The notes beneath the pieces were generated by a model. That model was not told where the DNA came from. It did no database searches and saw only the letters and a program-made list of their open reading frames with translations. Shown in pieces: positions 1-64,000 of a stretch of DNA of 64,000 nt. Source of the DNA: Selaginella moellendorffii (Eukaryota; Plantae; Lycopodiophyta); NCBI RefSeq assembly GCF_000143415.4, contig NW_003314308.1:558001-622000 (forward strand), read 5' to 3'. Both the position numbers and the translations under genes were made by a program. Every line of letters starts with the position of its first letter. The first letter of the stretch is position 1.

Positions 1-2
1 AA

Positions 3-450
3 GTGCCGATGAGCAAGGAGGATATTTCCAAAACTGTTCTTATTACACCATTTGATTTGTACAAATTATTAGTGATGCCATTCGGTTTGACCAATATTTT
101 AGCAACTTTTCAGTAGATGATGAATGTGGTTCTTTATAATATGCCAAAAATGACTACTGACTTCATCGATGATGTCTTAATTCACTTGGAAGGGACATAG
201 GAGTATATCTATGATATTCGGAAGATATCAAATTGGTTATAAGAAGTTGGTTTAAAATTAAAACAGTTGAAATGCATGTTTAGGTCCAAAGACATAGCTT
301 ATCTTGAGTACCATATTTTTTGTGAGGGTTTGCAAGTTAATTCTAACAAACTTGTGGCCATTCAAAAGTTCCCTACTCCGAAATGTGTGAATAACATGCA
401 ATGCTTCTTTGGCAAAATGCAATATCTCAATCATTTTATTAATCAACTCT
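3..450 (+). mobile_element. Degenerate Ty3/gypsy reverse transcriptase fragment
   Basis: Frame from nt 3 reads EDISKTVLITPFDLYKLLVMPFGLTNILATFQ*MMN...DFIDDVLIH. This matches the KTAF-TP-G-YE-VMPFGL-NAPATFQ and YxDD RT motifs, with an in-frame stop. It continues as KCMFRSKDIAYLEYHI...FPTPK (ORF 267-488). Confidence 0.85.
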
Positions 451-646
451 ATTGGTTAGCTAGGGGAATTACACCACATGTTGATTGACATCTAGTAGGT
501 TTAATTTACTCCCGCTAGGCTTGACCTGAGGGGTAGAGTGTCAAGAGAGCAATGCTTTTAGGAGAGTTATAACTCTTAACTTCCATTCACGAGGGTGTGA
601 ACTTGTAAAGAATGATTTGAAAGACAATCCATAAGGGTTCAACATC
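451..646 (+). mobile_element. Truncated Cassandra TRIM fragment (internal domain plus part of an LTR)
   Basis: ggggaattacaccacatgttgattgacat...ggggtagagtgtcaagagagc...aacttgtaaag aligns to the Cassandra internal domain at about 62790-62945. The following gatttgaaagacaatccataagggttcaa matches the Cassandra LTR at about 62580-62610. Confidence 0.75.
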
Positions 647-769
647 TTTCTAATCACATTGCACTATTGCAAGTGTTACTGAAGTTGTCAACATCATCTT
701 TTATTTGGGTGAATGACTAAATTCAATAGGCTATAATATGTTCTTTTGGCTACAACTTCATATTGAACT

Positions 770-1180
770 ACTCTAGTGGTTCATATTTGCTGATGGTGGA
801 GGTAATAACCAAGGTACTTGTAAGTGGTAACTTGTAGAACCTCTTGTCCTTGATAGTGGAGTGGGGTGTGTCTTGCTTTCAAGTTGAAAATCACAATTTG
901 TGTTTTGGTGGGGACGATGAGGTGGCAATAACAATAGTTGCAAAGCACTTTGACAATGTCCCCGAGAGTTGGGTTGTTCTGTAATAAGTTTTGTAGAGCA
1001 TCGCATTTGTCTTGTGAAATTCAAAGATCGATAATAAAACATATTGTCATTGTCATGCTTAGCCAATGTGAAAACAGATACTGCTATGCTCCATCCTTCC
1101 ACCCTCTGGGTCTATTGCATTCATTCCTTTGTAAGTCGAGTGGTACTTGGAGCAGCAAGGGTGGTTAGTCCATTCTCCTA
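770..1180 (-). mobile_element. Degenerate non-LTR (LINE) RT fragment
   Basis: Minus-strand pieces LCNYCYCHLIVPTKTQIVIFN and LHYQGQEVLQVTTYKYLGYYL resemble LINE RT domains 6-7 (..KT..vvF and ..V..YKYLG). The frames are broken. Confidence 0.4.
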
Positions 1181-2049
1181 GTCTTATAGTATATAGTATG
1201 TCTAAAGGGCTCCTTGCTTAATGAAAAAGACCATATGAAGTGTTGCAGCAGATTGAACCACAAGTTTATAAAATTTAGCATGATGTTCAACAAGTTAATC
1301 CTCCAAAAATTGTGCATATGCAATGGCCAAAACACTTTGTACAAAAGGGTTTATGAATAACTAATACCACCTACAAATCCACCAATGCTTCCTCCTAATA
1401 TTCATTCAAATCTCGACCCATCAACTAAAGAAATTTAATTGCCTTTTATTCTTCAGAGAAGAAGGGATCATGTAAGGTCCAAATGTGTGGTTATTTTATC
1501 ATATACTACTATAGATTTTGATAACTATTAAATTGGTTTCAATCTGAACTACTCATTCTTGTATATAAGCTAGGGGTTTTGGGCTAATGAATATGCATAT
1601 TTCTATCTCCCATTTCTATATTCCATGCACTCATAGTATGAAAATTTATAAATCATTGGTTTTCCAGCTTATTTTGTGTGTTAAAATTGAACTTGATAGT
1701 TGACAAGCTACTTTATAAAGGTGTTCTTTTTTAATAATATAAACTTATGATAAAGGGTAAATATATCTCACTAATATAATGTTAGAAGGATGCAAGAGTC
1801 ACTAGTTATAAGGGCATTTCCCTTTGATTTGCAACTATGAAGAGTAAAAAGGTGTAGCTATAAATATTACTTCTTGGAAATGAATGAAACAAGCAAATAG
1901 TGACTTCTTAATACACTTAATGCCTATCACATTCTATCATGCAACAATAAATGTTTCATATAAGTTACAATTACTAGCTTACCATAGTTTTTAACACTTT
2001 TTCAAAAGGAATCCTTCTATTTTTGAATAACATTTGGAATAAAAGAGTG

Positions 2050-3250
2050 CTAAAATGAAAACTCTAGAATGAAACTCTCAACTTCATAAACAATTCATGA
2101 GCATATTATAGAAGATCATCTTGGTCAACACAAATTTCTGTGAAAAATTATTTTAAAACCTACAAAAAATTCACATTATATTAAACAAAAGTATATCATT
2201 ATTCTTGTGGACTACCAAGGGCTAAAACAAATTGAATGTACTATCAAAGTTAAACAAAGATGTCTACTATGTTTAGCTTATACATCAATGCCTTTGAGAG
2301 TTTAATGTAGCATCAACATTTCAAAGATCCATAAGGTCATTATTTACTACTTGCCCTAACCTTTAATAATAATTACATGTTTTGATTGAGTTTTGTTATT
2401 TACAAGGTTGGCTGTTAAAATGGCTAAGACTCTAATTATGATATTTAGTCTTACAAGAAATAACTCTTTCATATATGATAGCCAACACCTTATCTAAATC
2501 AAAGAATATAAGTACCACAAATGTATGCTATGCTCCCAAAGAAAATTATAAAATGATTAGGATACTATGAGACTAAGGTAACTATATTCCTCACCTATGT
2601 GAGGGAAGTTTGGGGTGTTAGTATCTCCATTGCAAACTAGAAGAAGTTTAAGAAAATCAATCACTAATTCTTGAATATGGAATTTGGCTATTAAAAAATA
2701 AACTGGTATCATGGTTGTAGAGATATAAATTACTTAAGTACCTCTTATTTTACCAAGTGATTCTTCTTTATTGATGTTTGAAACCATAGACAAACTTTCT
2801 AAATATGCTATCTCCAACTCTACTGATACAAACAGCATAGGATGGTGCACAAATTTAGATGTTGGACATAACAAGACTAAATATAGATTTGAACAATTTA
2901 CTTTATATTGCATATATGGGTTTTCCAAAGGTAGCTCAATTAAACTTAACATAAGTTAAATTTAAAGAGTACCTTGACATTGTCAACTCACAATACTTTA
3001 TCAGTATAATACCTTATTAGAGTGCCAATAAACAATACCATCAATAGATAGTATTTTGAAATATTGTGGCAAGTTATCAAGCAAGTTAACATTGCCTCCA
3101 CACAAACATTCTTGCTATTAAAATAGAGACTCTACTTATTTTGTAAGCATAGTTTGAGATGGTATACCATTTCATTCTCATATGTACGACATTTAACCAT
3201 CTACAAGCTAGTACCAATTCTCTAGATTTGACATTACATTTTCATAAATT
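2050..3250 (-). mobile_element. Highly degenerate Ty1/copia-like integrase/RT remnant
   Basis: Scattered minus-strand motifs fall in copia order: NGIPSQT, VEAMLTC (integrase xxEA..TA), KGIDV, IQFVLAL and TEICVDQ (EEIYMxQ). There are many stops. Confidence 0.3.
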
Positions 3251-4080
3251 TCTTTTATAATTGCATCACATTCATCTGGCTAAATTCCTCTTGGCTGCTA
3301 TAGATTTACAAGAGTGCTTGATATTCTTATAATTTATAATTTCTAAATTTTTTAAAGCTTAATATTTTTAATTTTAAAATTTCTATATAAATTATGGTGA
3401 TATATAATAATAAAAACTTTATATGATGATGGGACTCAATGTTCCACCTAAAGATGTGTATTATATGGCCATTATGTTAACAATATCTCAATCATATTTA
3501 TACAACATTATTTTTTATGTATTAAAATTATAATTGATGAAAATTATCAATATAAAAATAAAGTGTTAGAAATTTGTAATATTGCAAAACTATTAAAATA
3601 AAGTAAATATCTGAGCTAACTGATTAATTTCACTAATGACTTTATTATAAAATGGAATAACTAGAGCTATTCAACTCCTTTATATTAAGTTATAGAGGAT
3701 CCTCCATATATTATGTGACTACTTCACTTTTATCTTAAAGTATTTTTTATACTCCTACCATTTGTATAAATATGTGTAAATTTAATAATTACTATCCAAA
3801 TAATTAAGTATTATTTCCTACACTATCACATTAATTTCAGTATTTTGGAACCTTCACTTCAATAATTTTAACTCTAAATTCATCTCATATAAAATTTGTC
3901 TCTTCAGTAACTATAACTAATGTAATTTTTTTAGCTCCAAGTTTTATTTATTTAGATAGTTATCCATAATATTTAATTTTCCAAGTATATAATTTACTAT
4001 AATTAATCATATACAGGATCAAATTTAAATATGTAATCTCTCTTTTTTTACTGGTTAACAAACCCAATCATGGATTTCTG

Positions 4081-4150
4081 ACCAACACATGACACATGGA
4101 AGTGTTGAAATGGAGTCTGAGATGGACCCAAGTTGAAGTCCAAGATAACC
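4081..4150 (+). repeat. Short fragment of the minisatellite-bearing LTR family
   Basis: accaacacatgacacatggaagtgttgaaatggagtctgagatggacccaag matches the old solo LTR at about 47528-47600 (accaatacatgacatatggaagtgttgagatggaatctaagatgg). Confidence 0.65.
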
Positions 4151-6239
4151 ATAATTATATCGTTTCCTTTACTGCCAAGCCTCATTTAAATTGCCAAGCT
4201 TTAAACAACTCATTTAACCATAAGATCCCATAGCTGGCATTTTCATCTCATTAGAACACTCAAAACTTCACTTAGCATTCTGAGTTTTAAATGTTATATT
4301 ATGTTATAAGTTATATTTGTTATATTATAGTGATAAGGTCAATTGTAAAAGGGATTTTTATATAAATATTATATTATGTTGTATTATCTATGTATATTAT
4401 AATTATAATTATGTTAAAAATTACTACAACGTTTGAAATTACTATTATATTTGTGTATAAAATACATCATAAACTTGGTTGAGATAAGTGTATGTAAGGT
4501 GGTTGCTTTTTTTAGGGAAAGTTTTTCTTATCTCAGAGGAATTGGATTTGATTACTTTGTACTTATCGATTGTCTATAGTGAGAAGTCTATTTCTTAAGT
4601 AAACAATTCCATTCAATTCTTAAGTGTTTGTGATGTATGAATCATAGATGTGGTGACCCTTGTGCTTGGTATGTTGCAAGACACAACTAACTCCTCATTT
4701 CTATCCTTTGGGGATGATTAGAAAGTAAAAACTTGAAATAAGAGATGATGCTTCTGCTTCTAGTTTTCTAGGCATTTCCACTCTGTATAATCCCCATGTA
4801 TGGTATAAGATAGTGATAATATGAATGTGGATAATATAGACTTATCATGCGAGCACCTCTTGTGTGTGGCAGACTTTCTCAAGCGAACTAGACTACTATG
4901 AGATACAAATAGGTTCATCAAGAGAATGTCATTCACTTCTTGGTTACTACTTAGTGTCTGTAAAGTTCATGAGGACTTGGAGAGATGATCAAAAGGTGGC
5001 AATAGATATCCTTAAGTGTGTGAAGCATGAGCATATGAGTTCCATGCTTTGTAGGAGCTTCATTATGCTAATACCACCTAATTTGAGTTTGACTTAGTGT
5101 TTTGCGCTAAATCAATTCAAACTATCTCTTTAGTTTCCCACATCTATTTCACACTGTTAACACAACTATTAACTGTTGTTAATTAATAAGAGTTTTGATA
5201 GGGTTAAACTAAAACATAAGATAAGAGACATGATGTTTGCCTATTTAGGTATTAAGCTGGATGATGGATTGACAATGTATGCAACCATGCAACACAAATC
5301 CTCAAGTAAGCAACAATCAAAAGTCAAAGTAGCATAGTGTTAGATAAAATGCAAAACATCATAGATGAGTGGACAAAAACTTGTCAAGTGAAATGCAATA
5401 AGGATGATGCTACTATCAATATTAAAATTGGTGATGGACCTCGAAAAACCAAGTACTTCAAAGGCATTTCTTTTATGTCATGAACTTTTTATGTTTGTTT
5501 CTTTGAAGATAAAAATGATAGTTCCAATGATGAATTAGGTTGGTTGTACGTAGAAGTGATTGACTAATGTTTTCTATGTTTGTGATGTGAATTTATGAAG
5601 ATAATGTTGAGCATTGTAAAAATAATTATATGCAAGTAATTTCAGTCGATTTAAATCAGTTATTGCTATAGAAGACATGTAAATATACAGTGATAATCAG
5701 AACTTAATGTTTCCTTGCTATACTCTTAACTATTATGGCCTTGGAAAATTACATCTACATCCAGAGGTAGTTGACTACGAATTGATATGGCTGATTTCAC
5801 AAATAATGAAACTATCACTATGTGGATGTATCCTGCTGTACCAGAAATTTGCAAAAGAAAAGTGGTTGAAGATAGTTGGATTTGAAGTTGTCCTAGCAGT
5901 ACTAAAGTATGATAGATGAACATGGAGATATGTGTTAAAAGTTCGTCACTTAACTGTCATTGAAGTAGTCTAGAACCTTCTATGTATCTTCTGTCACAAA
6001 TTTTATCAAATTACACAAAGGACGTAATATGGTTGGGTCAATTGAAGCCATTATGATTAAGATGATTTACTTGTCCTACAACAGGGTTGAGATAATTGTT
6101 GTGGATAGTTGTGGTTTAAATGATACACTAATGGTATTGAAATAATTTGTCTCATTCACTATGTGTTTTGACCTTATTACCATTGCAGATTAGCATGTGA
6201 ATGTCACAGGCATGACTATAAATTGAACCCAGAAGAATT

Positions 6240-7110
6240 TAATATTTAACAAAAGTGTACGACAGACATCACCTTTTCCATCTTGATGCCCTTGAGATTG
6301 ATAAGTTGCACTGCTCGATTGTCATGCATGTTTAGAGCGTAAGCCCAAACCATTGTCGTCCAGGAAACCAAGCTGCACATCTTCATGCTCTCAAAATTTT
6401 TGAGATTGTCCAAGTTGACATAAACTTGTGTGAAAGCTGTCCAGCAGACAATGGTCTTGCATGGGATCTAGTGAAAGAACCTCATGGCCTCATCAAAATG
6501 CCCAATTTGCACTGCATTAGTGAAGGGAAGATGACGGAATGCCCTGTCAATTCTTCGAGGAATCCATTCTGAACGTAGCACAGTAGTAGATTTGTCCATG
6601 ACACGAGATCCTTGGCATTCGATCAAAGGTCGATTTCACTGCCTCGACTTGCCAAGTGTTGTGATAATTGAGTTCCATGTCACGGCCTCAGAGACACCAG
6701 GCAGCAAGTTAGCCTGGCAGTTGCGAATCCAGAATACCGCCACATATCCAATGAGCATCGAGATCTGCGAGACAAGATCGTGAAACTCCACCCAATTAAA
6801 CGTGTTCTTGGCATAAATGAGCGAGATCCAAGAGACCACATCATGATCCGGCATGGAATCAAAGATCTTCTTCAGATTGGAGCTCTATATGTCAGATTGC
6901 ACAAATTCCACTGCACAGCGGCTCTTGGCAAATGTGATCACCAATGCATTGATCAAAGAAGAGTCACAAGGCGTAGGCATGGACCATCATGTTCCAGGTC
7001 GCAGCATTGCGCTGGGAGATGCAATCGAAGAGCTTAGTAGCACTGGAGGTGTGCCCGACAGCGAGCGGCTGGTTCATATTTTCAAAGAAGCAACAGTCAA
7101 ATGATTGTAG
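6240..7110 (-). pseudogene. PLS-class PPR pseudogene
   Basis: Minus-strand PPR motifs KLFDCISQRNAATWNMMVHAYA, FDSMPDHDVVSWISLI, EAVTWNSIITTL and FESMKMCSLVSWTTMVWAYA are separated by stops and frameshifts. Confidence 0.8.
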
Positions 7111-8471
7111 TAAGAGCTGAGGTACAGCACTGTATATTCGTGTTTTATTTTTAAAGAGAAGTTAATAGCAGAAACTTCCAACTTTCGAGAAAGCATGGTA
7201 GAGAATGTCACTTTTTGAGATAGACTTCTGGAGAATCCCTGTTTTTCAAGGCAAGAATCCACCATTCTCTCTTCATTTTCAATGAGAAATTTGTCTAGCA
7301 TGACTGAGTAACGACTGCTAAAATTTATGTGGAAAACTTTAGAACACAGAAGTTACAAGTTGGTCTTTCATTGAGAATGAGCATGTGCTCTAGTTTTTTG
7401 ATAGGATGCTGTTGGTTGGACAACAAGGACTTACGACATTGTTCTATTGGTTCTTTGGATGAGCAATGCATCAAGGTTCAAGTATGAAAGTTTTCAATCA
7501 GGTCTGAGCCAGTAAGTAGAGTCTCTTGAGGAAATTCTTAAGGAATGTTACAATCAGAATCAAAATTTCCTATAGATTTGGAAATGGAACCTCTGACCAG
7601 AGCTCCAGTTTTTCAAGCCTTCTGCCAATTCTCTGGATTGATGAGATCTCATCAATCCAACACGCAGCTTTGGCAGCCACAATTATGTCCAGAGAATTGT
7701 TGCTCCTGCCTGTGTCATGAGTCCCTTCAATTCCATGTCTCTGCAATTGAGGCACTTGCAAGCTTGCTCAGTCCTTGATTAAAAATCCATCAATATGACC
7801 AAAGCAATACTTGTCTTTCTATTCTGAGCAGAAATGCAAAAGTTAATCCTAAGGACTTAACTATTGCCAAAGCATTATTGAGTTGATGATGTTATATGGG
7901 ATCACTACTAAAGAAATTTAGAATTGGACAAAGCAGTAAAGTGTAAAAATGTGAGCCATTTCCTTGTAATGGTTTACCTCTTGACAAACTAATTTGTCTT
8001 TAGACTCTTAAAGAGAAATTCACATAAGAGCTATAAGAAGTTAGTGTAAGCAAAGCAGGAAGGGAAATAGTAATGGTAATAAAAGAAGGAACTTGGTGCA
8101 TTGTTCTTTTTAAAAATAAATTTGCAACCATGAACAGTTTGAAATCCAAAAAACATCTTTGAAGACTGAATTTTGTGTAGGCCAGCATAGCTGGATTCAT
8201 TGCTAGTATATTCTAAATATATCCATTCATTTACAGGTTGTTTGACATGTTGGAGCCCAAAAATGGGCCTAGTATCCAAACAAAGCTTGTGCAAAGTAAG
8301 ACCAGAACAGATTAGAGAGAGGAAGAAATCAAGATCTTTGCCCTGGTAGATCTTTTGAGATAATTGCCTGAGAACTGAACCGAAGCCCATTGGACCAGGA
8401 TCTTCCAATCTAACCTTCGCACAAAGCAAAATTAATAAACACACTCTGTTTATTCTAGTCAATATGTTTGA

Positions 8472-10035
8472 CTACTTGCGGAGAAGTGGAACCAATGCAA
8501 GTGGACGAGCCCGCATGAGCGTGAACCCGACCCCCTCGCCCACGTCCACCTCTTTACCATCCGGTGTTGTCCAATTGAACCTGTAGAGAAGATTGGCAAG
8601 AACGAGATGAACAGCAGTCAACCCCAAGTTCATCCCCGGGCAGGATCGCCGGCCAAAGCCAAACGTCATGAGTTCCACGGCCGCATTGAATTCGCTGCTC
8701 ATCCTCTCCGGGATGAACTCCAGAGGGTTCTCCCAGATTTTTGGATCCCGGGCGATGGCGTAGAGGTTGATCAACACTTGGGTCTTGGCTGGGATCATGT
8801 AGCCAGCTTCTTCAAGCTTTCATACACGTTGATAACAAATTCAGAGATCTAGCGAGGATCAAACCTTTTAGACTACTTACCTTACACTCGGCGGTGGATT
8901 CGCGTGGAACCATGAGTGGCGCCGGAGGGTGCTTGCGCAGGGTCTCCTTGACAATCGCGCCGAGGTACTTGAGCTTGGGAATGTCGGCCTCACTCACCAT
9001 GGCGCTACTAGCAGGGATCACGTCGTCCAATTCCTTCTGGGCTTTTGCCAAGATTTGTGGATGAAGAAGTAGCTCCGTGAGAGCCCATCCTATCGCTGTG
9101 GCAGTCGTGTCCAGCCCTGCACTCACAGCATCCTAGCAAGAGCGGCCAGCGAGTTAGTCAACACTCAAGTCAACCCCCAGTCGTACCAGCATGAGGCACC
9201 GGATGGTAAGATCTGACATGTTGTCGAGCGAGAGCAAGACGTCCAGGAAGCTCTCGCCGCCATGTCCTTGCTTGGCTATAGAGGATCGGTGCTCTTCAAT
9301 GTGTGCTTGAAGCAAGGCATGGAATTTGGTTGCTAAGGTTCTCAGCTTGGGCAGCGAGAGATCCATCCATTTAAGCCATGGGACGTAATCGCCGATGTGT
9401 AGCCTCCCGCCCAGCTCGTTCCCCTGGTGGACCAAGCGGACGAAATCCTTGGCACCGAAGGTCCGGCTCGTCCCAAACACGAGCGTTTGCATGATCTCCA
9501 AGGTGAGGACGGTGACCTCCTGGGTTATGTTCACCGTTCTTCCCAGATTCTGGGAGAGCATCGCCAGGAACTTCTCCATCTCCACTTGCCTCACTGCCGC
9601 AAAGCTCCCCACGCGGCGCGCGGTGAAGAGCTCGAGCGTGCAGATCTTGCGGAGCTCCCTCCATCTCGCGCCATAGCGCGCGAAGATGAGATCGTCTGGG
9701 AGGATCGCCTCGGCAAACGTGAGCGATGGCCGCGAGGAGAAGGTCCTGTCGTGGGACTTGAGGATCTCTTGGGCGATCTTGGCTGACGAGATGACGATCG
9801 TGGGGGTGTAGCCCAGGCGGAGGTAGAAGATCGGGCCGAGCTTCTTGGCGAGATCGAAGAGGATGAGATGCGGCCCGCGGGAATTGCTAGCCAGGAGTGG
9901 AATGTGGCCGAGGATTGGAAAGGCCCGGGGGCTTGGAGGCATGACATGGGAGCTGCGTGATTTAGATCGATCATAGTAGAAGATCACCAAGAAGAAAGAA
10001 GCCAAGAAGGCGAAAAAAGCTGTGATGTGCTCCAT
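8472..10035 (-). CDS. Cytochrome P450, CYP71 clan (copy 1); exons 10035-9187, 9132-8881, 8816-8472; about 481 aa
   Basis: N-terminal TM helix, proline hinge PPSP, WRELRK, I-helix AGLDTT, ETLR, PER and heme motif FGFGRRSCPG. GT-AG introns of 54 and 64 bp. Confidence 0.95.
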
Positions 10036-11059
10036 GGAAGTTTGGAAATGTAGTGCGTCCTTATAAACACTTCAAATGGTGAATGACGCATGGAAGCTTC
10101 TATAAACTGGAAGCCTTTCGTTGAGAAACAACCTTTCTTACAAATAAACATGTTTATTTTTGCGGTCAGGCCCGCGTGGCGAAAAGAAATTGATGATGTG
10201 GCGCCGGTCGCTCAGGGATGGAGATCTTTTCCTTGTCGCCCCGCCCCATAGCGCTTGGCTCTATCACTCCCCAGCCGCCAGCCAAAGCTTCCACGGCACT
10301 GAAACCATGGATGATCCCTTGAATCATCCTCACACTTCCATTTTATCCAAGAACGCAGCCAAGGCTTTGCTCAAGCACCATTGAGCAAGATCGATGCCCT
10401 TGGGGAGGGAAAATTGCCCTTTCGCGGCAAGCTCTCCAAGAGCTCCCAAAGAACATGTTTTCATACTTGAAATTTCTTTTGGCTCAGCCACGCTGTCTCG
10501 CCACAATCCTTTGGCCAAGAGGGCCTCCACGTTGCAAATCAGAACGAGTTTTAACTGGCTACCCCTCATCCAAACATGATCGTGCCCTAGATGCTGGAAA
10601 GATGCTTTTGAACCTCTTTGCACTAGTGAACCATCTTGCATCGTAGATTATCACATTAAACTTCAAACTCCCAAATTATATCTTAAATCTATATTGAAAG
10701 TAGCCTTTAGTGATTTTACTGTGGTTAGCACTGTCCAATTTTACTGTGACACTTTAGTTAATTGAGGAACATTAATTTAGAGACTGATTTTAGGTTTAGA
10801 ATTTGTACATTTCACAATTTTCTAATCCACAATATTCAATGGGCCAACTTCTGTGAATTTTGTGATTTATGAGCTGTGAGACTCTTAAATTAGAGAATTC
10901 GTAAGAATTCTTTTAAGACGTTCGTCCCTAGACAAATTTCATGCATGAGCACACCTACTTTTATATGTTGTATTTACTTTTAATTGGGAGACTTGAGTAA
11001 TTTTAGTTGAATTTAAAATCATACTCTGGCATAATTTTAATTGCGTAGCAAAACCAAGT

Positions 11060-11795
11060 CTCAATAAAAGAAGAAGAGAGAAATGAAAGTTTCCAATCCA
11101 ACCTTCTTAACATGGGAGCCCATGATCACAGCTTCCCTCAAATCGTTACCGCCATCACCGTTAGCCACAGCAGCCGCCTTGCCAAAGCTCCAGAAAGATC
11201 TCCATGGACGAATCCCCGAAACTCTTCGTCCATCTCTCGCAAAGCCTCCCTCGGCCGTTGATTGGCATTGCCATTTTGAGGCTCTTCGTCCAGATGGTCT
11301 TCACGAGTTTCTGTGAGTGACGAGCACTCGTCTAGTTGCTGTACCCCTTGATACCTTGAATCCCTGGCACTGCCGTTGGACGCCCGGTCCGGCATGCCTG
11401 GCGATTGTGAGACAGTGAATCCCATGAGCGAAGTAGTGGATCGCCTGGACCATCCGGATGCTGGTCTTCCATGTCATCTTCTGCTTCTAAGCCAGCTGAT
11501 TTGCCTTCTCGTTGTTGTTTGCCTGTGTTACTCCAAGTTCTCTCCCATTTCTTCACTTTCTTCTTCTTCAGCATCTAAGTTCGCCTTCCTAATAACTCAT
11601 CTGGTGGTGCGCTTTCAGTGCTCACCGGTTGCATATCAGCTTCTTCTCCTTCTTCTGTGCTGGAACTTTGCTCCAAGCATGCATCTTGCTTTAGCTCGCC
11701 AGCCTTTGCTTCTTGTTCTTCCAAACCGAGAAGCTCTGGGCTCAAAAACTCCAGCATTCCGGTGTTATTCGGCTCCACCTCCATGACAATCTCTG
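11060..11795 (-). pseudogene. 5'-truncated duplicate of the 3' end of the PPR gene at 15381-17945
   Basis: Aligns to about 15220-16172 (EIVMEVEPNNTGMLEFL, EEQEAKAGELKQDACL, DRASNGSARDSRYQGVQ) with deletions and frameshifts. Homology stops abruptly at ccatgacaatctc (about 11794). Confidence 0.9.
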
Positions 11796-12039
11796 CGGGG
11801 CAGCGAAATTCGGATAGACTCACAATGCCATGCAGTTGATAGATAGATATGGATATGACGATCTTTGAGGAGCCCGCAGGAAAAAAAGTGGGAGAGAAGA
11901 AGATCTAGTGCGATGAGCTCCTTCCATGTCTCCAGAAACAAATTTGTTGCACTTAGTTTATATTAATTCAATTTTTAATTATTATGAAATCTTTTTTAAA
12001 TGTTTAGGAAGGAAATTATAATAATTTGCTACGTGTTAT

Positions 12040-12662
12040 TGGTTTGCTTAAGCAAACCTATAGGGATGGTCGTGAATATACCTAGAATATTCTTGGATAT
12101 TCTAGGATATTTTACCATCTAATGGTTGTTATTCATTTAGATTAATCTTGTATTTATAATTTATAAACTTTCTTAAACCTTTTCTAGTATATTCTTTTTT
12201 ATTCTACCATCTAATGGTTGATATGCAATAAAATTAATCTTGTATATATAAATTACAAACATGCTTATAATTATAAACTTTATTTGATCAATTGGATTAA
12301 TAAGTAATAATAACACTAGTATTAAGCAAACCAAGCGTTGCTACATGCAATGCGTAGAAATTTATTTTTAATTTTTAATAAATTATTTTTATTTATTATT
12401 CAATTGATCAAATAAAAGATTATAATTATAAACATGTTCATAATTTATAAACACAAAATTATTTTTATTCCATATCAACAATTAGATGGTAGAATAAAAA
12501 AGAATATACTAGAAAGTGTTTAAGAAAGTTTATAAATTATAAATACAAGATTAATCTAAATGAATAACAACCTTTACATGGTAAAATATCTGAGAATATC
12601 TAAACATATTTTAGATATATTCACTACCATCTCAGTCCCCTTACAAGTTTGTTTGAGCAAAC
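12040..12662. repeat. AT-rich imperfect inverted repeat (arms about 12041-12295 and 12401-12662)
   Basis: attcatttagattaatcttgtatttataatttataaactttcttaa at about 12131 is the reverse complement of ttaagaaagtttataaattataaatacaagattaatctaaatgaat at about 12520. The arms are colinear over about 250 bp. Confidence 0.8.
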
Positions 12663-12749
12663 AAATAAATAAATAAATAATTTAAATGAATAATAACCAT
12701 TAATTGGTAAAATATCCTAGAATATTCAAATATATTTTAAATATATAGA
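12316..12749 (-). mobile_element. Possible small non-autonomous Helitron
   Basis: The minus strand begins A|TCTATATAT at 12749. It ends with a hairpin (gcattgc-atgta-gcaacgc) about 15 nt before CTAG|T at 12316. This fits the TC...hairpin-CTAG ends and A|T insertion rule of Helitrons. Confidence 0.4.
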
Positions 12750-12963
12750 TGTTTACTTAAGCATATGCTAACTGGACTGCAATGGCGAGGAAGAAATCAA
12801 GATCTTTGCCCTAATTGCGATTCCATTCCAAAATGGTAGATCTTTTGAGATAATTGCCTGAAAATTGTGAATAGAAGCAGCAGATTGGGAGCTTCCAATC
12901 TAACCTTGGCACAAAGTAAGAGCAGCCTAAAGTGTCTTTGTTTATTCCAGTCAATATGTTTCA

Positions 12964-14527
12964 TTACTTGCGGAGAAGTGGAACCAATGCAAGTGGACGA
13001 GCCCGCATGAGCGTGAACCCGACCCCCTCGCCCACGTCCACCTCTTTACCATCTGGTGTTGTCCAGTTGAATCTGTAGAGAAGATTGGCAAGAACAAAAT
13101 GAACAGCAGTCATCCCCAAGTTCATCCCCGGGCAGGATCGCCGGCCAAAGCCAAACGTCATGAGTTCCACGGCCGCATTGAATTCGCTGCTCATCCTCTC
13201 CGGGATGAACTCCAGAGGATTCTCCCAGATGCTTGGATCCCGGCCGATGGCGTAGAGGTTGATCAACACTTGGGTCTTGGCTGGGATTGTGTAGCCAGCT
13301 TCTTCAAGCTTTCATACATGTCGATAAGAAATTAAGCGATCTAGCGAGGATCAAACCTTTTAAACTACTTACCTTACAGTCGGCAGTGGATTCGCGTGGA
13401 ACCATGAGTGGCGCCGGAGGGTGCTGGCGCAGTGTCTCCTTGACAATCGCGCCGAGGTACTTGAGCTTGGGAATGTCGGCCTCGCTCACTATGGCGCTAC
13501 TAGCAGGGATCACGTCGTCCAATTCCTTCTGGGCTTTTGCCAAGATTTGTGGATGAAGAAGTAGCTCCGTGAGAGCCCAGTCTATAGCTGTGGCAGTCGT
13601 GTGCAGCCCTGCACTCACAGCATCCTAGCAAGAACGGCCAACGAGTTAGTCAACACTCAAGTCAACCCCCAGTCTTACCAGCATGAGGCACCGGATGGTA
13701 AGATCTGACATGTTGTCGAGCGAGAGCAAGACGTCCAGGAAGCTCTCGCCGCCATGGCCTTGCTTGGCTATGGAGGATCGGTGCTCGTCAATGTGTGCTT
13801 GAAGCAAGGCATGGAAATTATCTGCTAAGGTCCTCAGCTTGGGCAGCGAGGGATCCATCCATTTTAGCGATGGGATGTAATCGCCGATGTGTAGGCTCCC
13901 GCCCAGCTCGTTCCCCTGGCGGATCAAGTGGAGGAAATCTTTGGCATCGAAGGTCCGGCTCGTCCCAAACACGAGCGTTTGCATGATCTCCAAGGTGAGG
14001 ACGGTGAGCTCCTGCGTCATGTTCACCGTTCTTCCCAGATTCTGGGAGAGCATCGCCAGGAACTTCTCCATCTCCACTTGCCTCACTGCCGCAAAGCTCC
14101 CCACGCGGCGCGCGGTGAAGAGCTCGAGCGTGCAGATCTTGCGGAGCTCCCTCCATCTCGCGCCATAGCGCGCGAAGACGAGATCGTCTGGGAGGATCGC
14201 CTCGGCAAACGTGAGCGATGGCCGCGAGGAGAAGGTCCTGTCGTGGGACTTGAGGATCTCTTGGGCGATCTTGGCTGACGAGATGACGATCGTGGGGGTG
14301 TAGCCCAGGCGGAGGTAGAAGATCGGGCCGAGCTTCTTGGCGAGATCGAAGAGGATGAGATGCGGCCCGCGGGAAGTGCTGGCCAGGAGTGGAATGTGGC
14401 CGAGGATTGGAAAGGCCCGGGGGCTTGGAGGCATGACATGGGAGCTGCGTGATTTAGATCGATCATAGTAGAAGATCACCAAGAAGAAAGAAGCCAAGAA
14501 GGCGAAAAAAACTGTGATGTGCTCCAT
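12964..14527 (-). CDS. Cytochrome P450, CYP71 clan (copy 2); exons 14527-13679, 13624-13373, 13308-12964
   Basis: Near-identical paralog of 8472-10035 with the same intron positions. I-helix AGLHTT, ETLR and FGFGRRSCPG are present. Confidence 0.95.
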
Positions 14528-15380
14528 GGAAGTTTGGAAATGTAGCGTGTCCTTATAAACACTTGAAAAGGTGGAATGTTTCTATGACGGAAACTTCTAT
14601 AAGCTGGAAGCGAGAAACAACCCTTCTACGTTTTGAAGTAAAATTAAACACCCTTTTCTGGTTTTATTTCGATCTAAAAAAATGCAAGGTTTCAAAATTG
14701 AAGGCCCATCTCGTGCGTCTGTGCCTTATTCAAGTATCATGAGGCTTCACCCCATCTTCCTGCTACTCCTCCTCGTCTTCAATTCTTCGTGTAAATCGTA
14801 AATCGCATCATATTCCTCCTAGATTCTGGAAAGATGCTTTTAAACCTTTTTGGACCGGAATAACGTAAAGAGCTAGAGCTATGCTAAATTTTGAGGTCAC
14901 TTTTATTGAAAGTACATGGTCAACACACCAGTTAATTCAGGAACATCAGTTGTTCAGCATTAGAGACTGATTTTGGTACGCATGATTTGAATTTGTGCAT
15001 TCCAATCCAGTACCTGATGGGTCAGCTTTTGTAAACTTTGTAATTTAAAGCTGTGAAATAGAGGACGTCCATTCCTAGTCAAATTTTATGACCTGATAGA
15101 CAAGGTTTTCCCTTTTGTTGTGAAAGACTTCTACCTTTATATGTTGTTGTTTTGGATACGTTCAATTGGGAGACCAATGTACCTATTGTACTAATTTCGT
15201 TAAAATCAAGTTCTAGCAAAGCCGAGTCTCAATAAAGGAAGAAGAAAGAAATGAAAGTTCCATCTCTCATCCAATCCAACCTTCTTAACATGGGAGTCCA
15301 CGATCACAGCTTGGCATGGCTTGCGAGCGCAACGCACAAAGACCATAGCCCATTCCCTCGAATCGTTACCGCCATCACCG

Positions 15381-17945
15381 TCAGCCACAGCAGCCGCCTT
15401 GCCAAAGCTCCAGAAAGATCTCCATGAATGAATCCCCGAAACTCTTCGTCCATCTCTCGCAAAGGATTAGCTCTTCGTCCATCTCTCGCAAAGGATTAGC
15501 ACTGCCGTTTTGAGCCTGGTCTTCACGAGTTTCTGTGAGTGAGGAGCACTCGTCTGCTTCCTGTACCCCTTGATACCTTGAATCCCTGGCACTGCCGTTG
15601 GACGCCCGGTCCGGCACGCCTGGCGATTGTGCGTCTTCTGGACTGATGGAAAGAACTTCATCTCTGGAGTTGGCCTCTGAGAGCTGTTCCGGAGCTGCTG
15701 TAGCGTCGGAGAACTCGGTCACGGTTTCACTCAATCGTGAGTTCTCTTCTTTGCTAGCCTGTGAATCCCATGAGTGAAGCAGTGCTTCGCCTGGACCATC
15801 CGGATGCTGGTCTTCCATGTCATCTGCTGCTTCTAAGCCAGCTGATTTGCCTTCTCGTTGTTTGCCTGTGTTGTCTATGATCGAAGCAGGCTCCAAGTTC
15901 TCTCCCATTTCTTCACTTTCTTCTTCTTCGGCGTCTAAGTTCGCCTTCCCACGAACTGGTTCATCTGGTGCTGCGCTTTCAGTACTCGCCGGTTGGATAT
16001 CAGCTTCTTCTGTGCTGGAACCTGGCTGCAAGCACGCATCTTTCTTTAGCTCACCAGCCTTTGCTTCTTGTTCTTCCGAACTCTCTGTGCTTGAAGCTGA
16101 TTCCGAGAAGCTCTGGGCTCTCAAAAACTCCAGCATTCCAGTGTTATTCGGCTCCAGCTCCATGACAATCTCGGCAGCGCGACGAGCTCCTTCCACGTCT
16201 CCATGAGTCTTACACGCGCCAAAAAACGCCGTCCACATCGCAGCATCGGCCTGGAACGGCATGGTCTTGATCATCTCTTCTGCCTCACGCAGCCATCCCG
16301 CACGGCCTAGGAGATCCACCATGCAACCATAGTGCTGCAAAGTTGGCCTGACCCCGAAATAGTCGTGCATAGTCGCAAAGTTGTTGCATCCTTCCTCCAC
16401 CAGTCCAGCATGAGCGCAAGCCGATAGTACTCCCACAAGAGTGATGTTGTTCGGCTTCTCCCCAAGCTGCTTCATCCGGTAGAAAAGCTTGAGAGCCTCA
16501 TCCCAGAGGCCGTGCTGTGCACAAGCTGTGATCATCGCGTTCCACGTACTGGCCTCCCTCACGAGCATCTTGTCAAACATCCTCCCGGCTTCCACCAGTT
16601 CTCCACACCTTCCATACATGGTTACGATCGAGTTCGCAACCACGGGATCACTGTCAAACCCACTCTCCACGATCAAAGCGTGAACTGCTCTGCCTTCCTC
16701 AAGAGTAGAATAGCTGGCACAAGAGTTCATCACTGTCGCAAATGTCATCTCATTGGGCCTGATGCCTTGTAGCTGCATTGCTCTGAAGAGATGGAGGGCT
16801 TCGCTGCGACCGTTTTGTGCGTAAGTTGCCATCATCGCAGTCCAAAAAACGACGCTGGTATGTGAGCTCGAGAACTCGTCGAAGACAGCCTTGGCCTCTT
16901 CGACGCTACCGCATTTCCCGTACATGTTGATCAGACTAGTTCCCACCGAAACATCTTCGTAGAAACCACTGCGACGGACACAGCCGTGGATGAACCTTCC
17001 TTCGTCCAGCACCATCCCGCTAGCGCAAGCGTTGATGAGAGCAACGCAAGCAATGCAATCGGGCTTGAGTCCTTCCACGAGCATCCTTCTGAAGAGCTTC
17101 ACGGCCTCTTTTCCCGTCCCATCCTGTCCATGACTCATGATCATCGTCGTCCACGACACCACATCCCGCTGCTTCATAGCCTCAAAGACGGTGCTCGCAT
17201 CCTCAAGCGATCCACACGCAATGTACATCTTGAGCAAAGCGTTGGCCACTGCTACGTCTGACTCTAGTCCCTGCTCGACTATCCTTTTGTGGACGACCCT
17301 CCCATCAGGCAGCTTCTCCCGGCTCGAGCAAGCTCCAAGAAGCGTTAAAAACGTCACCTTGTTTGGCATCACCCCTTCCACTCTCATCCGCTTGTACAGC
17401 TCAAGAGCAGCGTCGGACTGTCCCAGTCGCGCGTGAGCACCGATCATCTCCGTCCAAAGTATGACATCCCTGCGTTTCATGCTGAAGAACAGTCTCTTGG
17501 CGTCGGCCAGTCCAGAGGCTCCCCTACACCTGAGATACATCCGGATCAAACTATACCGCACGTACAAGTCCTTGTCCATGCCTCTTTTCTCGATGTGTGC
17601 GTGGACTCTCCTCCCTTCTTCCAGTGCCTTGAGCTCGCCACAGGCACGCAAGAGCTGTCCGTAGCTAGTGGCGCTCACCGTCTCAGCGAGCTCTAACTTG
17701 CTGACTGCCTCGGATAGCTTCCTCTTATCAAAGCTCTCCGGAGAGGTCGAGCTCGTCGAAGCAGACACTACAGAGCATCGGCTGCTCTTCTTGCGGAGTG
17801 TCAAAAACTCGTTTCTCAGAGGAGTGCTCGAGATATCCTTACAGCCCAGCTTCTTCCGAGACTGCCCTCTTGACGAAGAACTGCTGCCGGCAACGCTACA
17901 TTTCCCCCACGTACCTGCGTTGTCCACCGCCATAGCCATGAGCAT
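15381..17945 (-). CDS. PLS-class PPR protein with E domain, putative plastid transit peptide and acidic C-terminal extension (854 aa, intronless)
   Basis: Ser/Arg-rich N-terminus followed by repeated PLS motifs (DVVSWTTMI, SLINMYGKCGSVEEAKAVFD). E-domain signature HYGCMVDLLGRAGWL...MPFQADAAMWTAFFGACKTHGDVE. No DYW domain. Confidence 0.93.
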   Translation of the reverse strand: MLMAMAVDNAGTWGKCSVAGSSSSSRGQSRKKLGCKDISSTPLRNEFLTLRKKSSRCSVVSASTSSTSPESFDKRKLSEAVSKLELAETVSATSYGQLLRACGELKALEEGRRVHAHIEKRGMDKDLYVRYSLIRMYLRCRGASGLADAKRLFFSMKRRDVILWTEMIGAHARLGQSDAALELYKRMRVEGVMPNKVTFLTLLGACSSREKLPDGRVVHKRIVEQGLESDVAVANALLKMYIACGSLEDASTVFEAMKQRDVVSWTTMIMSHGQDGTGKEAVKLFRRMLVEGLKPDCIACVALINACASGMVLDEGRFIHGCVRRSGFYEDVSVGTSLINMYGKCGSVEEAKAVFDEFSSSHTSVVFWTAMMATYAQNGRSEALHLFRAMQLQGIRPNEMTFATVMNSCASYSTLEEGRAVHALIVESGFDSDPVVANSIVTMYGRCGELVEAGRMFDKMLVREASTWNAMITACAQHGLWDEALKLFYRMKQLGEKPNNITLVGVLSACAHAGLVEEGCNNFATMHDYFGVRPTLQHYGCMVDLLGRAGWLREAEEMIKTMPFQADAAMWTAFFGACKTHGDVEGARRAAEIVMELEPNNTGMLEFLRAQSFSESASSTESSEEQEAKAGELKKDACLQPGSSTEEADIQPASTESAAPDEPVRGKANLDAEEEESEEMGENLEPASIIDNTGKQREGKSAGLEAADDMEDQHPDGPGEALLHSWDSQASKEENSRLSETVTEFSDATAAPEQLSEANSRDEVLSISPEDAQSPGVPDRASNGSARDSRYQGVQEADECSSLTETREDQAQNGSANPLREMDEELILCERWTKSFGDSFMEIFLELWQGGCCG

Positions 17946-18206
17946 CCTCTATCTACAAAACCCTACTAAGCTCCTCTAAAACCCCGAAGGCAACAGCATA
18001 TGCCGTAACGGTCAACTGGTTGTCTTGGAGCCCAGTAAACAAAATCACTGCACACAGCATCAAACGTTACTGCCCAACGAAAGATTTTTACACCGAAAGA
18101 TTAAGTTACCTGGATTTCTTCAGTGTCAAAATCAGTCTCGCTCCTACATTAAGTAGAATGGTTTAGTATTTGGAGAACAAGGACAAAACGACGATTTTAA
18201 CTCACC

Positions 18207-19673
18207 TTAGAACACTTGTCTGATATTTATGTTTATCCGGGACTGTTGAATGTAGTCCAGAATTGCAACGTTTTCTTTGATCTCGCCCATTGCAAGAGCT
18301 GAGAAATCTGGCAGGTCGGACTCTTTGCAACCTGTAAATATCCTTGGCACGCCTGCGTGTTAAGTCATAACATCGCGATGGTTTATCTCGAAACACCAAA
18401 GAGACTACATACCATGAAAGCAGCGTCTGGAAGGACCAGCCATGAGGACACAGTCTCCACTCCGCAAGAACATTGCCACGGGTGGATCGTCACGAGTTTC
18501 GCCTCCAAGCAAGAAGATTGCCTTACAACCCAGGCTATTGAAGCTCAAAGTGTGAGAGTTTTACAAGAAAAAAGGAATAGAGAGAGAGCACCTGATGCTC
18601 ACGATTGGTTTGCTCCAGTCCGCTTCCATATCGTCTATATGACCTCCCAACATATCATCTAGATCGCACTAAGTCAATATCTCGGATACGCAAAGAAAAG
18701 CATACCTGGACCAAAGAAATTAACAATAGCAGCCTCGGCACGAAACTGGTCACCATTCATCGCTGGTGATGCCAACTTAGTTGCCAGTTCTGAAAGCGCC
18801 GGTGGAAAACTTCGATATGGAATGGAAATATCGTAAGCTCGCTGCAAGAGCAGAAATAAAAAAGAAAGCTCGTAAGAAGCACGCAAAGAAGATCCTGAAA
18901 AGCTCGACTCACTTTGGACCAGTCGAACTGGACTCCCAGAGTTGCCCACCGCAGCTTACGAAGAAGTGCTGTCGCCGAAACCACTCCTTCCTGTTTTCTC
19001 TCGTCTCCCGGATCCGCAAACTCCCACTTCCTTACAAACAAATCTCCGTTTTCCTCACGGCTACTTTCGAGCGTGCGAGGCCTGATCGAAGATTCATGCT
19101 CGTCATTCTTGTCCTCTCGGCAGGCACTGAGAGATCCCGAGCACAGCTGAGCTGATATGTCCACAGGCCCGGTTGGAGAAAGCACTCTCTTTTTGGTGGC
19201 AGAAGACCACAAGCCAAACAAAGGACCATAGTGAGCACTGTGACTTGTCCGATTTGGAGGCTCGGGAAAAACCGTGAGTGCCTCGCGAATCCAGTGGAAC
19301 TGCTGGTCGTGCGGCACAGCTCGAGGAATAAAGAAGAATCCTATAGAACATAGAACATAGAACATAGAGAAAGAAGTAATCCATAATCACGTACCTGTGT
19401 GGCCTTCCAGCGCATAAACAGGAAAATCCGAATGATCGAGTCGCGTAACACCATCGCCATCGCGAATCCTCTCGAAGTCGATGACCTGAGAGAGATCCGT
19501 GACTGGGATCTCCATTCTGGATCGACAACTCGTGAAATCGAGCTGGAATTTCTTCGCTAGTCTTACCTGCTGTGCTTGTGCGTCGTGGATTGCTTGTAGA
19601 GCTTGTATTTCTTCTCGGCGCGCCGGAACGCCGTGCGCCCGCCATCGCCGGCTTGGGCATCCAGGTAGCCCAT
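18207..19673 (-). CDS. ALKBH1: AlkB homolog 1 (Fe(II)/2-oxoglutarate dioxygenase), multi-exon
   Basis: Starts MGYLDAQAGDGGRTAFRRAEKKYKLYK. Contains EPPNRT, LRKLRWATLGVQFDWSK, EAAIVNFF, LGGHIDDME (HxD), LRSGD...CFHG and terminal SRININIRQVF*. Confidence 0.9.
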
Positions 19674-19737
19674 TTCTTAGGGCTTTTGCTCGAAAAAGAT
19701 TCGAGCGAATATGCTACATATGAAAACATGGGGGCTT

Positions 19738-21023
19738 TCATGCAATTTCTTGTTCGAACAGGTTGTTTGCCTGATTCAACTGTTGCTGGAGTATTTGGAG
19801 CTCGCGATTGAGGTGCAAGATTTTCGCATCTTTGTGCTCGAGCGCCGCGCGAATTCGCTGATCCAAAAGATCCATCTCTTTCACCTGGAATCGCAAGCAA
19901 GCACTCTAAGCACGCAGCGAATCAATATCCCGGAAGAACTACTCGAACCTTTTGAGCTTTGTACTCCTGGAACTCGGAACTTAGCTGGAGCTTCTCTTCT
20001 TTGATCTTCGATCCTTCCTTCTCCATGGATGACTCTGGAAAATGTGAAAGCATCAGTTTCTCTACTTGGTTTGCTGAATCGTAGAAACTCACTCAAGGAT
20101 TCTAGCTCGCACTCGTGTGACTCGGTGACGCTTTGGATTTTGATGTTCCATTGCTTCTCCTGGAAGAGTAAAGCTATGAAGAAAACTGATCAACGTTTTA
20201 AAAGCTTCAGTGAGACCTGTTCGCGGTACATGCGACGAAACTCGTCCTTGGCCGATCTCGATTCCAGCTCCAAAAGCATGATCCGCTCCCTCAGCTGGGA
20301 GTTCTCGTCCATTACTCGCTTGAGCTGTTCTTCGATAACTTTCTTGGCCACGCTTTTCTGAAAAGAAGATACAAGTTATTCCCAAGATTTTGTGAGCAAG
20401 AGAGAAGTTGATTCACCTCATCGTTGTTTCGTTCCAAGCGAGAAATGGTGGAATCGTAGCTGGCTATAAGATCACGCTCACGCTGGAGCTGCTCCACCTC
20501 GAGATCTTTATATCTACTTCTTAGTTTCTCTTGCTCGTCCAAGAAATCCTGCGAGAAAGCTAAGACACACAAATTGAGAGCCGAAGAACACGAAGAACGG
20601 AAGGAAAATACCTGCTCAGCAGCAGATACACGCTCGCAGAATTGACATTCCATCCTTCGTACGTTCTCTTTAAGAAGGTAAAAGTTGTCCTCTCCTTTCT
20701 TGATCTTCTTCTCGCATTTCGCCCTGAAAACCTCAAGGTGCTTGGATCGCTCCAGCACCCGGCCCTGGAGCCTCAAAAACTCCTCCTGCCTCGCCTGCAT
20801 TGCAAGTGGAAATCACGCCAAGCCACACACCAACAGAGAGGAGAGAATGCTCTCACACCTCCTCGAGAAGATCAAACTGGAGCTGCAGTAGCTGCATCGA
20901 GGCGCTGGGAGGCGCGGCCGCCGGCATTGGAAGAGCCAGGCGCGGCGAAGCTTTAGCTCTCACCTGGGATTTCAGCTCCTGGATGGAGCATTTGAGCTCC
21001 TGGTAGCGCTGCGCGTCCACCAT
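19738..21023 (-). CDS. Multi-exon coiled-coil protein, possibly CEP131/AZI1-like
   Basis: Heptad-rich exons with short GT-AG introns (MVDAQRYQELK, DFLDEQEKLRSRYKDLEVEQLQRE, KKVIEEQLKRVMDENSQLRERI). Last exon reads EMDLLDQRIRAALEHKDAKILHLNRELQ...EQEIA*. Family assignment is tentative. Confidence 0.7.
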
Positions 21024-21249
21024 TAAGACAGTTACCCTAAAATTCCAACGGTTATACTTTTAAAGGAATTTGGTAAAATTTGACGAAGTAAATTACATTT
21101 TTTAAATGACTTTTTACATTTTTATTAATAAATATTTGATTACTTTACAAATATTTCTTGGTGATTAAAAAAAAATATAAAAACAAAATATACTACCGAA
21201 ATTGACATATATATAATTTTACATGTCAAAAAAAAGAAAAAAACATAAC

Positions 21250-23753
21250 TCACTCCATCGATCTTCCTTGCTGGTTAGGATCGTATGCGTCGGCGGCGGG
21301 GTTGTGCCTTCCATACGTGGGTTTTATCATCTCTACATTGCGCTGCTCCACGCTTGGGCTGTACTCCGGGAGCTTTGGACTCAAGAGCGTGTCGTTGGGG
21401 AGAGTGAAAACGTTTGGAACCTTTTCGATGTTTCTCATGTATCTGGCTGTTGATCTTACGTGCCTGGCGCCACCCTCGTTTTCTAGCTCGATTTCGGCAA
21501 TTGGCGGCGGTGGCGGGCTTTCACGGTGGTGGTGGTGGAAGGTCTCCTGACCGTCGTTTGATCCCGCGTGTGAGCTTCCTTCTTTTGCTCGGTGTTTCGC
21601 AACTTTCTTCCAGTGGTGGAGGGATTCCACGACGTTGTCTTGGAAGATCGCCTTCTTGTAGTTAGATCCCATCTGGAAAACCGTAGAAAAGATTGAGGTT
21701 TTGTTTCTCTTCGTCTCCGTAAAGAGAGAGTACCTGAGTGACAAGAGCGTAGAGTGGCAAGGTGCTGTAGCTACAAAGAACTTGGACCAAGAATCTAGCA
21801 AAGTTACCGAGTATGAAAACAAAGTTCGTGAAACAACTCTAGAAACTTTACCCCGTGATGACACGAATGTAAGCAAATGATTTCTTGCTCATAAAGCATG
21901 AATCCCATCCGAATTGCCACTGGAATCACTCACACCCCGAGCGTTGAACAATGTCTTGAGAAAAAAACAGGACTTACCCAGATCCAGAAGAAAGTTGCGA
22001 GCTCGAAAGCATCTTGGAAGAGGATGAAGTGGATCAAATGCATCATCAACTGTGGCCTTCTAAACCAAAAGAGTGAATCGCGCGGTCTCAGATGAACACC
22101 ATCCAAAGGTCCCGAGAGTCCCGAGTTTTCGAGAGCGAGCTGGGCGATAATTCGCTGGAGTTTAGCTCCGACAATCAACACCATCTGGATCAAGGAAAAA
22201 AAAAATCAGTCTTTTAAGATTTACTGGAGCTTCCATCCATGGAGAGGATCTTACCACTATCGGAAGAAACGACATCCAAAAGTATAAGTTGGATCCATCG
22301 ACGTTGAAGAGCATGAAGAGAACAACGAAGACCCAGAACAAAGGACTGCATCGTTCATCATGTAAACAACTTCAGTTTACGATCAAAAAGTGTCAAATGC
22401 TTACCTTATTCCCACGATTTCCTTGAACTCGTCCTCCATCGATCGAATCATGTAGCTGTGAAAATCATATTTTGGTCCCGTGGAGTGTTTCTGCGAGGCA
22501 AGTCAGTGTGATTTAGTTTGAAGATCTTCCAAGAGTTTTACTAGGCTCGTTCAACTTACAGTGACGAATCCCAGCCTCAGCGCGAGGTAATCCGGGCGAG
22601 TAACAGACTGCCCGAACTGGCGGAAGAAACAAATCTGCGCAGTCACGCGAATAACTTAGATCCTGACGAAGTTTTGGAAACTAGCTACGAAGGATATAAT
22701 ATGCTCACCACCCAGATGATGACGGGATTGCGACTACCAGGTGTTGATGCGTGGTGTTGGACGAAAGTCGATTGCCTTTTCATTGTCAAGTTCCTGCAAA
22801 ATTCTGGGTGGCAAAAACAGAAGGAGAAGTTTGTAAGCCTTTGTGATCACTCTCGGTCGGTCAAAACAAGAATTACCTGCCATGTTTTGCTGGTTGTCGA
22901 CATGACTATGGGCTTCGTCTTCCCAGCGCCTCCAGCTATAAACCTGCTCGCGAGAATTCAAAGAGATTTAGAAGTTTCTGATGAGATCATGCAATTTCTC
23001 TGTCAAAGCGTTTTGGAACACCAACCTTGACAACTGCGAGAAGCATGGTGAGACACGAGTAGAAGACGTGTGTGCATCCCATCACGAAGAGAAAACGGTG
23101 CAGCTGCTCGAGGCCAAGAAAAGAGATGAATGGCTCTTTTCCCTGTAGCAAGGAAGAACTAAGCACAAAAACCAACAAGAAAAAAATGTTCTTGGGATCG
23201 TACCTCTGCGCAGGAGTTCCCTGCGCCAGCCAATGATCGTCGTGGCAACCCGACTTGATCCATAAAGTACTCGGACAATTTCCTGTTGATAAGAAAGTGC
23301 TCGGGTTCAGTGGTTCCTGCAGCTTCTGCTGCGCTGCAAGGCATGAGATGCCCATCGAAGAAGGTCGTCCTGACACAGACTTTGCTGATCGATTCCGCCG
23401 TGACAGTGATGAGCAGAGATATGAATCCCAGCAGCATAAGCTCTGGCACAAATCCAAGTTTTTAGTGTCTCTTCAGAGGGAAAAATCCTTCTTTTACCTT
23501 CTTTCATCTTCTCTAGAGCCTCGTAAAGAGGCTTTCTCTTTGTCTTTGACAGCCACTATGAAACGAACACAAAAGTAAATAAATCGGGGCTAGAGCTTAT
23601 CCTGAAAGAGCAGAGAGAGAGACTTACATGGCCAAGGTAGTGAAGAGTTCTCTCGCCAATTAGCGAGACAACCACAAACATCGTGCAAATGACCGCCACA
23701 GCCCATGTCGGAGTTTGCTCTAGTGTTCTTCCCGCTGGAGCACCGCCTGCCAT
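21250..23753 (-). CDS. MLO: MLO seven-transmembrane protein (resembles the MLO4/11/14 clade)
   Basis: RTLEQTPTWAVA, ELMLLGFISLLI, EQLHRFLFVMGCTHVFYSCLT, LRPRDSLFWFRRP, FILFQDAFELATFFW and TLPLYALVTQMGS, followed by the CaM-binding segment LHHWKKVAK. Many introns of about 55 bp. Confidence 0.95.
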
Positions 23754-24926
23754 ATCTCTAGATCGATTTCTAGCTATCCAACCATACAATTAGGAGTGTA
23801 GTCCCGGCAAAGCTCAACGTTGCTTCCCGACACTCGTGTTCTTCGCTTGTTCTTCTTCACAATCCCAATTTCTAAAGTTGAAACTACTTATATCGAGGCC
23901 CCTTCGTCGGCGAATCCATGGACTCTGCTCAAGCGTGATGCGCGTATGATGGGGTCAGTATTTCCCCCGAAAGAACGCGTAAGAAGACCAAACCTTTTTG
24001 CAAAGACTCTAGCAAACCTCTACCGCTTTGCTGTGATCGCAGACAAAAGGAAAAGAGTGAAGCGCATTGAATGCACAAGAACTCTCTCTCACTGGTGTTA
24101 AGGCTTTGACGTAAAAATCGTAAAAAATGATTTTTAGTCCAGTCCAGTAAGGGAGCTTCACTGCAAATGGGAGGAAAAGTTCCTCGCGATCTGGCTTTCT
24201 TCGTTTTTAATCTGTGGTCAGCGAAGAAAAGCGTGCCTTCCTCGCAGTCAATAGTTCTCTTTCTATGTGATCGACGATGATGTTCTATCGATCTTCAATT
24301 AGTTTCAATTAACTTAGCCGAAAAAAAAAGTCCCAAAAAAAATTAAAACTTGGAGTTCTTTGGTTGCTTGTCAACTGTTATGAGATGCCAGTCACGGGAA
24401 AAAAACAGAGCAGCCATCGTGGAGAATTTCATCTCCATATCCGTGGAAATAAAATTGTGTCTGAATCCATCCATCGTTTTCTTACAGAAATCCGCTTTAC
24501 CGAAACGTCATCCCCCTTTTTTCTTTACTGGCGTTAAGTTCTAATTTGATGCTTCTTTGCAAACCCTAGGCCGCGCGTGGAGCGAGGAGGACGCCGATCT
24601 GGGGGCGCCATCGCGGCATCGCGCTGGGCAGCGCATTTTTCTTCCAGGTATGTCGCGGCGGATTTCCGGCGGGGGGATCTGTAGCGCTAGAGATCTCTCC
24701 CCGGAGCTACATTGGTGTGGAAATCAAGCAGGAGGGATTTCGTAGCTAGGAGCTGAGACGATCCTTCCTCTGGGAGAGAGCTGGGGGTTTTGGGGGATTT
24801 GATGGTCGCTGTAGGTGGAGATGAGTTGAGGAGGATGGCACAGAAGAGGTTGCGAGCTTGGTGCCACAGCTCCGTGTTTATAATTTTTTGGCCGCGAGGG
24901 AGACCGCAAAAGGGCTTCCAGGAAAG

Positions 24927-27900
24927 ATGTTTTTTGGGAGGAACAGTTTCTTATCGTCCCAGGAGGAACAGCCACGAACAGAGAATGGAGAGCGAATTGG
25001 TCACGGGCCCTCTCGATCAAGCACAGGGAGCCGGTCGGATGGATCGGCACATCTAGACGTGTCCGACCCTTCGTTCGAATCTTTCAGGGAGTTAGTTTCT
25101 GGAAGCGCTCTCCAGAGCGAAGTTTTCGGAGCTCCAGGATCCATGCAGAGTGAGAATGCTCCGGCCACAGCTCGCTCTCGGCTTTTCTCGGTGATTTCTT
25201 CCAAAGGACTACAAGCTCACGATCGCCATCCTTCTTCTTCCTCGGGTGCTGGTGGTCCTCCTCCAGCAGCTCGCACTGATGCAAGGAAGGAAAGAGTAGT
25301 ATACGTCGACAATCCTGGCAGGACTAATGAAAACTTCGAGTTCTCCGGGAACAAGGTCCGCACCAGCAAATATACGCTTATCTCGTTCCTTCCCAGGAAT
25401 CTGTTTGAGCAGTTTCATCGGGTTGCCTACATCTACTTTCTCCTGATAGTGATACTCAACCAGATTCCTCAGCTCGCGGTTTTTGGGAGGTTGGCTTCGC
25501 TGTTTCCTCTCCTCTTCGTGCTGGTTGTGACGGCTATCAAGGACGGTTACGAGGACTGGGGTCGTCACAGGTCGGACAGGGAAGAAAACAACAGGCTGTC
25601 TTGGGTGTTCCAGAATGGCCGGTTTGAGCCAAAGAGGTGGAAGAAAATTGAAGCCGGGGAAGTAGTGAAGATTTTCCAGGACGAGTCCATTCCGTGTGAT
25701 ATAGTTTTACTGGGAACGAGCGATGCAAACGGAGTAGCTTACGTCCAGACCATCAATTTAGACGGAGAGACGAACTTAAAGACGAGATATGCGCGGCAGG
25801 AGAGTGCAAGCAAGCATCCGGGCCTGGCTCCCATCACCGGCAAAGTCGTCTGCGAGCCTCCAAACAGGAATATCTACGACTTTGTGGCGTACTTGGAGAT
25901 CGATGACACTCAAGCTCCGCTCGGGCCAAACAACATCATACTCCGCGGGTGTGTGCTCAAAAACACCGCATGGATCGTGGGAGTTGTGGTTTATGCGGGA
26001 AAGGAGACGAAGGCAATGCTCAACAGCTCTGGTGCGCAGTCCAAACGAAGCAGGCTGGAGCAGCATATGAACAAGGAAACACTGTGGCTCTCGTTTTTCT
26101 TGCTGATCATCTGTATTGCCGGCGGTGTTGGGATGGGAAAATGGGTTCACGATCACGACAGCGATCTAAACAACTTTCCTTACTACAAGAAGCGTGACAC
26201 AGCGGACAAGAAGTTCATGTATTATGGACCTTTAGGAGAGGGGGTGTTTGCTTTTCTCAGCTTCATCATCATGTTCCAGATCATGATCCCGATTTCCTTG
26301 TACATCTCCATGGAGCTTGTTCGTCTCGGCCAGAGTTACTTCATGGTGAGAGACGTTGAGATGTTTCACGCGCCGTCAAACTCGAGACTCCAGTGCCGAG
26401 CTCTAAACATCAACGAAGACTTGGGACAGGTGAAATACATATTCTCAGATAAAACTGGCACACTAACCGAGAATAAGATGGAATTCCACTCAGCCAGCAT
26501 TGGAGGGGTTGATTATAGCAACGTTCTTGCAGCTAAAATTTCTGGTACTTCTGATTCCTCGGATGGCATGCAAGTCGAAGGTAACTCTTTTTTCTGTTTA
26601 AGGTATTTGTTTCATGTTTATGATCGTTTCTATGTTTGTGTTGTAGGTAGCCATCTCAAGCCTGGCGTTCGTCTTGACCCCAACTTATTAGAACTTCTTC
26701 AAACGGAGGTCACGTCCTCGGAAGCAACTTTTGTTCACCGTTACATGCTGGTGCTTGCGGCCTGCAATACAGTGGTTCCGACTCGCCACAGTGGACCGCT
26801 GCAATATCAGGCTGAATCTCCAGACGAGCAGGCTTTAGTTTTTGCGGCGTCTGCTTACGGCTATACACTTTTAGACCGAACTACTTCAACGATAGTACTG
26901 GATGTTCTTGGAGAGCAGAAAAGGTGACAAGTCTTCGTGCTGAAATGTTTGCTCTAACACTCAGTTACGTGGAACCATTTGCTGCAGCTACAAAATTGTA
27001 GGAATTCACGAGTTCGACAGTGTACGCAAGCGCATGTCGATCGTTGTGGAGTGCCCCGATAACACGTACAAGCTGCTAGTGAAAGGAGCGGACACAGCAG
27101 TGATGGATATCATTGCCAGGCCATCCGAGCAAGTAGAGTCAGGCTCAGGTTCCCTTGCAGACGGTCATTTGCAAGCAGGGGTGCTGTTTGCAACACAGAG
27201 GCACTTGGACTTCTATTCTACGCAAGGATTGCGCACTTTGGTCGTTGCTTTCAAGGATTTGGAGCAGCCCGAGTTTGAAGAGTGGCACGAAAAGTACAAG
27301 ATAGCTAGCACGGCACTGGTGGACAGGGTGAAGTTGCTCCGAGAGGCGGCTAGTTTAATAGAAAGAAATCTGGCCTTGCTGGGAGCTACTGCAATTGAGG
27401 ACAGGTTGCAAGATGGAGTACCCGAAACAATCTCGTCCCTGCGAAATTCGGGCATCAAAGTTTGGGTCTTGACAGGAGACAAGCAGGAGACTGCGATTTC
27501 TATTGGCTTTTCTTGCGCTCTTCTCACTCCGGACATGGAAAAAGTAATTGTCAACGCTAACACGAAAGAGCTCTGCGTCGAGAAACTCAAAGCCGCTATC
27601 AGAGAGCATGGGATTGCTGAGACCAAGGACGTGCACATTGGAGAGAAGAACTTGAAGGCTGTTAAAGGTGATTCTACCCGCAAGAAACAACTGGCTCTTA
27701 TTATCGATGGGAACAGTCTCGTGCACGCTCTTTCGCCGGACGTAGAAGAACTCGTAAGTGATATTCTCTTTTTTAAGTTTCTTTTACCTTAAACATTTTC
27801 TCGGTGTGTTTTCTCGCAGCTCTTTGACTTAGCCGTAGCATGCAGAATCGTTATTTGCTGTCGCGTCGCGCCGCTGCAAAAAGCCGGGATTGTCTCGTTG

Positions 27901-29081
27901 ATGAAACGAAGAACAAAGGACATGACTCTCGCTATTGGAGATGGTGAGTGATTTTTTTTCTTTTTGACTTTTGTGGCCTAGAAGTGGTTTTCATTTCCCG
28001 AAGTTGTGCTCAGGAGCCAATGATGTCTCCATGATACAGACAGCAGATGTTGGAATTGGATTGAGTGGCCAGGAAGGTCGGCAAGCAGTCATGGCATCTG
28101 ACTTTGCATTGGGCCAGTTTCGATTCTTGAAACGGCTTCTCCTCGTCCACGGTCACTGGAACTACCAGCGTCTCGCGTATATGGTGCTCTACAACTTTTA
28201 CAGGAATGCCGTGTTCGTGATGATGCTCTTCTGGTAAGCTCACTCTCGTTTTTCTTCTCACTTTTCTTCCTTTATCGTTGACATCTGCCTATAGGTACAT
28301 TTTGCACACAGCCTTCTCCGCACAGACAGCGCTTTTCGACTGGAACTTGATGTTCTACTCGCTGATATACACCTCCGTGCCAACGATCGTCGTCGGGATT
28401 CTAGACAAGGACTTGAGTCACAAAACTCTACTCGGACTTCCTCCACTCTACGGTGTCGGACAGAGAAACGAGAGCTACAACTCGGTGCTCTTCTGGGCGA
28501 CGATGCTGGACACGCTGTGGCAGAGCTTGGTTCTCTTCTACGTACCGTTTTTTACGTTCCAGGGAACGACCATCGATATCTGGGGGATGGGCTGCTTATG
28601 GGCCGCAGCAGTGGTGGTGTTGGTCAACTTACACCTCGCTATGGACGTCCTACACTGGACTTGGATCACTCACGCGGCGATCTGGGGATCCATCGTCGTC
28701 TCCTTTGCGTGTTTCTTCGTGCTGGACGCCTTGACAGACAAAGGATTCATCGCACACTACAGGTACTCACTCACTCTTTAGTTTTCCTTGTTTTGATCTC
28801 TAGTGGTGTTCTTCTCTCGCAGAGTTATGTTTCATATGGCATCGACTGCGGTGTTTTGGCTAAACATCTTACTCGTAATCGTCGTCGCGTTGCTTCCCCG
28901 ATTCTGTGCAAAGGTACTGATGCAAAAGTTTTGGCCGTCTGACCTTCACATTGCTAGGGAGCTCGAGCTAAAAAATCGAGCCGCCATTTCGGAGTTTGTG
29001 AAATCGTCCGCCCCTTCTCCCAGAATGGTGGAGCTCGACGATGTTCCTTACTCTGACAAAGAGAGTAAAGAAGACGAATAG
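24927..29081 (+). CDS. ALA1: P4-type ATPase phospholipid flippase (ALA1-like); start codon approximate
   Basis: [32 protein letters not shown], phosphorylation motif [29 protein letters not shown] and [13 protein letters not shown]. Confidence 0.95.
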
Positions 29082-29188
29082 AAAGGCAACTTTGCATAAA
29101 AATTCTTAGATCTGGACCGTCGGCTCAAAACGAATTTGGACCGTCGGTTTCCTGGCATATTCGTCAGGATTTTTGGGATGAGCCCTAA

Positions 29189-31599
<2,411 letters not shown>

Positions 31600-31727
31600 A
31601 TTGTAAGCTGAATATCCTCTCGAGCAGAATATTCTCTTGCGGCTCTTAAGCAGAATATCCGCCTTTATATCCGTTTATTATCTGCGGCGCAGGTTAGGGT
31701 TTTTGTGTTCTTCCCAGGGTCTTCGCG

Positions 31728-33911
31728 ATGAACGACTACAATGTCGCCGGCATGCCCGCGCGCCCCAAGGCTGCGCAGAACCGGGCCACTGTCCAGCAGC
31801 TCAAACTGGTAAGTCTCGTCTCGCCTCTTCTCTTTGATCGGCTTCTCAGCCCTTTTCTTTCAGATCGGCCAGAGCCATCCCACCGGATTGACTGCGAATC
31901 TTTTGAAGCTCTTCGAGCCGCGGCCTCCTCTCGAGTACAAGCCGCCGCCGGAGAAGCGGAATCTTCCACCGTATCATGGTAAGAAAGGATTGCTCGTGGG
32001 ACTGGTTTCTTAAGCTCTACCAGGTATTTCACAATTTGTCCAACACTTTGCGGAGCCGGGTGATCCGGAGTACAGTCCTCCAATTGTGAAAGCTGAAACT
32101 CCGGTATGACAATCGGAGTCTCTTTTTTCCTTGTTTCTAAACTTGTGATTTTCAGTCTCAAAGACGAGCAAGGATCCATAGCGTTCGTCTGGAGAAGGGG
32201 GCGGAGAAGGCAACTGAGGATCTGGAAAAATGTGAGTCGTCATGGATTCTCATCTTTCGATGCTCATTTTGTTTCTTTCAGATGACCCTCAAACCGATTC
32301 CAACATTGAGGGCGATCCATACAAAACACTATTTGTCGCGAGGATTGTAAGTTTCTTTTCTCCTCTATGTCCTGGCAAGGCTTCATCTTGTCCTTTGTTC
32401 TTTTTTTTTTCTTTCCATAGAGTTACGAGACAACGGAACACAAAATTAAAAGGGAGTTTGAGGCATATGGTCCAATAAAAAGGGTAGGTATCCAACTGTG
32501 GTGGTCAAGGAGCTTACAACTCCTCGACTGTGGTAAGATATCCTGTTGTGAGTTCACTCTTATCCTTACCATTTTCCCGTTTATTTTTCTCATCACATTT
32601 TAGCTGCATCGAAAGCACATACTTGTCTAAGCTGCAGATATGTTTCCATGGCTTTCTTCTACTCCACTGCATGAGTTTTGTTTCTGAAGACTGAGAAGTA
32701 AGTGTGTTCATCAGGTATAAGCCCTTTTCTTCTTTTTTCTTTTACTTCATCGGATTGACAAATATCCAAGACTTGGAGCGCATGTTTGTTTGTTTGCAGA
32801 TTAGCAACACACCGAAATTATCTGGCTAGAACAAGAGTCTAGACAGGCAATCTCAAACCTTTTCCTAGTTTAGAGTCAGCCATGCTAGTTTGCTTTCGCC
32901 CCTGGTAAGAGGGTTTTACTGGTAAGCCAACAAAGTTTGAAACTCGTTACTCTCGACGCGTATCTTATGTCTTTGAAGCTGGGCACGGCGAGTGAGGCTT
33001 AATGCCTTCATGTCTGCCGTGTGGAATAGCGTGCATTTTAATAGTCCGCTTGGTTTGTGCTCTTCAGAGCGCGAGAATCGTCTTACTTAATGCTCTTTTC
33101 GTTCTCCAGGTTCGCCTTGTCCATGACAAGGACAGTAATAAGCCTCGCGGGTATGCTTTCATCGAGTACTTCCATACACGCGACATGAAAGGTACGTGGT
33201 TTCCTTTTGCAAGCTTTGCTGATATGAATTTGTTTGTTCTGCTTGTAGCTGCTTACAAACAAGCCGATGGACGGAAAATTGATAACCGGAGAGTTTTAGT
33301 TGATGTCGAGCGTGGTCGGACGGTGCCGAACTGGAGACCCCGGAGGCTTGGCGGTGGTCTGGGGTCTACTCGTGTCGGTGGCGACGAAGTGAATCAAAAG
33401 TACTCCGGCCGGTATGCTCCTATCTCTTTCGTTTGTGCTCTTGAAAATCCTTTTTTTTTTCCTCAGAGAACCACAAGTAGGGGGCGCTAGAACTGAGGAG
33501 AAGCCCAGGGACGAGAGAAGCCCGGACGAAAGGTTTGTGTTTCCTTTGTGTATAGTTTTGAGCTGTCTAAAAGTTTTTTCATTTTGCAGAGACCGAGAAA
33601 GAGATCGCGATCGAGAGAGAGACCGTGATAGAGATCACAAAGATCGAGACAGGCCGAGAGACCGGGAGAGGCACCGAGAGAGGGACCGAGACCGGGATAG
33701 GGAGCCCCGTGGAGATAGAGAAAGAAGCCGTGGAAGAGAGAGGGACCGAGAAAGAGGAGGCCGCCGAGATCATCACGAACGAGGGGAGCGCGAGAGAGAC
33801 CGAGAGCGTGATAGAGATCGAGAGCGCGATAGAGGCTACGAGCGAGAGAGAGACAAAGATCGCGATAGAAGTGAGAAGTCTCGTTCTAGAGAGCCTATGG
33901 AGATGGACTAG
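31728..33911 (+). CDS. U1-70K: U1 snRNP 70 kDa protein
   Basis: [32 protein letters not shown]1 [30 protein letters not shown] and an RD/RE-rich tail. Confidence 0.96.
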
Positions 33912-34106
33912 AATACGTTTATCTATTTGTCCTTGTATACTTTCTTTCAACGGCTTTAGTTTGATTTACTTGCGAAGATTCTATGAAAGATTCTTTAGGG
34001 TTTATGGGAGGTAATGCTGGTGGTGGAGGATGATCGACCGTGGCGGCAACTGCTTCTCGGCTGGATTATGAGCGATTGAAGCGTAGGAGGTGCCGGATTA
34101 GCTAGG

Positions 34107-37104
34107 ATGATCGTCGCCAGTATCTGGCAGCAGGCAATCTACTACACCGCGAATAATCTCTTGCCGGACGCGGCGTGTGTGCTGAATCGCAAGCGTCAGC
34201 AGTGGCGGAGCGCGAATTTCCAGCGATGGAGCGCCAAATCGAGCGGATTGAGAGCAATCCCGGTGACGGACAAGGCTTCTTGGATAGAGGTACATGAATT
34301 TCTTCTTGCGCTAGAGTCGGATTCACGATAAAGCTTACAGGAGGAGGAGGAAGTCCAGGAATTCTCCCTCGGGCCACTATCGGGCGATCTTGCGGAGATA
34401 GAAGCCTTCTGTCGAATCCAGCGCCTTGCCGAGCAGCTCCACAGGACCGTGATGGAATCTCTACGTCGGTTAGAGAGCGCCGACGAGAACGTTGGTGCTC
34501 GAGGTGTGTTTAGTTCGTCCTTGGAGGAGAAAGTGGTGGCTGGGCTGGGGTGCATTGGAGCTACTCTCCATCAGGGAAGGCTGGACATTCTAGGTGGCTA
34601 CTCGAACGAGGAGGAAGAAAGGCTTCCTCGCCTCGCTCGGTTTCGATCCAAGCTTAGAGGGTGTTGCTCGTCGTTACGTACCTCTCTCCAGTCCTTGTTA
34701 CCGGCGAAAGGAGACCAGAATCTAGCGGTTTACAGGATCTTACACAGGCTGACCAACGTTTGCCTCGACGCTGGGTTTCCTCGTCCCGATGGAGCACCGT
34801 GCTATGGACACATTCCAAACTTCGCGACTGTCAAGCTCCAGAAAGGTGACGAGAATTTGGTGGAGTTTTGGAGGGGTGGGAACATCAATGAGGAAGGCTT
34901 GGAGTGGTTGCTACAGCGGGAGTTTAAGACGATTGTGGATTTGAGAGATGAAGATCCTCAGAACGAACTGGCCGAAGCAGCGCTCATGAAAGCCGAAGCG
35001 TCTGGGAGAATAAGGCGAGTAAGAATTCCCGTGTCAGTGCAGACAGCGCCGACGATGGAACAAGTGCGCGAGTTTGCGGATATCGTCTCGGATGCTGCGA
35101 ATCGGCCGGTTTTCCTGCAAAGCTATGCCGGCGTGGTGAGAGCATCAGCGATGGTATCCAGGTGGCGGGAGTTTGTGCTTCGTGGAGGCTTGGATCGTAA
35201 CTGTAGCGAGCCGATGTGCACAGTCGAAGACATATTTCTGGAGGAGACACCTGACAAAGCCTCTGAAAGCTCCAAGGTTGCAGCCAACATGTTAAGAACA
35301 ACGAGTCCCTTCGAGGCTCAAATGCCGGGGCCGGATGTCTTCTCTCGCATGTCTATGGCAAGATTTTTCAAGAGGAAACGTACGCTGCCAGGCTCCGCCC
35401 GGCGGCAAAGAAGGACTATCTACTCTCGTTTGGATCCAGACGAGAACGCACAAAATGGACGCTTCAATGCCAAGGTTGAGGTGCCTAGCAAACCATCTGG
35501 AGGTAGCACGAATGGACGAGCTGGTGGCCGAGCAAAGGAAGAAGATGATAACGGCGCTGTCCAAGGTGATATGTGCGCTTCGAAAACCGGTGTCGTCAGG
35601 CTCCAGTCGAGGAAGAAGGCCGAGATGTATCTCGTGAGAACAGATGGTTATAGTTGCACCAGGGAGAGAGTGACGGAGTCGACGCTGGCATTCACGCATC
35701 CCAGTACACAACAGCAGATGCTCATGTGGAAGACTGCACCAAAAACGGTTTTGTTGCTAAAGAAGCTGGGAGAGGAGCTCATGGAAGAGGCGAAACAGGT
35801 GAGAGCTTGGTATGTCTCTGGTTACGATGACTTAGTTTTCGTGGTTTCTCTGTGACCAGGTGGCTTCGTTTCTGTACAATCACGAAGGCATGAATGTTAT
35901 GGTTGAACCTGACGTACACGATCGATTTGCCAGATTTCCGGGTTTCGGATTCATCCAGACTTTCTACAATCACGATATTGGGTGATTTCTTCTCAGACGA
36001 TTTATTATTGTCTGTTTTTTCTGTTTTAGTCTGTTTCTTGGCTAAAATCTTTTTGTTTTTGACTTGGCAGCGAGCTCCATGAAAGAGTTGATTTTGTGGT
36101 GTGCCTCGGTGGAGATGGAGTCATCTTGCATGCATCCAATTTGTTTAGGAGTGCTGTTCCTCCCGTGGTTTCTTTCAATCTTGGCTCCCTCGGATTCTTA
36201 ACTGCTCATCCCGTAAGTGTTCGTTCTTGCTGATTGCAAAGGTTCTAACACAAGCCCATGCTTTTAGTTTGAGGACTTCAAACAAGACTTACGCGCGGTC
36301 ATACACGGAAATAGAATAGAAGGGGTGTATGTTACTTTGCGTATGCGCTTGAGGTGTGAAATCGTCAGAGATGGACAACCGGTTTCAGGGAAGGTCTTTG
36401 AAGTTCTTAATGAAGTTGTCGTGGACAGAGGATCGAATCCTTATCTCTGCAAGATCGAATGTTACGAAAGGAACCGGCTCATCACAAAGGTAAGCTTTTT
36501 TTCCGTGGACAATGGAGGTTTTGTGACAACTCTCTTCACAGGTTCAAGCGGACGGGGTGTTAGTAGCCACACCGACTGGTAGCACAGCTTACTCCACTGC
36601 TGCTGGAGGATCAATGGTTAGTAATAGATTGGTTTGAAAACTTTATCTAACTGGCTTATTCTATGATCTCAGGTTCATCCGAATGTGCCTTGTATGCTGT
36701 TCACGCCCATCTGTCCTCATTCGTTATCGTTTCGTCCAGTGATCCTACCCGACTCTGCTATTCTTGAACTGAAGGTACGCTAACTTTTCTGTTCACTTCT
36801 GGACTTTTGGCGTGGTTCATGCACCCTCGCTTGAGTTTCGTGACGCCCTGAGACTAGCTAGAGCTATGGCACCATTACAGTTTTTACTTTGCAGGTTCCC
36901 AGTGACTCAAGAAGCAATGCTTGGGTCTCGTTTGACGGGAAAAAGAGGCAGCAGCTCACCAAAGGCGATTTGGTGCGAATTCATATGGGCAGGAATCCAA
37001 TGCCTACAGTTAACAAATCCGACCAGACGTCCGATTGGTTTCGGAGCCTAGACAGATGCTTTAACTGGAGTGCTCGTAAAGAACAGATGGCTCTACTTCA
37101 CTGA
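34107..37104 (+). CDS. NADK2: Chloroplast NAD kinase 2 (ending in terminal exon A, 36895-37104)
   Basis: [16 protein letters not shown], a PTP-like domain (KTIVDLR; QSYAGVVR), [37 protein letters not shown] and [11 protein letters not shown]. Confidence 0.95.
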
Positions 37105-37213
37105 CTAACAGGTTATTCATTGTAGGTTGCCTAAAGATACATGTCTTTCTTGCATGAAGTTTGTGTTTTCATCATCATATTGACGCTTGTTCTAACTGTT
37201 GCTGCTTTCACAG

Positions 37214-37474
37214 GTTCCAGAAGACGCGAGGAGCTCGGCATTTGTTTCTTTCGACGGGAAGCGAAAGCATCCCCTCAAAATGGGTGAATCCATCCGAATC
37301 AGCATGAGCAAGCATCCCATGTCGACGGTAAATAAGCGGGATCAAACAGATGATTGGTTTGCCAGTTTGTCTCGATGCTTTGGCTGGAACCAACGAGCCG
37401 AGCAAAAGTCGATCACAGGTGCACACGCCAGGATTTGTTTTCCCATAAACTAGTGCTCTTCTTTCGCAGGTTAA
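37214..37474 (+). CDS. NADK2: Duplicated alternative terminal exon B of NADK2
   Basis: Acceptor ttcacag|GTTCCA is in the same phase as exon A (ttgcag|GTTCCC). It encodes VPEDARSSAFVSFDGKRKHPL...DWFASLSRCFGWNQRAEQKSITG. It ends either via a 51-bp intron (37419-37469) at TAA 37472-37474, or unspliced at 37453. Confidence 0.8.
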
Positions 37475-38119
37475 CGACGTAGCTAAGTTGGCACTGCTGG
37501 GACATGAAAAAAAGCGTAAACTCCAAATTTAAGTGTTCGCCACCTTCGCCCCGACGATGATGCCGCATTGGTGAAGTAGACCTCCTTGCGGATCAGGCTG
37601 AAGAAAATATGCGCAGCCGGGCGCGGTCGGTACCATGGGCTTACTCATGTTAATAAACCACTAATGATAATTCAACCACTAGAATGATCTTTTCTTGATC
37701 AGGTATATACTTATATATTAAGTTATTGTGATTAAAACATGTCACTAATTTCTATACATATAGAATACAGTTATTAACCACATATCGATATATTCGATCC
37801 AACTTGGATATACATGATAGATTTTAAGAGCTTTTTGAGTTAGTGTAAAATAATTATCTACAAATATGCACTTGAAAATCTTATATAAATATAACTTGTC
37901 TGGCAAATTGGCGATGCAGTTGTTTAAGCATAAGTCTTGATTGCCATAGGTTTGAATCACAAAGCTATTGAAGTCATCTGAAAGAGTTGCCTATAGAGGC
38001 AAGGTTTTGCTTGTTTAAGATTATATACATCACAAAAACAAATTGCCTAATTCCATCATTGTTATTAAATGATAAATTTCATTATCAATCAAACATTAAT
38101 AATTTAGTAAGAAAGGTAA

Positions 38120-38243
38120 GTGGCTGGTACCACCAGACTGAACGTTTGCCGCTGCTAATTTCGTTGAATATCCTCCTAGCATATCGATTCCTGCAACAGC
38201 TCCCTCCCCATTTGTCACGGCTCTTGCCATTTCTTTGACATTG
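38120..38243 (-). pseudogene. Fragment of an MDR-superfamily (enoyl-reductase-like) gene, inverted relative to the piece at 39020
   Basis: Reads NVKEMARAVTNGEGAVAGIDMLGGYSTKLAAANVQSGGT, matching the MDR pattern T.G.G....D..GG.......l..GG. Confidence 0.55.
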
Positions 38244-39019
38244 TTTATGTATTGTTTATATATTTCCTTTTTGTCGCTTGATATTTAGTCAAATTGCAAG
38301 AATATTTGTATTATTTTATTGGAAACACGTGTTGCATACAGCCTAGCTATATTTTAGCATGATAATATTATTACCAATTGTTTTTAATAGAAAAATTATG
38401 TTTATTCATATCCTTCTATTTCTTTGGATTTTTCAAGAGTAGAAAAACTATATTAGATACATTTATAATTATATTTATATTATTTTATTGAAAGTACAGA
38501 CTTATCTTATATAATCTAATGTTAACATGTGAAAACCCGGCAAGAAAAAACATGAATTTGTGGTTTCTAGAGTTTATTATGCACAAAAACATAAATTAAA
38601 TTATATATTGATTTTTATAAATTTAATTTTGTGATTAATATAGGTTTGCTGAAGTTGCTGAATAAACTTTTATTGAAAGTTTCCCAAAAAAGTTTTTAAA
38701 CTTATCAAATGTATCAGGCTATCCAGAATAAATATTGAGTTTCACTTCAAATCATTTGTTATTCAATTGTGTTGGTAACTTTCTTATGTAGCTTGAATTG
38801 TGAAAATTATCTATTGAATTTTGAAATATTGAAAAAAAATTATAATATGAAATACGTATTGTGGCCAGAACAAAATGGCAAAAGCTAGGGCCCTGTAGAA
38901 TTAGACTTTTCCCTAGTAGAAAGATATGGTGATGATTGCTATCAGAAAAAAGCCAATAATAGTTGCAGTTGGGCTAAAAACATGTAAAAATGATCCATAT
39001 AATACATAAATCTTCTATA

Positions 39020-39260
39020 AGCTCTTCACCATCGGTACCTTGGAATCAACAGACCTCATCTCCTTCAATGACATGTGGAGGAACATTCATCACAATCTTT
39101 GATTAACTTCCAAGGAGATAAGCACAAAGTGGCAGAAGAGGTGTTCAAGCAGGGAATTATAGAAACACCTGGCTGTCGTAGGTTTGAATTTGAAGAGTAT
39201 CACAAAGCTATTGTGAAATCTGAGAGAGTTGCCGGTGGGGGCAAGGTTTTACTTGTTTAA
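39020..39260 (+). pseudogene. C-terminal fragment of an MDR-superfamily (ETR-like) oxidoreductase
   Basis: LFTIGTLESTDL, then after a frameshift KHKVAEEVFKQGIIETPGCRRFEFEEYHKAIVKSERVAGGGKVLLV*. The GKVLL ending is typical of MDR proteins. No intact upstream exons. Confidence 0.55.
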
Positions 39261-39423
39261 GATATATATAGACACATATTATATTTTGGTTTCATCCTTT
39301 GTAGCTCTGTAGGAGTAGAGGAAGTAAGTTACAAAGTTACAAATGCAATAGCTAATGCTTTTCTCTTGCATTTTGAAACTTAGCACGACAATCATCTAAT
39401 TGTCCATCCAAAAAAGAGTGTTT

Positions 39424-41205
39424 CTACTCTGCTGGCGGCGCCTCTTCACCCTCGCCTTCTACCTTCACAGGCTCTGGCGGCTTAGGAATGGGAGGAAGAT
39501 CACGCCTTTCCGGTCCGAGCCCTTCGAATTCCTTCATCACAGGTGGTGGTAATGGTGGGACGTAGTGTCTCAGCTTCCTTCCCCAGCCGATGTAGACGTT
39601 GCTAAAGCCAGTCGGAGTCACCACTGTGAAAGCACCAGGCCAGAGTATAGACCGCAACCCGATCACCTGGTGCTTGAGGTTCTTGTGAGTCGAGCTGGTT
39701 ATAAACGACCACTGCTTCCATCCTTCCATCAGCTCGGCGTCCGTGTCCACCGAAGTTAGCCGCTCCGGGATCACTTCGGTCTCCTCGGGACTGGGAGGCT
39801 TCTCTTCTTTCTCCTCGCCGCCACCTTCTTCGCCCTCTTCCTCCTTTTTCTCGGGAACGTAGAGAGTCGTCCGGCCTTGCAGGTTGAGGTACTGGTTCTT
39901 GTGTACCCAGTTTTCCAGTGTTTTCAGCTCGGCAAATCCTAGCGGGGCGTATTCCTCACTCTTTTCAAGGTTCCCACCGCCGGCTCCTCCCTCTTCAGCC
40001 TCAGCAACCTTCGCAACGAGGACCAAACCATCAGAGGTAAAACAGGTAGAAAGAAACTCCAACCTTGTAAAATCCTTTGATAGCAAGTTCTGTTGTGGCT
40101 GATATTCTTGCGATCTGTGCTCTCAGATAGTTCTCCTCGAGTCCAGGGAACACTGGAAACGCCGAAACTTCAGCCTGGATGCGTCACGGCGGAGTTTTCT
40201 CAAGAGCTCATGAAATCCAAGTAAGCAAATTTGCGAACTCTACAATATACCTTCAAGTCTCCAGTCAAGAACTTTTTTATCTGCCTCGCGGTCTTGATTT
40301 GCAGCGGTGTCACGTCTGGAAGCCTGTAAAACTCGGCGCCTGGCCGGCTACAAACCCAGTACGTGTGCGCATTCGGTCCAATTCCATTTTCTTTTGGAAT
40401 CGCTTCAACGCCATAGGAAGGGAGCTTTGCAGCTTCTTCCGGAGGTACGGGTTTACTAGTTGTCTCAAACACGTAGTAGTTGCTGCCAGATAAAAACTTC
40501 GCATCAACAGTTGGATAGAAAAGCGAGTGGAAATTCTTACCTCTTGATCCCGAAGAACTTGCCGAAGAACCTCATCTTTAGCACCATCTTCGTGCTCGCG
40601 AGCTGTCTCATCGCCAAGACAACTTGGTAGTTCTCGGCTCGGCCCAGCCCCATTCCAACGGCCTCGAAGAAGATCGAGTCGTAGAGGTAATTCTCTGCGC
40701 TATAGGCAGGATCATTTTCTTCTTTCGTTTCTTCTTCGTCACCATTTTGTTCCTCGGATTCCAGGGGGGGAGGCTTTCGATCCGGGTGACTGGAAAATCG
40801 AAAAGAGAAGTTTCACTCCTTGGAATCAAGGGAAAAAAAAGAAGAAAAACTTTACCAAGGATTTTGGTTTTGTAGTTGCCCCGGGAAGGATACCTCTGGA
40901 GGCTGATGAACTGCTTGACGAACTTCTCCTTTGCGTGGAATTTCCACGAGCGTGGAACTTTGGGGCCTTCCTCTGGAATAAATCTGGTCTGTTTGAGAAG
41001 CAAACTCAACTCCAAGAGATCCACAGCGCTATCCGGCTTTGTGGCAACAAGCTGCGCAAAGATAGATAACATTTGAAACTTCAACGAATGCTTGCTTGCT
41101 TACGAATTGGATGAGTTGCGATAGATGCGAGAACACCGAATCGCCATTCGTGGTGGATTTCTTCTGCAAGAACGCGACGCATTGTTCCGTCGTCATGTTT
41201 CCCAT
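39424..41205 (-). CDS. RSP4: Flagellar radial spoke head protein (RSP4/6, RSPH4A family)
   Basis: DSVFSHLSQLI, RFFGKFFGIK, LPDVTPLQIKTARQIKKFLTGDL, FPGLEENYLRAQIARISATT, LENWVH, LRSILWPGA and NVYIGWGRK. Confidence 0.92.
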
Positions 41206-41392
41206 CGCCAAGAACCCTAAGAAACAGTTTTCCCCTAAACCTCTTTATCCTCTTCCAGATCCAACGGCGGCAATTCCACGCGGCAAAAACCAACGGCCCA
41301 GATCCGACTAGACGAGCGAATATTTTTATTTTTGACGTGTAAGCGTGGGAGACAAGGAAGAGAACCGCGAAGAGAATCCATCGATAGATCGA

Positions 41393-41779
41393 TCAATCCC
41401 TCTTCACACTGATCTGCTTGTTGGTCTTCTCCAGATCCACAAGGATGTGCGTGACGCGGTACGAGAACCAATAGAGCAGAATCGCGAAAACCCCAAGTAT
41501 GCCATTGCGCTGGCTCTTCATCACCGATTTGGCGTAGTGCTCGCGATCCATCGCCGTGCAGCTCCCCGCCTGGCACTGGATCCTATTCTCATACTTCATG
41601 TAGACGTCGAGGAGGAGGAATCCTGCGAAGGGAAGAACCGCCAATAGAGGGCGGAGGATGCTGCTCGAGACGCCGATGATGCTACTCCGGAATTTCGCCG
41701 GCCATGGGAACGTCAAGAAGAGCAGCAGTAGCGACTCCGCGGCCACGACAATCATCAATCCCGCCCATTCCAGCGCCAT
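41393..41779 (-). CDS. BAP29/BAP31-like ER membrane protein (intronless, 128 aa)
   Basis: MALEW...AESLLLLFLTFP, LPFAGFLLLDVYMKYE and KSVMKSQRN, with three hydrophobic helices. Confidence 0.85.
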   Translation of the reverse strand: MALEWAGLMIVVAAESLLLLFLTFPWPAKFRSSIIGVSSSILRPLLAVLPFAGFLLLDVYMKYENRIQCQAGSCTAMDREHYAKSVMKSQRNGILGVFAILLYWFSYRVTHILVDLEKTNKQISVKRD

Positions 41780-42004
41780 CGAAGAAACCCTAGCTCTCAC
41801 TCCAGCCAAGAACCCTAGATTTAAACAGCAGCAAGGATATACCTCGCTTTGCTAACGGTATCAAAGAGCGGACGGCCCGGATCGCGCCACGTGAAATCAT
41901 TATCTTTTGTCAATGCGAGCTTCGCGAGGGAAAGAGAAAGAGAGAGAGATGCCAAGGTTTTCTTTCCTCCTCGTTTTCTCTGCGATGGTAATCGATTAGC
42001 GGCA
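41780..42004. promoter_or_regulatory. Short divergent promoter region between the BAP31-like gene and EGY1
   Basis: 225 bp between head-to-head ATGs. Contains a G-box GCCACGTG (about 41886), telo-box-like AAACCCTA (about 41785) and a GA-rich run. Confidence 0.5.
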
Positions 42005-44334
42005 ATGGCGATGGCGATGGAGCGCCTGGGCACGCTCAACACGACGGCTCCCACAGGGTGCGTTGCCCTCTTCTCGGATGCCTCGATTAGGTCACGCAGG
42101 TCCTCCATCACCAAATCTTCGCGGTGTAGGGGAATTAGGCTAGAATGTGGCAGGCTGCGAATCGGGAGGAGGAATTTTCACGTAGTCAAGTGTGAGAGTG
42201 GTCCAGACGATGGAGAAAAGGATGGAAAGAATGGAAAATCGTCGGCTTCCACTGCTACTGAAGATGGAGAGGACGAGACCAAGCCAAGTTCTTCGTCACA
42301 TCAACCGGTAAGCCTTCCAATCATTTTTTCTTTCGAAAGTTCCTGCTAGCTCGCTTGGCTGGTCTTAGAAGAATTTTCTTGTCGATGAGATTCTTTGCTC
42401 CTTTCGTTTTTCTTCTTTCTTCTTTGATCTTTGCGTTCTTTCTTTCTTTTTCAGTTTGCACCAGCTAGCGAGCTTCTTCTGAATGAATTTTCTTGTTTTG
42501 TGTGCATGCCATAGCCACAAAATGGCTTCCAACAAGCAGGGCCTAAGACTGTTCAGCTTGATGCCTTCAGATTCATGGAGCTGGTCGGTCCAGAGAAAGT
42601 CGATCCAGAAGACGTGAAGCTGCTCAAAGACAAGGTTTTTGGCTACACGACCTTCTGGGTGACGGGCCAGGAGCCTTTCGGAGTTCTTGGCGAAGGCATT
42701 CTCTTCCTCGGAAACCTTCGAGGACAGCGAGAAGAGGTCTTTGCGAAGCTCCAAAAGGGTGTCCGTGAGCTGATCGGCAACAAGTACGATCTCTTCATGG
42801 TTGAAGAGCCAAACTCTGAAGAACCAGATCCTCGGGGAGGTCCTCGAGTGAGTTTTCTACTGCTTAGGAAGGAGGCCTCGGATGCCGGACGGACGGGCCT
42901 CTGGCAGTACGTCGTCGCTGCGGTCCTCTTTTTTATCACGGCTGGTGCTTGTCTTCAGCTTGGATTTGCCACACAGGTACTTTTCATCTCTCCTGGAAGT
43001 TATTCATACCTTTTTTTTTTCTTCTTCTTTTTGCAGTTGCAGGTTTCAAAGCTTCCACCCGAGATAGTCCAGTACTTCACAAATCCTGAATCCACGGAGC
43101 CACCGGATTTAGATCTTCTAGTGCCTTATGTGGAGTCAGCTCTTCCGCTCGCATATGGAGTTTTTGGCGTGCAACTGTTTCATGTAAGCTCCTCGGAATC
43201 CGAGTTATCTGCTCTTTCTAATGTTTTTGTTTCAGGAGATTGGACATAGATTAGCTGCAGCACCTTTAGGTGTGAAGCTGGGAATTCCTTACTTCATTCC
43301 AAATATTACTCTTGGCAGCTTCGGTGCTATCACGCAGGTTAGCACCACAAAAAAAACTGAAAAATCCAGTGCTTGGAGAAGTAACCTTTTCTTTTCCTGC
43401 ATCATGCAGTTCAAATCTATATGCCCAGACCGGAAAGCAAAATTTGACGTTTCCATGGCAGGCCCATTGGCTGGAGGATTTCTCTCGGTTGCAATGGTGG
43501 GAGTCGGCCTTTTGCTCTCGGCAAAAGGAGCGCCTGAAGGTACACTTGTGCAAGTTCCCAGTGTTGTCTTCCAAGGCTCTTTTCTCTTGGGACTCGTCGC
43601 CAGGGCCGCTCTAGGATACGAGTAAGCTTTTGGTCTTCGTAATCTGTGCGTTTGTTTTGATGAAGCTCTGTGTGGAATTTTCCAATGCAGTGTATTGCAC
43701 GCGGGAACTGTTGCAGTGCATCCGCTGGTAATAGCTGGCTGGTAAGAGGATGTCACCATTGTCTTTGAAAAGCTCTTAGAAGTTCCGTGTGCTTGTTTCC
43801 TCCCAGGTGTGGGCTAACGACGACAGCATTCAACTTGCTTCCAGTGGGATGTATCGACGGAGGAAGAGCACTCCAGGTTTGTAATTCACTCAAAATCGAA
43901 CTCTTGACCATGACTCTGAGTGAGTGCATACAGGCCGCATTCGGGAGTAAGGTGTTGAATATCACTGGCTTGATCACTTATGTGCTACTCGGACTGGGAG
44001 TGGTAATCATAGAAACGTTTAAGACTTTCTTTTCACTAAACTTTCACGCAGTTGGGAGGTCCACTGTCTTTGCCGTGGGGTTTGTACATTATCATCGTCC
44101 AGGTATGTCGGTTCTTTCGTTTCTTAGAGAGTTCTTACTGTGTGTTTTCTGATACAGAGATCGTCCGAGAAGGCCTGCCTCAACGACGTTACTGGTGTTG
44201 GCACTTGGAGGCAAATCGTCTATGCTGTGGCACTAGTGTTTGTCGTTTTGACGCTCTTGCCGTTGTGGGATGGCTTGGCCACCCAGCTTGGCATTGGCAT
44301 TGGAACCCCAGACTCACTCGATCTATTTATGTGA
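42005..44334 (+). CDS. EGY1: Chloroplast intramembrane M50 metalloprotease EGY1
   Basis: Transit peptide, MELVGPEKVDPEDVKLLKDKVFGYTTFWVT, FLGNLRG, zinc motif H|EIGH split by an intron, FDVSMAGPLAG, NLLPVGCIDGGRA and EKACLNDVT. Confidence 0.95.
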
Positions 44335-44699
44335 AAGCTTCCAGGAGAAACGATGGTTTTTTTTTTCTTTCCATTTCGCGGCAGGAAACAATTTTTCTAA
44401 CATTCGTTGACAGAGACCTGTGTGACGAGATTGTGGTACAAGAAAATGACGTGCTTGCAACTCTGGACCTGCCGATTTTGAACTCTTTTTTGGAAATCAA
44501 AACAATTTCCATTCCTATTGTCACCTTGTATGTTTTTCCATTGTTGTTTAGGAAAACATCCTCCTTTCAGAATTCTTGCCTTCATCAAAATAGCACTCTG
44601 CAACCTTTTCTGAATGTGAAAAGAGAAACCTTCCTTGGCTGAACTCTTATCCCATTATGTGGGCTGTAGGGCTGTTGGACACGAAAAACCCTTGCATCA

Positions 44700-47319
44700 T
44701 GAATGTCCATGATAAAGTATGTGGAGCATGAGTGGTTTAAAGGAATGTTAGGACATTGTTAGAAACGTGGATATCACTCCTTAGCAGAATGTGTCTGAAA
44801 CACTCGAGAGTATAAACTACTGCCATTGCCTCTTTTTCCACCTTGAGAAACTAGACTATTTGAACGAGTGAGAGGTGAAGTATCTTATGTGTGGAGGCTC
44901 AATTCGATCTTGATGTTTGGCAAAAGAGCATTGTTGAATCATCACATCTTTTGCTTCACTATTTCTTGATGAAGTTACACGCTAGAGATCTATCACATGC
45001 TGCCATAAGTCATGGAGGTTGTCCCTATGAACCTGGTAGATGCCATTAAGTTGCCAGACCACTAATTGAGAATCCCCACAAAGGAAACTTGTTAGATTTG
45101 GTGAGGGAGCTCCATTGCTGTGATTGCAGCCAAGTACTCTTGCATTATTAGCAATGTTGCTGGTAATATGGTGGCAATGTGAGTAACATTTTTGTCTTCT
45201 GCATCATGTATCCAAACACCAACCCCCACAACTTGGTTCTTGGGGCAGAATGCACCATCAAAGTAAGCTGTGAACTCAGGCATATCCTGGCCCTCAAATA
45301 AAGGGGTCAGGACCTTGGTTCACATTCAGTAAAAGTAGGGGATGTGAATGAGGTGGTGTCTCTCTTTGCTTCTTCCCTCATTGCATGCAGGATGTCCAAT
45401 TGATGGTAGATCCTCAGTGTACACCTCATTCTTGGAATTGACAAAGATTTGAGCCCATTTTGTTGTCTTTGTAGCTAGTGGACTCATGTTTTCTGATCAT
45501 CCACGTCCTGATTCACGTGCAGTGCATCTAGAGACTGGATCAGGGTTGTAGAAAGTGCAGTGGGAGTCTCCTCAAATGATGGAGTGATTGACAAAACAGT
45601 AGAAGAAGTTGCCACTGTTTTGGCTTCATCATTGCACTGCTCCAGCAAAGGTGGCGAGCCAGATGCACTGATTTCCCAAAGCTTATAAGGTTCTGAACCT
45701 GTGGTGGAGAAGTCTAGTGTAGTGGTGGTCCAGTCTGCATGAAAGAATCCACCATATTGCACTCGACCACCCTGATTTCTGATAGCAACTCATCTTCATT
45801 AAGCTTTAGGAAAAGAACCTTCAAAGCTTGATTGAGCTCAGAGTTGCAGGTGACAGCCACTTTAGATGAAGATAGAAGCAAGGACTTGCCATGACCATCA
45901 AGCAAAGTTGCTTTTTGAATGTTGTTAGTGATTGTTGACTTGTTTTTAGACCATGTTGTCATGCAAGTAGCTGTAATGTGCCATGGCCCATCCTAGAATG
46001 GAGTCCTTCAAGATTCTATATCCTAGCTACTAGAAATCCACCATAAGAAAATCGAGCATTGAAACCACTTCTTACACCAAGATCTTGACATTGTACTAAA
46101 TGCTCACAGGAACCATTAAGTGATGGGCAAATGTTTTGAGGATGATGGTTGTGTTACTATCCATTTCCAAGCCATTAGAGTGTGCCAAGTCAAGAGAGAT
46201 GATATTGCTCTAAAATCCTGAATCAAGTATCACTTGGAAGAGTTTTTTATCTGGACCTCTACAAAGAATGCCCCTGGATTGTGAGTAGTCTAAGTGTTGA
46301 CTATTTGCACATCATGCTGAGATGCCATAGGGAAGCCTGTGGACCTTGCAAATGCCTCCAGCTGGGAGCCAAAACTAGGAATGCATCATGCAAGTTCACT
46401 AAGTGTTATCTTGACTGATGTACTAGCAAATTTGAAATTGTGGCCAAGGATGTGGGTGGATCACAAGTACTGAAACATGCGATCCACATGAGTAACTTGC
46501 ACACCACAAGAGATGGTGAAGTTTTGAAATTGGTGCTAGATCCTATTTATCACTAATGTTTGGGGTAGAAAACTTTCTTGCACCTTCTAGTCATAGCAGG
46601 CATCTTATAGCCATTTTTAGCAATGTAAACTAGGTGTCTTCTTGTGGCTCAATAAAGGAGTGTTTTTTATTGCTTTCTACTCTAGTTATTACTGATATCT
46701 TGGTCTCTTGGCCTATTATAAGTGGTATGCTCTAAACTCCTCAAGTAGCTTTTCTTGCATTTATTGTTGGTGCTAAATGATCTCCTTATATCCCATAAGC
46801 TTTAGCAACACCTTCTTGATTGCTAGAGGAACTTTATCATCATTGGGCAGGGCTAGAGAAGAATGGCCCACAATAGTTTATAAGCTTTCTTTAATCACAC
46901 TCTAGAGTCTTTATTGCAATGAATGCCTTACATTACATTTGAATATCTTGCTTAAGCATTTTATATTAAAGATTTCCTTTGAGGCCAAAGATGAACAAGG
47001 TGATGCTATGAGGCTCATTTGTGATGACTTTGTTTTGGACACACTCTTTCCCATAAAATCTAAATTGCATCACATACTCTAGCACAAATTTGCATACTCC
47101 TTACCAAAAAGTGAATAAATCTATGAGTAAGCGATTCACTAGTTGAAGTGACCTTAGAAAGATGCCTTAAACATGTATTAGTCAGCCATATTTGCCTTCA
47201 AAAGAGTCTCTAACTATGTTGCTACTTGGTTAGTGAGTGATCTTGAGAAGTTATGAAGCTTATGATCATCCTTGACAATACCATTTGACACACAATATTG
47301 CTCGAAATGATTGACATAT
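44700..47319 (-). mobile_element. Old degenerate Ty3/gypsy with an extra RNase HI (Tat-like); gag continues at 63921-64000
   Basis: Minus-strand order is gag (YVNHFEQYCVSNGIVKDDHKL), protease remnant (VI..GSSTNF at about 46540), extra RNase HI (AYFDGAF...QEYLA...GDSQLVVWQLNGIYQV, 45283-45020), then retro RNase H (SQVEKEAMAVVYTLECFRHILL at about 44830). Confidence 0.75.
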
Positions 47320-48019
47320 TGTGATATACAAGTCCCTAAGCCCCAAAGTGGAGTAAAAAGGGTGCCACGTGGTAGTAGCTGAAGTGGAAGTCAAACGAGC
47401 ATAACATATTTGGATTAAAAGCTCCGTTTTGGACAGTCGAGAGTGGGAGTGAAACTCCCAACGAAGTATTCAAAGAATAAGCACGAAGTAAGCAGTAAGT
47501 GAGTCTTTAGAAAAGGGACACAAGAGGACCAATACATGACATATGGAAGTGTTGAGATGGAATCTAAGATGGAGTCCGATAAGGAGTCCAAGATGAACCC
47601 AAGATAGAGTCTGAGATGGAGTCCGAAATGGTGTCCGAGAAGGAGTTCGATATGGACCTGAGATGGAGTTTGATATGAACCTGAGATGGACCCGAGATAG
47701 AGTCCAAGATGTAATCTAAAATAGAGTCTGAGATAGAGCTGAGATGGAGTCTAAGATGGACTCGAGATGGAGTCTGAGATGGACCTGAGATAGAGCCCGA
47801 GATGGAGCCCAAGGTCGATGTGAGACACAAAATCCCTAGGCCCCAAAGTGGAGCCGGAAGGGCGCCACATGGTAGTGGCCGAAGTGAGAGCCAAACGAGC
47901 GTAACACGTTTGGACCAAAAGTTCCGACTTGAAAAGTCAAGAGTGGGAGTGGAACTCCCAACGAAGTGCTCGAGGAACGAGCACGAAGCGAGCAAAAGGC
48001 GAGGCTCCAAAAAGGGACC

Positions 48020-48505
48020 CGAGTTGGAGTCCGAAGTGGAGTCAGAGGTGGACCCGAGATGGACCCAAGTTGGAGTCCGAAGTGGAGTCCGAGATGGACC
48101 CGAGATGGAGTCCGAGATGGAGTCCGAGGTGGACCCAAGATGGACCCGACATGGAGTCCGAGATGGAGTCCGAGATGGACCCGAGATGGAGTCCGAGATG
48201 GAGTCCGAGATGGACCTGAGATGGAGTCCGAGATGGAGTCCGAGATGGAGTCCGAGATGGAGTCCGAGGTGGACCCGAGGTGGACCCGAAATGGAGTCCG
48301 AGATGGACCCGAGATGGAGTCCGAGATGGAGTCCGAGATGGAGTCCGAGATGGAGTCCGAAGTCGAGACCGAGACCGGGACCGAGACCGAGACCGAGATC
48401 GAGACCGAGATCGGGACCGAGACCGAGACCGAGGCCGAGGCCGAGACCGAGCCCGAGCCCGAGTCCGAGTCCGAATCCGAATCCGAGTCCGAGTCCGAGT
48501 CCGGA
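48020..48505. repeat. Minisatellite inside LTR A: 12-mer (CCGAGATGGAGT / CCGAGATGGAC) followed by 6-mer CCGAGN; also at about 53830-54330 and 59655-60140
   Basis: The tandem repeats are directly visible. LTR B carries one extra 12-mer (1702 bp versus 1690 bp). Confidence 0.95.
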
Positions 48506-49511
48506 GCCTGAGAGGGTGAAAGCCCAAAGCATTCGTCTCCCAGACCCTGGGGGGTTTGGTGAGCTCCAAAAGTATAGTAGGGGGAGGACTGCAGTGGAGC
48601 CAGTTTGGCCAGGAAAGGCCAGTTTGGCCCAGGAAGGCCGGACCCAGTGTTGGGTGATGAGCTGCCCACTGGGAAGTCCAAGACTAGAGTGAACACGGAC
48701 CGACAAGTGGGGTAGCTTGGTGAAGTGTTCAAGAGCCGGCTCTAGTTCCCCCGGGAGATCGACTGGCCGATGCTCCCAGTCCAAGTGTGGGTGGCACTAC
48801 CTACTTGGATACCTGGTGTGGCTCAACGGAACCTCGCTCTAAGCCCATGGCTAGAGCACCTAAAGACGAAAGGCGGGGAGAGTACCCACGAGGCTTGCGT
48901 AAGGCCACGGTGTTTCGAAATGGTGTCCCAAAGTCCCAGACTGTGGAAAGGAAGAGGGGTAGCCCTCCGGTGTGGTGACCAAGGACACAGTCACATAGTG
49001 AGGAAGTCCTAGAGGATAGTGGGACTTAGTGGTCGGGCCGGTGGGCCTCGATCTAGTGGCAGTGTTGGCGAACACAGCCAAGGACAGAAAGGGACTTGGT
49101 GGGGACCGGAACAGAGATATTGGGGAAGGCTATTCCCCATGTCTGTAGGTATCCTAAGGATGTTAAGGAGTGGATCTGGGATGACCACTCATGGACGGAT
49201 GACCCAGTCTTTGAGAGACGGGATTGGAATGTAGGTGGTGTTGGACCACCAGTGTGACCAAGGTAAATGGGCATGGCCTTAGCGTAACGGGCCGATATGT
49301 CGGTGGCACCTTGGGGTGTCGATCATGGGATCGGACACGTGGAGCACTTGGACCAAGTGCTAAGGTTGAGTGGCATGGATGCCATTCTCGGGGCTAGCAA
49401 GCCCCAAGTCCTGAGTTGGGCTTATGGAGGTTGTGAATGAGACTCCTCCAAGTGGTCGGAGGTGTGGTTAAGTGACTAAAGTAGAATGGAAAAATTTAGT
49501 CGCTTACAATT

Positions 49512-49523
49512 TGGTATCGGAGC
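49512..49523 (+). other. Primer binding site (initiator tRNA-Met type) of the tandem element
   Basis: TGGTATCGGAGC lies 3 nt after the LTR end, one mismatch from canonical TGGTATCAGAGC. It recurs after LTR B. Confidence 0.85.
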
Positions 49524-52500
49524 TGTTCCTTAGTCTAACTTTTATTGGTGCTCAAGTATATCACCACTGGTGTTGGCAACGGAAGGTCTGAGAAGTGGGC
49601 CTACCCTTGAGGAGTAGCAGGTCGGGAAGATATGGCTCTCCATTACAGTTCATGTGTGAACTTGTAGACAAGGTGGTGGATAGAAAAGGGCCAATAATAG
49701 AACGACTTTGGGATCTTGGGAACAGTATATGGTTTTCCTCAAAGAGTTGAGGATGTGATCCAGATGAGCGTTTGACTTAGCAAACTGGCTAATGTAGTTG
49801 TGGTAAACAACTACAGTTGGGATCACGGGAAAGATAAAGACTCCAAAGCAATAAAGGAGTCACAAGATTTTCCTCATATAGTTGAGGTTGGTCCTCATGA
49901 ATGTGAGACCAGAAGTAATGACCGTGGGAGGTCAAATACAGAAGAGGACTCAAGTCCTTGAAAAGGTGGCCGGGGCTACCTCTAATAAATGCTGGAACAA
50001 CCCAAGGAGTTGGGGGTGTATTAAGTGGATGAGTTAGTGTTCTCATCACATGGACAAGTAGTCCTAAGGGGCAAAGGTTGCCCCCAGAGAACAAAATCAA
50101 GTGTCGGAATAACACTTGTGAAAATAGTCCTTTTGAGTAGGACAGGAATGCAAGAAGTGTATTCCAGTGAGCTAGTGCCTCACAAGTAGGACCTTACGGG
50201 TCTGTGGATTAACCAAGTCCAAAACTGCTGGATGACTCAAGTAGAGTCAACGGATGGTCCTAAAAGGACTGATGGAAGCATTTGGACTGAGGTGTGTTGT
50301 ACCCCACAAAGGATGGGGGGGGATCATAGGATCCAAGGATGAGAACAGAGGGTATCTCATCGATGGCAAAATGTGCCATGCTAAAGTTATAGGAAAGGTG
50401 TTCCCAGAAGAAAACAACTTTGACATAAAGTTGTGTGTGACCTCTATGGTGTAGTGCTAACGGATGGTTGGCATGAGAAAGAGCGGTGTTGGTCTTGGCA
50501 AAGACTTAGACACGAAGGGGAAATGTCATAGAGGTAGGCTCGTGGAGCCGATGGTGTGGAGACACCAAATGTGCCAAGGTGTGATACCTTGAGGCTATGT
50601 TGGTGGGTTCATGAGAACCCCTTGCCAAAGGAATCCCAATGGAAATGGGAATAGCATAGCCTAAGCTGCAGAGCATGCAGTTGGAGTGTGGTGACCCAGA
50701 TAATGATGGAGGTGTGAAAGCACCAAGCAATGAGTTGTAGGACTTGACAACTATGAGGCAACTAAGCAAGAGGTGCAAAATAACTGGTTAAACGGGTAGA
50801 AGGTAGCTACCCAAGACTTTTTAATAGCATAGGGAAGTTGGATATACCTTTACGGGGGATAAGTTGCTTGTGTTGCGATATAGTAAGTCAATGTCATAAA
50901 AGGAAATACTCATTGTCAAGAAAGCCATCATTGGGACACCCGAACACTCTAGAACACCAGAAGGTGGTGTTTGACGTCGCGAAGGCAATGGATAAAGCCC
51001 AAGGGACTAAGTCCCTAGCGAATGATGGATAGAAGGTGCTATCCAAATGTCCAAGGTTGCGGAGACAGGAGAGGACTGTTTACCCGAGTTGGACAAAGCC
51101 AAAAATGGAATTTTGGCAAGGCTAGTGATGGGCATATAAAGGCCCATAAGCAACAATGTAATCCCAGTGTGTGGGATTATAAGGTGAGCATATCCGGATT
51201 GAGGAACCACTCCCTAGGCTATTGGGTAGGTTCATCCCTAAGAATACTTGCTAAAGCATGATAGAAAGTGCAAAGCTATCCTCCTGGTCTGGAGGAGAAT
51301 GACTAAAGGAAAGGTGTGAAGCCAAAAAGCAAGAAGTAAGGGGATAGAACCGAACCGTAGGAATCAAAGGGCATAACCAAGGTTGGTTATGCCAGCTGGG
51401 AGTGGAGAATCAAGTGGGGGCTTGAGGGTGTTGCCGCTAGCAACCGTGATGCCATGGAGAGTCTAAAATATGGAATTGTCCATGTTAGACTATGTGGCAT
51501 TTGGAAGGCTTGCAAAAAGGGAGGCCTTAGCAAGCTGAGGGACAGAGTTCCTTCAAGGTTCCCAAAGACGATTCTAGGTAGCTTAGTACCTAGAAAGGCC
51601 AAGTGTAAATGGTTCATGGAACGCGCGAAATCAGAGTGGCGCAGCAGAAGCGTGGTCTTGAAGCTTGCCATGAGGCAAGGCTATCAAGGTTAGGGAAGTA
51701 GTTCCCGAGTGTTCAAGGAGAGGGCTTTGAACGAAAGTCGATGGTCAAGGACTTTCACGCTTATGCAGGAACCATGTTACAGTGGTCGGAGGACTTGCCA
51801 AGCGAGATTGGCACGTCGGGGGAACAAATACCCTAGTTGAAGGTGATAACTTCAAAAAGGGTGGGCCATGGGGCCGAGCATGGAGGAGTCCATGCATAAT
51901 CACAGACTTGTCAAGTGAGAGGACTTGGCAGTGTGGAGGAACTAGGTTCCTAAGCTGTGATCTGTAGCGCGCTTTAAAAATAAGTTGGTGCACCGGCGTG
52001 GGGAGTCACGCCAGGCATCTTGTGTGATGCCGTCCGTAGATGCATATACGGAGGTTGGGTTCGAGTCCCGACCCTCTAGTGCTTGGGTTCGAGTCCCAAA
52101 TCACTAGGGCGTGGTGATGGTTTGGAATATGAGGACACTCATATTTTGGTGGTCATGGACTCTCAGTGGGGAGACTGGTTTGGGCACACCGCCAAGCGAG
52201 GGATGCCTCGGAGTCGTGATGCACGGTTAGATTGCTTAGTGTGAAAGCTCAGCATATCTAACTTGAACACTTTGGTGCAAGTGGCACCAAGGTCGTGGTG
52301 AGTGAGATGGGGACACCTAATCTCAGTTGCTATGAACCCTTGGCCGTAAGGGCTAGCTTGGGTGCACCGCCAAGTGTGGGGGATGCCCTCGGGGTTATAA
52401 GCAACAACTTGGAGGTCTAGAAGACCAAGTACCTCTTGGCAACTCTGTTAAGGTGCCAAGGTGAAATCACTAGGTGATCTTATGGCCAGATAAGGACAAG

Positions 52501-53340
52501 GTCCTTGGTTCGCTAAGGAATGAAGTTCCTGGTTCAAAATGTTGAAATTGAACTGTTTAAGGTGGTGTGGCTTGGTCGTGATGACCAAGTGGGAAGAGCA
52601 CCTAAGGGAAATAAACTATGTCCGTGCGATGGCATAGTGAGTCCGAGGAAAGTAGTCTTTATAAAAGACCCATGGGAGGGTCACGAAGTTGGGCCGTGGA
52701 TAGAGCCCATAACAGAAGATGCTAAAGAGACGTACTAGGGGTGAACATCCTCCGGACTTGGCAAAGAAGAGTCTTTGCTATGGAACCGAAACAATACCTC
52801 AAGGAGGGAGGTAGAGATTCGATGTTGCTTGGTGCAACAATCAACGGATAGGAGCAAAAGATGAGTGGCCAAGATAGGGCCGTGGAATCCCTTGGAAGGA
52901 ATCCAAGTGACAAAGTTAGGCGAGGAACACTAATGTGTTGGACGCTAACAAGTTGCGGGAAAGGAAGTGTGTTTCCAAGGAGGGATTCCGAAATGCTCCG
53001 ATTTGGCGAAAGTGGAAGCTCCAAGGGAGGGAGCGGTAAGGTAGCCAAATGATAGGGCCATGAACAGCCCTAGCACAAAGTATGATAACTGGAACTTTGG
53101 CACGAAATAGAAGAGAGGATGATGGTGCCCTCGAGTAGAGAACTTCCTAGGATGGGAAGTGGAGTTGCACAAAAGGTGCAAGGCAAGGTGTCGGAGACAC
53201 CTAGAAAATTGACTCCAAGAAGTCAAAATTCAAAGTTCCAAAGTGCAAAGGTTATATCGATGGAAATTGAGACTACTCGAGAAGGAGTAGTGGGATTGAC
53301 TTAGAGAAGGGTCTCTAAGAGGTTTAGCGAGAACTAAACC

Positions 53341-53371
<31 letters not shown>

Positions 53372-56300
53372 AGAGAACCACTATATGTGGTCCAATCAGT
53401 CTCTAAGTTGGAGAGACTACCTCCTTAGAGGATATGCAAAAGGCATGGTGAGCCTTCAATGTCCAACCATTGACGAATATGGAGAAGGCATGGTGAGCCT
53501 TCAATGTCACACCATTGACAAATATTGGCTACGCGCCAAGGATGGAAATGGTAACACATGCGGGTGTTACTTTATAAAATGGTTCACCGTTCGATGAGGA
53601 CATCGAACTTCGTCTATGGGTGGTGGAGTTGTGAGACACAAAATCCCTAGGCCCCAAAGTGGAGCCGGAAGGGCGCCACATGGTAGTGGCCGAAGTGAGA
53701 GCCAAACGAGCGTAACACGTTTGGACCAAAAGTTCCGACTTGAAAAGTCAAGAGTGGGAGTGGAACTCCCAACGAAGTGCTCGAGGAACGAGCACGAAGC
53801 GAGCAAAAGGCGAGGCTCCAAAAAGGGACCCGAGTTGGAGTCCGAAGTGGAGTCAGAGGTGGACCCGAGATGGACCCAAGTTGGAGTCCGAAGTGGAGTC
53901 CGAGATGGACCCGAGATGGAGTCCGAGATGGAGTCCGAGGTGGACCCAAGATGGACCCGACATGGAGTCCGAGATGGAGTCCGAGATGGACCCGAGATGG
54001 AGTCCGAGATGGAGTCCGAGATGGACCTGAGATGGAGTCCGAGATGGAGTCCGAGATGGAGTCCGAGATGGAGTCCGAGGTGGACCCGAGGTGGACCCGA
54101 AATGGAGTCCGAGATGGACCCGAGATGGAGTCCGAGATGGAGTCCGAGATGGAGTCCGAGATGGAGTCCGAGATGGAGTCCGAAGTCGAGACCGAGACCG
54201 GGACCGAGACCGAGACCGAGATCGAGACCGAGATCGGGACCGAGACCGAGACCGAGGCCGAGGCCGAGACCGAGCCCGAGCCCGAGTCCGAGTCCGAATC
54301 CGAATCCGAGTCCGAGTCCGAGTCCGGAGCCTGAGAGGGTGAAAGCCCAAAGCATTCGTCTCCCAGACCCTGGGGGGTTTGGTGAGCTCCAAAAGTATAG
54401 TAGGGGGAGGACTGCAGTGGAGCCAGTTTGGCCAGGAAAGGCCAGTTTGGCCCAGGAAGGCCGGACCCAGTGTTGGGTGATGAGCTGCCCACTGGGAAGT
54501 CCAAGACTAGAGTGAACACGGACCGACAAGTGGGGTAGCTTGGTGAAGTGTTCAAGAGCCGGCTCTAGTTCCCCCGGGAGATCGACTGGCCGATGCTCCC
54601 AGTCCAAGTGTGGGTGGCACTACCTACTTGGATACCTGGTGTGGCTCAACGGAACCTCGCTCTAAGCCCATGGCTAGAGCACCTAAAGACGAAAGGCGGG
54701 GAGAGTACCCACGAGGCTTGCGTAAGGCCACGGTGTTTCGAAATGGTGTCCCAAAGTCCCAGACTGTGGAAAGGAAGAGGGGTAGCCCTCCGGTGTGGTG
54801 ACCAAGGACACAGTCACATAGTGAGGAAGTCCTAGAGGATAGTGGGACTTAGTGGTCGGGCCGGTGGGCCTCGATCTAGTGGCAGTGTTGGCGAACACAG
54901 CCAAGGACAGAAAGGGACTTGGTGGGGACCGGAACAGAGATATTGGGGAAGGCTATTCCCCATGTCTGTAGGTATCCTAAGGATGTTAAGGAGTGGATCT
55001 GGGATGACCACTCATGGACGGATGACCCAGTCTTTGAGAGACGGGATTGGAATGTAGGTGGTGTTGGACCACCAGTGTGACCAAGGTAAATGGGCATGGC
55101 CTTAGCGTAACGGGCCGATATGTCGGTGGCACCTTGGGGTGTCGATCATGGGATCGGACACGTGGAGCACTTGGACCAAGTGCTAAGGTTGAGTGGCATG
55201 GATGCCATTCTCGGGGCTAGCAAGCCCCAAGTCTTGAGTTGGGCTTATGGAGGTTGTGAATGAGACTCCTCCAAGTGGTCGGAGGTGTGGTTAAGTGACT
55301 AAAGTAGAATGGAAAAATTTAGTCGCTTACAATTTGGTATCGGAGCTGTTCCTTAGTCTAACTTTTATTGGTGCTCAAGTATATCACCACTGGTGTTGGC
55401 AACGGAAGGTCTGAGAAGTGGGCCTACCCTTGAGGAGTAGCAGGTCGGGAAGATATGGCTCTCCATTACAGTTCATGTGTGAACTTGTAGACAAGGTGGT
55501 GGATAGAAAAGGGCCAATAATAGAACGACTTTGGGATCTTGGGAACAGTATATGGTTTTCCTCAAAGAGTTGAGGATGTGATCCAGATGAGCGTTTGACT
55601 TAGCAAACTGGCTAATGTAGTTGTGGTAAACAACTACAGTTGGGATCACGGGAAAGATAAAGACTCCAAAGCAATAAAGGAGTCACAAGATTTTCCTCAT
55701 ATAGTTGAGGTTGGTCCTCATGAATGTGAGACCAGAAGTAATGACCGTGGGAGGTCAAATACAGAAGAGGACTCAAGTCCTTGAAAAGGTGGCCGGGGCT
55801 ACCTCTAATAAATGCTGGAACAACCCAAGGAGTTGGGGGTGTATTAAGTGGATGAGTTAGTGTTCTCATCACATGGACAAGTAGTCCTAAGGGGCAAAGG
55901 TTGCCCCCAGAGAACAAAATCAAGTGTCGGAATAACACTTGTGAAAATAGTCCTTTTGAGTAGGACAGGAATGCAAGAAGTGTATTCCAGTGAGCTAGTG
56001 CCTCACAAGTAGGACCTTACGGGTCTGTGGATTAACCAAGTCCAAAACTGCTGGATGACTCAAGTAGAGTCAACGGATGGTCCTAAAAGGACTGATGGAA
56101 GCATTTGGACTGAGGTGTGTTGTACCCCACAAAGGATGGGGGGGGATCATAGGATCCAAGGATGAGAACAGAGGGTATCTCATCGATGGCAAAATGTGCC
56201 ATGCTAAAGTTATAGGAAAGGTGTTCCCAGAAGAAAACAACTTTGACATAAAGTTGTGTGTGACCTCTATGGTGTAGTGCTAACGGATGGTTGGCATGAG

Positions 56301-59164
56301 AAAGAGCGGTGTTGGTCTTGGCAAAGACTTAGACACGAAGGGGAAATGTCATAGAGGTAGGCTCGTGGAGCCGATGGTGTGGAGACACCAAATGTGCCAA
56401 GGTGTGATACCTTGAGGCTATGTTGGTGGGTTCATGAGAACCCCTTGCCAAAGGAATCCCAATGGAAATGGGAATAGCATAGCCTAAGCTGCAGAGCATG
56501 CAGTTGGAGTGTGGTGACCCAGATAATGATGGAGGTGTGAAAGCACCAAGCAATGAGTTGTAGGACTTGACAACTATGAGGCAACTAAGCAAGAGATGCA
56601 AAATAACTGGTTAAACGGGTAAAAGGTAGCTACCCAAGACTTTTTAATAGCATAGGGAAGTTGGATATACCCTTACGGGGGATAAGTTGCTTGTGTTGCG
56701 ATATAGTAAGTCAATGTCATAAAAGGAAATACTCATTGTCAAGAAAGCCATCATTGGGACACCCGAACACTCTAGGACACCAGAAGGTGGTGTTTGATGT
56801 CGCGAGGGCAATGGATAAAGCCCAAGGGACTAAGTCCCTAGCGAATGATGGATAGAAGGTGCTATCCAAATGTCCAAGGTTGCGGAGACAGGAGAGGACT
56901 GTTTACCCAAGTTGGACAAAGCCAAAAATGGAATTTTGGCAAAGGCTAGGGATGGGCATATAAAGGCCCATAAGCAACAATGTAATCCCAGTGTGTGGGA
57001 TTATAAGGTGAGCATACCCGGATTGAGGAACCACTCCCTAGGCTATTGGGTAGGTTCATCCCTAAGAATACTTGCTAAAGCATGATAGAAAGTGCAAAGC
57101 TATCCTCCTGGTCTGGAGGAGAATGACTAAAGGAAAGGTGTGAAGCCAAAAAGCAAGAAGTAAGGGGATAGAACCGAACCGTAGGAATCAAAGGGCATAA
57201 CCAAGGTTGGTTATGCCAGCTGGGAGTGGAGAATCAAGTGGGGGCTCGAGGGTGTTGCCGCTAGCAACCGTGATGCCATGGAGAGTCTAAAATATGGAAT
57301 TGTCCATGTTAGACTATGTGGCATTTGGAAGGCTTGCAAAAAGGGAGGCCTTAGCAAGCTGAGGGACAGAGTTCCTTCAAGGTTCCCAAAGACGATTCTA
57401 GGTAGCTTAGTACCTAGAAAGGCCAAGTGTAAATGGTTCATGGAACGCGCGAAATCAGAGTGGCGCAGCAGAAGCGTGGTCTTGAAGCTTGCCATGAGGC
57501 AAGGCTATCAAGGTTAGGGAAGTAGTTCCCGAGTGTTCAAGGAGAGGGCTTTGAACGAAAGTCGATGGTCAAGGACTTTCACGCTTATGCAGGAACCATG
57601 TTACAGTGGTCGGAGGACTTGCCAAGCGAGATTGGCACGTCGGGGGAACAAATACCCTAGTTGAAGGTGATAACTTCAAAAAGGGTGGGCCATGGGGCCG
57701 AGCATGGAGGAGTCCATGCATAATCACAGACTTGTCAAGTGAGAGGACTTGGCAGTGTGGAGGAACTAGGTTCCTAAGCTGTGATCTGTAGCGCGCTTTA
57801 AAAATAAGTTGGTGCACCGGCGTGGGGAGTCACGCCAGGCATCTTGTGTGATGCCGTCCGTAGATGCATATACGGAGGTTGGGTTCGAGTCCCGACCCTC
57901 TAGTGCTTGGGTTCGAGTCCCAAATCACTAGGGCGTGGTGATGGTTTGGAATATGAGGACACTCATATTTTGGTGGTCATGGACTCTCAGTGGGGAGACT
58001 GGTTTGGGCACACCGCCAAGCGAGGGATGCCTCGGAGTCGTGATGCACGGTTAGATTGCTTAGTGTGAAAGCTCGGCATATCTAACTTGAACGCTTTGGT
58101 GCGAGTGGCACCAAGGTCGTGGTGAGTGAGATGGGGACACCTAATCTCAGTTGCTATGGACCCTTGGCCGTAAGGGCTAGCTTGGGTGCACCGCCAAGTG
58201 TGGGGGATGCCCTCGGGGTTATAAGCAACAACTTGGAGGTCTAGAAGACCAAGTACCTCTTGGCAACTCTGTTAAGGTGCCAAGGTGAAATCACTAGGTG
58301 ATCTTATGGCCAGATAAGGACAAGGTCCTTGGTTCGCTAAGGAATGAAGTTCCTGGTTCAAAATGTTGAAATTGAACTGTTTAAGGTGGTGTGGCTTGGT
58401 CGTGATGACCAAGTGGGAAGAGCACCTAAGGGAAATAAACTATGTCCGTGCGATGGCATAGTGAGTCCGAGGAAAGTAGTCTTTATAAAAGACCCATGGG
58501 AGGGTCACGAAGTTGGGCCGTGGATAGAGCCCATAACAGAAGATGCTAAAGAGACGTACTAGGGGTGAACATCCTCCGGACTTGGCAAAGAAGAGTCTTT
58601 GCTATGGAACCGAAACAATACCTCAAGGAGGGAGGTAGAGATTCGATGTTGCTTGGTGCAACAATCAACGGATAGGAGCAAAAGATGAGTGGCCAAGATA
58701 GGGCCGTGGAATCCCTTGGAAGGAATCCAAGTGACAAAGTTAGGCGAGGAACACTAATGTGTTGGACGCTAACAAGTTGCGGGAAAGGAAGTGTGTTTCC
58801 AAGGAGGGATTCCGAAATGCTCCGATTTGGCGAAAGTGGAAGCTCCAAAGGAGGGAGCGGTAAGGTAGCCAAATGATAGGGCCATGAACAGCCCTAGCAC
58901 AAAGTATGATAACTGGAACTTTGGCACAAAATAGAAGAGAGGATGATGGTGCCCTCGAGTAGAGAACTTCCTAGGATGGGAAGTGGAGTTGCACAAAAGG
59001 TGCAAGGCAAGGTGTCGGAGACACCTAGGAAATTGACTCCAAGAAGTCAAAATTCAAAGTTCCAAAGTGCAAAGGTTATATCGATGGAAATTGAGACTAC
59101 TCGAGAAGGAGTAGTGGGATTGACTTAGAGAAGGGTCTCTAAGAGGTTTAGCGAGAACTAAACC

Positions 59165-59195
<31 letters not shown>

Positions 59196-61655
59196 AGAGA
59201 ACCACTATATGTGGTCCAATCAGTCTCTAAGTTGGAGAGACTACCTCCTTAGAGGATATGCAAAAGGCATGGTGAGCCTTCAATGTCCAACCATTGACGA
59301 ATATGGAGAAGGCATGGTGAGCCTTCAATGTCACACCATTGACAAATATTGGCTACGCGCCAAGGATGGAAATGGTAACACATGCGGGTGTTACTTTATA
59401 AAATGGTTCACCGTTCGATGAGGACATCGAACTTCGTCTATGGGTGGTGGAGTTGTGAGACACAAAATCCCTAGGCCCCAAAGTGGAGCCGGAAGGGCGC
59501 CACATGGTAGTGGCCGAAGTGAGAGCCAAACGAGCGTAACACGTTTGGACCAAAAGTTCCGACTTGAAAAGTCAAGAGTGGGAGTGGAACTCCCAACGAA
59601 GTGCTCGAGGAACGAGCACGAAGCGAGCAAAAGGCGAGGCTCCAAAAAGGGACCCGAGTTGGAGTCCGAAGTGGAGTCAGAGGTGGACCCGAGATGGACC
59701 CAAGTTGGAGTCCGAAGTGGAGTCCGAGATGGACCCGAGATGGAGTCCGAGATGGAGTCCGAGGTGGACCCAAGATGGACCCGACATGGAGTCCGAGATG
59801 GAGTCCGAGATGGACCCGAGATGGAGTCCGAGATGGAGTCCGAGATGGACCTGAGATGGAGTCCGAGATGGAGTCCGAGATGGAGTCCGAGATGGAGTCC
59901 GAGGTGGACCCGAGGTGGACCCGAAATGGAGTCCGAGATGGACCCGAGATGGAGTCCGAGATGGAGTCCGAGATGGAGTCCGAGATGGAGTCCGAAGTCG
60001 AGACCGAGACCGGGACCGAGACCGAGACCGAGATCGAGACCGAGATCGGGACCGAGACCGAGACCGAGGCCGAGGCCGAGACCGAGCCCGAGCCCGAGTC
60101 CGAGTCCGAATCCGAATCCGAGTCCGAGTCCGAGTCCGGAGCCTGAGAGGGTGAAAGCCCAAAGCATTCGTCTCCCAGACCCTGGGGGGTTTGGTGAGCT
60201 CCAAAAGTATAGTAGGGGGAGGACTGCAGTGGAGCCAGTTTGGCCAGGAAAGGCCAGTTTGGCCCAGGAAGGCCGGACCCAGTGTTGGGTGATGAGCTGC
60301 CCACTGGGAAGTCCAAGACTAGAGTGAACACGGACCGACAAGTGGGGTAGCTTGGTGAAGTGTTCAAGAGCCGGCTCTAGTTCCCCCGGGAGATCGACTG
60401 GCCGATGCTCCCAGTCCAAGTGTGGGTGGCACTACCTACTTGGATACCTGGTGTGGCTCAACGGAACCTCGCTCTAAGCCCATGGCTAGAGCACCTAAAG
60501 ACGAAAGGCGGGGAGAGTACCCACGAGGCTTGCGTAAGGCCACGGTGTTTCGAAATGGTGTCCCAAAGTCCCAGACTGTGGAAAGGAAGAGGGGTAGCCC
60601 TCCGGTGTGGTGACCAAGGACACAGTCACATAGTGAGGAAGTCCTAGAGGATAGTGGGACTTAGTGGTCGGGCCGGTGGGCCTCGATCTAGTGGCAGTGT
60701 TGGCGAACACAGCCAAGGACAGAAAGGGACTTGGTGGGGACCGGAACAGAGATATTGGGGAAGGCTATTCCCCATGTCTGTAGGTATCCTAAGGATGTTA
60801 AGGAGTGGATCTGGGATGACCACTCATGGACGGATGACCCAGTCTTTGAGAGACGGGATTGGAATGTAGGTGGTGTTGGACCACCAGTGTGACCAAGGTA
60901 AATGGGCATGGCCTTAGCGTAACGGGCCGATATGTCGGTGGCACCTTGGGGTGTCGATCATGGGATCGGACACGTGGAGCACTTGGACCAAGTGCTAAGG
61001 TTGAGTGGCATGGATGCCATTCTCGGGGCTAGCAAGCCCCAAGTCTTGAGTTGGGCTTATGGAGGTTGTGAATGAGACTCCTCCAAGTGGTCGGAGGTGT
61101 GGTTAAGTGACTAAAGTAGAATGGAAAAATTTAGTCGCTTACAGTCGAGTCCAAGATGGACCTGAGATAGAGTCTAAGGTCGAGGCTGAGAAAGAGACCG
61201 AGACCAAGACCAAGACCAAGAGTGAGATGAGATAGAGACAGAGACCAAGACCGAGATCAAGACCAAGTCTGAGTCCAAATTTGAGTCCGAGTCCGAACTC
61301 AAGTCTGAGTCTGAGGGTAAAAGCCCAAAGCGTTCATCTCCCAAACCTTGGGGGGTTTGGTGAGCTCCAAAAGTATAGTAAGGGGAGGACTCTAATGGAG
61401 CTAATTTGGCCAGGAAAGGCTAGTGTGACCAAGGAAGGCTATACCCATGTGTTGGGTGATGATATATCCACTGAGTCCAAGGCTAAAGTGAATACAAATA
61501 GATAAATAAGGTAGTTTGGTGAAGTGTTCAAAAACTAACTTTAGCTCTCTTAAAAGATTAAATGGTTGATGCTCCTAGTCCAAGTGTGGGTGGCACTACT
61601 TACTTAGATACCTGGTGTGGCTCAACGAAATCTTTCTCTAGCCCCATGGCTATAG

Positions 61656-62249
61656 TGTAAGCTCATGAGTTTGGACTTCCCGGGAGGTCACCCAGCCCAG
61701 TACTATTCAAACCCAAGGATGCTTAACCCCAAATATCCCAAGACCCTTAACCAATTGGAAAAAGGGGGTGCACTCTTGTTCATGGGCCCTTTCCCTCTAT
61801 ATTTGAACCCCATGGACCGTCTCTCGAATCGTTCCCTTTGGTTGCTTACAATCCACCACGCTTCCCTGCAAGTTCACGCCCTCGTGAACGGAAGCTGAGA
61901 GCCGCAGCTCTCCCGAGAGCCTTGCTCTCTTGACACTCTACCCCTTGGGTCGAGCCCAGCAGGAGCAAATTGGACCAGCCAGATGTCAATCAACATGTGG
62001 TGCAATTCCCCTAGCCAACCAGCAGAGTCGGACCCGAGACCGCTCTGATACCAAATGTAAGCTCCTGAGTTTGGACTTCCCGGGAGGTCACCCAGCCCAG
62101 TACTATTCAAACCCAAGGACGCTTAACCCCAAATATCCCAAGACCCTTAACCAATTGGAAAAGGGGGTGCACTTTTGTTCATGGGCCCTTTCCCTCTATA
62201 TTTGAACCCCATGGACCGTCTCTCGAATTGTTCCCTTTGGTTGCTTACA
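61656..62249 (-). mobile_element. Cassandra TRIM (5S rRNA-derived segment in the LTRs), 594 bp; TSD TATAG
   Basis: LTRs at 61656-61850 and 62056-62249 with TGTAAGC...GCTTACA ends. Minus-strand PBS TGGTATCAGAGC at 62053-62042, and a PPT. The LTR reverse complement contains GGTTAAGCGTCCTTGGGTTTGAATAGTACTGGGCTGGGTGACCTCCCGGGAAGTCC, the 5S box A to box C region. TATAG flanks both sides. Confidence 0.95.
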
Positions 62250-62561
62250 TATAGCACCTAAAGGTGAAAGTGGGGAGAGTACCCATGAGGCTCGTGTAGG
62301 GCCATGGTGTTTCGAAATATCGTCTCAAAATCCCAGACTGTGGAAAGGAAGAGAAGCAATCCTCTAGTATAGTGACCAAAGGTACGGTCACATGATAAGA
62401 AAGTCTTAGAAAATAGTGGGACTTAGTGGTTAGGCCTTTGGACCTTGGCCCAGTGGCAGTGTTGGCGAGTATGGTTATGGATGAAGAAGGACTTGGTGGG
62501 GACAGAAGAAGGGACATTGGGGAAGGGTGTTCCTTATGTCTCTGGGCATCCTAAGGGTTCT

Positions 62562-63204
62562 TGTAAGCAACCAAAAGGAACGATTTGAGAAATAATCCAT
62601 AAGGTTCAAATATAAAAGGAACGGCCTATTTAAAAGAATGCACCCCGTTTTCCAATCGGTTAAAGGTCTTGGGATATTTAGGGTTAAACATCCTTAGGTT
62701 TGAATAGTATTGGGCTGGGTGACCTCTCGGGAAATTCAAATTCAGGAGTTTACATTTGGTATCAGAGGGGTCTTGGGTCCGACTTTATTGGTTGGTTAGG
62801 GGAATTGCACCACATATTGATTGACATTTGGCAGGTCCAATTTACTCTTGCTGGGCTCGACCCAAGGGGTAGGGTGTCAAGAGAGCGGGGCTCTTAGGAG
62901 AATTGTGGCTCTTAGCTTCTGTTCACAAAGGCATAAACTTGTAAAGAAACATAATGGATTGTAAGCAACCAAAGGAAACGACTTGAGAGATGATCCATAA
63001 GGTTTAAATATAGAGGGAAACGGCCCATGAAAAGAAGTGCACCCCCTTTTCCAATCAGTTAAAGGTTTTGGGATATTTAGGGTTAAACATTCTCAAGAGA
63101 TGATCCATAGGTTTCAAATATAAAGGGAAAGGGTTAAGCGTCCTTGGGTTTAAATAGTACTGGGCTGGATGACCTCCCGAGAAGTTCAAATTCAAAAGCT
63201 TATA
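62562..63204 (+). mobile_element. Second, older Cassandra TRIM in opposite orientation; degenerate TSD GTTCT/ATTCT
   Basis: LTRs at 62562-62754 and 62960-63204; the second has an internal duplication at about 63093-63135. PBS TGGTATCAGAG at 62757. 5S-like segment gggttaagcgtccttggg...gtactgggctggatgacctcccgagaag. Confidence 0.9.
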
Positions 63205-63249
63205 ATTCTAAGGTGTGGTCAAAAGGATGATCATTTATACATGAATGAC

Positions 63250-63800
63250 TCAATCTTTGAGAGACAAAATTATGATGCAGGTGGTCTTGGACTACCAATA
63301 TAACAAGGGTGAATAAATATAGCTTTAGTGTAATGGGCCAATATGTCGATAGTACCTTTAAGTGTCAATTATGGGATTAGATATGTGAAGTATTTGGACC
63401 AAATGCAAAGGGTAATCCAATATAACAAGGGTGAATGAGCATGGCTTTAGTGTAATGGGCCAATATGTTAATAGTATTTTTAGGTGTCAATTATGGAATT
63501 GGATATGTGGAGTATTTAGACCAAATGCAAAGGTTGATGCTATTCACGGGGACTTGCTAGCCCCCAAATCTAGAATAAAACTTATGGTGAAATTCCTCCA
63601 AGGAATCACTTATACACAGATAGCTCAATCTTTGAGAGACAAAATTATGATGCAGGTGGTCTTGGACTACTGATATAACAAGGGTGAATGAGCATGGCCT
63701 TAGTGTAACAGGCCAATATGTTGATAGTACCTTTAGGTGTTAGTTATGGGATTGGATATGCAAAGTATTTGGACCAAATGCAAAGGTTGATGCTATTCAC
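63250..63800 (+). repeat. Local tandem duplications inside the old solo LTR
   Basis: The block ctcaatctttgagagacaaaattatgatgcaggtggtcttggactac occurs at about 63250 and 63624. The block ataacaagggtgaat...gaccaaatgcaaagg occurs three times. Confidence 0.8.
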
Positions 63801-64000
63801 TGGGACTTACTAGCCCCCAAGTCCAGAATAAGACTTATGGAAATTGTGAGTGAGATTCCTCCAAGTGGTCAGAGGTATGGTTAAATGACTAAACTAAAAT
63901 GGAAAATTTAATCGGTTACACATATATCTTAGCAAAGATATTGTCATTATTAAAGAAGTATGGCAAATCAGTACTTCACTATAAAATATGGATTTGCCAA

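Follow-up and report, generated by a model that had tools for sequence, protein, structure and literature searches.

The DNA analysed here is a 64-kb stretch of the Selaginella moellendorffii genome (hereafter, the window), and the gene under study lies on its + strand with a transcript extending from ~34005 to ~37685. Judged by its predicted proteins, this is an NADK2-type (chloroplast-class) NAD kinase gene, NADK2 being the source of the chloroplast NADP+ that is reduced in photosynthesis. Two RefSeq proteins (P0008 and P0132) match the gene with 100% identity, and the first of them, named “probable NAD kinase 2, chloroplastic isoform X2”, does so along the long first coding exon. The Pfam domains found on P0008 are PTP-NADK, Tc-R-P, NAD_kinase and NAD_kinase_C, that is to say, a kinase region (PF01513 and PF20143) and a long N-terminal extension with the phosphatase-like PTP-NADK part (PF22741 and PF22785), and a GGDG motif is found inside the ORF at 36096-36233. 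The domain architecture and the kinase core are those of plant NADK2 (subfamily II, represented by AtNADK2 from Arabidopsis), and the homologues of P0008 carry the name NAD kinase 2, chloroplastic. The chloroplast location and the NAD+ kinase activity are putative, based on the RefSeq name and homology. In the coordinates of the window, the features that matter for the following are:

34108..37474, + strand, coding region of the NADK2-type gene, opening with the ATG and closing with the stop codon of isoform B (RefSeq proteins, spliced contigs)
36673..36774, + strand, constitutive exon ending ILELK (joints 36774>36895 and 36774>37214; Pfam NAD_kinase_C match)
36895..37111, + strand, exon A, a 217-nt cassette encoding 69 amino acids that end KEQMALLH (acceptor joint in 4/4 runs, donor joint in 3/4)
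37112..37213, + strand, A-B intron, 102 nt, sometimes retained (joint 37111>37214; read-through contigs)
37214..37418, + strand, exon B, 205 nt, present in all assembled forms (joint 36774>37214 in 3/4 runs, 37418>37470 in 4/4)
37419..37469, + strand, intron 3' of exon B, 51 nt (spliced out in 4/4 runs)
37470..37685, + strand, shared last exon (contig ends at 37666-37685; sequence reading)

An initial annotation, made from the sequence, had described exons A and B as two tandem and diverged versions of the last coding exon, and its placement of both is borne out, since the reading frame of A opens at 36895 and closes with the TGA at 37102-37104, and that of B opens at 37214. Its hand count of 38 shared residues was also correct (38 of 67 residues, i.e., 57%, in a gap-free BLASTP alignment with an E value of 2e-29), as were the polypyrimidine-CAG acceptors in the same phase, in the sense that each exon is preceded by a pyrimidine-rich tract plus CAG and has GTTCC as its first bases. 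The flanking DNA had been called unalignable and, in fact, no convincing alignment of the introns flanking A and B was found. As for the 3' limit, position 37474 is the last base of the TAA of the B isoform, and it is reached past the 51-nt intron at 37419-37469. The stop of exon A is located 7 nt ahead of its GT donor (37111|37112), while exon B contributes 68 codons and one further nucleotide to the reading frame of the mRNAs that lack A, and belongs to the 3' UTR of those that contain it. The shared last exon finishes a Gly codon and contains the TAA (37472-37474) with which the B form terminates, the 3' UTR and an AATAAA (37652-37657). Exons A and B are not only adjacent and homologous, but also of like length (217 and 205 nt, or 72x3+1 and 68x3+1), with phase-0 acceptors and phase-1 ACAG|GT donors, and these same-phase ends indicate that the copied unit probably took in the donor. 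When the two donors are aligned with each other, A exceeds B by 12 nt and has its TGA within the extra bases; without this TGA, the joint inclusion of A and B would shift the reading frame of B. An HMM built from A and B found exactly two copies in the six frames of the window.

How these exons are used was evaluated with contigs assembled from four public runs, each belonging to a different study, placed on 33800-38600. The runs are only presumed to be RNA, although the contigs lack ten GT..AG introns and must thus derive from spliced transcripts. The junction into A (36774>36895) appears in all four runs, the junction that skips A (36774>37214) in three, the junction of A onto B (37111>37214) in three, and the one removing the 51-nt intron after B (37418>37470) in all four; all of them are GT..AG, and the donor of the ILELK exon (36774|36775) serves both alternatives. 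The splicing into 37214, on which the idea of a second functional terminal exon depended, is therefore present. This junction pattern makes A a cassette exon, and one that carries a stop. Hence, the proposal that one gene gives two C-termini holds, both copies being spliced after ILELK, but not by the mechanism initially put forward, which combined alternative 3' splicing with alternative polyadenylation: all the assembled forms share one last exon and a common 3' end (37666-37685, downstream of the AATAAA at 37652-37657), and the mechanism is exon skipping. The accompanying suggestion of mutually exclusive exons fails at the RNA level, because the A-B joint found in three of the four runs puts both exons in the same mRNA, and the two tails are mutually exclusive solely at the protein level. 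One contig of 2969 nt from run X2 spans A, B and the last exon, and no form joining A directly to the last exon (37111>37470) was found among the contigs of the four runs. Retention of the A-B intron is also seen, with a contig of run X5 (36893-37184) and one of run X1 (over 37201) passing the donor of A. Closer to the 5' end, the gene has splice variants at the donor 36009 and at the acceptor 34341 or 34344. The depths of the contigs with the inclusion and the skipping junctions were 16 vs. 32, 11 vs. 29 and 118 vs. 191 and, because neither abundance nor isoform ratios can be validly read from the depth of contigs, all they allow to say is that both forms are common.

The S. moellendorffii assembly contains two haplotypes, which brings up the question of whether the second copy could be an artefact of assembly or annotation, such as a collapsed or misjoined haplotype. 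The chances of this are practically nil, given that A and B have a DNA identity of just 58%, and the artefact reading is refuted by the single transcript contigs that run from A into B and by the presence of both exons on both haplotype scaffolds. Six proteins from two scaffolds (1.46 and 1.39 Mb) make up the 90% cluster to which the RefSeq protein belongs, and on each of these scaffolds RefSeq predicts an isoform X1 ending AEQKSITG (the B tail) and an isoform X2 ending KEQMALLH (the A tail). By alignment, the other haplotype scaffold, GL377619.1 (L085), contains both exons, with one synonymous difference in exon A (37050, CTA>CTG) and zero in exon B. The same finding rules out that B could be what is seen of another gene, complete in that haplotype, of which it forms the tail, an objection that had been foreseen in the form of a tandem paralog preserved in the other haplotype; GL377619.1 has the same two exons instead.

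The divergence between the exons is informative about both their age and their maintenance. The identity of A and B at codon positions 1, 2 and 3 is 70%, 70% and 33%, respectively, and the low third-position value means that the synonymous sites (dS) are saturated. Under these conditions, the dN/dS ratios from NG86, LWL85 and YN00 are unusable, and maximum likelihood (ML) values and codon-position identities are given in their place. Between A and B, dN is 0.33-0.36 and the ML omega is 0.07, so that the comparison that had been called for to test selection gives a ratio far below 1. When the only terminal exon of a moss contig (L001) is taken as the reference, A has an ML omega of 0.06 and a dN of 0.23-0.25, and B has an ML omega of 0.006 and a dN of 0.15-0.19. 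In a family alignment of 54 sequences, the six invariant residues (R6, F13, D14, G15, R61 and Q64) are kept in both exons, in accordance with the earlier statement that the family core is intact in the two, and the departures at nearly invariant sites are conservative (W10F and R18K in B; S32G and N59S in A). Saturated synonymous sites and preserved invariant residues indicate that the duplication is old and that both copies are constrained, as had been proposed. Both copies have also changed rapidly. The kinase domain upstream in the Selaginella protein shows 81-86% identity to the NADK2 of moss, fern, liverwort, Closterium, Spirogloea and seed plants, vs. 66-76% for tail segment A and 63-72% for tail segment B in the same comparison set, and in lineages with a single copy the terminal exon matches the rest in conservation (79-90%). 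The terminal branch lengths are 0.64 for A and 0.63 for B, vs. 0.10 for the upstream domain, and each of the two exons has evolved at about six times the rate of the remaining kinase domain.

The explanation that we consider quite probable is that the tail exon of NADK2 was duplicated in tandem long ago, that A is now a stop-bearing cassette and that two C-termini result. According to it, an ancient tandem duplication of the tail-coding exon would have been followed by the conversion of the upstream copy, A, into a stop-bearing cassette. Skipping of A joins the ILELK exon to B, and the predicted protein then ends AEQKSITG, with its stop in the short last exon that all the forms have in common; inclusion of A brings the reading frame to a halt in A (KEQMALLH) and leaves B and the last exon as 3' UTR. 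The swapped helix and tail would correspond to the elements that in human NADK are anchored over the active site of the neighbouring subunit.

There is, however, another way of looking at a cassette with a stop, and it is the main competitor of the explanation above. The usual rule in plants is that a stop well upstream of an exon junction makes an mRNA a candidate for nonsense-mediated decay, and the stop of A, located 7 nt before one junction and 212 nt before another (37418|37470, i.e., beyond the limit of ~50 nt), makes the A-included mRNA such a candidate. Inclusion of A could then be mainly an unproductive event, with A serving as a “poison” exon through which a fraction of the NADK2 mRNA is lost to decay and the level of the enzyme is tuned, the B enzyme being the only one that matters. 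The slightly more conservative evolution of B relative to the moss exon (in terms of the dN values given above) and the existence of a further truncating splice variant in the same gene (donor 36009) would fit this. Nevertheless, a poison exon needs a stop alone, whereas A has held a frame of 69 codons and all the invariant residues in spite of saturated synonymous divergence, at a dN/dS far below 1; A-included contigs come from all four runs and have a depth comparable to that of the skipped form, unlike what efficient decay would leave; and the predicted fold of the kinase domain has as high a confidence with the A tail as with the B tail. Because the whole coding frame of A is conserved, we regard this alternative as very unlikely. 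Even so, some of the A-containing transcripts may be unproductive, given that in run X2 only the A-included form was assembled, together with a truncating alternative donor upstream.

Under the favoured reading of two C-termini, the position of the swapped segment within the enzyme becomes the central issue, and it was approached with AlphaFold models of the kinase domain from P0132 and P0008 and an alignment of 54 rows. With a mean pLDDT of 87.6 for the B tail and 89.1 for the A tail, the two domains have the same predicted fold, and in both models the segment comprises four strands (~265-295), a helix (300-312) and then a short tail. The nearest solved relative is human NADK (E 1e-83), to whose residues ~370-436 the segment aligns. 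In the cryo-EM structure of human NADK, the C-terminal helix (413-424) hinges on the N-domain, W427 sits buried at the contact of two subunits, N428 forms a bond with the second one and R430 is directed into the active site (PMC11759006). This helix and the three residues are essential for activity, in such a way that the loss by deletion of the C-terminal helix/tail region abolishes it (PMC11759006). By alignment, the human helix 413-424 and W427/N428/R430 equal exon positions 44-61, so the swapped segment would cover the helix required for activity and the residues that contact the second subunit; W58 and R61 are present in both copies, and position 59 is Asn in B and Ser in A. The 29 differences between A and B are distributed as 7 in the 11 residues of the tail, 3 in the 13 of the helix and 19 in the 43 strand and loop residues, a location that places the variation between the isoforms in a part of the protein integral to the fold and near catalysis. 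The two tails are alike in charge and hydropathy, with no obvious functional difference from sequence. By homology, it is reasonable to think that they could alter kinetics or oligomer contacts and, assuming that both isoforms are translated into active enzyme (as we infer), they would be expected to differ in activity, regulation or subunit contacts. Peroxisomal targeting by either of the tails was also considered and rejected, since neither ends in a PTS1-like tripeptide. The human enzyme is regulated through its disordered N- and C-terminal tails and phosphorylation, and not through alternative exons. If the correspondence between both enzymes is right, the plant would swap by splicing the very piece that in human NADK is essential for activity, providing a natural pair of enzymes with which to test what the NADK2 tail does.

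The closest parallel known for this organization comes from KRAS, where the upstream tail exon is a stop-bearing cassette: its inclusion turns the downstream homologue into 3' UTR, and its skipping leaves the C-terminus to be encoded by that homologue. The NADK2 gene of Selaginella has the same scheme as exons 4A and 4B of the vertebrate KRAS, with tandem homologous tail-coding exons, the first of them a cassette that contains an in-frame stop (TGA at 37102-37104) and is included or skipped (36774>36895 or 36774>37214), and with the downstream homologue kept as 3' UTR on inclusion, as observed in the 2969-nt contig of run X2. Unlike NADK2, which belongs to another protein family and swaps an integral part of a catalytic fold, KRAS swaps a flexible, membrane-targeting tail. 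KRAS 4A and 4B are a homologous pair of great age (PMC9882654). A second class with which the Selaginella exons could be compared is that of the mutually exclusive tandem exons (considered here following 2002 work, as cited in PMC9882654), and they share with it that they are adjacent, homologous, similar in length, in the same phase and under purifying selection, with one tail per protein. The difference is that there is no exclusion at the RNA level, transcripts with A and B being common, and it is the stop carried by A that allows these transcripts to still yield a complete protein.

Is this arrangement new? The initial annotation stated that it was not known for NADK2, which stands in so far as our literature searches found no paper describing an exon duplication in NADK2 (those on NADK2 and alternative splicing retrieved only the unrelated mammalian mitochondrial NADK2), but not in the case of the isoforms themselves, both of which were already in RefSeq. 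A survey of the plant NADK family from 2014 lists the Selaginella genes, and its passages on exons, isoforms, Selaginella and alternative splicing mention no duplicated exon and no alternative tails (PMC4072752). What was already known are, therefore, the predicted RefSeq isoforms, and what is new, as far as we could find, is their recognition as the product of an exon duplication. This makes the practical weight of the finding modest, considering also that the kind of event is well known and that any functional difference between the isoforms is putative. On the other hand, old and alternatively spliced tandem exon duplicates are far better documented in animals, and the Selaginella gene offers a well-documented plant case of such a duplicate that has been selectively kept.

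With regard to the origin of the two exons, the terminal exon was found in 84 other loci, comprising 80 metagenome contigs (from seed plants, a moss and algae, with lycophytes not among them), three moss loci (L001-L003) and one moss transcript contig (L004). All 84 have a single terminal exon, which distinguishes the Selaginella gene from every other NADK2 locus examined, and a sensitive HMM search detected no relic of a second exon in the moss loci. A profile search against a protein library clustered at 50% yielded 150 representatives, with no second tail from Selaginella or from another lycophyte; its top match (P0138) was discarded as an unrelated fusion of two NAD kinases. Likewise, the word-index protein searches with the exon profile (at least seven matches) and with the B region of P0132 (at least five) gave moss and Closterium, and no lycophytes among the matches listed.

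An unexpected feature of exon B is its similarity to the moss exon. In an ML tree of 40 rows, B groups with the mosses (98/92) and A is sister to B plus mosses (92/77). Furthermore, Physcomitrium departs from the consensus of charophytes, a liverwort, a fern and seed plants at 20 states, of which B shares 10 and A shares 2. Constraining A and B as sisters is 6.7 log-likelihood units worse, with a p value of 0.0535 in the AU test, a borderline result from a test that was chosen after seeing the tree. These observations, together with the fact that B has its own downstream mini-exon and 3' end, would fit an origin other than the duplication of a single exon, in which the pair was, instead, the remnant of a tandem whole-gene duplicate that lost its upstream part or the result of capturing the tail exon of an old paralogue, as in KRAS, whose exon 4A has been proposed to come from the paralogue NRAS. 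We see such an origin as unlikely, because the gap between A and B is just 102 nt and no further NADK fragment is present in the window, because the same acceptor phase and the in-phase ACAG|GT donors are those to be expected of one copied unit including the donor, and because the other haplotype has the same structure. Moreover, the AU test does not reject the sisterhood of A and B, the hypothesis having been set after the tree was seen, and the RCFGW motif recurs in unrelated algae, which means that part of the resemblance between B and the moss exon is homoplasy.

Leaving the single-exon duplication as the preferred origin, two readings can be given of the likeness between B and the moss exon, the latter being likewise accelerated. 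The first one is a convergence on the same solution for the helix and tail. The second one, for which we would give a low probability, is the differential loss of an older pair of exons or genes. The upstream kinase-domain tree has no resolution to add to this, and is silent on whether the whole gene is moss-like. More specifically, the second reading would have two NADK2 tail exons or paralogues predating the split of mosses and lycophytes, with the B-type alone left in mosses and Selaginella being the only one to retain both, as alternative exons, a scenario that we find doubtful. If it were true, it would mean alternatively spliced homologous exons that are ~450 million years old in plants, and it would connect the odd tail of the mosses with a functional variant of those parts, helix and tail, by which the active site is closed. 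Most other land plants would, in that same scenario, be left with the canonical type, to which A is nearer.

The moss sequences of the NADK2-type NAD kinase (loci and transcript contigs L001 and L004, and proteins P0133, P0134 and P0160) have a terminal exon that is single-copy. This exon, too, is accelerated: its identity to that of other plants is 64-70%, while the kinase domain upstream of it reaches 80-87%. The states GES...SLSRCFGWNQR.EQ.SI are common to this moss exon and Selaginella exon B, the second of the two tandem homologous tail-coding exons. Another moss-type NADK2, at L003:5001-7991 (ENA ERZ25073694 ctg131684, a 254-kb contig), encodes 996 aa in a single unbroken reading frame; this copy has no introns, although elsewhere the gene has many.

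Within Selaginella, the window and the other haplotype scaffold (L085) diverge by 0-2.8% over the NADK2 gene, but the figure rises abruptly to 9% in its last exon and 3' UTR and, immediately downstream, to 20%, with numerous indels (37470-38300 compared with L085). In the contig of run X12, changes and indels are densely clustered at 37616-37641, which falls within the stretch of greatest difference between the haplotypes.

The transcript contigs also place two splicing variants in the upstream part of NADK2:

34290-34344, + strand: first coding intron with tandem acceptor
35982-36009, + strand: alternative-donor extension of an upstream exon

In the first coding intron, the acceptor is either 34341 or 34344 (51 or 54 nt skipped), and the choice adds or removes one Glu within a Glu run; one site is used in run X1 and the other in the remaining three runs. 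In the second case, an upstream NADK2 exon, donor 36009 is taken in place of 35981, adding 28 nt that hold an in-frame TGA (35983-35985), and the NADK2 protein from this form, the sole one assembled in run X2, is cut off ahead of the GGDG motif.

Upstream of NADK2, on the + strand of 26900-34000, there are by appearance a P-type ATPase, a methionyl-tRNA synthetase and an RD/RE-rich U1-70K-like gene, the last with contigs at 33800-33968 of much higher depth. As for the exon-profile search of the representative protein library, P0138 (832 aa) contains a complete NAD kinase unit twice over, one after the other, and their terminal segments lie at 310-368 and 762-829; it ranked best solely because the scores of its two units add.
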